DNA of 64,000 nucleotides from Calcarisporiella thermophila CBS 279.70 (taxonomy: Eukaryota > Fungi > Calcarisporiellomycota). Below are positions 1 to 64,000 of this stretch, piece by piece (within the stretch, counting starts at the first letter, position 1; every line of letters starts with the position of its first letter). The DNA lies in assembly GCF_041956535.1 (NCBI RefSeq), contig NW_027192209.1, positions 384,092 through 448,091 on the forward strand. The letters are read 5' to 3'. The notes beneath the pieces were generated by a model. The model had not been told where the DNA came from and did not search any database. It saw only the letters and a program-made list of their open reading frames with translations. A program made the translations under genes and the position numbers.

Positions 1-1734
1 GGTTATCATCGTGGGCAAACCGGCCGCCTTACTGAGATTACTGATAATCTCGCGACCTTCAACACGCGCGTAAAAGTCCTCGTCAATCAGCAAAGGTTCA
101 ATTACGACCAAGATTTTGTGCACCCATGGACGAACCAGGTCGTCGAGCTTATAGAGAATGCGATCAATAACTTTGACCTAGCGTAAAAAAGAATATTTAA
201 GAGATGAATACAATAAATGGGATTATTGGGGATGCAAATGATTCCAATCTTACCAATAGATGGCGCTCTTGATCTTCAAGCGTAGGCGACATGAGAAGAG
301 GCAAAATCTGGTTAAAAAGCGGCCCAGGACCAAACTCGCGAGCCTTCTCGGTGATCTGGCGTAAAGCCGTCTTTCGCATCGGTGGAGTTCCGTTTTTAAT
401 TTTAAGCAAGAGCCGCATGATCTTTCTTTCCTTCACTTCCTCCGCCTTCATCAATGATTCATCTTTGTCCTCCAAAAGCTTTCCGAAATATTGCATATCC
501 TCCTGCTTAAAGTATGGTAGCTCGCCGACGCCAGGTATTTCCTGGGGAAGATCAGCCACTATAACTGGCTGACCATCCTCCTGCATGTAGAAGCCATCAT
601 TAACAGGAGTTGGAGTCGCAGCAAGTTTGCGCGAGGGAGTATGAATGGGCTGATAACCAGGAGGAGGCTCAAGAATTTTATACCCTTCTGTAGGAAACAT
701 GGCGTCCAACTCTTCATCGGAGAGCGGCCTATTACGGGCATCAAGCTCACGTTCCCAGCGTGCAGCTTGCATGGCCTCTGGGGTCATGGGAATTTGAAGG
801 TGACTAGGAGTAGGCGTGATCATACCAAGATTACCCACAGGTGTAGCAGTGATGGTGTCCGCCCCAACTGGAGTTTCATCCCATCTCGACCGTTTTCCAG
901 CCTGTGATTGTTTTGGCGTTGCATCCCAGCTTGCCGCACCCGGAACTGCAGCGGTGGGAGTCTCGTCCCATCTATTGCGCTTTCGTGGTGTTGCACTCGC
1001 ATCTGGTCCTCTTGGGGTTTCATCCCAGCGACTCCGAGGTATAGCACCGACCTCCACATCTGGCTTATCCCACTCGGACACTTGTTTTTCAGGTTCTGAT
1101 GCCGCAACTGGGGTAGCCATATCCCATCTTCGTTTTTTGGTGGCAGGAGGCTGTGTGCTATCCGAGTCTTTACGCTTTTGCTCCTCTTCCTTTTGTTTTG
1201 CAGCAATCTTCTGTATTACCTGTTGATGTTGACGCTGTAGTTCCGCTTCTTTCATAATTTCTGCATACGATCTAGCCTCCTTATCGTCGCTTTCAGCAAA
1301 TGGATCCGCCCGAGCAGGGGTAATTATGCGATTATATCTTCTCGAACGATATTCATCTTCCCGATCAGAGATGCGATAAGAACTAAAACGGCTTTCTGGC
1401 TCTTCTTCATCTACTGCGGCCAGCTCTTCGTAAACCATTTTGGGTGCGGTGTAAGATGCCAGACCTTGAGCCTTCGCTGCATAGGCGCGATCTCTAGCCA
1501 ATTCTTCTTCATTTTCATCCTCTTTGTTGACTGGGATTGAAGTGTTGTATCCCTCGTATCTATTTGTAGTGTAAATGTCGGTATCATAAGAAATTTTTGT
1601 TGTACTATGTTGGCCTTGTCTGCTAGCCTTTTCGGCCTCGATCTGTTTCTCAATGTCTAGCATAAGAAAAAAGAAGCACATGAGCACTTGCTGAAAATTA
1701 GTAGCAAAAAAATCATTAGCTTACCGTCCGTCAT
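1..1734 (-). CDS. SF3B1: U2 snRNP splicing factor 3B subunit 1 (SF3B1/Hsh155/Prp10), 5' part; runs off the left edge
   Basis: RWD/WDETP repeats, '[15 protein letters not shown]', '[27 protein letters not shown]', '[14 protein letters not shown]' | '[25 protein letters not shown]'. Short first exon ATGACGGACG|gtaag at 1734-1725. Confidence 0.96.
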
Positions 1735-2391
1735 ATTGCCCTTTGATCTTGATATACTAAATGATTTAGGGCGTGATCAAAGGAAAAAATATATCTCAAG
1801 CAAAATGTTTAAATGTTTCGTCATCACAGTGGCTCATTTTATGCCTGGTATGAAATCAGCGAAAGGACATTTTGTTTCAATGCCAAATTATGCATATAGG
1901 AATTACAGTGTTATGTAGATAACTCATTGTATGATTTCCAGTAAAAATAGCTAGCTCTTAAGCTTTCATATGAAAGGAGGCCCAAGGCTCACCATGATAA
2001 CGCTCATATACGTATATTTTGGCCTAGTAAGTTATATATCTAATATCCTTACTGTATTTATTTTCGTGGTTCTAATGCGTTATTTTTTATATAGAGAACT
2101 ACTATCAAGCTGTCTTTTATTGCTTGAGCGGATTTGGAACTCTCAATGTCTTGCTCCCCGGAGCATTTATTAAGCATATAATACTTTGGAAAATACCATG
2201 ATACAAGAAGCTGCAGATCTTTAAGGTATCTAGGATGGATAAACAAGCGGAGTTGGTTAGCCTGTAATAAGACTCCCCTTAGATTAAATTACTCTAACCG
2301 CCACCCATATTACTGGACAGTGATTAATGACCGGTGCAAAGAAAAAGGTAAAAGCACTTCCTCGGCCACTTCATCATTATATCTTATTACA

Positions 2392-3973
2392 ATGCGCTCT
2401 AACATTAGTCTCTTCATTCTATTGTTTAAACTAAGTATTCTTGCCAATGCATACTTGATCCCCTCTCCAAGAACGGGGGCAAGAGTCATTCGGAGCAACT
2501 CTGCGTAAATATTGTCTTCTCATTAACAGTTCCAAGATTTTCTTGGATAGTAATCAATAGTCACTTCTCTATTGTAAAGATTATACTTTTTTGGAGGCAA
2601 ATTACGAACTTCGCGATTAGGTTCTCCTCCTCCTGTATACACTAGTGAACTTCTCAAGCTCGACCTTAGCGCTACATTTAATGTTGACAATCCGCCATGG
2701 ACACGACTTCCCGTTAATGGTCAAATAACGCCTCAATCTACTGCTTGGTCTGCTTTCTTTCCTTTTGATACTAACGCACAGTCGCTAGCCACGCTTGGAG
2801 GAACAAACTCCTCTGAAAACCAGGCAAACTCTTATTACGTGTACAATCTTACAACTCAACAGTGGATGGTCCCTACTCAAACTCCTCCAGTATCAAGAGA
2901 GGGTTCAGCAGTTGTTATTAATCATAAGCAAAATATTGCATATATATTTGGTGGAAATGCTCTAGCACCCATAAGCGACGTTTTGGATGAAGTGTATAAA
3001 TTTGATATCAAATCAGGGTTGTTGACTCGAATCGAAAATTCACAGCTTGGAAAGCGGGCGTATCATTCAGGTAGAATGTTTAAACTTAATTGAAAAACAC
3101 AATTCAACCTAGATACATTTTGGTTTTATACCTCTCTTTTAGCTACTATGTTAAGCAACGGAAACATTGTGATATTTGGCGGAAGGCTTTCACTGCCGTT
3201 TTCACAGAGCTATTTTGATACCGCCCTTGTCTATACTCCCTTGAATAATTCTTGGTTCAATGTTTCTCTTAACGGCGCCGAATTTCCTGGCTGGAGACAT
3301 GACCACACAGCTACTGCAACCTCGGATGATCGAATAGTAATGGTGGGTGGATTTAATTCCTCGGGATTTGGTAGAGTTTTTGATGAACATTGGGAATTAA
3401 ATACGGCGAGTTGGACATGGAAACGGATATACCCAAAAAGCTCGACTTATCGAAATACTGCGATTTCAGGGCAAAGCGCAATCATGATTGGACCGCTTCT
3501 TTTCATCGTCATGGGTACAATATATTCGATGCATGCAGTATACATTTCCGCCATCTAATATTTCTCTCCTTGCGATAGGTGTTGTATTTTTTGATAGCCT
3601 TATTATGAGCCATCAAGTGCGCATTTTAAATACATCTTCCTACGAATTTCTTGATCAATACGTTCCGCAGCAAGAATGGTTTCAACAAGATATGGGCGAG
3701 ATCAATTCGTCCTTCCCCGCGGGTGCGGTCGCGGGAGGAGTGATAGGTGGGGTGGCTGCGATAGCCGGAATTGGAGCTGCATTGTGGTTTATGCGACGGC
3801 GGCAAGCGACAACAAAGACAACAAAGAATGAATTGCTAGAAGAAGAGCATATGGACGACGATGGGAACCTGAAAAACCTTCAAAAACCCGACTCGTTACA
3901 TTCGGATTCTGCTATGAATGAATATAACAAACCTAATATCCACTCAATAACTTTTCAAAAACCCCATGAATAA
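2392..3973 (+). CDS. Secreted, single-pass membrane Kelch-repeat (galactose-oxidase-like propeller) protein
   Basis: Signal peptide MRSNISLFILLFKLSILANA; Kelch motifs LYFFGG, AYIFGG, IVIFGG, IVMVGG; TM segment 'AGAVAGGVIGGVAAIAGIGAALWFM-RRR'; 3 GT-AG introns. Confidence 0.8.
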
Positions 3974-4215
3974 CCATTTGATAGAAGCTGAAGCAGGCTA
4001 TCAGTACACAATACCTCTCCTATGTTTTTAAAGGTTTTGTTATTTTTCCAGCAATTTTTTTTTCCCTATATTGTGTTCAATCCTTTCTTTTACTTAACCT
4101 TAAAAATCTTAATCAAACCTTGTCCGAACTTTGTGCATGTTCCTAAATCTATTTTCATAATCCTATTCGATTTTTTTATTTTTTTTCCCTTTATTCTATC
4201 ATTAAAATATCGAAA

Positions 4216-5594
4216 ATGAAATTTATTGATATAGCAGCAAACTTGACCGACCCGATCTTTCGAGGAATATATCGAGGGAAAAAAGCACACCCTGGTATAT
4301 TATACGAATTTTCTTGCCGCTATCAAATTGACTCTAATTCCTGGAGAATAAATAGATGATTTCCTGCTCGTCCTCAAACGAGCAGCAGCTGCTGGGGTCG
4401 AAAAAATAATGGTCACTGCTGGATCAGTAAAAGAGAGCCAAGAGGCACTCGAACTGGCGTGTCAACACGGTTGAATATTCTTCTTGCATGATGAAAGAAA
4501 TGCAGTTTTATTTACGAAGTATTCTTTAGAAAGTCTTTTCTCAACGGTTGGATGCCATCCTACTCGTTGCTCAGAGTTTGAGCAGGATCCAGAAGGACCC
4601 GATGGTTATTACCAGAAGATGTTACAGATTGCCACATCTGAAAAAGCGAAAGGAAGACTCGTGGCCATTGGCGAGTGCGGATTAGGTATGCTCAAGAGAA
4701 ATTCTGGCTCTTGCCACAATCCAACATTTTGATAAATTTTCTTGCTTAGATTATGACAGAACGGAATTCTGCCCCAAAGAGATTCAATTAAAGTGAGGCA
4801 ATCTTGAAAAGATATTTGTACACTATTTACATATCATTCCAATAGGTATTTTCCACGACATTTTGCCCTTGCTGAAGCAACTGGTCTCCCAATGTTCTTC
4901 CACTGCCGTAACACGGGGAACGATTTTTATTATATCTTTTTTAAAACAAGAGAGAAACTGCTTTCTCATTATCTATATAGTATATGAAATTTTCCTTTAA
5001 CTCTACTGCTCTTTTTTCACCCATTGTCAAGCAATACCGCCATAAATTCAAGACTGGCTGTGTACATTCCTTTACAGGGACGGAGGAAGAAATGTTAAAA
5101 TTAATTGAGCTGGATTTATATATTGGCATCAATGGCTGCTCGCTTAAGACTCCAGAGAATTTCGAAGTGATGAAGAAGATTCCCGCGGATCGTATTTTAC
5201 TCGAAACAGGTATGTCTGTGTACTCTTAAACGGTAACAATACGGTTATAATATTATGAAACTATTTAGATGCCCCATGGTGTGATATAAGACCAACACAT
5301 GCATCCCACATCTTCCTTGCTGCTGTTCCAAAGGACTTGCAGGCTTTGTACGCGCCTGCGAGCAAGAAAAAAGAGAAGTTTGAGGAGGGATTGATGGTGA
5401 ATGGGCGTAATGAGCCGTGTTCTATTGGGTACTATTTCTAGTTAAACTTCTCATTATTAACTTCTATTAAACGAGATTGTTTGACTTTATTTAGACATGT
5501 TTTATATGCCGTTGCTGGTGCTCGAGGGGTAGACCCGGAAAAATTTGCCGCGCAAGTGTACGAAAACACGTGCCGTATCTATTTTCCAAACTAA
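4216..5594 (+). CDS. TatD-family deoxyribonuclease (TATDN1-like)
   Basis: MKFIDIAANLTDPIFRGIYRG, STVGCHPT, VAIGECGLDYDR, HCRN, VHSFTG, IGINGCSLKT, LLETDAPWC, GRNEP. Confidence 0.93.
4932..5020 (+). other. U12-type (minor spliceosome) AT-AC intron in the TatD gene
   Basis: 5' end ATATCTTT, branch site TTTCCTTTAAC (4991-5001), 3' end ...CAC. Removal restores HCRNTGNDFYSIVKQYRHKFKTGCVHSFTG; no GT-AG alternative was found that keeps the frame. Confidence 0.85.
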
Positions 5595-5776
5595 TTTATC
5601 TGATATATCCTAATAATAATAAAACTGAGGCAAAATAGCTTTGGAAAATTTGGCAAAATAATCGTGGTTCATTCCAAAAGCACACCAGGATAGATTAAGA
5701 AAAAGCCTTTATATTTGTAGATATAAAATTCTATTCAAAGCTGACCTCCCAGTGTATATAGGTAGAGGGGAGATTT

Positions 5777-7358
5777 TTAAAAGTTGATGGCTTTTCGAAT
5801 CCCCTCATAACACCGGATCATATCTGGTACATAAAATTTCTCAAAGGCCAAAGAGAAAGGTGTATCCCACCCACAAACACGTTGAATCGGTGACTCCAGT
5901 CTCAAGAAGCAACGTTCTGTAATTGCTGCAGCAATCTCTGCGGCAAATCCACCAGTTTTAGGGGCCTCGTGTGCAATCAACAGTCGACCTGTCTTATTTA
6001 CTGATTTAGCTACAGTTTCCACGTCCCATGGGAGAATCGACCGCAAATCAATTAGCTCGCAAGACAATCCCGGAATTCGTTTCTCAGCAAGCTGAATGGC
6101 ATTTTCTAGTATATATATTTGAGAGCCCCACCCTACGACAGTGATATCTTTGCCCTGCTTCAAAACTTCTGCTTTGCCAAGTGGGAGCTCATAGTCGCCT
6201 ACTGGGACTTGTTCCACTATGATATTTATCAGCAAAAACTTCGATTAATTGGTTTTCAGAATCTTAAAATAGTTTGATAATTCGATTTTACCTGCTGCAC
6301 GATAAAGGATTTTTGGTTCGAAAAATATTACGGGATTGCGATCTCGGATGGAGGCTAAAAGCAATCCCTTTGCTTGGATAGGGCTTCTAGGTATGACAAT
6401 CTGAGAAAATTTTGTATGTAATATAAGAACGAGACCAGAATAAATTCTTGAAAATAATTGCATGAATCTTACTTTCAAGCCAGGCGTATGTGCAAAATAG
6501 CTTTCGGGACTCTGAGAATGATAAAGCGCACCGTGTCCTACAGCCATACTTGGTGCTCTGACAGTGAGACCGCCAACGTTAAAGAGACCACCGGAGCGAT
6601 ATCTATATTTGGCGGCTTCATTTACAAGCTATCAATGCATATGATAAGAATAAAAAATTTGAAATTTGCGCAAAAGTATAGAAGTAAAACACTAACTTGG
6701 TCGAATGCAGGGAAAATATAGTCAGCAAACTGAATCTCTGCTATGGCGGTATGGCCCATCGCGGCCATTCCGATTCCGAACCCGGCAATTCCTTGTTCGG
6801 TTAATGGCGTGTTAAAAACTCGGTCACGTCCGTACATCTCTGCAAGGGCAAGCGTACAACGAAACACGCCTCCAAATGCAACATCCTCACCAAATATAAC
6901 TAGGTTTTATAGAGTAAGGCTACTTTTACTTCAAAGTCAACTACAGTATTAAATTACCTGAGGATTCATCCGTTGCGAGCGTAATCGACATGGCATCATT
7001 GATAGCCTGGCACATGTTCATTTTTTTTGTCTCGCCTTGAAGATGAAGAATTGAAAATTGTGTAAATAAAATGGAAAGCTGAAAATAAAGAGTAATCACA
7101 CACCATTAGCTACGCCTGTCTTAGCCAATTCCGGATTCTTTAATGCTTCCTCTTGAGTGTTTTTAATAAATTTAGAGTGAGAGACACCGGGCATGAATCC
7201 TTCAGCCGGAACGGGATTTCCTGCATTCCTTACAGGTGTTGTATGGAACCAAGACTGTGAAAGGTGTTGGTTAGAGGCGAATAAAATGTGAAGAAAGATA
7301 TACATACTCTTTTAACTGATAGTCGCAGTAAATTCTTGGGGATGCGAGATGTGGCCAT
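5777..7358 (-). CDS. BCKDHB: Branched-chain 2-oxoacid dehydrogenase E1 beta subunit, mitochondrial
   Basis: [74 protein letters not shown]; basic N-terminal presequence. Confidence 0.95.
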
Positions 7359-8043
7359 AGTTAATTTTCGAGCACGGATGAAGGAAAAAAAACTCCTTTC
7401 AAATACTCTGGTCAATTATACTCAATTGCTGTTGGGCCGTGGGAATTTTTTCTAGAGTTTTGTGGGGTCAAATAAATGGTGAATATCAAAACCGAATAAG
7501 CTAAATAATATTCTACCTATTTCATTCTCTTATTTATAACATAAAATTAAACACCACTACAAATATCAGTAGCGCTCTAGCATTGAAAAGATCTATGTGA
7601 TGCCATATTTCTATCGCCTTGAAGCTTGCTAGTTAAATGAAGGCTGTCCAAAAAGCGGTAAACATCCGGATACACTTGAATTACGCCACCTTATCTGGAT
7701 ATTAGACGCTAAACTAGCACAATAGTTATTAAATCAAATATCCAACTCTTCAATTGCTATTACATATTATAAGTTAATGATATGCTCCTTATATCAACAT
7801 CGATATTAGACTCTTAAGTCATGTGCCAAATTGGCGATATTTTCTCCTCTATTACAAAACTCACCTAGTATAAAAACTGTTTAGGAGTTCGTGGTAATTG
7901 TTCAGGTCACTTAACTCATTCTCGTGGCTTATAGAATTTTTGTCACACTTAAGTTTCTTGTAACGGAAGTATTAGTAAACGTCATTTATTAGATTATATT
8001 AGATTAAACTATACTTTACTTTTCATTGCTTTGATTTCTGATC

Positions 8044-9153
8044 ATGTCAGGAGAGGGTGCAACATTTGTACAAATAAATAGCGGCGAAAATCCACAACAG
8101 AACAGAGCCAACATAAATGATTTTACAGCTCGGCGCAATTGGTGGCGAGTGTTGGATGAAGTAAAGGATCTACTACACGTAGTATCTGATAATGGAAAGA
8201 TTATGTTCTGCTCTACGTCTTCACTTGAACTTGTTGGATTCTCCCCTGAAGAGCTGGTTGGTCGTAATCTACGTGATTTTGTACATGTTGATGATGTAGA
8301 TTCGTGCACACGGGGTTTTAACTTAGCTGCCGAGCAACGATGCATTACTCGCCTTTACTACCGCTTTCGTAAACGCGATGATAAGTTCGCCTTGTTTGAA
8401 GTAACAGTGCGGCCGTATTTTGACCCAGATTCCAATAATCTTCGATGCTATTTCAACATGGGCCGCCTTTATCCTACAGAAGCTTGTCACACCATTGACT
8501 CACTATTGGAACTCAAGCTAGAGAACGAAAAACTACGTAAGCAGTTAAATGACCTTATTTCAACTCGTAAAAAATCAGATGCTTCTACTGCATCCGTTTT
8601 ACAACAAGAAAGTCTTGCAAATACTACGCTAGATATCACTGGAGAAGGTGATGCCGGATTTGATGTAGATTCTGATTTCTTGCAAATGCTTACGGGTTTG
8701 AGGTATCGGAGTGGAGAGAGATCCTTGGGAATTTCGCGAGGCCTTCCAGACTCTTCACTACTGGACTCATACCTGTCTGATCTTCCGGAGACTTCTGTTG
8801 GCTTGATAGGGCAGGATATAGCTCAAACCGATGAGTTTCTCGCAAATATTACTAAATCCACTCCAATATCGAGCAATACGTTACAGTCTGAGACAGCATT
8901 GGAGGGCACCAGAGCCAGGAAAAAGAAAAAACAACGTGGAGATACTGAAGAGGAACACATCTGCACCGAATGCGGCACCACAGATTCTCCAGAATGGCGA
9001 AAAGGGCCAAGTGGTCCTAAAACGTAAGATTAAATATTTCTTTAAATATCGAGCTAAATTGACATTTGCCCTTCTTCCCAAAGTTTGTGCAATGCATGCG
9101 GATTGAGATGGGCAAAGAAACAAAAATCTCGCGGTCAGGAAAATCTTCAATAA
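8044..9153 (+). CDS. White collar-2-like transcription factor (single PAS domain, coiled coil, GATA zinc finger)
   Basis: 'FTARRNW' followed by a PAS domain; 'IDSLLELKLENEKL'; C-x2-C 'CTECGTTDSPEWRKGPSGPKT' | intron | 'LCNACGLRWAK'. Confidence 0.88.
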
Positions 9154-9438
9154 AATGCTCCTGTGAACATTGAATTTGCGTTCATTTTCACCATATGCTC
9201 GATTTTTTTTTTTTTTGTAATTTTGCTTGTGATGAAATAGCATATTGTACCTTTCTTTCGCATGTTTATTCCATTGAATAATTTAATAACTAGGAATTCG
9301 AAATTTACAGTCAATAATTGCGAAGAAAAAAAAAACGGTGAAGAGGAGGAGTAACGAAATTGATAAATCATATTTTGAATTTCTCAGTGGCAATAACTTT
9401 GCATTAATTTTGCTTACGAGGCATATAGTAAGCTATAC

Positions 9439-10062
9439 TTATTCAATGATCAAATCTTTAACTGGCCAATCCTCATAAGTTCCATCAGGTAGAAATCTTC
9501 GAATGACGAGGGGAATCTTCTTTTCACGGAGCTCCTTCATCGCAATCTCTAAAGCGTCTGTTTCACCGTCAAGCTCCACCATAACAGGAGCATTCATGCT
9601 ATTGCGAGTCAAAATATCAAAATTCATTATGATGTATTATATATAAGCACAAATATAAATACCTAATTTGTAATGAACGAGTACCAAGTATTCTCGCCTT
9701 TTCGTATTTTGTCATATATGGCGATGTCACACGCTCTTTTGCTGACTTTTTATCTGTCACATCGTCTTGATTCATTATCTCACTGTCACGATAGCCCGAT
9801 CCAACTTTTAAAGATGCATCCTCATTATATTCTTCTTGCCCATCATACTAAAGAAATAATTAGAAATTTATCAGAATTGTGGATATGAATTTTAGATTTA
9901 GTCGAATACAAACCAACTCCTCATCGTTATTTAACCTAAAAAATCATATCGCAGTGAAGATAATCAACAAGCGTTCACGTATATATGGAGATATATAAAA
10001 AATGCTTACTCTTCTTCTCCTCCATAAAATTCCTCTTCTTCATTTCTATCGTAATCCGACAT
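9439..10062 (-). CDS. RPB6: RNA polymerase I/II/III shared subunit RPABC2
   Basis: Acidic N-terminus; '[21 protein letters not shown]', 'MNAPVMVEL', '[27 protein letters not shown]'. Confidence 0.95.
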
Positions 10063-10241
10063 CTTGTTAAAATGGACTGTGTTTATATAAAGGTCATCTT
10101 TATTGAAACTTTTATTTATTAAGTCCTGAGTGGCGCAAGAATTCATATGTGGCTTATTAACTTCTACGTCAGCTCACTATGGTCTTATTCAGCTGATGAG
10201 CATTATCTTCTAGTGAATGTGAATGCACGTTTTTATACACC

Positions 10242-13200
10242 ATGGCAAACCTCCCAGAATTATTGAAAAAGCGTAAGGGTGGCCTGAATATGAATACCAT
10301 AAATACCGTGAATTTTTAGTTTCATCCTCTTTTTAGGATTTTTGGATAATATCCGTGCAGTTCAACCTCCAAGTCGGTATAAAGTATTAGTTGCTGACCC
10401 ACCAGCACTTAAAATTCTTTCGGCATCATGTCAGATGTACGATATACTGGAAGAGCAAGTAACATGTAAATAGAGTTTGATGTATTTAAACTTGAATATT
10501 TGGGAGCTTACATTTGAATTTCTTCACTTAAAATAGTGGTAGAAAATATCACAAAACAGCGGCAACCCTACCCAAGCTTAGAAGCAATCTATCTCCTAAC
10601 CCCAGTTCCTGCATCTTTTAAAAGACTGATAGAAGATTTTTCTCGGCCACAAGGCCCGATGTATGCAGCAGCTCATCTTATATTTACCTCTGGTATTTAG
10701 CAGTTATTTATTGGTTATTGCAGTACATTAGTTGAATTATATTTTTAGGCTTGAGTGACAAGTTATTCGAAGACTTAAACACAAGACTTAAATCCTCAGG
10801 AGTCGGGCGATATATCAAAGGTCTCAAGGAAATTTATGTAGATTTTATTGGTAAATGTGATATACAATTTCGTTTTTAGCAATCTTTGATTTACCAAATC
10901 TTCTTTATAGGCCTGGAATCCAAAGTGTTTTCGTTGGAAACTCCCTATAGTTTTTTTGGCTTATTCTCGCCTTCTGAGGTATCAAGGCTAGAAAGCGATA
11001 TTTCGAGGATTTCTAAACAAGTATTAGCGATTTTTTCCTTCGATTACACACAACACTCTTAACGAATATGCATTTATATAGCTATTATCTGTATGCGTGA
11101 CCTTAGGCGAGAATCCAGTAATAAGATATCATCGACCGCTAGATGCTGAAGGCAAAGTTAGTCGAACACTTCCCTACAAAATTGCGCTCAATCTACAGCA
11201 AGAACTGGATGGATTTTGCAAAGTTAATCCTAATTTTCCGGTATGCATTGTGTGAGTTTTGCTAAGGGTTCTTGAGGGAGAATAATCACTTTCAATTTTA
11301 TTCTACTTACTTTTCCTCAATTTGGCTTGGAATTAGCCGAAGAAGGACCCCGCACAACCCCGAGCGACTCTGATCGTTCTTGATCGCACAATTGATCTCG
11401 CTGCGCCGATACTACATGAATTCACTTATCAGGCTATGGCAAACGATCTATTACCAATTGAGAACGGAAAATATACGTAAGACTGTATTTTGCAAACAGG
11501 ATTACAATTTAGCTAAGCCTTTTTCTTTTCAATAGCTATGCTTATTCGAATGCAGAAGGCGATTCGTCTACAAAAGAATTCACGCTTGAGGAGGCTGATG
11601 ATATTTACAATCAAATTCGACACATGCATATTGCTGAATGCACAGATTATTTAGTTGAAAAATTTAATAAATTTCTTAGTAGTAATAAAGCGATACAAAA
11701 AAGGTAACATATACAACAGTGAATATTTCAGGCGTTGATTTCTTATGTTTGAATGACAGTGAGAGTGGGCAGGCAGCTAGCCTCAGGGACATGAAAGAAA
11801 TGCTAACCGCTTTACCTCAGTTTCAAGAAGACAAAGCAAAGGTAATTTAATTTTTTTAAAAGACTTTATCGACATACGTTGATATTTTTTTTATATTTAT
11901 TCTCTTCCTATAGTATTCTGCTCATATTACCATTGCACAGAACTGTATGAATGCTTTCGAGAACAGTAAATTAAATCAAACTGGTTTACTTGAACAGGTG
12001 ATCTTTTGTTTTGCCTTTGAATACAAATCAAAAAATGAGATTAAATATCCAAAATTTACCTATAGAACTTGGCAACTGGTGAAACGGTTGACGGAGAGCC
12101 ACCAAAGACTGTGATGGCGGAGATGGTGCCCCTACTAGACGATGAGGCTGTTGGGTAAAATAATCTTAATTAATTCTCTGTTTCTTTTCATTAACTTTTT
12201 TTATTAGTCAATTGGACAGAGTCCGACTTTTAATGCTATATATCGTATTTAAGGAAAATGGTGTGTCAGACGACGATATGCGCAAGTTGCTGGAACACTC
12301 GCGTATATCTCCAGACTACCGGGAAGCCATAAATAATCTCTCTTTGCTCGGCGTTACTGTTTCCAAAGTACATTAAATTACCTAATTTTATGAGTATTTT
12401 GATTTAATCTATTTCCTTTAATAGTCTGAACGAATAAATAAGACAAAGAAAAAAAGAGAACGGAGAAAGGCTCAACAGCAAGAAGACACGCCCTATGAGC
12501 TATCGAGATATATACCCATGGTTAAGCGAATAGCCGAGGTTAGTCTTATCGGGAATACATATCGGGTCAATCTACTAACGCTATAAACAATGTTTTTATT
12601 TTATTTAGAATGAAGCAACAGGAAATCTTGATACAAGCCTCTATCCTTTTGTAGTTGAACAGCAGGAGGATGAGACTATATCAGAAGGACTTTCAAATCA
12701 ACCAGTTACCTCATTAAGAACGTGAGAAATTACTCTGTCCCGACTTTGTAATTGATACTAACACAAAACCTTCACATCATCGCTAGCACTAAACCTGGGT
12801 GGCATAAAAAATCTGAGGTAGGCGGGATAATTCTTACGATTCTAATAGAGAGTTTAATAGGACATCCGTACTTTGTTAGGAAAACCGTTTATCTGGACGA
12901 ATTATTGTATTTATAGCGGGAGGCCTTACTTTTTCTGAGATAAGAACTGCATATGAAATTTTTCGTCAATACGATCGCGAAGTGATCATAGGTATATTTT
13001 ACCCATCCCAAACAGAATAATAACTTGTGCACGTAGTAAAACAACTAAAACCTATTATAGGATCAACACATACCATTACCCCTAAGGAATTTGTTAAGGA
13101 TATGCGATATCTTAGAACTGGGCCTCCTAGAGCATCTCCCTCATCTGCCCCTTCTACAGGACTGCCACAATCTATTCAGAATAAATCTCTGCCCGTTGGC

Positions 13201-13440
13201 ATTGGATCTAGATCAGGGCAAGGTGTACCGCTTCCAGGTGCTGCCCCTGCTAATTCAGTCCCAGCACCGGCCTCTATCTCATCCGGAAAATACGCTGCTG
13301 CACCACCTCAGAATACCGGTCGTCCTCCCAATGCATATAGTAGAACTGGACCTTCTCCTCCTGACCAATCTACATACCAGGTAAATTTGGAGAAGGAGAA
13401 AGAAAAAAAGTTAGGGTTTTTTGGGCGATCAAAGAAATAG
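10242..13440 (+). CDS. SEC1: Sec1/Munc18 (SM) exocytic protein; many short exons
   Basis: LEAIYLLTP, LGENPVIRY, LIVLDRTIDLAAPILHEFTYQAMANDL, IRHMHIA, EQNLATG, PYELSRY, IIVFIAGGLTFSE; basic C-terminus KKLGFFGRSKK. Confidence 0.9.
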
Positions 13441-13721
13441 TTGAAGCTGATATAGACTGGCTAGTTACTAGCTGTGTGAAAGATTCATAATTAAGGCATC
13501 TCGCAATACAAATTTTAATGATATTGATTTAAGGAATAAAATTTAGTATTTTTCAAGGAAAAGAAATCTGAAACTGTATCTTTGAAGAATACAATAGAGT
13601 AAAAACTCCAAAGTGAGGGGAAAATACCATACATATCTACAAAATTTTATATATATAGTTTCATTTTTTTAAAAAATAAATTTTTTAAAGTTTTTAATTA
13701 TTCAAGTTAAAAAATAAATAA

Positions 13722-15140
13722 TTAGAATCCACCAATTTGCGCTTTTTTCAATGGCTCTTCTTCTTCAAACTCCTCTGAAATCTCTATCTGATTAGGGATC
13801 GAGGTCCCGTTCACTCTCGACTCAAGGGCAATCTTAGAATCATTGATAGCCTTTTCTTTTGCTATCATTTCTTTCAGTTTGTTAACTTCTCCTTCCGCCA
13901 TAGGATAACAATGCTCAGGACCTGGGAATCGTCGAAGCTTTACATCCTCATGATATTCGCGCAAAGCATTGGTGATAATAGAAGAGAGGTCAGCATATTG
14001 CTTGCAGAATCTAAAATTAAAAGTAAATTACAAGTTTATATGATTCAAGCAAGGTTAATGTTACCTTGGCATAAATCGATCGAACATTCCTAGCATATCG
14101 TTTTGAACTAAAACTTGACCACTGCATCCACTCCCAGCACCAATACCAATAGTAGGTATTTTGAGACGCTCAGTCACATAGCTTGCTGATGCTTCAGGAA
14201 CAGCTTCGAGCACTACTGCAAAGCATCCAGCCTTTTGTAACTGAAGTGCATCCTCTAACAATTGCTTCGTCTAATATATCATAGTTAATAATTTGGTTGA
14301 AAACATTCTTATTTTTCTATAATCATACTTTTGCAGCAGTTTTTCCTTGTACGCGATATCCACCTAGTGAGGATTGACGTTGAGGAGTAAGCCCAATATG
14401 TCCAAGAACGGGAATCCCAACAGACGTCATTCTATGTATAATATCAGCAATCTCTGCACCTCCTTCCATTTTAACCGCCTGTAATGATATGAGTGAGCTA
14501 CTAAGCGTTTTGTGTAAACATTTAATAAACACAAACCTCCATATTTCCTTCTTTGATTAGCCTAATCGCATTTTTAAGAGCAATGTCTGCGCCTATTTCA
14601 TAGGTCCCGAAAGGTAAATCTGCAATTTTAAATGATGCTTTTGCACCCCTTGCGACCGCTCTGCAATGATGCAGTATCTCCTATACATCCAATATTAAAT
14701 TGGTTCTGAAAATTAAAACTGTAAATATAATTTCTTACATCAATTGTTAGTGGAACAGTGGTCTCATAGCCCAGTTCAACCATTCCAAGAGAATCTCCGA
14801 CAAGGCAAGTATCGATCCCGGCTCTGTCAGCAAAGAGCGCAGAGGGGTAATCTTGCGCAGTGATCATGGTAATAGGTTCCTTTTTCTTATACATTTTTTG
14901 GATATGATGTATTGTAACTTTAGGCCTTGCAGAAGGATCTATTAAAAAGTGATGGATGAGAATTTCAAAACTTAAACCATATTCATCAAATATTAATGAA
15001 CCTTTCTCGACTTGGTTGACAGGCCTAGAGCTGTAAAGTCTAAAGAAGGGTAAACGTATTGTTCGTTTGCAAGCTCCGGTTTGAACACGGCATGTTTGGA
15101 GCAGGCATGAAGGGATTTTGGAAGACGAAGTTGGAAGCAT
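13722..15140 (-). CDS. ECM31: Ketopantoate hydroxymethyltransferase (PanB/Ecm31), mitochondrial
   Basis: [63 protein letters not shown]. Confidence 0.95.
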
Positions 15141-16319
15141 TTCCCCAGATTAATTAAAAAAACGAACGAAATAATTTCATTAAACAAAACCAACGAGAAT
15201 ATATATATACATGTGAAAAGATAGTCACAAAATATCAGATGACAATCTGAATCCAATTAAAAATTTAGACAATCATTTCGTATGAATAATCCCGGAGTAT
15301 TTTAGAGTTTGGCAAGCCTTCAATGCTATATTTTATCGTAATTTTGCTCCAGGAGCGAAAGTCATAGGCCGAAGAGCATCAGCTAATGTGATGAAAGGAG
15401 GGTGGCTGTAAATTAAGAGAGATTGTTGGATTGTTTTGAAAATTTTGGGGTAGAAATATCCTTAAAGTGACCTGTCCATACACTAAATATTTTGGACAAT
15501 TCAGGAAGCTGACAAAATTGTAAAGTTAATGTAATGCAACTTAAACAATAGGTACTGGTATTATAATATAGGTGAAAAATTATAACAATATAACTATCAA
15601 ATATTTTATCATAAATTCATTTAACATTTAACTTGATAATTCGTAAAGTAAATGAGGCAATAATAAATAAAGGCGAAGAATACAAAAAAAAACAAATAGT
15701 GATTCTCTTTTAAATCATAGCTGTATTTTTCAATTCATCTATTGCAACTGCTTCATTTAGCAGATTTAGATTTTTTTACTTCCAAAAGTGTGCTAAATAG
15801 AAAGCAACGGATAAACTTTCCCTGAATATTATACTATGAAATTTCATTTGCTATTATCATAGGGCTATTTGCTGATTAACCATCCTTAAAAGATACCTAT
15901 ATCCTCTGGTTCAAAATAGCCATATCCGATTACTTTTTGCCACTGCGAATTGATTAGACCGATTGGGAGATTGTCAGAATTGATGCTGATACACTTTCGT
16001 CCAAGCTAAGAGATATCAAATATCCAAGTCTGTGTACAATGTGGTCCTCTAGTAGATCAAGTGAAAATCTGCTTTATATGTCCATATTAATTTATAATGA
16101 TAGAGCAAAATAAATTTTATATATACAATCCTACCAAGAGCTAAGACCGTAGTCATAAATAAGCAAATGGAGGCATACACCGGGTAATTTTTTTTCTGCT
16201 TTATAAGAGAATTATTAAGGAAAGATTAGGAAACAAGCGTCTTACAGTGATTTGATATAGATGAAAATTGGAATAAATTACATATGTCAGGTATAAAAAA
16301 GATATAAGAGTGGGATTTT

Positions 16320-17947
16320 TCAAGAGATTCGATCAGCAAGCATCTCTATTGCCCGTGTATATTCAATTTCTCTCATCTCACGTTCAGCAGCTGTCAGGTA
16401 ATTCTCAGTTCCAGCAAGACACTCAAACTTGCATATAGGACAAACTGCCGCTTTTGTCATGAGCCAGCGATCTGAAACAAATAAAACTACGTTAGTATAG
16501 CTGAACTATAAATTAATAGTTATCAATACTTACCCACACATTTTCTATGGTATTCATGACGGCAAGGCAGCTGACGTATTTCTTCTCCTTCGATATAATC
16601 TTCTAAACAAATCACACAAGCCGACAAACTTTCATCTGATCTCCTTTCTTCTCTCTCAATTTGCACCTGGGATTCTGTTGGTGAAGCCCTAACAGATTGT
16701 GTATTGTCAAAAGAAGTTTCCGCGCATGGCGAACTAGTGCTGGTTGTTCGTGGATCTATGGCCTGGTATTTTGAAGAATTTGCATTCATTGAATCAGCGA
16801 GCGCCGCATGACAAACACTCAACTCTATCGAATTCTTCCTGCTCGCTCTATAGATAAAAACCGGATATGTATCCAGGATATCCTTACTCAAAGTTGGAAG
16901 TAGGTGACGTTGCAGTACAATCAATTGAGGTTGGTGTTGTCTATTACGCAAAAAGATATTCCTTAAACGCTGGATGTGGCTGTAAACAAGCGCTTAAACA
17001 AAATAGACAATTAAACTATTGAATAATACTACCACAAAGGCAAACATGTTACCTCCACTAATCAAAATTATCCCAAGAACCATAACATTGATTAGAATAC
17101 TATATGTCCACGAGAACTGCGATTGGTAGGAAAGTGAATTTTTAGATATATCCGAAAAAGTAGCAAGGATGTGTGTAGTAGTGCTATTAGTTTGATTTTG
17201 GCTCTGGAGTATCTGATGCAATTTTTCCAGTAAATCGGATCCCGTAGTATTGGAAACTAGAGCCGCCCTAATGGTCGTGGATTTTTAGTTCTTAGCGAAT
17301 CACTAATAATAATAATAATTACCTGATAAAGCTGAAGCCCGGCATTAATATAAGATCATCATCGTCAAATGTAGAATAATTTGTTGAAAGTGAATCTACG
17401 ATGATGGCAGCCAATGCCCAATTCTTTAGAGCCGTGAGCTTGGCTTATCATAGCGAAAATAAAGGTAAAATGTAACGTCGTAAGAGAATTAAGAATCTAA
17501 CAAAGAACATGCTCACTGGAAAATGTACACTCTCCTCTTCTAACCACTGCAATGCCCTTAAAACCGTTAAATTGTGACAAAAATTCTGGCGGTTTCACTT
17601 CTTCACACGCGTACCCTACGTCGATTAATATCCCCTACACTGAAAAGATTAAATCACAATTCAAGATAAAGATTGTCCGAATATAATTTACAATTAAACC
17701 ACCGGATTTTGGAATTTCAGCAGTTAGTTGGTGTTGATGTGCGCCGCTAATATAATAAAGATGTTAGTTTCCCCTTATGATTCAGTATGAATCTAAAATA
17801 CCTATAATTCCAAGCTGGGAGCTCGGGTGAAAACACAGCCTGGTTTTGATCCCTTGATATTAACCTGCAAGAAATTACTAACTGAGCATGTGAAGAGCTC
17901 AGCAGTAATGCACCAAATACGAGAGCTATCCAGAAAGGGCTCCTCAT
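16320..17947 (-). CDS. Signal peptide + PA domain + TM + RING-H2 E3 ubiquitin ligase (RNF13/RMR-like)
   Basis: Signal MRSPFWIALVFGALLLSSSHA; PA-type 'IAVVRRGECTF'; hydrophobic TM; RING-H2 CVICLEDY...LPCRHEYHRKCV|DRWL...CPIC. Confidence 0.8.
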
Positions 17948-18660
17948 CTCAAATTTACTCTGCAAGTTATTCTATCCTCTTCTTTTCCTCTTTATGGAGA
18001 TATAAAAAGATGATTGTGTAACTCTGTATTGAGTTCTAAAGTAATAGCCACTCTTCCGGCTCTCATGCAGTGCGCCTTATTATCAAGACAGTATCATACT
18101 ACAAGGACAACCATGTGAATCAGCAATCCATTTTAGATCCCAAGAAAAAGTCCTTTATACTTAGTAACTGTCATATCGGTAATATTTCCCCTTAAACTGT
18201 GTAATGAATAGTTCTCTAGTAGAGGCACGTTTCCTTGAAATGGTTTTATTTCCTCTTTTACATTGATATAACATTTATAATCAGAGATAGTGCGCTTGTA
18301 TCTTTTGATTAATAACAATATCTCATAAACAATTAATTTTCTGCATCAACCATATGCAACTACTGAAGAAAGTTGAATGAAGACTATAAATCTTTATGCA
18401 GAACCTATGTGTATATGCATCGATGCTAGTTTCGTGGTGCCCTGTGTCTTTACTAAATTTTTATATATCTCATTTCTATTCTTTTTTTTTTTTTCAATTG
18501 AGGATATTTTTTCAATCAAATATTAATATACAGGGGAAGATTTAGAATATGAAAAAGTCATCAAATTAAAGTCTGGTTTTTTTTTTTCAAGTCCAGCTGG
18601 TCAAATTTGTGTATATTTTTATAGCTATTAAATATTTATCTTGACGAAAGAGAAAATGCT

Positions 18661-19543
18661 TCAAGATTTACCGCCGAATCCACTAAAGCTATTATGTATA
18701 TTATAGGTTAATTTTCCTGCTCTTCGTCGATGATATATAAAATATTACCCCATTAAACGCGCCATTTCATCATTTTCAGGAGTTGAGATATTGTCATCAT
18801 TTTTTTCCTTGGCTTTTTTTGTTTTTTTTTCTCTCTTTTTCGCCTTCGTTCCTCCTCCTCTTCTTTCTGTGACATGGCTACGCGTTCATCAAAATCTTTT
18901 ATAATATGAATTTATGAAAGTATCAGTAACACTTCACTATAAAAAAATATCACAACAATACCGTATTCCTTCTCCGGCTGCTCTTTCTTTCTTTTTAGCA
19001 TTTCCAACCTTGCTTTTACTTCATCCAAAGTACTTCTCTCCACTCGCATTGACATGCCCATATTACTCTGATCTAAAATCGAAAAATTGAGTTATTACTT
19101 GGACTATATGATAAAGGCTATCGAGATACTTGCGTTTTCTCCCATTAATGTGATCCAAATAATTAACAGAGTCTTTCACCACACAATCACAAACTTTACA
19201 GTAAAACCCGGGTTGCTTCGAAGCTATGCTTGTAGATTGAACGACTTGAGTTTTGTTTAGATTCGTATCTAATGCGATTTTCTCATCCCTTGCACGCAAA
19301 AGATCCCGCTGTACTGGTGGATCCTTTTTTTGCTTCTCTTCCTTTTTCTCATGCTCTCTCTCTTTTTTTGCTCGCTCTCTTGCACGTCTCTCATATTCTT
19401 CTTTACTTAATATTTTCCTACCGCCAGACTCATCCTTCGTGTTAATCTCCTAATACAATTTAAGATTAGATTCTGATCATATATACAGATATATAATTTT
19501 TTTACACCAATACCTCATTGGAAACGCTTTTTTCTGCTGACAT
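18661..19543 (-). CDS. SNU23: U4/U6.U5 tri-snRNP zinc-finger protein Snu23/ZMAT2; apparent 1-nt deletion in an A-run near 18814-18830
   Basis: [44 protein letters not shown]; C-terminus MARLMGFSGFGGKS; one GC-AG intron (19073-19133). Confidence 0.9.
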
Positions 19544-19675
19544 CGTTAATGGTTTTTACCATCCAATACTTTCTATGCCAATGCATTAACAGAATATGAC
19601 TGTCTTTTTAAACAAGCCACTCGTCAATACTAAATATGACATTTCGTAATAGTTTAATAATCTCGAGAGGAGAAA

Positions 19676-21093
19676 ATGTTCAGGTCTTCAATTCTAACTA
19701 GAATTTGTTACGTGAATGCCCGAAGCAAGTATCAATTGCCTTCAGGGCATCTGGCACTGTCAATTAGATCGATTTCTTTCCAATCTCTCTTTGGTAAACA
19801 AACCAACGCCGTGAAAAATGATACCCAGAGGAAACCGATTTTATCGAAGAATGAGCTTTTTTATCCGCTCTCTAAATCGCCAATCAAGGATATGCGTGAG
19901 CGTGGAGATATTATTCGACAAGTAGGGTTATGCCCTGTTTGTGATGCACAGCATCGAGGCGCTCGCAATCATATGAAGACACCAGCATATGAATGTTCGA
20001 ATTGCGGTTATCCAACTCATTGCTGCGAAGAACATTACCTCCAAGACAAACTCGATCACGAAAAATTTTGTAGTACACTGCGAGAGCATAATGAGGATGA
20101 ACATGACCTCAGGTCGGGCAGAAGAATGCTTGAATTTGAGTTTCCAAGTAATTATTTGCTAGAAATTTTCTATAGATTTGATTTAATATGTATTCTCTTT
20201 TAATCAGCCGCGCAGCCTTTGGACGAGTCTGTAAATTTTGGCAATTGGAATCTTTTCTTTTACACTCGCGGATTTCCGGGCATGGAATCTGAAAGATCTT
20301 CGCGACACGTCTCAAAGCTGCTGACTTATCCGATAACAATGGCTTCTATTTTACATGAATCAAGCCCGTATAAATTTGGCAAACATCTGACAGCTGAGGG
20401 ATTAAAGTCACTAGCTGGTAGGTAATACTCATTTAATTATTAATTGGTTTTTTATTTATTCCTCTTCCTTTAGCTCTGAGAACAACTCTCCATACTAAGC
20501 AAGAATCTTTGGGTGCTAAACAACTTATTCCCCAAGACACAGTTAGAATATTCGTCGTGGGAGCCCGTGCAGAGGCACAATTACCAATGCAATCTTATAT
20601 GCAACTTGCATATCTCTTTCCCGGAATTCCTTTTCACCTCCATTTTATTGGACCCGATGCACTTACTCAAGGCAAAAATCCTAAAACCGTCGTTTTTAAT
20701 GAGTATCTATCATTTACATGGGATAACTCTCTATATCACGACTATCATGACCATGTATCATCATTTGACCCATACCGTGATGTTTTCTTCTTGTTCAGTC
20801 CTGGGGTAGGACACCCAGAATCCCGCAACAACTGGAAACCATCTGTACGCAAACTTCTGCAGACAAAATGCGCCATTTTTATCACCAATTTCAGCAAACA
20901 AGATCAGGAAGAAGATGTACGCGCTATCGAAGAGGACCAGAAAAATGAGTTCGATTGGCTTATGCATCCAACGGAAAATATTTTCCGTAGTCTAAAACAA
21001 GATATTGATATCACAGACTTGCGAAAAGGCATTTATTCTAACTGGGGAGTATGCGGTATTCGAGGAAAGAAGTATGAAGTGAAGCAAGTATAG
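19676..21093 (+). CDS. MSS51: Mitochondrial Mss51 (COX1 translational activator/chaperone)
   Basis: Presequence; CPVC...CSNCGYPTHC; 'NEDEHDLRSGR..EFEFP'; 'FFYTRGF'; 'LLTYPIT'; 'VVGARAE'. Confidence 0.92.
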
Positions 21094-21239
21094 AAGCTGT
21101 TTGGTAGAAGCAAGATGCAAAACGCCCTTGTTATATTATCCCTTTCAGCATAAATTATATAAAAAAATATATTCTATGTGTGAATAAATCTTTTCAAAAA
21201 AGTAAAGACAATAAAATAGATAAAATACTACTCTAAATT

Positions 21240-24990
<3,751 letters not shown>

Positions 24991-26672
24991 CGGACAATAT
25001 TGGAGAATACTATATGAAAAATATTGGTGAGCGATCTTTTCTGAAAAAGAATATTCGACGAAAATATAGTGGATAACCGGAGATACTAACAGGATATGTA
25101 AATCGTAGGTTGAACAAAATATTGTGCTCACAAATATCTGGCGCTTTAAATTTTTTATCAATAAAATTTCATTTGTTAACTATTGATATTCATCGGATAA
25201 GCTTTGAACGACTATTAAATAAGTAAATTATGACTTTATAATAGCTATAAGTATCATTTGATAGAGGAATCCCAAAAATTATTTTAATATCTCTTTCTAA
25301 TTTTGATAACTTGTCACATTTTCAGAGAAATCTTCTTATAATACACAACCTTCTATAATTTTGTAATTGAGAGGCGGTTTTATATAAAGGTCCTCCGGAT
25401 CGTAATTTGGATAGTCTTCAATGACAAAGCCGCTAAGGTACGACCGCTGGCCCCTGTCTAATTGTTGGGCAAGATTCTTATTATTTTATATTTCGTGACA
25501 TGAGCTATTTTTCTGTTCCATCTGACAAACTCAGCAAATACTCCAAGTTTCGTAGTGCTGGAAATGAACTAGATTTTGAAAGTGAACTAAAGAAATGAGT
25601 ACTTTATATATATTGCTGCATAACTGAGGTTTTTCAAGTTTCTTCGATGCGAAAGTCTAAGCCAGGAATCATCAAAAACCCACTATCTCTTTTAACAAAA
25701 TATTTTATTTTATGCTGTTTATGGTATTTAATTATTTATAAAAATGAATTAAATTAGACGTAATTGGCCATTAAATATGGTGAAAATTTGGAAAAATATT
25801 AAAATTTTCAAAAAAATTTTTAAATATAGAATCATAATTTTGAATATTTTGATAAATTTATATCCAATTGTTCAAATTCTTTTATTATTTTAACAAATCA
25901 AATTTGCTTTGAATAACTATTAAATTAGTGTTTGGCAATTATTTTATTATAGTTTTTGCTATTTCCCTTTTTCTTTACTAAGTTTAATGTCAATGAAGCC
26001 TCACTTGGAGACCGATTGCAGAGCTTCACTTTTTAGTACAAGACATCTTCTTAATCGTTTTTTCTTCTTAACAGGAGAGTGTATATTAAATATGAAAATT
26101 TCATTTTTGAATGGAGTACTGTAGTTATATACAGATGTTGTCCTATCTATTCCTCAAAAGATATACATATTGTTAGCTGGAGAAACAAATATGCCAGGAA
26201 TAGTTTGTCGTTGTGTGTATCACAACTACTGCTTAAAAAGTGTTTTATATCGCGAACGCGATTATGGATATTATTTGTGTGTGCAAAGATCTCAAGGGAG
26301 GATGGGAAGTATATAGGAAGTTATCGCTTTAATTGCAGTAGTTATAGATTTGAAGCAAAAAACAAATAAATGTATCGGAGAGACAATCATAAAACGACTT
26401 ACACATTTTGATTAACTATCCGTTCCCTCTGATTTATGTATATAACAAAGTTCTCTAAACTAGAATTGTTTCGTGGGGCGCAGCGACATATTTAACAACA
26501 AGTTATACAATCGAAACAGTTGTTGAAACTAGTTATATACAATTTGAAAATTTGAAATAATTCTATAAACCAATTGTAATTCCTAATTCTGCGCTATTCA
26601 AGCTGAAACTAGAGATCAAATCAGTTTGAACTAATTTTACAAATACATAATAACATAACGTTTTTATTGGTT

Positions 26673-28019
26673 ATGTCTACTGATCGGCCAACAAAACGCG
26701 CTAGAAAAGCTGCCATTATCGAACATACTGCTACCTGCAACGATATTGAGTGCCAGGGGTGTAGTACTGGTGAGCTTGAATTCACATTTACAACGGAGGA
26801 TGGGGTCGTTACAAAACCTAGTGCGTTGGATTTGTTCCATATGGCCATGGAAGAATCCAGCCTTTCAAAAGCATCTAGCGGATCAGAGATAGACAATAAA
26901 GACATAGCGAAAAGGCTATATGATCTAGCGATTGAGGCTTTCGAGAAGGACTCAGAAAGAGACGATTTTTCCTATGCCACATGTTTACTTGAATTTGGTC
27001 GATTTTGGCATGTTGAGGAGTCTGTACGCGAGGCTATAACTTTGTTTGATAAACTAGTGAAAAAAGGAGATACAAATGCGCACATTGGGGCTGGGAAAGC
27101 AAAAGTTGCATTAGTAAGCGTTACCCGATAGATTTACTCCATACGTTTGAGTTAATTGAATAATTTTTTTTCATAAAATAGTGCGAAATATTACGCAGGC
27201 GAAACCAAATGGCAGATGAGGATTCTAGTGATGAGGATTTGGACAATGATCGGATAGCTGTTACAGGAGAGGAAAAGAGGCTCTTTAAAGAGGCTGCTGA
27301 GTCTTTAGATATTGTAGTTTTCAATTATTTGATGGGTTTGCTACTGTAGTTTAATTAATCATTTTATTTTCAATAGGGATTGAACAACTTGAAAATGCAG
27401 AATAAAGAAAAGTATGCACGGAATACTACTCTCATAGCCAAGGAACTCGTTGCTTACGGTTCATCAGTGGAGATATCATCATTTAATCGAGATTATGCAA
27501 AGAGTGTATTCGAAAAAGCACGTCATTATCTTGAACAATATGAGAACATCGATAAAGAAACTGATAAAAATGAAGACGCTTTTATTTTGGAATTATGGGG
27601 ATCATACTACTTTTACACTGCGCGACTCGAAGATACTGATGACCAGTGCATGTTTCTATTGAACAAGGCAATTGATCGGTTAGAGCAGATGAGAAAAGTA
27701 GAAGGTGAAATAGCTAGTAGCCTTGAAATAGTAAATTTTGATTCTGAGCTACAGAGAATAGAGCAATTATAAATACTATCATACTATCTTTCTAATAGTT
27801 GGGACACGCATATCTTTTAAAATCCAGTAGCGTACAGAATGACGATGAATCTTTGGAAGCATATGATCATGCAATTGATGTGCTATCAAAGGCATCTGCT
27901 TTAAACCCAAGTGAGCTAATTTCTTGAATTCTTAATAGCACAAGTTTATTAATGATTTTTGCTCATTCAAAATAGCAAACCAAGAACTCAAGACACTACT
28001 TTTAACCCTGACAACCTGA
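26673..28019 (+). CDS. Uncharacterised helical-repeat (TPR-like) protein with an N-terminal basic NLS-like patch and an HxxxCxxxxCxGC motif
   Basis: Five in-frame exons with GT-AG junctions; helical motifs such as 'LGHAYLL...AYDHAIDVLSKASALNP'; family not recognised. Confidence 0.6.
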
Positions 28020-28588
28020 GGCGCGTGTAAATATATATAGAGTAATATTATTTCCTCTGAAGTGTTACGTAGAGCACATTTCATTAAGTGCGATGAAATG
28101 TTGATGATTCCTAATAATAAACGAGGTATTTAAGAACGAAAACTAGATTGCCAACGATGCCATTTAATGCTTCGACATCTGTTAATTTCCGAAGCTGATC
28201 AGGAAAGCACATAAGAATAATATAATATCTCCACGAGTTCGCTATAGATCAGGGATTCGTTTTATTATCCTGCCCAACTGAATAATTTAGTTAGCTATTA
28301 GTTAGGGGCAGCGGCTGACCCTAAGTTCTGCAAATCGATTGTCTTGAAGTGGACTTTGGAGTTACTGTTAAAACTATTTCAAAATATTTAAAATGAATAT
28401 ATTGACAATACGAATACAAAGCAATGTATGTATATCCTCATCATTAAAAAACATTACTACAGCATTCAGAAAATGAGTATAATGAGCACCTAGCCTAATG
28501 AATATATTCTAGTGTATGATTATATTTTATTCATACACGTGGCATACGTATAATTTCTTTAAGATGAATTTGATAATATAATCAAACT

Positions 28589-28676
28589 AACGCGCTTTAA
28601 TTGGATTTTTCGTGTTAGCGACACATTTTAGACCGTTTTGCTCGCTTCCCAACACTTTTTCGCATTCCTTCGCGTT
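28589..28676. promoter_or_regulatory. Cluster of MCB/SCB-like G1/S elements upstream of the Whi5-motif gene
   Basis: AACGCG at 28589; TTTTCGTG (CACGAAAA) at 28607; TTCGCGTT at 28669; all in otherwise AT-rich DNA. Confidence 0.45.
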
Positions 28677-28900
28677 CTACTTTTGTACTTATCGTTTATC
28701 ATATCTGTTAAAAGAGATCAATACTTAATCTTCTCTTCTTTATTATGCTATACTAGATCAGCTTACTTTTGTTAATATTTTTGCACACACCCATCTAATT
28801 TTAATATTTATATGATTAGCAGTTTTATATCTTTTATTCAAGAATCTGGTAGTGGAATTTATAGACGCTAAAAAGAGCAGGAGAATTGATCCTGCTAAGG

Positions 28901-30507
28901 ATGCCATTAGAACCTCCATCAAGTGGGCATGGATCTGCAGGTTCATTGAAGTCTAATAATCCTTCCTTGAGCATATATAATTCACAGAATCGTAGTCCGA
29001 GGAAAGTTGAAAAAAAACGATTCGATATAAGCAAAGTAAGTTCATTTTCGCTATTTTGTTAAATAATTTTGCTATAGTTAATTGTAATTTTCCAAAAAAG
29101 AATATTGCAAACCTCTGACTTATGATTATGCTCTTCTGTTCTATTAATTCTCAGGTTTCGCAAAAATTAAAAGCACGACTTCAATATGCAAAGCTCAAAG
29201 TAGAGCAAGGATGGACGAATTGCACATTGGATGAGGTAGAAAATCTGGCGAACAATTCGTCCTGTAATTTTTCCGCTTCTTTGAAAGCTCCTTGGCTTAA
29301 AACGATGTTCGAGATGTCAGGATCTCTCCCTCATTCTATAATCTCTCATCCCTTGACTCTAACGCGAAGTCTGGCTTCCAAGCGCCCTCGTACACGCTCC
29401 ACAGGGGAAATTCTAAGATCTCCACCTACTCCACCTCCTGTAGCAACTGAAATTTCTAGTTCACCTATCAAACTTGATAGGACAGAAGAACTCGATGAAG
29501 AGACTCTTGCTGCCCAAACGATTTTAATGCTCTCCTCACCTCAAAGATTCAGTTCTAGCCAAGAAAGTATACCAAGAGAAACAGGAGCTTCTCTGTCTTT
29601 ATACGACTCCCATCAGAGTTCGCTCTCATTGAGCTATAGCCCACTAAATCAACATCAACAAAAGGCCACATCACGACGGTTATTCCCTTCCACACCCTCT
29701 TTTCATTGTTCTTTTCCGACATCTGATGCCGGACCATCACCTGTACCTTCCAAGCCCTACTTCCTTGTAGCACAATCTTCTCCAATGCCTTCTAAATCTC
29801 CCCCATTTTCGAAAAGGCCACCTCCGCCCCCGCCTCCTGCGTTTTCTCCTATTGCACCTTCGCCAATGGCACCACGACCCTCATCTTACAGCCTTTCAAT
29901 TCCCCCAATTACTCCCCCACGTCTACCTCATACTCCTCACTTCTCAACGCCGACAAGTCGAAGATTAGTCCCAAGCTCAGAACTCAACACTCCGGCAAAA
30001 ATGCCGATTCCACGTAGAGCAAGCAAAGGTGGTGCCAGCGGTCGGGGGTCATCAACTGTGGATATTGGCCTTAGATGGAAGCATGTTGACGCATTAATGT
30101 TCGAAGAAGTAAATCGTATGTCGTCTACAGCTTCGCACTCAGCAGTTGCAAGCTCTTATTCGGCGTCATTTTCTAGTCTATCTTCCACTCCAACCCGAGT
30201 CCGTCGACAAGAAACTATCACACAGCCATCTGAGACCTCGCCCCTTCTCGGAAAAAAGGTTACATTGGATGCCAAACCAGCAAATGCTACAAACGCCCCA
30301 GATAACTTGACTGCACAAACTGCAACCTTACCGCTTCCTGTGACGCATATTTCACAAAAATCTACATACAATGCATCAATTGGGGATAAAAAGAATGTAA
30401 ATGGGTTGAAAATTTTGTCAAAAGAACCAGAATTTGCGTCAAAAGAAATACCTAGTCGAAAGGCGGATCCTGAGTTAAATAGCAGTGAAGAAAAGTTAGC
30501 TTTTTAA
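28901..30507 (+). CDS. Whi5/Nrm1/Srl3-family G1/S transcriptional co-repressor-like protein
   Basis: GTB motif 'KLKARLQYAKLKVEQGWTNCTLDEVE'; disordered S/P/T-rich tail with many SP/TP sites; 'AAQTILML'; exon 1 at 28901-29035. Confidence 0.75.
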
Positions 30508-31582
30508 TTGGGAGGATTGTGTATTCTTCTATTATTACATAATTTAATCGTAAAGATGAGAAAAGACAATATGTGAATTAGGAGTATTTTTATTTTTACT
30601 ACTTCATTTACAACTTATTATTCAATCTTTTCTCTCTCTGCATTTATTCTTTATATATTTCAAATTTGTTGTGTATAATTTATGTACAGTCGGCCTTATT
30701 TTAATGCTTAACTTGAAAATCAAGATTTAACATTGAACACTTGTTAATCGAAATTAGAGCCAATGTAAATTAATATTGAAAGTATACATTAGCCATCAAA
30801 TTTACAAGAAATTACGAATATTTGGAGCTAACTACTGATTTTGCCCTTTTGCATACGCACGGAGCAGTTAAAACAGTTGTGCGAAAGAAAAAATGAGCTC
30901 TCCAATATCTCAATTAGGTGTCTCATAAGTATTCCTTAAGTATTCCTTTTGCTTCTTCGAGGGAATTTGAATGTTTCAGTAGAGTAGCCATTATATCTCT
31001 ACTTGGAAATATAATCTATATTTTCAAGTAGAGGTTAATCCAAAATATTTACCCCGCAAAAATGCGAGTTTTAAATTTTAAGGACAGAATTCCAAGAAAC
31101 GAAAACGAAATATTTCTATCATTCAAAAATAGGGTATGTTACAAATATCATTATAAGCGTCTCCAATAACTGGGCATTTAAAGGGCATGTATTCTGCATT
31201 TCAGAAATGATGCATTGTTGCGAATACAAGTAATTTAACTGCTATTTTCACGTGTAAAGAAGTGAGACAAAACTTTAAAGAAAGTGTGTGAGAATAATAC
31301 ATATACTGGTTCGCTCATAATGCGTCCAGGCGAACCCAACCTTGTTCACTCTGCTGTTCTTTGTTTAAAAAGGCTGCGGTTCTCGGGCAACTAGCAAACT
31401 TTCTCATAATTTTCTCCTTAATAATCACCTCATCTTTTACTATCCATCTTCCCCTTTCCATTCAGGGAATTTATATTTATTTCATTGTAATTTTATTGTG
31501 TTAATCTAAAGGACAAGGGGCTCGTTTGTTATAGCTATATAATTCATTCCTTTACACCTTTTATTTATTGAAATAATTCTTG

Positions 31583-34500
31583 ATGTCTGGAAAACAACAA
31601 GCGTATATTAAAGAAATCGATAATGCACTTTGCAGTGCTAATTGGGATGCGATCTCTGAGCTAGTGAGACGCTATCGGAAACAAAATCCTAGTGATGCTG
31701 GTGAGCTTATTATAATCCACTTTGACAATGATTGAACCTAATTTGAAAACGAATATCTGCAATAGCTTTCGCTGATCTAGTATTACTTGAGACCCATATT
31801 TGTCAAGCGACAAGTCGGCTAATGAAAGAGCTCGGATTCTCGTACGAAAGCTACCTGAAGGACAGCCCAACTAATATATCCATAACGCCCCGTTTATCAG
31901 AAGAGAGAATCAAGAGCACGGTAGAAAAATTGAAGGAGTTATGTGAAAAATATACGAAAAAGAATAAAGTTGTAAGTTGTTTTATTCATACTATTTAGTT
32001 TGCTCATATTGTTTTAATTATTGGTTTAACATAGCATGCTACGATTGTTCTTGCACGTGCATATTTTTCGATTGGCGCTTGGCAAGAAGCATTGAAAGTA
32101 CTAGCGATGATAGAAATCCCGGAAAAATTGGATACTCTCGAGTATTCTCTGATCTTGATTGTGCAAGCTCACACTATCCGGGGTGTAAGCTCGGAGATGC
32201 TTGGAGATTATAATCAAGCTTTGGATGCTTATGAACAGGCAGTAATTTTGTTCAAAAAACATAATCTTGCAGAAAAACCGGACCAACTTATTGCATGGGC
32301 TGAGGAGAGTATGTATCGTGCTCCTCTGCTTAAATTGCGTTTAGGGTATATTTGTACTGCTTCATCTATTTAACTAAAGTATATTAATTATTTAATTATT
32401 TTTAGCGATACGGAAGGAGCACTGGAGTCACTCCGTGCCTATCACATCGAGGCCCAAAAATGGCCATCCCTTTTTCGTATTCACAAACGAGCAGTCATCT
32501 ATCGCCACTTTGCTAAGTCAGTATCCTCCTTTTTGCAAGATAACAAATCCCTCAGAGTTTCCCGTGAAGATATGTCAAGCTCGTCTCTGGAGTAAGCAAA
32601 AAAATTTTGCAATCTTGCACAAACTTGATTTATTATGAAGCTTACAAATCCAGAATTAGAGAGAGAATGTACCAGGAACTGACTGATGTATGCATTCAAT
32701 GGGAAAAGACATTATTTACAGTTACCAAATTTCCAAAATCAGGAGATGTGAATGATTTAATAATTGAGCTTGTAGAACATGAAATGGAGAATTTGAACAT
32801 GCTCGGAAATAACGATCTCAAAGAGCTACGTCGTGTTGTCGAGGTAAGTTTCATGTTCTCTATCTATATATTATCGGGTTTTAAATGCTTTGTATATATG
32901 AAGCTTTTGCATCGTGCAACTGAGAAGACCTTCAATTCTCCTTGCATTCTCCGTCATCTGGTTAAATGTTTGATAGTTTTGGGTGAATTTAATGAGGCAG
33001 AGCATGCAATTGACTCATATCTCGAACTTGTTGGGATGTCCAATGGGGAGGAAAACAAACCGGGCGACCACAAGAGGAAAGGCGAAGATCTGGAACCTGC
33101 TGACTTGATTACTTCCATTCTTTTGGTTGGAGCCAGGATTTCTGCGAAAGAATTCCAAAATGTATTTAAAGCAATCGCTGAGACACACAATAGAATTAAC
33201 TTGTTTATATTTAATTTAGGGCGAGAAATGTGTTCGATACTCAAAAAAAGCAATTGAGATCAGCAAATGTTACGATTGCAAGGGTGAAGCTGAAGCTTGG
33301 AGGTATCTTGGAGTTGGCTATAGTTTGCTTGCAAGCAATGGTAATTTTTATTAAAGTTAAATGTATTTTACGATTTAATAATTATTTTATAAGGATTTGA
33401 TCCTGAGGCAAGGTCCAGCTACCATTCTAAGTCTGTCGAAGCTTTAGACAAATCTATAAAGCTTGAGCCAAATATCTGGCAAACCCATTACCAACTTGCA
33501 ATCCAATACGCTGAAATACGTGATATTCCCCAGGCGATCTTATCGGTTCGGCAAGCCCTGACGCTACTCCCCACTCATGTACCCTCTTGGCATTTACTTG
33601 TACTTCTTTTCTCGTGCTCAAATCAAGGTGGTGTCCAGGAGGGTTTAAAATGGAGCGAGATAGCCATCAAAGAGCTAGAAAATGGTGAAAATTCGGCGGA
33701 ATTTTTTTCGCTTCGACTTACGCATGCGCAGCTTCTCGACAATGTGCATGGACCTGTATATGCGTTAGAGTCTCGCCGAGAGCTATTTGTACTTTTCTCT
33801 AAAATTTCATCTCTAAATACCTCACCTCTGGCTGCTTTTAATAATTTCTCAACCAAGCACGGCAGTATACGATCACGACTCAGCATAAATGGAGTCGGGA
33901 GATCTGTTAGTTTTGATGAGAATGGCGAAACTAGCTTAGATAAGATTATGAACGCTAAATCTGGTATGTTTAGACATAAATAATATTTGTTACTTGATAG
34001 CATAACTATATATGTTCTATCGTTTAGGTGCCCCAAAGAGAAGCCAGTCATATGGTGAACGCCTTATTTCAGATATCCAATCTTCTTCTTCGACTTTTTC
34101 TTCAGCAAATGGCCATTTTACATCCAAGAGTGCGACAATCCAAGAAACTGCTAAACACAAATACACTATGAAGCTATTAGTGAATTTATGGCTAATATCT
34201 GCATCAGCCTTCAGACGTGCAGGAAAGTATGAGGATGCGATAAAGGCTATTGAAGAAGCTGATAAAATTAGTTATGACGATCCAGATGTATGGTATCAGG
34301 TTAGTTCGCCATCAATTTTAGCCTTACTGTATTAATTTAGCAACTGTTGTATATTTCCTTATATAAAATAGCTAGCACAGTTACTTCTCGCTCAGCAAAA
34401 ACAAGAAGAAGCCACTTCCTCGCTGCATCGTGCTCTTGCTTTAGACCCTCATCATAATTTATCTAAGGTATTGCTTGCAGGAATATATTTCAAGAACCAT

Positions 34501-34768
34501 ATAGAGCTTGCAGAAGGGTTGCTTGAAAGTGTCACTAAGGGAGTTGGATGGGACTGTGCAGAAGCTTGGTAAGGACCAGGTTTCAGTTTATTATATTCAC
34601 GGTTGAATGCCTCTTACTCATCTTATCATGATATTTAGGCTTCTTTTGTCCAAATTGTACCAACAAATGGAGTTTTTCGAAAGAAGTAAATCATGCCTCA
34701 TATATGCCATGGAATTGGAGGCTTCTTGTCCAATTCGCCCTTTCCGTGTATTACCTCGTTGTGTTTAG
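31583..34768 (+). CDS. TPR scaffold of the PI4-kinase complex (Ypp1/TTC7-like)
   Basis: TPR repeats 'YQLAIQYAEIRDIPQAI', 'SWHLLVLLFS', 'LWLISASAFRR', 'GVGWDCAEAW'; C-terminus 'ELEASCPIRPF'. Confidence 0.8.
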
Positions 34769-35083
34769 GAGGAATATAATTAAATCGCTACATTTTCTTT
34801 TAGAATTGTTATCCTTTTGTAATGTTTATCTAAAAAAGCTTTTGCAAGAGTAATTCGTTAATTTATTTTATCTTCCTTTATACAATATCCTTGATATTAT
34901 TATATAATCTTGTATTGGCCTTTTAAATTATTTATAATGATATTTCTGTAAGCATACAGAAAGATTTTGGTTTTCCTATTTACTAAAATTACTAGTAGGG
35001 CAGTTGAAGCTCATATAAATTAACATATATCACAGAAAATAAGACACAGCAGATTCAAATAGATACGGGTAGAGGGACAGAAA

Positions 35084-36197
35084 TTAAAGCTTACAACGCT
35101 TGCCGCCTAAAGTTTTCCTTGGGTGTAGATTTTCATTGGTTGCAAACTTACATTGATTATAGTCGGTAAAATATGAAATAATAACATCAACCAACTGTTT
35201 AGAATATCCGGTGAAGTTGTGACCAGCGCCATCAAATAAATAGATTTTGTGATTTGGAATGATATTTGCGTAAGAGTGGGCATCGGTGACCGAAACTCTC
35301 TATTTATATGATTAATATGCTGATATCTTTACTCAACTACTTCGATATTTACCTTATCTTTCATCCCATGGCATGTTAAAACACTAGTTGTTTGCGGAAA
35401 ATCAAGCACTATAATAATCAGAATTTCATATTTAGATATCGGTTAAACAATAAATAGAGAACATGCAAGTCAAATTGAACTAACAATATGAATTATCCCA
35501 TTTTGCGTACTGTTCAATATTCTCTCTGGATACTTGTCTACTTATCCATTGACCGCGACTAAAATAGACTTGGTTATAATAGCCCTATAAAGATATCAAA
35601 TTAATGAATAAAATCCGAATGTATATTTAAAACATATAGGTACTCGCGTCTTAAGCTCCTCCTTAAAATTAGATATACTATTTATATAACTCCAAATAGC
35701 GGCCATATGATAGCGTCCGGCAATATTGACCATGATAGGAATACTACGTTCAAATAGGCAAGTATATTTCATACATGCAATGGAGCCACGAGAATGCCCC
35801 ACAAGCGCGTATATAAAATATCCTCTCTGCCTGAAATATTTTACTATATCCTTAAGATCTTCGACATCATCCTAGTAACAGAATTTATATTAGCACAAAT
35901 AGTGAAGAAAATATGTATAATATAATGATAGTCTACATCAATATTGCTATAACGTGTCATTCCATCGCTTTCGCCATTTCCTCGAAAGTCAAACCGAAAA
36001 TTATCAATGGGAAGATTTTCTGCAAGTAAACGTTGAAAGAGATAATTTTTATGCCCAAAGACTCCGTGACATATAATGATTAGCTTTTTTTTGCCAGATA
36101 TTTTGTCGATAGTAAATCCAGAAGCAGGACGCGATTCTAAGATGCCGAACAAGCGTTCATTACGTTGCGTCCGTATTATAATTCTATGTGGCATCAT
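35084..36197 (-). CDS. Alpha/beta hydrolase with a C-terminal PTS1-like tripeptide (-CKL)
   Basis: IICHG, RFDFRGNGESDG, nucleophile GHSRG, LTCHGMKD, GAGHNF; ends ...GGKRCKL*. Confidence 0.85.
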
Positions 36198-36547
36198 GGA
36201 ATTCTAATGGTTATATTTAAACTGAGAGTTGAAGTATTCACGTGGAATAACTTTGCAAAACATTGGCAGTCACATCTTTTAATTTAACCAGAGAAATATC
36301 TGTGGAGATATAGAAGCAATTGAATAATTTGTTTGAACTACGTTAAGGCATGTGATATAAAAGCTAATATGGTTTTCGAATATTCGACTGCCAAATTTTC
36401 CAATGTTTTTCCCCATAATATAAAGCCATTTTGCTGCGCCTTGTAATTTTGAATTTTATATTCTAATTCGCCTCTCGTCGCGTTGCATCTATTAATATTT
36501 TTCATTTTCAAACTGAAATACATTTATAGAGAGAGACTTCATCAGTT

Positions 36548-37271
36548 ATGAATGGTACAAATGGATTGGTTGGGGTAAGTTTTTTATTATCTCTATTATC
36601 TTGGTTTATAATTTTTATGGATTGATATATTAGGACCCTGCTATCTCCGAAGCATACGAAGAGGTGCGATCTGACAAAACGGAGACCAACTGGTATGAAA
36701 GTATTTTATATTACGCGTTAAATTTGAGAAATTAACACAAATACACTCATATTAGGTTGCTTCTAGAGTTTGCACCCACTAAACCTGATAGATTAATTGT
36801 CGCCGGAACGGGGACTGGAGGGCTTAAGGAACTTGTCACTAAATTGCGAGATGACCAGGCTGCCTTTGGCTATGTTCGGTAAAATACCAATTTGGTATCG
36901 TGGGATAAGCGAAAAGTGCATTAGAATAACTGTTTATTTTACTCATCTCTCTTTGCTAGCATGAATTTTGCAAATGATGAATACAGTCAGCGTGTTAAAT
37001 TTGTCCTAATAAATTGGTGCGGACAAAGTGTCGGCGTTATGAGAAAGGCCAAATTAAGTGTAACTTATTTAATATCTTCCCTTATGAAGGGTGCAGTAAC
37101 TTTAGAAATATAACCTACTAATAGATTCAAACCTCAGAGGTCAAGCATGTCTTACGTAGTTTCCACATTGAAGTCCCGGCATCACATGCAGAAGATTTGG
37201 ACGAAAAAGATATAATGTTGCATTTAAAACGCTGTGCTGGAGCTAACTATGATGCACAGCAGAACCACTAG
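36548..37271 (+). CDS. Coactosin-like ADF-H actin-binding protein
   Basis: DPAISEAYEEVRSDKTETNW, GTGTGGL, AAFGYVR, SQRVKFVLI.WCG..V..MRKAK, AGANYD. Confidence 0.85.
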
Positions 37272-38152
37272 TAATAAATCAGCAAATTTTTAAGAAAAAA
37301 TATAAACTATACCAAATTGTTTTGTCAAATAGCAATTGACCGATGAAAATAAGAATGCAGAGGAAAATTTGATGATAGACAACTCAATAATAAGCAATGT
37401 GATCAGGGTAATTAACTATAGCTTTATCTATTAGGCGGAATGTTTACAGCAGTTGTCAAAATTTTTCTAAGTGTAGGGCAAATCTTTAAATTTGACAATT
37501 GTTTAGTAAAAGATGTTGAAAAATATTAAGGAGATATGAGTAAGCTGAGTAATTTCTTGTGACTGAACATCAGATTCCATAAAATATATCTATTAACCTT
37601 TTATGCTCGTTGTATCTAATGATGATTTTCATATGAGATATGCTTCTTTAATTATAATCTTTAGCTTGCACCAACTCTTATACTGGAATCACCAATTTCT
37701 TCGAGCTCAAGGTTATTTTTTGAGGCTACTAAACGCTCATTTAAGGAAATTTGTAGTAAAACAGAGCAAGATTGAAAGACTAGAGGTATTTGTTTTAAAA
37801 ATTTATAAATTGACTCTAATGGGGTTATTCATATATTATTTTCCTTGGATGTTTTTAAAAGTTCATAAAGGCGAAAATTTTAATGAAAATATAATTTTCT
37901 ATGAAGAATTTTATTTAATATTTTATTTCATAACTATTCTAAAGATTCTATGCACAGCCATATATATCCATATACTGTAAATAGAGAGATATTTGGTATT
38001 CGTGAGAGCATTTGAAATCAAAGCTCGAATCTTGAAATTGCAAGCAGCCACAATTACGGTAAACAAAGTCCCATCGAGTCTGGTTATCCAAAGAGAGGCA
38101 ATTCTTTTTTTTTTTTTCATTATATTTATTAAAATTTCGAGATCTAAATAAA

Positions 38153-39082
38153 ATGGCAGTTCGTGAGTTATCAATTTGCATCATTCATCACTAACTGTTT
38201 CGTTAATTATTTTCATTAAATCGGAATACTAGGTGCCCAATTCGAAAATAGTAATGAGATCGGTGTTTTTTCACGCCTAACGAACTCGTACTGCTTGGTA
38301 GCAATCGGAGGCTCGGAAAACTTCTACAGTGTATTTGAGGCCGAACTAGGTGATGTTATTCCAGTTGTGCATACTTCGATCGCTGGAACTCGCATCGTTG
38401 GTCGCCTAACTGCAGGCAACCGACACGGTCTATTAGTACCCGCCACTGCCACCGACCAGGAACTCCAGCACTTACGCAATTCCCTTCCCGACAAAGTCGC
38501 CGTACAGCGTGTGGAAGAACGTCTATCGGCTCTTGGAAATGTGATTGCTTGCAATGATTATGTAGCATTGGTGCATCCTGATATTGATAGAGTAATTTAA
38601 AATTGCACCTTAATGTTAGTAAGCTTTACTAATTTATCCTAATTTTGTAGGAAACAGAAGAAATTATTGCTGATGTACTTCAAGTTGAAGTGTTCCGGCA
38701 GACTGTAGCAGATAATGTACTGGTAGGCAGCTATTGCTCATTTAGTAATCAGGGTGGTCTGGTAAGTTGAGATTGACAACATTCAGAGTAAAGTAGATAA
38801 CTAATATTATATTTATTAACTCAGGTTCATCCACGAACTAGCATTCAAGACCAAGATGAACTTTCTTCTCTCTTGCAAGTACCTCTTGTCGCTGGTACAG
38901 TGAATCGAGGTTCGGATGTTATTGGTGCAGGGCTAGTAGTAAATGACTGGTGTGCATTTGCGGGGATGGATACTACCTCTACTGAGCTTTCCGTTATCGA
39001 GAGCATATTCAAGTTACAGGAGGCACAGCCAACTGCTATTGTCAACGAGATGCGCGATGCACTAGTTGATAACTATTCATAA
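38153..39082 (+). CDS. TIF6: Eukaryotic translation initiation factor 6
   Basis: [63 protein letters not shown]. Confidence 0.97.
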
Positions 39083-39244
39083 TTGCTTTCACTTTCCAGA
39101 AATCATGAATAATCTTAGCACCACATGAAAAAATAAAGTTTTTTTGTTTGATTTAAATTTTTAATATTTATTCTTGTTCTAAAGAAAAAAATTTTGCGTC
39201 ACAAAATAATCCACTTTAATACCATACTAATATGAACAGTTCGT

Positions 39245-41411
39245 TTAAGGAGTGCAACGGCCAGTAAAGCGGGGATATAGAGAGCATTCACGAATAGTAT
39301 AACGGTTAAGCATATAAGCAAGGAATCTCTCAAGTCTAAAGTAAGAATGTCAGAATGTAAACAAGTCATTTTATATACTATCATAAAGTAATAACATACC
39401 CTAACCCGAATCCACCGTGTTCAGTGGTGCCGTATTTACGCTGATCGGTATACCAATAGTAAGGAGAAGCATCAATTCCCTCTTTCTTATAAGCTGCCAA
39501 AAGCTCATCCTAAAATAGCCTAATTATTAGCATAAAAAATGCGACTGCAAAATAATCTGATAACGTACCAGATCTGAAATCCTCATACTTCCACCAACAA
39601 TCTCACCAACTCCTGGAAGCAATACATCAACTGACTCAGTTAATCTATTGTCTTCGGGACATCGCTTCATGTAAAACGCCTTAATCTCTGAAGGGAAACG
39701 ACAAAGCATAATAGGGCGACCAATTTTATCAGTCATTTGGCGCTCAGGAGCTTCAGGAATATCTTCGCCAAACTCATAGAATGTGCCATCCTCCTTTGTG
39801 ATGTTGTTCTCGCGCAGATATTTAATCGCATCTGCATAGTCCATTCGAAGGAAAGGCTGCTTTGGTACTTCAAGTTGTGGGTTGAGCATGCGAACTATCT
39901 CCGCTATCTTAGGATTTTCAAGAGCGCTCTTGACAGTGAAAACAATCTAAATAAAATTATACTGTATTAGTGCGAAATCTTTTATATTATAAAAGTTTTT
40001 CAGTATCACCATATCTTCAATTAAGTTCAGTAGATCATTGAAGTCAATAAAGGCCATCTCCGCCTCAACATGTGTATATTCGGAAAGGTGACGGCGAGTA
40101 TGAGACTTCTCTGCGCGATATGATTCGGCCATGCAATAAACATCACCCAGAGATGGCAGACATGTTTCAAGGTACAGCTGAGATGATTGAGTGAGGTAGG
40201 CCTAATGAAAAGGTGACCGAGGTATTAAAACGATGCACTACAAAATGAAATATCAATAGCATGCACGTACTTTTTGTCCATAATAGTCAAATTCGAACAA
40301 TGTGCTTCCACCCTCTACCTGGGTCTGCACCATACACGGTGGGGTGACCTCGTGGAACCCACGATTGTCGAAGAATTCGCGCATAGTTTTCAAAACTTCA
40401 GAACGAACACGTAAAACAGCTGAAGCCTGCTCTCCACGAATTACCAAATGGCGCTGGTTGAAGAGGACATTGGGGTCAGATTCTTCATTAAGCTTGTTAC
40501 CAATTGCCTCATCGCCACCAGGAGCTTTATGGATACACTCCCAGTAATCAACAACTAGTTCATGATTGTCAGGTGCCTATTGAAAAATATTGCTGGAGTT
40601 AGATATGGATTTTTGATTATTTTCAAATCTAAATATTATTCACCTTTTTACCCTCAGGCAATTCATTAATAACACCGTATACTGTGATAGTCGACTCCAA
40701 ACTGAGGGTGATTGCGTCATAAGTGTGGCACTATGCAATGGATGAGTACTTAGCGAAAGCTATGGATTTACTATCAAGTTACTTACAAGCTTTCCAGTCA
40801 TTACACACTGAATATATCCAGAGCCATCTCGCAGCACAATAAACTTCATGTCCTTTCCTTGTGTACGTAAACGATGCACCCATCCAGATATTTTCACACG
40901 AAGTTTACGGTTTTTGATACTTTCCCTAATTTTAATTTTCTTTGCTTCCGGAAGAGATGCATCTTGTTCTAGTATGATGCTCTTTGCCTCTTCAAGCCGC
41001 CTTGCCTCTTCTTCTGCTTGAGCTTTCGCCTTTTCAGCATCTAGCGCACGCTGTTCTTCCAGGCGTTTTTGCTTGCGCAGCTGGGCATCTAAAAGCTTTT
41101 TCGCTTTCTTGAGCGCAGCACCAGAAATGTCTTTATAATTCTCTTCAGCCGATTTTCGCACCTGAATGCGCACCGTATCGCCATGCTTCTCCAAGGCTTT
41201 GACTGTAGTTAGGTATGGCAACTCTTCAGTTCCATTTCCATTCTCGTCATTTCCAGAAGTTTCATCCACAAAAGCAAAGGGACCTTAAACAAAAGAGTTA
41301 GGGGGAGGTTAATTTCTGAATCTCAAGAGCAAAATGGAGCCTTATTTGTGCTAAATTACCATCTTTAAGGTCCAGCTTTTCTACAGATGCTGACATGTCT
41401 TTGATTGTCAT
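39245..41411 (-). CDS. DED81: Cytosolic asparaginyl-tRNA synthetase
   Basis: [75 protein letters not shown]; alternative in-frame ATG at 41396. Confidence 0.96.
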
Positions 41412-41894
41412 TGGATCTTTTACTGTTTAAATTAAATTATAAGTAAAAGGAGAGAAAATATTATCAAAGTGACAATTTATGAATTTTTGTTGACACATTG
41501 CATAAATGCATACGCTCTGCGACTGGGATCCAAAATACAATGGATTTTTCCTATTCATAAATTGCGTTTAAATTCAATAACAATCTCAATAGCAATAGAA
41601 TATCTGGAAATAAGAATGTATTGTCTGTAGGTCATCAAACCAAACTTTGGCTCTCCACAATAAAGATAATTACTTGCTTCCGAAAAGTTTAGAAAAGTGA
41701 TACAAAATATAAAGCAATAGCATTCAGAGGCATATATGATAATAAACCGAAAATATGTACTTTCCATATTTTCATGTCGTCAAGAATTATAACCACAGTA
41801 TTTAAATACAATTATAGGAAAAATTGGAAGTGTTATAGCGCAGTGATATTGAGTTCCAGGAATACTTATATTACTCTATGCTGAAACTCATATA

Positions 41895-43348
<1,454 letters not shown>

Positions 43349-43723
43349 AGTTGTAGTAGCTTCAATATATACCCTAGAGTTAGTATCAAAATTTAAATCG
43401 TCTAACTTTACCAACTCCGCATCTATTAAATCAAATAAAAAAATGAAAAAAAAACATAGCTAAACTTGTTAATACTCTATATATTTAATAGCGGAATGAT
43501 ATGTTCATATGTTTGCAGAAATTAAATGAAAGTCCTAGAATATAGGTTAGATAAGATTTTTTGAAGCCAAAGGGAATTTTTATTTAGAAATATAACAAAA
43601 ATATTTCATAGCCAAGTGATAATCCATAAAAATATTGAGAAAAATCGTTGAAAATGAAGTGTAAAGAAGAATGGTTATAGGAAACGAAGAAAGTATAAGA
43701 GATTTATAGTCCCCGTATACCAA

Positions 43724-44804
43724 CTAGCGCTGTCGTGCCTGTAGTCGATCGGCAAGTTCCCGTCGGATCTCTTCTTGACGCCGTTGATCTGCCAATGAAG
43801 TCACAGCGCGCAACTCGTTTACTACATCCTTAGTTTTTCCAAAATATACCTCTTGTAATGAATTGCGCATTCGCAATTCCATATCTTCAATCATCCGACC
43901 AAGGTTCGCTATATGAGCCTGTTGCCCTTCAGCGATAGATAAATCTTGCTCGGCCTGCCTTGTTAGACTACCTGACAAATTCATCTTGCCAACATCTCTA
44001 TTATTCATAAATAAGTAGAGCATAACTGTGGACGTGAGCTTATAATGCGCGCTACGACCACGTTCTTGTGCTTCAAAAACATGAATTGAATCCCAGCCGC
44101 CCCTTTCTCCATCGCTTACTGAAATTAAAGAAAAGAAATTTGCATGAAAGGAAAATCCTGATATAGAGAATAAATTTTTGATCTATTATAATTACCTTTT
44201 TTATCAGGACAACTCCGGCAAAACCGTCATCGAGATCCCAAAGATAAACAGACGACACACCACCATCATAGTACCTATAAATGAAGCGAAATTGTTATAC
44301 GAAAAATGACTTGGATGGGAACTAATTTTATATTTTACATGTCACGGAATGTATCAAAGGCTTTATTTGCCATTATTTCCAGCTTGCGAAGGTCGGGTGA
44401 AGGTGTTGTTCCATCGGAAAGAGGAGGATCATATTCATTTGAATGAGGCGACCTTCAGAGATAAGTAGCACGATAAAAACGCTAGTTCATGAAAACACGA
44501 ATTTGGTTTTTCTCTACCTGTAAGAGTCTCCATCACGATTGTAGTCGCAGATGAGATATTCTGCACCTGTCTGTTTGCAGCTACGAACTTTGAGAGGTTG
44601 GTCAATGGAAGATAGAAGGTCATCTGTTAGATGTGGAACGAGGTCAATGAGATGTGCTAGATTCTCCTCCGTATTTTGAGGAGGAAGTCTGCGCATAAGA
44701 TCCAGCGCGCAATCAAATTGGTTATCAACCTATATAAAAGCCAACACCAATATATCAAAAATAAGCCCAATGCCACATCTCTCTCTTAAATTCAACCATA
44801 CCAT
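43724..44804 (-). CDS. CAP2: F-actin capping protein beta subunit; apparent 1-nt deletion in an A-run at 44197-44202
   Basis: ATG-only first exon; [55 protein letters not shown]. Confidence 0.93.
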
Positions 44805-44959
44805 CGTTAATCTAGCTACTTTAGTCGAGCCACTTTAAAATAAGAAAATTAGAAAACGCGATTTCCCCTTTAGTTTCGATTATTTGAGTGGCTTATGAAA
44901 AAGGGGTGTTTGAATATTCACTTTGCTTCCTTACCTATAGATCTTAACCTTATAATTAA

Positions 44960-45720
44960 ATGAACCGCAATTCTGTACTAAGATTGAGAGCATTCGCTCT
45001 AACATCAACTCCTAGATTTAAGTCATTACCACCTGCGCGACTAAATATTTCATATTGCCCGTCTTCCCACTTCTATTCTTCGTCCTCTTCTTCGTCTTCG
45101 TCTTCGTCTTCCTCATCGTCTTCACCTCCTGGAGGTAAAAACACAGAGCGACGACAGTCTCCAGCGACAGTTTCTTTCACTCCTGTAACAGAAATTCCCA
45201 ATTTTACAGAGAAAGAGCTTGCTCAATGCCGATTTTATGCACTACACCGCCCACTTTTTGATATTGGAAATGACGAACGGGTTAAATACGATCGGATAGA
45301 AGAAAAAGATGATAGTAAGTAACACAGCGCCTTTGCAATTTTTTATTTTTTTTTTCATTCTCACCTGTATAAATTATAGGCGATGAAGCACTTGCTAGGT
45401 ATTTTTCAGGACTGCGTCCATTCGAGCCACCGAATCAATCTCAAAATTTCAAATTTTCTGAGCTATCTCAAGTGCAAGCAGACCAGGCTCAGTATAGCCC
45501 CTTTGTGGATATATTGGAGGCCAGTGAACTAGATGATAATTCTACAGCTGTAGTGGAAGAATTTCTATCCGATGGGCTGCAACGACTATCAGTATCTCCC
45601 ATGCTTCAGAAAATGGAACTTACTAGTGTGCGAAGGAAAAGAAGGTTGAAGATGAACAAGCATAAATACCGGAAATTGCGAAAGCGAACAAGAGCGCTTA
45701 GAAAGCGCCTGGGTAAATAA
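44960..45720 (+). CDS. Mitochondrial small ribosomal subunit protein mS38/Cox24 (DUF1713)
   Basis: Presequence; 'FYALHRPL'; C-terminal 'SVRRKRRLKMNKHKYRKLRKRTRALRKRLGK'. Confidence 0.88.
45077..45124 (+). repeat. Imperfect (TCN)16 coding repeat (poly-Ser)
   Basis: 16 consecutive Ser codons in mS38 exon 1. Confidence 0.9.
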
Positions 45721-45864
45721 TATCTATAATGTGTATTAATTCCCTTTTTATTCCTCTTCCTTTATTTCTCTGCAATGAGCTTTTTTTATGTTCTATTTAT
45801 GTGTTGGAAAATATATAGAAGAGGGGATGTTTTTTTTGGAATAAAGAGTATATAAATAAGGTCA

Positions 45865-46836
45865 TTAATTCATTACAGAACGTGCTGCTTCTATTGCATT
45901 TCGCAATTTCGTCTTGTCTTTGGTATAGTGATAATCAAGCTGCTCCTGAGAGTACCGGTATGGGCAGGATTTTCCTCCAACAAAAGTAGCAGCATAATCC
46001 CTCATCTCTACCCATTTTACATAATCATGAGTTTGACGCGAGAAGCCTTGGTGAGTGCCTTTCCCATAAGTCCCGTATGTTTTCAGAATGTCATCCAACA
46101 TCGATTTGAGTTGCTCATCCCCCTGTGGAAATGGATGTGTGAGAGGGGGATCATTGATATCCTGTAGCGGAGGGCCATCTATATCAATAATAACTTTATA
46201 TGGGTATTAATGTTCACCTAGAACTGTGCTACACAAACTTTTCAGTCATTAACTAATTTACCAACTCCTCTCAGAGCAATCCATGGTCCATAGTCTTGGT
46301 GCAAACAAAGAATCTGATTGTAGTAAGCGAGATGTGCTTCATGTGCTAATCTTTGAAAAGCCACAAACCGCTCGTCTTTATCATAGGTATATCGCAGCTC
46401 ATATTTGATATTTTTGGCACCAATAATGTTTTCTACAACTTTCTCAATACATCGAGTAGAGTAGGTATCTACTGGATGATTATCGATACAAATGTCTTTA
46501 GAGGAGACAAGGTAATTTATGAAGATCGGCCAAAAATGTCGCGTATTTCCGATAACTAATTCAAATATTTGATATATCAATTCAATACAAAAATATCTCT
46601 GTTAATTCTTACCTACAGCTAGGGTCGATTTAGAACGACCAAAAGTAGGTAAATGGGCGGATACTGTTGGAGGCAAAGATGTATTGTACCTGAAAGAAAA
46701 ATGTTTAGTAATCGGATCCTAATAAAAGGGGATATGAAATATCTAATTACCTTTGAACTGGGAATGCCTTGACAAGGTCAAAGCCCAACGGGTATAGGAG
46801 TGCTTGAAATTCCTTAGTAATGGAACGCCAGTTCAT
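45865..46836 (-). CDS. MMACHC: Cobalamin-processing enzyme CblC/MMACHC-like (cyanocobalamin reductase / alkylcobalamin dealkylase)
   Basis: Spliced protein shows LYPLGFD...FPVQRYN, TLAVVIGNT, HPVDTY, FQRLAHEAHLAYY, LCLHQDYGPWIALRGVVII, W..MRD, RYSQEQLDYHY; same motif order as animal MMACHC; 3 GT-AG introns. Confidence 0.85.
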
Positions 46837-47197
46837 CAATAAAACTCAGGAACACTATCCATTGAAACGAATTTGAAAATCTGTGACTACTTATAACAAA
46901 AACTACGTGATAATAGAATAGATACTTGGTAGAATATTGAACAGAAAAAACTATTTCTCAAGATAGTCTATCATACGTTAGCTAAAAGAGCAACATACGA
47001 AGGCTGATTTTATGCGTTCCTTTTCGTTTTTGCTCTTTACTTGAATGGTGAATGAAACTCTAGGAGTTATTCAAGAATATATCAGCTGTATTTAAATTTA
47101 AAAATCGTACTATATTGGAGTGAATTAATAAAAACGTATACGTGTAAAAACCAGAGCCGTTAATACTTTTCTCAACTGGCAAATCCCTTTGTTTATT

Positions 47198-49218
47198 ATG
47201 AGCAATTCACATTTTAATAGTGTCGTATCCGAGCTTTCCTTCCCTACTTCTTCTCCCAAGCCTAGAACTCATTTGGAGCGTGCTCAATTCGCATGCACAT
47301 CTCGACTCATTACTTGTTTCATTAATGAGGATTTGATCAAAGGCTATTATCACACCCTCCCCGATAATGGCCTACGCTCTTGGTGTGTTGTTCCCATAGC
47401 TACAAATGGAGATATTTATATTATCAGTTTGAAGAATCCTCCTGTAGGTAGACGTGGGGTCTACAATTTAGAGATAACCCTGCTAGATCCACAGGACTTG
47501 ATGTTTCCTTTGTACAATGTGGAAAGTGGAAAGGTAAACCAGAGGCTTTTATGCTATTAGAGGGCAGTTGGCTCGTGTTTTAAACATTTCTCCTTCTCTT
47601 CGAAAGATTGTTCCTGAATATGATCCAGTCAGCACATTTCGAAAACTATCAAAAGCTGCTGGAGTAGAACGTAAGATATTCGAAGAGCTAGTACCGGAAA
47701 TCGAGAGTACGGTTATGTATATGGGTAGTCTATGATAAACTTAGAGAGATGAAGCCACATATTCAAAAAAATTTTTTTCATACACTAGAACATACTTTCG
47801 CAAACCGAGTTCCGGCCCCAACACTTGCCTCTTCGAGCATCGATTGGGAACAGAGTATTATTGAGGGACACCCACACCATCCAACGCATAAAGCTCGTTG
47901 TGCTGTTCCACCTATTCCACCCATAGCCCCCGGAAGTTTTGAGTTTAACACGATCAAACTTCGTTTTGTCTCTGTCCCTGCAACTGAAATGAATATAAGA
48001 GGCGAGTTTCTCCAGCTTATGTTTCCTTTGCTTGAGTATGCTGGGTTCAAGAACATTCCTCAAGATAAGGTTATTATACCACTACACCCTTTACAAGTTC
48101 CAAACGTGGAAGCTCGCTTCAAGGATCGAGGAATCAATGTCTATCCTCCGGAATTCACAGTTGAAGCACGTGTGCAGGCATCCCTTCGTACCGTCGTTCT
48201 ACCCGAAATTTTGCCTGGGTATGCAATTAAGCTAGCTTGTGGTATTAACATAACCTCGGCAATGCGAACTATTACCCCGTACACCGCACATCTCGGACCA
48301 GGGATTTCACGAGATATTATCCCTCGTCTTGAGATCGATCCCACGGTACTCGCTGTAGAATTAGAGCCGGGAAGTGCCTGGGCACGTCACTCTGATCCCA
48401 ACTACAGCAAACATCTTAGCTGCGTATTTCGGCAAGAGACGAGCGAGATGGACCAGGAGAAGCAGGGTGAAAGAGAGATTATTTGTGCGGCTTTGGTCGA
48501 AAGGGACCCAGATGCCAATGGTTCTGAAGAAAGCGTTTTAATTCGAAGATGGGGTCTCGATACTCGCGAAAAGGCTATGCAATTCCTTAAGCGCTACGCT
48601 AACATTGCATTCCGCGCGTTTCTTCCCCCACTACTTAAAAATGGATTTGCATTTGAAGCCCATCTACAGAATACGAAGGCATGTTTCGACCGGCAGACTG
48701 GCGAGCTAAAAAGCTTCCGAATCCGAGATTTCGGGGGAATTAAATTGCATCAAGAAACACTGGAGCTTACGACCGGGAGAAGGGTGGAAGTACTTCCTGG
48801 AAGCGTTATTGAAGCGGAAAATGCTAAGGACACCTATAAGCTACTCCATCATACCCTAATACAGTGTCATTTACAACAAGTGGTGCGAGCACTACAGCTC
48901 CACGCAGATGGCATTGGCTGGCAAATCGTGCGTGAAGAATTTATACAGCAAGTTCCTAGACAACACCCGCTTTTTAATGCCTGGCTTAACGAGGAGTATG
49001 TTTTGGGCAAATGCTTGATTCGAATGAAATTCGATGGTCTTTCTCGAGATGTGTGTATATTAGTATTTTATTCTAGTTATCTATTTGCGCTTTTAACACT
49101 TTATTTCTACCAGTATATCTACAGGTTGATACCTAACATTTTGCTATATCGACCTCCTACGGACGATCATATCAATACTAATCAAGACATTGCCTATGTG
49201 GCTGCTGAATCGAACTAG
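47198..49218 (+). CDS. NRPS-independent siderophore (NIS, IucA/IucC) synthetase, probable rhizoferrin synthetase
   Basis: WEQSIIEGHPHHPTHKAR, IPLHPLQ, QASLRTV, IKL..GINITSAMRTI, GFAFEAHLQN, IRDFGG, KCLIRM; introns near 47534, 47725 and at 49051-49113. Confidence 0.9.
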
Positions 49219-49349
49219 ACTTCTGCAGTACAATTTAGAATATGTAAAATATATATGGAAATAATCTAGAAAATAAAATCGAGTTAAAAAAAGAGCCTAT
49301 AAACTTGTAATTTTATCAAGAGATAAAGTTGAAATACAATTTCACAACG

Positions 49350-50271
49350 ATGGGGAACACTCAACCAAAAGGACAGAGGATCACTGTGCAAGATAAGGCT
49401 ATATTAGATCTGAAGATCCAGCGCGATAAACTTCATCAATACCAGAAGAGGGTAATTTGAAGCGCTTAAATTTTGACCAATGTTAAGCACTAGTAACCTT
49501 TTCCTCTTTAATTTAGATCCTACTCATCATAGATCGCGAGGTTGAAATTGCTAAGGTAGCCATCGTAAAGGGAGACAAACGTAGAGCTCTTCTTGCTCTT
49601 AAAAAGAAGAGATATCAAGAAAAACTTTTGGAAAAATCAGATGCCCATCTTATTAATCTTGAGAATCTGGTATTTTATACATTAATTCTATTTTCAAACT
49701 ATTTACTAAGCTCTTTACTATAGACAAATTCTATTGAATTTGCACTGGTTGAGAAGGAAATTCTTTCAGGTCTCAAGCAAGGCAACCAGGTACTTAAGGA
49801 ATTGCAGAAAGAGATGTCCGTTGAGAGTGTGGAGAAATTGATGGAGGAGACAGCGGATGCAATAGCATACCAGAATGTAAGTGAAAAATCAGTACTAATA
49901 CTAGCTATTAGAAATGGTATCTTACACTGTCAATATAATATAGGAAATTGATGAGTTACTGAGCTCCCAGATAAGCGCCCAAGATGAAGAAGATATTTTG
50001 GAACAGTTAGCACAAATTGAACTAGAGCAGAGAATAGGAAATGAGCTCCCAGAAGTGCCTACAACTGAGCCGATCAAGGATAAGGGTGAATTTTTTTCCT
50101 CAGAGTTCTGCATCTGTATATTTTGAAGTTTAATATCCTGTGCTATTTGTAGATGAAGTCCTTTCCGAAGAGGAAGAAAAGGAGAGCAAAGAGGAAAAGG
50201 TAGCATCTCGCAAAAACAAGCAGAAAGCCCAATCAAGTAGACAGCTTGAGCCCGCACTGCTAGCAGCTTAA
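49350..50271 (+). CDS. VPS20: ESCRT-III subunit Vps20/CHMP6
   Basis: N-myristoylation start MGN; 'ITVQDKAILDLKIQRDKLHQYQKR', 'ALLALKKKRYQE', 'SIEFALVEK', 'VEKLMEETADAIAYQ'. Confidence 0.92.
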
Positions 50272-50922
50272 GTTACTGGTGCAAATTTGTATTATATAAT
50301 AAATATCACGCTACATTTTGATCAGCATCTCCTCCATTGCATTTACTATAAAAAACTATGCTCGATCTATTCCCTCAAACCTAGCTTTACAAGACATGAC
50401 CGTAAGCGATTTAAACAAAAATGGCACTTTTAATCACAGGTAGATTATAGAAAATAGTTATCGTAAACCTTACTACTTTTGGCTATTACCCCTATATTTG
50501 TTGATAGCATAACTTACACTCGCTACATTATTCGTCCACTGTCGACTGCAAACCCCTTCTATCGACTTCGTTGAGTTAATTTTCTAAGGATGTGTTGAGA
50601 TAGACGAGGTGTGCAATATTAAAAAAAAAAATTGATCGAGTCAATATACGAGCCAATAATTACATTATTCGAGCTTGATAAACCTTTCTTGAAGTATATT
50701 ATGTAGCTTATAAATAGCTCTTAATCTCAATGAATTTTTTCTCAAGATCTAAGTGAAAGATTAGAACGAGTCATCAATAAGTGCATGCATTTCGTGAACT
50801 ACAAATATATCTTCACCTAAATTTTTATTTTCTTTTTTTTTATAACATGATTGGGAGCTTATATGTATTATTCAAAATGTTGAATATACGCTACTTTGCA
50901 TAGTTTTTTTTAGCCCAAGTAT

Positions 50923-51564
50923 TTACCAACCCCAACTACCGCAGCCATAAGGGACTCCGTACCCGATACTTCTAACGCCACAAGGCGAGATTCCGCCAAT
51001 CCTTCCAAGACCATAAGGCAAGATCCCCTGTCCAATTCCAGCTAAACCATATGCCGAGACACCAAATCCAATCCCTCCCATGCCGCCATATGGTATACCG
51101 TGGCTAATTCCCCCGCATCGCTTCACAACGGTGTTCGTATTAGCAACGTTGTACACATTGGCGTGGTTCTCTGCATTGGTGCATTCGTTAGCTTTGACAT
51201 TAGCAGCAAGGTTCGCACGATGCTTGCAGCAGCTATCCAAGTCGGCACCATTGGCATAATACGCGTTGTTGTAAACCCTAGGATAGCAGCCATATCCTCC
51301 ACATCCGCCATATCCTCCACATCCGCCATATCCTCCACATCCGCCATATCCTCCACATCCCCCATACACATCATATCCACATGGGTAAGACACGCCATAG
51401 GCACATGGGTAGCTCAAACCGTAAACAGATGGATTGCCGATACCATACGCGCCGCAACGTTTGTCGACAAGATTTTCTTCGTCAGTGAGAGGAGTAGCGA
51501 AAGAGGGGCAGACGACGGCAAGTAGAGCAAGAGGGAGAAGTACAAGGGAAGAGTTCTTGAGCAT
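50923..51564 (-). CDS. Intronless secreted Gly/Tyr/Cys-rich repeat protein with two Kex2 (KR) sites and an Asn/Ala-rich core
   Basis: Signal MLKNSSLVLLPLALLAVVCPSFA; VDKR|CG and VVKR|CG; (GCGGYG)4. A TATA box lies between the track's ATG (51681) and this ATG, so 51564 is the likely start. Confidence 0.8.
   Translation of the reverse strand: MLKNSSLVLLPLALLAVVCPSFATPLTDEENLVDKRCGAYGIGNPSVYGLSYPCAYGVSYPCGYDVYGGCGGYGGCGGYGGCGGYGGCGGYGCYPRVYNNAYYANGADLDSCCKHRANLAANVKANECTNAENHANVYNVANTNTVVKRCGGISHGIPYGGMGGIGFGVSAYGLAGIGQGILPYGLGRIGGISPCGVRSIGYGVPYGCGSWGW
51289..51360 (-). repeat. Perfect 18-bp tandem repeat x4 (GCCATATCCTCCACATCC on +), coding GCGGYG
   Basis: Four identical units, read directly. 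Confidence 0.95.
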
Positions 51565-51647
51565 TTTGTCCGAGTTTGTCTTTGATTGCTTTGCTTGTTT
51601 TTTGTTTGAAGTGTTCTGAATATGTGAATTATTTTGCAAAATCCGGT

Positions 51648-51654
51648 CTTTATA
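51648..51654 (-). promoter_or_regulatory. TATA box (TATAAAG) of the Gly/Tyr/Cys-rich gene
   Basis: About 85 nt upstream of ATG 51564, followed by an A/C-rich leader. Confidence 0.55.
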
Positions 51655-52451
51655 TTCTTTCCAACTCGGCACCTCCGTCATTAGTTTTATGCACTTTCAA
51701 CTTGATAATATCTCTTAAACAAGAGAATTCTTATTATACTAATTGATATCAAATGTTATTACCACATATTTGATGAACTCCCCGTCTAGGTCAAATTTAG
51801 GTAAGTAAACAGACTCTTGGAAGCTAGTTTGATATTTCAAAGTATGCACCCTTCGCTGAATGAATTTGTGTTGAGTATAGAACTATACCATTCGTACTAT
51901 CGTGTATGATGACTTTAAACCGCGCAGTTTGTTTCAGTGAGTATTAGAATGCCTTATTCCTCTAAGAGAAATATCAAATAATTCTATATGATTAATCAAG
52001 TAAATATAGGAGAAATTGAGATATTCTGAAGCATCTCTGACTTTGGTAAGTTAAAGCGAACAATACTAAGATAGTAGAGAAGGGCAGAAAACTTTGAAGA
52101 AGCCGAATAGTTTAGCAGTATAAAAAAAATCCTTGAATATATAAAATATTGTACATATCAATATCGGCATTATAGTTCTATAAGGCTTGGTATACACAAA
52201 TTATATTTCGCATATTGTCAAAGGACTTGGCCATTTTGGTTCCGAGTTTTTTCCCCCCCCAACTTCTATTCAATCCATTCAATTTGCCGCAAGGTGACGT
52301 TACCCAAGTAGCCTTTCCTCAACCCAGCAAAAAAAACGCGTTGAATCTCCCTTTATTAGCAGACTTACCAAGTTTTCTCTTTGTTAGCAAGTTCATCTCA
52401 GCCTTTTACTTATCATTTACATTATCATTATTTTTAGCTGCCAAAGCCAAC

Positions 52452-54294
52452 ATGGTATTAAATTGAATCATCTCTCAGTTTTATTTATATGAGTCTAGAT
52501 TTTAATGCAGTTACACTTCTCATAATTCATAGGATGAAGAATATGATGTCATTGTCTTGGGCACTGGCCTAACTGAATGCATTCTCTCTGGCCTTCTTTC
52601 TGTCGAAGGCAAGAAAGTGTTGCATTTGGACCGTAATGACTACTATGGAGGTGAGAGTGCTAGCTTGAACCTGACTCAAGTGAGTACTCGAGTGAAATTT
52701 GCATATATAATGAAAAGGCGGATAATAAATTAACATCATCTCATTCCTGATTAGTTTTATCGTAAATTCCGTGATGGTCAACAACAGCCGGCTGAATTTG
52801 GGCGTGACCGCGATTGGAATATTGATCTCATCCCCAAGTTCATGATGGCTGTAATTAGATTTTCGTATATATCGCTTAAAGGAGGACTTATTCAGCCCTC
52901 TTTTTATATTAGAACGGTGAATTGGTTAAAGTCCTTGTTCACACGGATGTAACTCGCTATTTGGAATTCAAGCAAATTGCAGGTTCTTATGTCTATCGAG
53001 ATGGTCGCATCTCCAAGGTTCCTGCCACAGAAATGGAGGCCGTTCGCTCTCCCCTCATGGGATTATTCGAGAAGCGTCGCGCCAAGAAGTTTTTCGAGTT
53101 CATTCAGAACTGGCGCGATGAAGATCCGGCCACTCACAATGGTATTTAAATATATTCTAACATAAAAATTTGCATAGTCAATATTAATTCTCGTAATAGG
53201 GGTTAACCTCGACACTTTGCCAATGTCTGAACTTTACAAGAAATTTGGACTTGAGCCTGGTACCCAAGACTTCATTGGCCATTCGCTAGCACTCCACTTC
53301 AATGATGAATACTTGAACCGTCCTGCTCGTGAAACTTACGATCGGATTATGCTCTATATGTCATCCATGGCCCGTTACGGAAAAAGTCCATATATTTATC
53401 CTCTATATGGACTGGGCGAATTGCCACAAGGATTTGCACGGTAAATGTATTCCAGTAATTTTTGAGCTTTAAAGAATTACAATTTTTCTCCTTATTTTTT
53501 AGTTTGAGTGCTATTTACGGAGGCACATATATGTTGGACAAGAAGGTTGATGAAATCGTGTTTGATGAATCTGGAAAGGTTTGCGGTGTGCGCGCCGGGG
53601 ACGAGGTAAGTTCTTATGCTATAGTAGGCTGTCGATTTGTTTGACCGGATTTGTTTCCATCGTTATAGACCGCCAAGTGCAAAGCCGTCATTTGTGATCC
53701 TTCTTATGCCCCGAATAAGGCGCGAAAAGTCGACTCAGTGGTGCGGGCTATTTGCATCCTTAAGCATCCTATCCCTAACACGGATAATGCTGACTCCGTG
53801 CAATTGATCATCCCCCAGAATCAAGTCGGTCGCAAGCATGGTGAGAACTGGTTATCTCATATCATGACAATCATATCTTGCTCAATTCCATGTTATTTCT
53901 AGACATTTACATTGCATGTGTATCGGCTGCCCACAATGTTTGCGCTAAAGACTATTATTTGGCGATTGTGTCGACCATCATTGAGACGGACAATCCGGAA
54001 AAGGAGATTCAGCCTGGATTGAATCTGCTTGGCCCGATTGTTGAACAGTGAGTCAACCTCCTTCATTACCAGTATTAAGGGTCGTTATGCTTACATGCAC
54101 TTGGTAGATTTATTTCGGTTTCCCCTATTGAAGAGCCTATTGCAGACGGCACGCAAGACCAACTCTTCATCTCGCGAAGCTACGACGCAACTTCGCATTT
54201 TGAAAGCGTGTGCGACGACGTCAAGGATGTTTACCGTCGTTTGACAGGCAAGGAGTTGGTGTTGAAGCAGCGCCCAAATGAGGCCGAGGCATAA
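52452..54294 (+). CDS. GDI1: Rab GDP-dissociation inhibitor
   Basis: M|[82 protein letters not shown]. Confidence 0.97.
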
Positions 54295-54575
54295 ATAGTT
54301 AGCAATCTTCCACATTTCTCTTTTTTTTTTCACTTTTTTTCTTATATTTTTTTGATACAGTATAAAGATCTGAAATAAATATTTCGAATAAAGTTTTAAT
54401 TTTTTTTTTAAATTCAGCACTCTTCGATTTTTTTTTTGTAACCCGAGCGTTAGACCCATTAGGTCAAAGGGTAAAGAGGGTGATTTGAATAACATAGGTA
54501 AGTGAAAATCCAGAAAAACCACTAATAAATGTTTACCATTAGGATGTGATTGCTTTCTTCATCATATTTTTAAAA

Positions 54576-55333
54576 ATGATTCGATGTTTACTCACATTAC
54601 TTCTCTTAGCGCCTGCATTTGCGCAAAACCAAACCTCCTCAGATGCCCCTTCTAATACCCCGATTAACATCCAAAACACTACGCTCCCTTTCTTGCTCGA
54701 AGGCGGGGCCAATGCTTCCGTTTCACTCTCTTTCAACGAAAATAAGACTTCCATAAGTCTATTCCTCCAGCCTTCTGCCAACGACACTCTCGAGCCTCGG
54801 TGTATGACTTTATTTTTCAACGCTCCACGTCTTGCAGATGAAGCAACTAAAGGCAAAACGACGGACAATAAAGAGGCGAATACAAGAGCATGCAATTTTA
54901 AGGGATGGGATGCAGATTGTGCCGATCATATTAGAATCAATGGCTGTGCTCCGGGGGGCCTTGTTTACACGTTGCCACCGACATGCGAGCAACGAGACAT
55001 GATTGCAAGTACGTATATATTGAGACACTTAATATGTTAGGGAGAGACTAAAAAGATGACATGTTTTATTCATTAGTTCCGATTAATATAACGGGCGTGG
55101 TGGGTAAAAACAACCCTGCTCAACCCATCTTCACAAGCACAACGTCTCTAGGGATGCGCATGCTTTCTAACTCGTCAGTTGCGATAGCATGGACTCGCGG
55201 TTCTGGAAATATGCAGACATCTACAACACTCACATGCAACAATGTCATCGCAAATGCTTCGATTAAATCATCGACCTTAGCTATGGGATGGATATTGATT
55301 CTGGTCGTAGCAAGTTCAGCTATACTTCTCTAG
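54576..55333 (+). CDS. Secreted, probably GPI-anchored, N-glycosylated protein; possible degenerate Cu/Zn-SOD-like fold
   Basis: Signal MIRCLLTLLLLAPAFA; many NxS/T sites; hydrophobic C-terminal tail after a small-residue omega region; one intron near 55009-55076. Confidence 0.7.
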
Positions 55334-55825
55334 AAAAGCTATATATATAGTTAGATATCATTATATTGTACTTTTTAGCGACTTCGTTTTGTCAATCCTC
55401 TATCCTTTCTATTATTAGAGAGGGAAAGAAAAAAATATAGACCTTCAATGCAAAATTTGGTTATTGATATCGACACAGCTTGAGATTAAATCATCCTCTT
55501 GATAGTTTCTTTCAAATTATCGTTGCAGTTTTTCACGAGATGATCCTGGTTTGATGGGTATAGCCCCGATTGTTCACAAGCATTAGTAAGCTCTCTAGTA
55601 ATTAGTTTTGATATCTCATTTTTCAGTAGGGGAAACCAATAAGACCAATGATGTTATTTTGACAGAAATGATCAGACAGAAGAGAGCAAAGCATAAATGA
55701 AAACGCTTTCAAACAGAATGATTTTTATTAGTATGAAGGCTGTGAGCAGATTTACTACTGGAGCCCGCGTGCTCTTTTTCAAACATTGGAAGAGCCACGA
55801 ATTTTTTTGGCGGGGGGTCAGGAGT

Positions 55826-56682
55826 TTACTTATTGGCAGGTTTCATGGTTTCCTTGCAGAGTTCAAATTCACCCACAACAGACTTGAACTGCTCAATGTT
55901 CTTACACATGGTAAAGTGGCGCGTCACATTTTGGTAGTCTTTGCGGAATTCTTCCTCAAAGAGGAATTGGAAGCCAAACTTCAGTGAGGTGAAAACGGCG
56001 ATATCCGCGAGGGTGATGGACTCACCAACCATATAGGTATGGCTGGCCAGGTGCTTGTCCAGACTGGCAAGTGCACGTTTGAGCGCGGTAATCGCCTTTT
56101 GATGCACAAACTCGTTGTATTGCATGTAGCCCATAAGAGGGCCACTCCATGCGGAAATGTGGGGGTTGAATTCATTTTCCGAATACAGAATCCACTGCCA
56201 GATCTGAGATGCCTCTTGTTTGTCTCGGCCAAGCAGGGGATTGTTATCTTTGGAGTTCGCAACTAGAAAAAGTACACACAGCCCGGATTAAATTCGCGTG
56301 CGTAAACAGTATTGCGAAAATAGATTTACCGTGGAACGCGATAGCGCTGCTTTCAAATAGCTTTAGCCCATCGGCGCCCTCAAAAGCCGGGACCTATAAG
56401 CAAGGTCAATTGTTTTCATTTCTCTCGTAATGTGCATTTCCAATGGTAAAATTCACCTTGCCAAGTGGGAACTTGGCGAGGAATTCCTTCGTATAATTGG
56501 TCTTGCCCATTTCGAAGTCGCCATCGATTTCTAACTCAGCACCACTATACTTGGCAGTGATGAGAATTTTCGCCACGCGTGGGTTGTGGGGGTAGGTGTA
56601 GAGTTTCTGTTATTACAGCATTCAATGTCGTGTTAATTATGAATTACTGAATATAAATCATAATACTCACACCGAAGACCAT
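55826..56682 (-). CDS. Stand-alone GST-like protein of the EF1B-gamma N-terminal class (no EF1G C-terminal domain)
   Basis: KLYTYPHNPR, EFLAKFPLGKVPAFEGADG..LFESSAIA, QWI, TYMVGESITLADI, NVTRHF; stops after KPANK. Confidence 0.85.
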
Positions 56683-56827
56683 TGTTCTCAAAAATTTTTA
56701 GAAAAAACCTGGGAATTAATTCTCGCCACATTTTCTCACCTTTTTACGCGCTCGATGGGGCGCATTTTTTCCGCAGCTAAGCTGAAGGGCTGAGGTTAAG
56801 TTCATTACTTGTTATGTATATATCAAG

Positions 56828-57179
56828 CGTGAGGTTGGGAGGACCAGAGGCAACAAAGAATTCAATTGGGATAGAGCAAAAGGAGGCAAAATGTGGCAGC
56901 GGTCGCGTTCCGAAGCTTCAAATTCAAGGATCAACAATAGAAAGAGTAGAAAGATCGCGCCTGATCCAGGAGGAAGACTAGCCCTTGCAAAGATTCTTAG
57001 TCCTTTCTATACTTTCTATTGTTTGAACTCTTTTTCCTAATCTTTGACTTAGTCTTCTGCTGCCTGGCATCAAACTACACCGAATCCAATGGTATATCTT
57101 GGATTGGTAACTTGGTATGCCGTCTACCCTAAGCCTCCTTTTTACGCTAGTATTTTCCCATCATGATTCCATACTCACG
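56828..57179 (+). ncRNA. Unclassified structured RNA candidate or degenerate inverted-repeat element
   Basis: Six nested complementary segments plus a side hairpin, with G-U pairs favouring the + strand (see findings). Confidence 0.45.
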
Positions 57180-57469
57180 GAGGTTTAAGAGCAGAGTAAT
57201 AATAGGCATAACTTGGACCAAAACCCTCAACCCAAACTGAGAAATTAGCGAGAAATTAAAATGGGCATCTCATATTTTCGGATGGATCGGACACGTATTC
57301 CTATTCAGTTGCAATTCGAATCAAATTCAGGTGGAGTTCAAAAGTGAACGCGTTCCTTAGCAATCATCTCTTCTCCCCTAGCTATCGGTTGAGGTTTAGA
57401 TTGATAAATCGGCTCGCACTCCTACTGAATCTTTTCCTCACCTAATATTCACTTCTTCAGAACCTCACC

Positions 57470-59582
57470 ATGGCTACCATGTACAGATCTTCCCGCCGCC
57501 CTCCTAGCTTTCATGGTGATAGCTCTGAAGCTACCTCACCCAATGTTAATGATGCTAGGAAGCGGCAGTCCAAAAAAGATGAGGTAATCATTGATATATT
57601 CATGCTAATGCCATCGAATATTCATTAAGTGTTCAATCACTTTAATTGCAGGCTATTCGAAAGAAAATCGAGCAGGAACTTTCTAAAAAGCGCAACAGCC
57701 CTCGCCAAACCCGCCTTACTTCCAAGAAGCAGATCCAAGGTACTGTGAGCGCCCTGCGGCCATCGTTTGCTTTGACTGTGCGTGAGAATTGCTTGGTTGT
57801 GGAAGCGAGTCAATTGATGGCTGCAAAACGGAGCGATTGTGTGTTGGTGGTGGATGATGAAGATCGTCTCTGCGGAATTTTCACAGCTAAGGATATTGCA
57901 TTTCGATTGGTCGCAGAGGACTACGATGCCAGGTACTGCGAAAATGTTTGCTCAATTCTTCTTTTTTTTTAGATATTGATCTCCTATGTATCATAGAGCT
58001 ACTCCTGTCTCTGTAATCATGACAAGAAATCCAACTTGCGTAACCAGCGATACTCCAGCTCCAGATGCTTTAGAGACCATGGTGCAACGTGGGTTCCGAC
58101 ACCTTCCCGTTTTGAACGAGGATGGTGATGTGGTTGGGCTCTTGGATATTACTAAATGCTTGTTACAAGCTCTGGAAAGAATGGATCGTGCATTTGGGAC
58201 GTCTAGGAAACTTTATGAAGCTCTTGAGGGTGTTCAATCGGAATGGAGTGGCGCTGATCGCAGGTAATTCTGAAATAATTTTGGGTGCTAACTAGCTCAA
58301 TGCTGAAACGAATGCGTGTATCTACTATAGCTTCTTTTCGGTGATGAAGCAGATACGCGAGAAGATGTCCTGCCCGGATCTGAACTCAGTTCTTGATGGA
58401 GCTCAACACGCGGAAGTTGGTGTGCGCACCAATGTGCATGAGGCAGCAAAGTTGATGAAGTCAGTTCGCAAAACTTCTGTTCTTGTGATGGAGAATGGCA
58501 ACATTGCCGGCATCTTTACGTCGAAGGATATTGTATTGCGAGTCATTGCGGCGGGTTTGGCCCCTTCGTCATGTAGCGTTGTGCGCGTGATGACACCGCA
58601 TCCTGACACGGCTACGCCGACCACCACAATTTTAGATGCCCTGAAAAAAATGCACGAAGGACACTATCTCAATTTGCCTGTCATCGACGACATTAGCCGC
58701 GATGTGCTTGGGGTGGTGAATGTGCTCCAGCTGACTTATGCGATGTTGGAGGAAATCAGTAGTATTGAAGGACAAGGTGAGAAGGGAAGAGGGATGGTGA
58801 ACCGATTTTGGCAGTCATTTGCTACGCACGATGATGCGGAATCCGCCAGTGTCACTTCGGACACCGTTGCCTCCACACCAAGTGGGGCTGGGCATGTATA
58901 CCCCCCTACACCCTCAAGTATATCGCGCGCTTCGCGGCCCAATACCTATCCTTCTCGTGACTCGCCAACCCCATCTCAAAATTACCTTCATGAGGAGCAG
59001 GCTGCGGCCGAAGGAGAATACACATTCAAATTCCGGTCTCCAACTGGCAAAATGCACCGCTTTGTTGCCGAGACGAATTCTCTGTCCCACATCCGTGATG
59101 CCATTAAGTCTAAATTACTGAACGAGCGCATCAGTTTGGAGGACCTGGCTGCATCTCTTCACGCTGACACCTCGGATGCAGCCTTAGACGACAGCTGGAT
59201 CGCACTGAGCTACGTGGACGACGACAATGACCACGTGCTGATATCAAGCGACGCCGACCTGATGGACTCTGTACAGGTGGCGCGGAGACAGGGGGCGGGA
59301 AGAGTGATGCTCTATTTGCACGATCACCTGACTCAGCAGCCAATTACCGAGCCTGTTTTAGGGGCTACTGGCGGAGAGCTGGACCACAACCCGACGGCAT
59401 CGCGAGAAGACGAGAAGAGGGAAGTTGAGAAAAAAGCGAAGCGATTGACAGGAAAGAGAGAGGAGAAGCCTGCGCCGTTCGGAGGAATTCCCAACGAACT
59501 CCTTTTGCCGGGTGCGATTGTTGCGTTGGCCGCCACCATTCTTTGCGTATTTGTCGTTGGTCGGTTAACACGCTCGAAGTGA
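57470..59582 (+). CDS. CBS x4 + PB1 + C-terminal TM protein (Mug70-like)
   Basis: RKRQSKKDEAIRKKIE, GTVSALRPS, GIFTAKDIAFR, GFRHLPV, GIFTSKDIVLRVIA, HYLNLPV, FKFRSPTGKMHRF, SYVDDDND, TM tail. Confidence 0.88.
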
Positions 59583-60185
59583 TTTTGCATAAGTTGCAAT
59601 GGTGTAGGAGGGTAGTCTTTGCTAAAGATCGTATAATGTTTCCCTTCTTTTTTTGTACCCATTTTGCTCATTTTCCTATCCTTATTTTATTCTATTTTTT
59701 TTCTTCTTTTTCTTCCTAATGATTTTTACTTCATTTATAATTTTACCACTGTATTAGTCTGAGGCTTATGTTATTTCACTTATCTAGGCTTTTATTTTTA
59801 TTCCTTTCTACCTTCTCTTGTCTTTATCTAAAGCTGATATTAAATCGACTGCTTTCTCTAAAAACCGCCGCATTTGTCCCTTAACAATGGAGATGCTCAA
59901 CTAGAAACAAAATTTATACCTCGCAGATCAGTGTTTGGACTCGATATTTCTCATAGACCGTGATCTCTCTAAGAATACCTCCACTTGTCTATGATTCCTC
60001 ACCTACATTCACCTACACGCGCTCTGTAGCAATGTAAAAGTCATGCTTTCAAGATTTTTCTTTGTAAATCCTTGGCCAAAGAGAAGTGTGGCGTAGTTGC
60101 TGGATCATCTAAATTCTATGGTTAACAGAAACTTTCTCCAAAGATCTTTTTTTCCTTTTCTTATCTCCTATAATCTAAAGATCCT

Positions 60186-61153
60186 ATGGCGCTGAACTGG
60201 GCGATGCTTCGCGAAGACCGCACGCCGGTTCTTCTTCCACAAGAGAAAATGTTTATTCATCAGGGAGGAGTGCGATTGACATTAGATTGCACAGGAAGGT
60301 AATTCATGAAGGTGGCAAAATGGCTAGAATATAGATTAATCAATTAATTTTTGAATTTTGCAGAGGTTATCCCGGCAATTCGTAAGTTTCTCTCACATTT
60401 ACTCAATAGATCAAAAGCTTAAATCGCTTATCGATGCAATTCATATAGAGGCGGTGTTTATTGCTCTTCAAATGGAACCGTTTTTCTTTCCAACAGACGG
60501 GTAGGAGTATCTTCTATTATATCGACTAGTTCCCCTGTTACAATTCATTTGTTCCATCCGTGCAGATAGTCTACATATGTGCTAATCCACAACCTCACTT
60601 CCAATCACTTTCCGTACCTCTCCGACACTTATCACAAGCTAAATTGAACCAACCTTGGCTTGGACCTAACAATGTAACTGCTGTAGTTCAACCCGTAGGT
60701 GCCCTCTTATTTCAACATGATCCCCATTGCACCAACGTCTTTTTACCGAAACATTTGTTTTTAGGTTAGAGAAGGGGGATTGGAGCTTCCCGGCGTGCTT
60801 AAGCTCGTATTCAACGAGAGTGGTGCATTCGATTTCTACTGCGTATTTCGTGAGCTGTTAGAACGCCTAGCAGGTAAATGCCCGCTCATTTTACCCTTTT
60901 TTTTTTGTATTCATCTCTTTTCTTGTTGCCAGAAAATGAAAGCGAAGCTCCTCCGGACCACTTCGAACCTCTTCCTGTCTATACCGCATCTATGGGCAGT
61001 AGCTCAACAAACATTTCACATACCCCTCCGGTTTCTTCCAGTTCACATTTTCCAGAACCAAGTGCACCGCTGGCAGAAAGTCCCGAGCCAGTGCCGATGA
61101 TTAGGGAAGACGAGCTTCCGCCCAGCTATGATGAGATCGTAAAGCACAGATGA
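60186..61153 (+). CDS. WBP2-like PH/GRAM-domain protein with PPxY/LPxY motifs
   Basis: MALNWAML...LLPQE, G.VFLSNRRIVY, FQSLSVPL, LNQPWLGPN, LKLVFNESGAFDF, LPVY and PPSY; 18-nt microexon at 60364-60381. Confidence 0.8.
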
Positions 61154-61390
61154 GATTGCAAAGCACAGATACTGCTCTTGATCACTCCATAATTGTGTGT
61201 ACGATCCACTTTTGCATAATTATTATCCCCTTCTCTTTATAAGTAATAATAGTAATAAGCTTAGAAGACCGTCAAATCTCTATGAAGCTGAAGCAATGGA
61301 AATAGAGTGTATATTCAAAGCCTGGCAGAAAATGAGCCCAATATTTAAATTTAAAATAGCAAAGAAGAAAAAAAAAAAACAGAAACTCCG

Positions 61391-62972
61391 TCACATCATG
61401 CTATCATCATCGTGCCCGTGCTCGAAAAGATAGTTCGCTGCCATCTCCTCGTCCTTGTCGCACGCAATATATGCTTCTATAGCAATGGCGCGATCAAAAC
61501 CCAATGCTTGTAGCTGGGGTGGTTAGGCAGAAATTATTAGTCAATGTGCAAATGATGGTTGGCCGAACAAGGATGTTATTTACTCTATTGATGGCTTCAT
61601 TTTCCTCCATCGTAATATGAATGACGTCTTCATCGCCCTCCTCACCCTCGTAATCGTCTCCTTCGCCATGCTCCCCACCCTCTCCGCCTTCACCCAACAA
61701 CCGCAAAAATGCCTCCTGGTTACTATCAATCAGCTCCACCAAGCGTGGGTTTGACTGCGCTAGCTGGCTAAGAATCACAGGGAGCAGCTCTGGGTTTTGC
61801 TGAACAAGCTGGCGCAATTGCTGGAATTGCGGCTGATGACGTAAGAAGGAGAGATCAGCATCGCTATCTCCGCCACCTGTGCGCTGTTGTTGTGGTTGTT
61901 GCTGCGCAGCATTGGCAGCAGCCTCAAAAAGATTTTGAGCGGCCTCCCCTTGCTGAGGCTGAGAGTGTTCTGTGGCGCCTGACTGAGGGTTGTGAGTGGC
62001 CTCTTCTCCTTCTAAATCTGCCGGAATTCCCTGTGAAAAATGGGAACCGCAATCAAATTAGACTCTGAATCTATCGGATAGGTTGATGCAGTGAAAATTT
62101 TCAATGATATAATTACATTCATTAAGTATTCCACGGCGCGGTCAGGGTTATTGAAACTAGCTCGCATCGCCCGAATTACCTGCTCCCGCGGAAAGCCCAT
62201 CTCGACCATATTATTAATGGCAGATTCGTACTGTGTCCCTGTTACTAAGACATTCAGATATTAAAGTCAGGATGGAGTCGTCGATAATATCACCTAAACA
62301 TCAATATTTTTTGGAATATAAATACCAAGAGCTTCGGAGGTATTCCAGGAGGAAATTCCGGTATTTTGACTTGGTGCGGCTGCGGGTTGCGGCGGGGCTG
62401 CTGCTTGTTCTCTCGTTGGTTTGTTGTCAGCAGCAACTGATGCCGGGGCAGGAGCAGGGGCAGGAGCAGGGGCAGGAGCAGGAGCAGGGGCAGGAGCTGA
62501 TGCAGAGGAAGTGGATGTAGCATTGCTGGTGGCAGGTTTCGCTGCACTGGTTGTTTTTGGCTAAAATCGTGTTTGTTTATTAATATTCCGTTCAGAATCT
62601 CCCTTTGTTTTTTTTTGCGTACCTTGGAAACCATAAGCACCATAAAGTCCTTTTCAGACATATTCAACTGTCCAAAGACTTGATCATCGCTCAAGATCTT
62701 TCCTATTATACCAAAAATAAATTTTAGGGAATGATTACCAAGACACACGAAAAATAATGCAGATAGTACCTGAAAAAATTAGCTTCTGAGAGGCCGGCTC
62801 GAAACCTTGAGATGTCTGGATCTTGGCTTTCAAAACCGAAACCTATTAGACGCGCAAAAGTTGCAGGTTAGAGCAGTCCAATGCAGAGGCTATTTATTCA
62901 TCGTACCGTATCCTCAGGTTCGGCATCGATTTGGAAAATTTTCTGCTGGAGCGTTTTTATCGAAATCTTCAT
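61391..62972 (-). CDS. RAD23: UV excision repair / ubiquitin receptor Rad23
   Basis: [13 protein letters not shown]...QKLIFSGKIL; [29 protein letters not shown]; XPC-binding [19 protein letters not shown]; second [21 protein letters not shown]. Confidence 0.96.
62445..62497 (-). repeat. 6/12-bp coding repeat giving an (AP)n linker in Rad23
   Basis: GGGGCAGGAGCA-type units repeated on the + strand. Confidence 0.85.
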
Positions 62973-63431
62973 CTTTACAGTTGGTATGGATTATGAAAAC
63001 GAAACTGCTGGACTGGTATATTAGGCTCGAGAATATTCAAACATTTTGTGACGTTGCTTGCCAATCTTTAGTTTGCCCAAATGAGCTCAGAGTTTAATTT
63101 GCTTATATTTTCACAATTGGATTATTCCGATTATTCATGTGTGTTCAATACAGACGCGCCGTGTTGAGTGATGTTCTTTGGCAAGAGAGCTGTTGAGAAT
63201 ACACCACACATATGATGCATGTTTTGTCCAGTGCTTTTTGAATATTTCCTGAGGGAACCTAGTATTTTGCTTGCTTTTTCTGAGGAGAGTCTACGCGGCG
63301 ACCTAGTATTTTTTGTAGCTCGACCAATTTAGATTCGGGGCGTGAAGTATATGCTTATACAAATATTCACAAGATGCTACAGCTACTAAATAGTTTGGTA
63401 TCCATCTGAACTCGACCACTATTATGCATTC

Positions 63432-64000
63432 TCATTCCTCCAACGTACCTAATGCATCTCCCCATCCTGATGTCTCCACTAGGTCGGCAAGTTTATCAAT
63501 TTCTTTTTCGACCCGTTCATTCCAATCCTTCATCGCTCCTTGCCACCCAATTTGCTCAAGAAAATTCTGGCAATATGTTCTGTTTTCAAACAGCCCATGT
63601 AGATATACCCTATATGCAGTAAAGCATTTAGCATGGTTGTCAACTGGTGAATTGATTTTTTTTTTAAAAAAAAATTACCCGTAAATATTACCATTGCACC
63701 ATCCTAGGCCATCTGGTAGATGTTCATTGGCCCCTTTGCCAGCGATGGTTTTGCCACGATGAATCTCGTAGCCACGGATTTTTACGCTTGAGCCATCCCG
63801 GTCTCTCCATTCTGTTTCCCGCTGACGCGTTGTTTTTTGAGGTTCTATCCAAGTTTCAAGGTCCAGCAATCCCAGCCCTCGTACATCAGCTTCGCCTTCT
63901 ATATGATTCTCGTCATGGATATAGTTTCCCAAGATTTGCATCCCTCCGCACACCCCCATCACCAGCTTCCCATGGCTAGCGAATTCCAGTATCTCCTTCT
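63432..64000 (-). CDS. cobQ: Cobyric acid synthase CobQ/CbiP, C-terminal glutamine amidotransferase domain; 5' part outside the window; one spliceosomal intron at 63610-63678
   Basis: Frame is open from the window edge: KEILEFASHGKLVMGVCGGMQILG..IHDENHIEG...GLGLLDLET...KTT...GYEIHRGKT...GNIYG|VYLHGLFEN...EIDKLADLVE. Catalytic Cys (GVCGG) and His (YLHG) are intact. Confidence 0.88.

What the first reader, a model, noticed from the sequence alone, without database searches (positions are those of the whole stretch)
63432..64000. Intron-containing cobyric acid synthase (cobQ), a vitamin B12 biosynthesis gene domesticated in a fungal nuclear genome
Seen: the minus strand encodes GVCGGMQILG, GLGLL..T...KTT, GYEIH.G.T, G(V)YLHGLFEN and a C-terminal EIDKLADLVE, with no in-frame stop. 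The frame is split inside a Gly codon (TAC GG|gtaatt...catatag|G GTA TAT CTA CAT) by a 69-nt AT-rich GT-AG intron that would give an immediate stop if unspliced. The gene lies about 460 bp from the RAD23 start, so it is not a bacterial contaminant contig. Established: these motifs match CobQ/CbiP, which amidates adenosylcobyrinic acid a,c-diamide to adenosylcobyric acid, rather than CobB/CbiA (GHEFHYS) or GatD (GFENH, HGP). De novo cobalamin synthesis is regarded as prokaryote-only; non-Dikarya fungi are known to use B12, not to make it. Inference: the gene was probably acquired horizontally and then gained an intron. It could belong to a late-stage corrinoid completion or salvage pathway, possibly finishing precursors from bacteria or endosymbionts, or to a larger cob cluster or fusion continuing past the right edge.
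Basis: partly seen in the sequence, partly recalled or inferred. Interest (0 to 1): 0.95.

Follow-up and report, generated by a model that had tools for sequence, protein, structure and literature searches.

The report
Orphan bacterial B12 enzyme in fungus
A heat-loving early-branching fungus carries an intact, intron-containing copy of one bacterial vitamin B12 synthesis gene, but none of the rest of the pathway was found, so it cannot make B12 and may instead use the enzyme to repair damaged B12 that it scavenges.

Summary
The minus strand holds the 3' end of a complete four-exon cobQ/cbiP (481 aa, three GT-AG introns, no stops) in Calcarisporiella thermophila (Mucoromycota), between RAD23 and an RCC1-like gene. 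It passes both CobQ equivalog cut-offs, keeps the catalytic residues, and nests in a Chloroflexota-rich bacterial clade (about 60% identity). No fungal homologue surfaced, so transfer from bacteria followed by intron gain is well supported. MetH, methylmalonyl-CoA mutase, a class II RNR and two adenosyltransferases are present. The gene is an orphan in a B12 user. Best explanation (inferred, about 0.45): it re-amidates hydrolysed side chains of scavenged cobamides. The same bacterial clade often stands alone in genomes without CbiB. Several near-invariant synthetase residues are changed (N46Q, Q93E, R204I), so altered specificity is a live rival. Transferred CobQ is already reported in ascarid nematodes and diatoms; I found no fungal report. 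No reads were available. The scan noted this same stretch in an overlapping window (s1-600657).

The parts
63432..63609 (-). cobQ exon 4 (residues 423/424-481 plus stop), with the YLHG motif holding the catalytic His427
63610..63678 (-). cobQ intron 3, 69 nt, GT-AG, 26% GC, splits a Gly codon
63679..64000 (-). in-window part of cobQ exon 3 (whole exon 869 nt, running 547 nt past the edge), with Cys333 of the class I glutaminase domain. Beyond the edge, in contig C19 coordinates: rest of exon 3 to 448638, intron 2 448639-448700 (62 nt), exon 2 448701-448918, intron 1 448919-448985 (67 nt), exon 1 448986-449166 with the start codon and P-loop
61391..62972 (-). RAD23, intron-rich host gene, downstream neighbour; supports nuclear context
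   Evidence: UBA and XPC-binding Pfam hits
58341..59582 (+). last exon of a CBS/PB1 gene, identical to VTP21DRAFT_3988 of Calcarisporiella thermophila; identifies the host
45865..46830 (-). MMACHC/CblC-like B12-processing gene about 17 kb from cobQ (left end from an ORF, right end approximate; weak Pfam hit); the linkage may be chance

Best explanation
Shown: a complete bacterial-type cobyric acid synthase gene sits in the nuclear genome of Calcarisporiella thermophila, with three spliceosomal-type introns and an intact frame, in a fungus that has B12-using enzymes but no other detected B12 synthesis gene. Inferred: it came as a single gene from a Chloroflexota-rich bacterial clade, and has been kept under purifying selection. 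Inferred mechanism: the glutaminase domain (Cys333, His427) releases ammonia, and the BioD-like synthetase domain uses ATP to activate a free corrin side-chain carboxylate and amidate it. The fungus can neither make cobyrinic acid diamide nor use cobyric acid, so the only substrate whose product it could use is a complete cobamide that has lost a b, d, e or g amide by hydrolysis. The enzyme would then be a B12 repair amidotransferase, restoring inactive B12 acids for MetH, methylmalonyl-CoA mutase and class II RNR. It probably acts in the cytosol (no obvious targeting leader), on adenosylated substrate supplied by the leaderless adenosyltransferase paralogue.
For: Family and intactness; AlphaFold model pLDDT 91 with BioD-like plus class I GATase folds. 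Selection: only 24 of 198 columns at least 95% conserved in the clade differ, against 105 of 155 variable columns. Origin: inside a bacterial clade with SH-aLRT 98-99; all named top hits are bacterial. Orphan status. B12 users present: MetH, MCM, RNR II-like, two PduO/MMAB-type genes, one with a mitochondrial-type leader and one without. The bacterial clade behaves like a salvage enzyme: CbiC in 1 of 11 genomes; no CbiB in 6 of 13, including the complete Engelhardtia mirabilis genome where cobQ stands alone; stand-alone also in L015, L016, L094-L096; in Caldilineaceae it sits with BtuFCD-like uptake, PduO and the remodelling enzyme CbiR. Chemistry: B12 side-chain amides hydrolyse to inactive acids (PMC9822362). 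The CbiP reaction is sequential and dissociative (title of ref. 131 in PMC7242693), so partly amidated corrins can rebind.
Against: I found no paper showing that any CobQ accepts complete cobalamin acids. From my own knowledge, the b, d and e chains point to the same face as the nucleotide loop, which may block binding. In Anaerolineae most clade members (6 of 7) do co-occur with CbiB, often adjacent, so the clade is not a dedicated repair subfamily. Most CbiB-negative genomes are incomplete MAGs. Seven near-invariant synthetase columns are changed, including N46 (invariant in 328 homologues) and R204. MetE is present, so B12 is not essential for methionine. There are no expression data, and selection could partly predate the transfer.
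Confidence: 0.45

Rival explanations
1. Neofunctionalised amidotransferase: the enzyme keeps glutaminase and ATP chemistry but amidates a non-corrin or other tetrapyrrole carboxylate.
For: All 7 departures from near-invariant columns are in the synthetase domain and none in the glutaminase domain (7 of 78 against 0 of 38; Fisher p 0.09). Similarly diverged bacterial members show 0-5, mostly conservative. Long end branch. Actinobacterial CobQ paralogues with changes at the same Q93 and R204 columns sit in atypical CobB/methylase/luciferase-like clusters.
Against: 109 of 116 near-invariant columns are kept, including the EGAGSPAE and DIVN motifs. One bacterial protein with a changed R204 sits next to cbiB in a full cob operon, so that change is compatible with corrin substrates. 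The skew is not significant.
Confidence: 0.2
2. Canonical CobQ in a shared pathway: the fungus amidates cobyrinic acid diamide from bacteria and returns cobyric acid to an associated or endohyphal bacterium that finishes B12.
For: Full CobQ equivalog scores. Endobacterial B12 supply is proposed for Mucoromycota (PMC8085122).
Against: It needs two-way transport of charged adenosylated intermediates. B12-producing bacteria normally have their own cobQ. No partner is known to me for this strain, and the CbiB, CobU, CobS and CobT searches found no bacterial contig in the assembly.
Confidence: 0.1
3. The fungus has a real late completion or salvage pathway like that of diatoms (CobN, CobA, CobQ, CbiZ-CbiB, CobU), and my searches missed the other genes because they are divergent and intron-split.
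For: The same genome search missed the MMACHC-like gene in this window, so negatives are not proof. Diatom precedent.
Against: The MMACHC exon scores only 16 bits even when scanned directly. Short-exon genes of conserved families (PduO, MCM, RNR II) were found. Nine families were negative, and so was a donor-clade CbiB protein at E 0.1.
Confidence: 0.08
4. A relic: once useful, now under relaxed selection and drifting towards loss.
For: Long branch, changed invariant residues, no partner genes, no fungal homologue found, no expression evidence.
Against: 1446 coding nt without a stop or frameshift, three canonical introns, every catalytic residue kept, and a strong bias of changes to variable columns.
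Confidence: 0.12
5. Contamination or a chimeric assembly.
For: No reads could be laid on the locus; single genome.
Against: Three GT-AG introns cannot come from a bacterial contaminant. The gene lies within a 672,666-nt contig between intron-bearing fungal genes. Its GC3 (0.52) resembles neighbouring exons (0.53-0.62) more than most clade members (0.61-0.99, one at 0.42).
Confidence: 0.03

Closest known systems
CobQ/CbiP cobyric acid synthase (TIGR00313, PRK00784), short Chloroflexota-rich clade of about 465 aa
   Same: Domain order, length class, P-loop, EGAGSPAE, DIVN, GVCGG, GYEIH and YLHG motifs; about 58-60% identity.
   Different: Eukaryotic nuclear gene with three introns; no cob partner found in the genome; N46Q, M47I, Q93E, M155F and R204I at near-invariant columns.
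Ascarid (clade IIIb) nematode CobQ/CbiP (bioRxiv 10.1101/236539)
   Same: A CobQ gained from bacteria by a B12-using eukaryote; no functional test is given in that text.
   Different: Animal host; reported as clade-specific family. I could not retrieve those sequences, so shared ancestry or shared residue changes are untested.
Diatom horizontally acquired late B12 genes (bioRxiv 10.1101/2020.01.24.918219)
   Same: Bacterial CobQ in a eukaryote, read by the authors as scavenging and repair.
   Different: Diatoms hold it with CobN, CobA, CbiB(-CbiZ) and CobU; here none of CobN, CbiB, CbiZ or CobU was found.
B12 use in non-Dikarya fungi (PMC8085122)
   Same: MetH, MCM, class II RNR, adenosyltransferase and a CblC-like gene are present here too.
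   Different: That survey covers users and processing proteins only; 'cobyric' does not occur in its text.
CobB/CbiA, CfbB and GatD
   Same: Related glutaminase domain (GATase_3).
   Different: Scores of 54 bits or less, far below their cut-offs; GatD lacks the synthetase domain.

Membership tests
CobQ/CbiP | Whole-protein score above the curated equivalog cut-offs | tested here: met
   TIGR00313 444.3 > 309.9; PRK00784 521.4 > 273
CobQ/CbiP | N-terminal BioD-like P-loop synthetase fused to a C-terminal class I glutaminase | tested here: met
   Pfam PF01656/PF13500 plus PF07685; model matches BioD at Z 18.2 and HisH at Z 20.2
CobQ/CbiP | Catalytic residues: P-loop GKS, Lys43, Glu137, Asp151, Cys333, His427 | tested here: met
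   All kept and near-invariant in 328 homologues. Roles are assigned from my own knowledge (Asp151 corresponds to Salmonella CbiP Asp146).
CobQ/CbiP | Conserved synthetase motifs KxQNM, SQV and NKFRGD (observed conservation; not a formal family criterion) | tested here: not met
   Altered to KGQQI, CEV and NKFIGD; N46 is invariant in all 328 homologues. The functional effect is unknown.
CobQ/CbiP | Phylogenetic placement inside CobQ | tested here: met
   Inside a bacterial CobQ clade, SH-aLRT 98 and 99 in two quick trees; no CobB rows included; donor unresolved
CobQ/CbiP | Four ATP- and glutamine-dependent amidations of adenosylcobyrinic acid a,c-diamide | not testable with these tools
   Needs an enzyme assay or complementation
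De novo or late cobalamin pathway | Ring synthesis, chelation and first amidation genes (CbiC/CobH, CobN, CobB) | tested here: not met
   No match in the own genome; CbiD, G, J, K and X not searched
De novo or late cobalamin pathway | Downstream CbiB, CobU, CobS, CobT, or remodelling CbiZ/CbiR | tested here: not met
   No match; sensitivity caveat
Domesticated horizontally transferred gene | Integrated among host genes and carrying spliceosomal introns | tested here: met
   (assembly only)
Domesticated horizontally transferred gene | Spliced transcript and reads spanning the flanks | not testable with these tools
   No run was listed
Domesticated horizontally transferred gene | Absent from related fungi | tested here: inconclusive
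   No fungal name among the top 120 hits of two searches, and no close metagenome locus; lists are capped, many rows are unnamed, and a divergent fungal copy could rank lower

The most novel reading that the evidence does not exclude
Stand-alone CobQ in eukaryotes (this fungus, probably ascarid nematodes) and in bacteria without CbiB is an undescribed metabolite-repair enzyme that re-amidates hydrolysed complete cobamides, giving a fungus the ability to turn inactive B12 breakdown products back into coenzyme.
Probability: 0.4. Interest if true: 0.85.

Novelty: new variant of a known kind. Interest (0 to 1): 0.62.

Why it matters
Fungi were only recently recognised as B12 users, and how they obtain it is stated as open (PMC8085122). 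This is, as far as my searches reach, the first corrin-ring biosynthetic gene in a fungal genome. It does not mean the fungus makes B12. Its value is as a clean test case: an orphan CobQ whose canonical product is useless to its host makes the idea of B12 side-chain repair testable with one enzyme and a few substrates. A positive result would also explain orphan cobQ genes in ascarid worms and many bacteria, change how cobQ is scored in B12-pathway predictions, and offer a possibly thermotolerant enzyme for recovering degraded B12.

Tried and rejected
Sequencing runs: none was listed. Spliced model: I searched exon 3 by reference and left out any search with a joined sequence of my own; full-length work used P0001, the annotated protein that the database returned. 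Cluster or fusion past the edge: rejected. CobB, CfbB or GatD identity: rejected. Close relatives in GTDB genomes and metagenomes by P0001-specific words: none. Synteny with Umbelopsis around the CBS gene: not conserved, uninformative. A precise donor: unresolved polytomy in both trees; the careful tree did not finish. The idea that the donor clade is always orphan: rejected, Anaerolineae members usually have CbiB. The idea that loss of R204 proves a non-corrin substrate: rejected. Blanche 1991 and the published worm paper were not held. Literature searches for fungal CobQ found nothing.

Full report
Observation. The minus strand of 63432-64000 encodes the C-terminal part of a glutamine amidotransferase exactly as described, split by a 69-nt GT-AG intron at 63610-63678, ending 459 nt before the RAD23 start codon. 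The window is contig C19:384092-448091 of a 28.2 Mb, 116-contig assembly. A neighbouring CBS/PB1 exon is identical to VTP21DRAFT_3988 of Calcarisporiella thermophila on a contig of the same length, 672,666 nt. A genome of that species was released with the thermophilic fungi study PMC11393059.

The whole gene. Reading past the edge shows two more exons and two more introns. The four exons (181, 218, 869 and 178 nt) sum to 481 codons plus stop and reproduce the genome's own annotated protein P0001. The introns are 67, 62 and 69 nt, GT-AG and 26-34% GC. Each falls inside a conserved motif where the protein aligns to bacterial CobQ without a gap. The upstream neighbours are an RCC1-like gene and a PHO84-like transporter, so there is no fusion or cob cluster. 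I searched exon 3 by reference and did not build or search a joined sequence of my own; P0001 came from the database. No sequencing run was listed, so splicing and assembly continuity rest on sequence alone.

Identity. P0001 passes TIGR00313 (444 bits) and PRK00784 (521 bits); CobB, CfbB and GatD models give 54 bits or less. The model (pLDDT 91) has a BioD-like synthetase and a class I glutaminase domain. The P-loop, Lys43, Glu137, Asp151, Cys333 and His427 are kept. Changes avoid conserved columns: 24 of 198 highly conserved columns differ against 105 of 155 variable ones, which fits purifying selection, part of which could predate the transfer. Seven near-invariant columns do differ, all in the synthetase domain: N46Q (N in all 328 homologues), M47I, S92C, Q93E, M155F, R204I and L209M. 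The domain skew is suggestive only (p 0.09), and similarly diverged bacterial members show 0-5 mostly conservative departures.

Origin. The best hits are bacterial at about 60% identity, mostly Chloroflexota where named, with Spirochaetia, Fibrobacterota, Planctomycetota, Myxococcota and others. Two quick trees place the protein on a long branch inside this short-CobQ clade (SH-aLRT 98 and 99) with no resolved sister. No fungal homologue appeared in capped, partly unnamed lists, nor in metagenomes. GC3 of 0.52 resembles neighbouring host exons. Transfer from bacteria followed by intron gain is the best reading (about 0.9).

Pathway context in the fungus. Not found: CbiB/CobD (also with a donor-clade protein), CobS, CobU, CobT, CbiC, CobB, CbiZ, CobN, CbiR. 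Found: MetH, methylmalonyl-CoA mutase, a class II RNR-like gene (68), MetE, and two intron-rich PduO/MMAB-type adenosyltransferases, one with a mitochondrial-type leader and one apparently without. An MMACHC-like gene lies 17 kb away, and a weak periplasmic-binding-fold hit resembles CBA1. One caveat: the genome search missed the divergent MMACHC-like gene, so absence is 'not found'. Short-exon genes of conserved families were detected. The fungus therefore uses B12 and, on this evidence, can neither supply CobQ's canonical substrate nor use its canonical product.

What the bacterial relatives show. Of 11 genomes with this clade, 1 has CbiC, 3 CobB, 7 a CobN/Mg-chelatase match, 10 CobS and 9 PduO. 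CbiB is present in 7 of 13, against 33 of 39 class-mates with the longer CobQ type. Some Anaerolineae hold it in a late cluster with CobB, CbiZ, CobN, cobalt uptake and CbiB. Caldilineaceae hold it with BtuFCD-like uptake, PduO and CbiR. Elsewhere it stands alone among unrelated genes, including the complete Engelhardtia genome, in which CbiB was not found. The clade is thus corrinoid-linked, typical of salvagers and apparently moved repeatedly as a single gene. It is not exclusively orphan, and most negatives come from incomplete MAGs.

Mechanism. CobQ/CbiP adds four amides from glutamine with ATP (PMC7242693). From my own knowledge these are the b, d, e and g chains, on adenosylated substrate. 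The reaction is sequential and dissociative (title of ref. 131 there). B12 side-chain amides hydrolyse to inactive mono- to hepta-acids (PMC9822362). The only amidation whose product this fungus could use is repair of such complete cobamide acids. I put this at about 0.45. The chemistry is inherited from family knowledge; the substrate is inferred by exclusion and is untested. I found no report that CobQ accepts complete cobalamin acids, and the nucleotide loop may hinder binding. The changed synthetase residues could be an adaptation to a substrate without free f and other carboxylates, or a sign of a new substrate (0.2) or of decay (0.12). Shared-pathway (0.1), missed-pathway (0.08) and artefact (0.03) readings are weaker. 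Bacterial CobQ variants with R204 changed occur both in a full cob operon and in atypical clusters, so those changes do not decide the matter.

Comparison with what is known. Transferred CobQ is reported in diatoms, with partner genes and read as scavenging and repair (10.1101/2020.01.24.918219), and in clade IIIb nematodes (10.1101/236539). The fungal B12 survey covers users only (PMC8085122), and searches for fungal CobQ returned nothing. By sequence it is a CobQ family member; one set of conserved motifs is not met and activity is untested. It is not a member of a B12 synthesis pathway.

Verdict. A real, intact, probably horizontally acquired orphan cobQ in a fungus: a new variant of a known kind. 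Interest 0.62.

Noticed in passing
window 45865-46830 (-): Intron-rich MMACHC/CblC-like gene 17 kb from cobQ; weak Pfam hit (E 0.008) and missed by the genome search. Linkage to cobQ may be chance.
   Followed up: partly
window 47189-49218 (+): IucA/IucC (NRPS-independent siderophore synthetase) family gene with a 489-aa open frame (Pfam E 7.6e-25); origin not examined.
   Followed up: partly
L130 and L131 (G000:C5:1193950-1194900 and C7:960070-961230): Two intron-rich cobalamin adenosyltransferase paralogues; the C7 copy has a mitochondrial-type leader, the C5 copy appears to lack one and could serve cytosolic class II RNR or CobQ.
   Followed up: partly
L139 (G000:C1:1210100-1211850, +): Secreted-type protein with a weak periplasmic-binding hit and a C-terminal membrane helix, resembling the B12 uptake protein CBA1.
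   Followed up: partly
L134:6551-13655, L135:8941-14727: Actinobacterial CobQ paralogues with an unannotated N-terminal domain of about 200 aa and changed Q93/R204 columns, clustered with CobB, tetrapyrrole methylases, a luciferase-like oxidoreductase and (in L134) PduO; tandem copies in Symbioplanes. Possibly an undescribed tetrapyrrole pathway.
   Followed up: partly
L008:2787-13825, L009:6425-13899: Chloroflexota (Caldilineaceae in L008) cluster of BtuFCD-like uptake, optional CobB, CobQ, PduO, CbiR and a 343-344 aa protein with no family hit; a candidate cobamide repair and remodelling module.
   Followed up: partly
L002:5200-5400 (-), upstream of the cobQ start: One or two intron-like GT-AG segments and an out-of-frame upstream ATG in the putative 5' leader; could be 5' UTR introns or a regulatory uORF.
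   Followed up: no
window 50923-51681 (-): Gly/Cys/Tyr-rich repeat protein with a signal-like segment and dibasic sites, perhaps a secreted structural protein.
   Followed up: no
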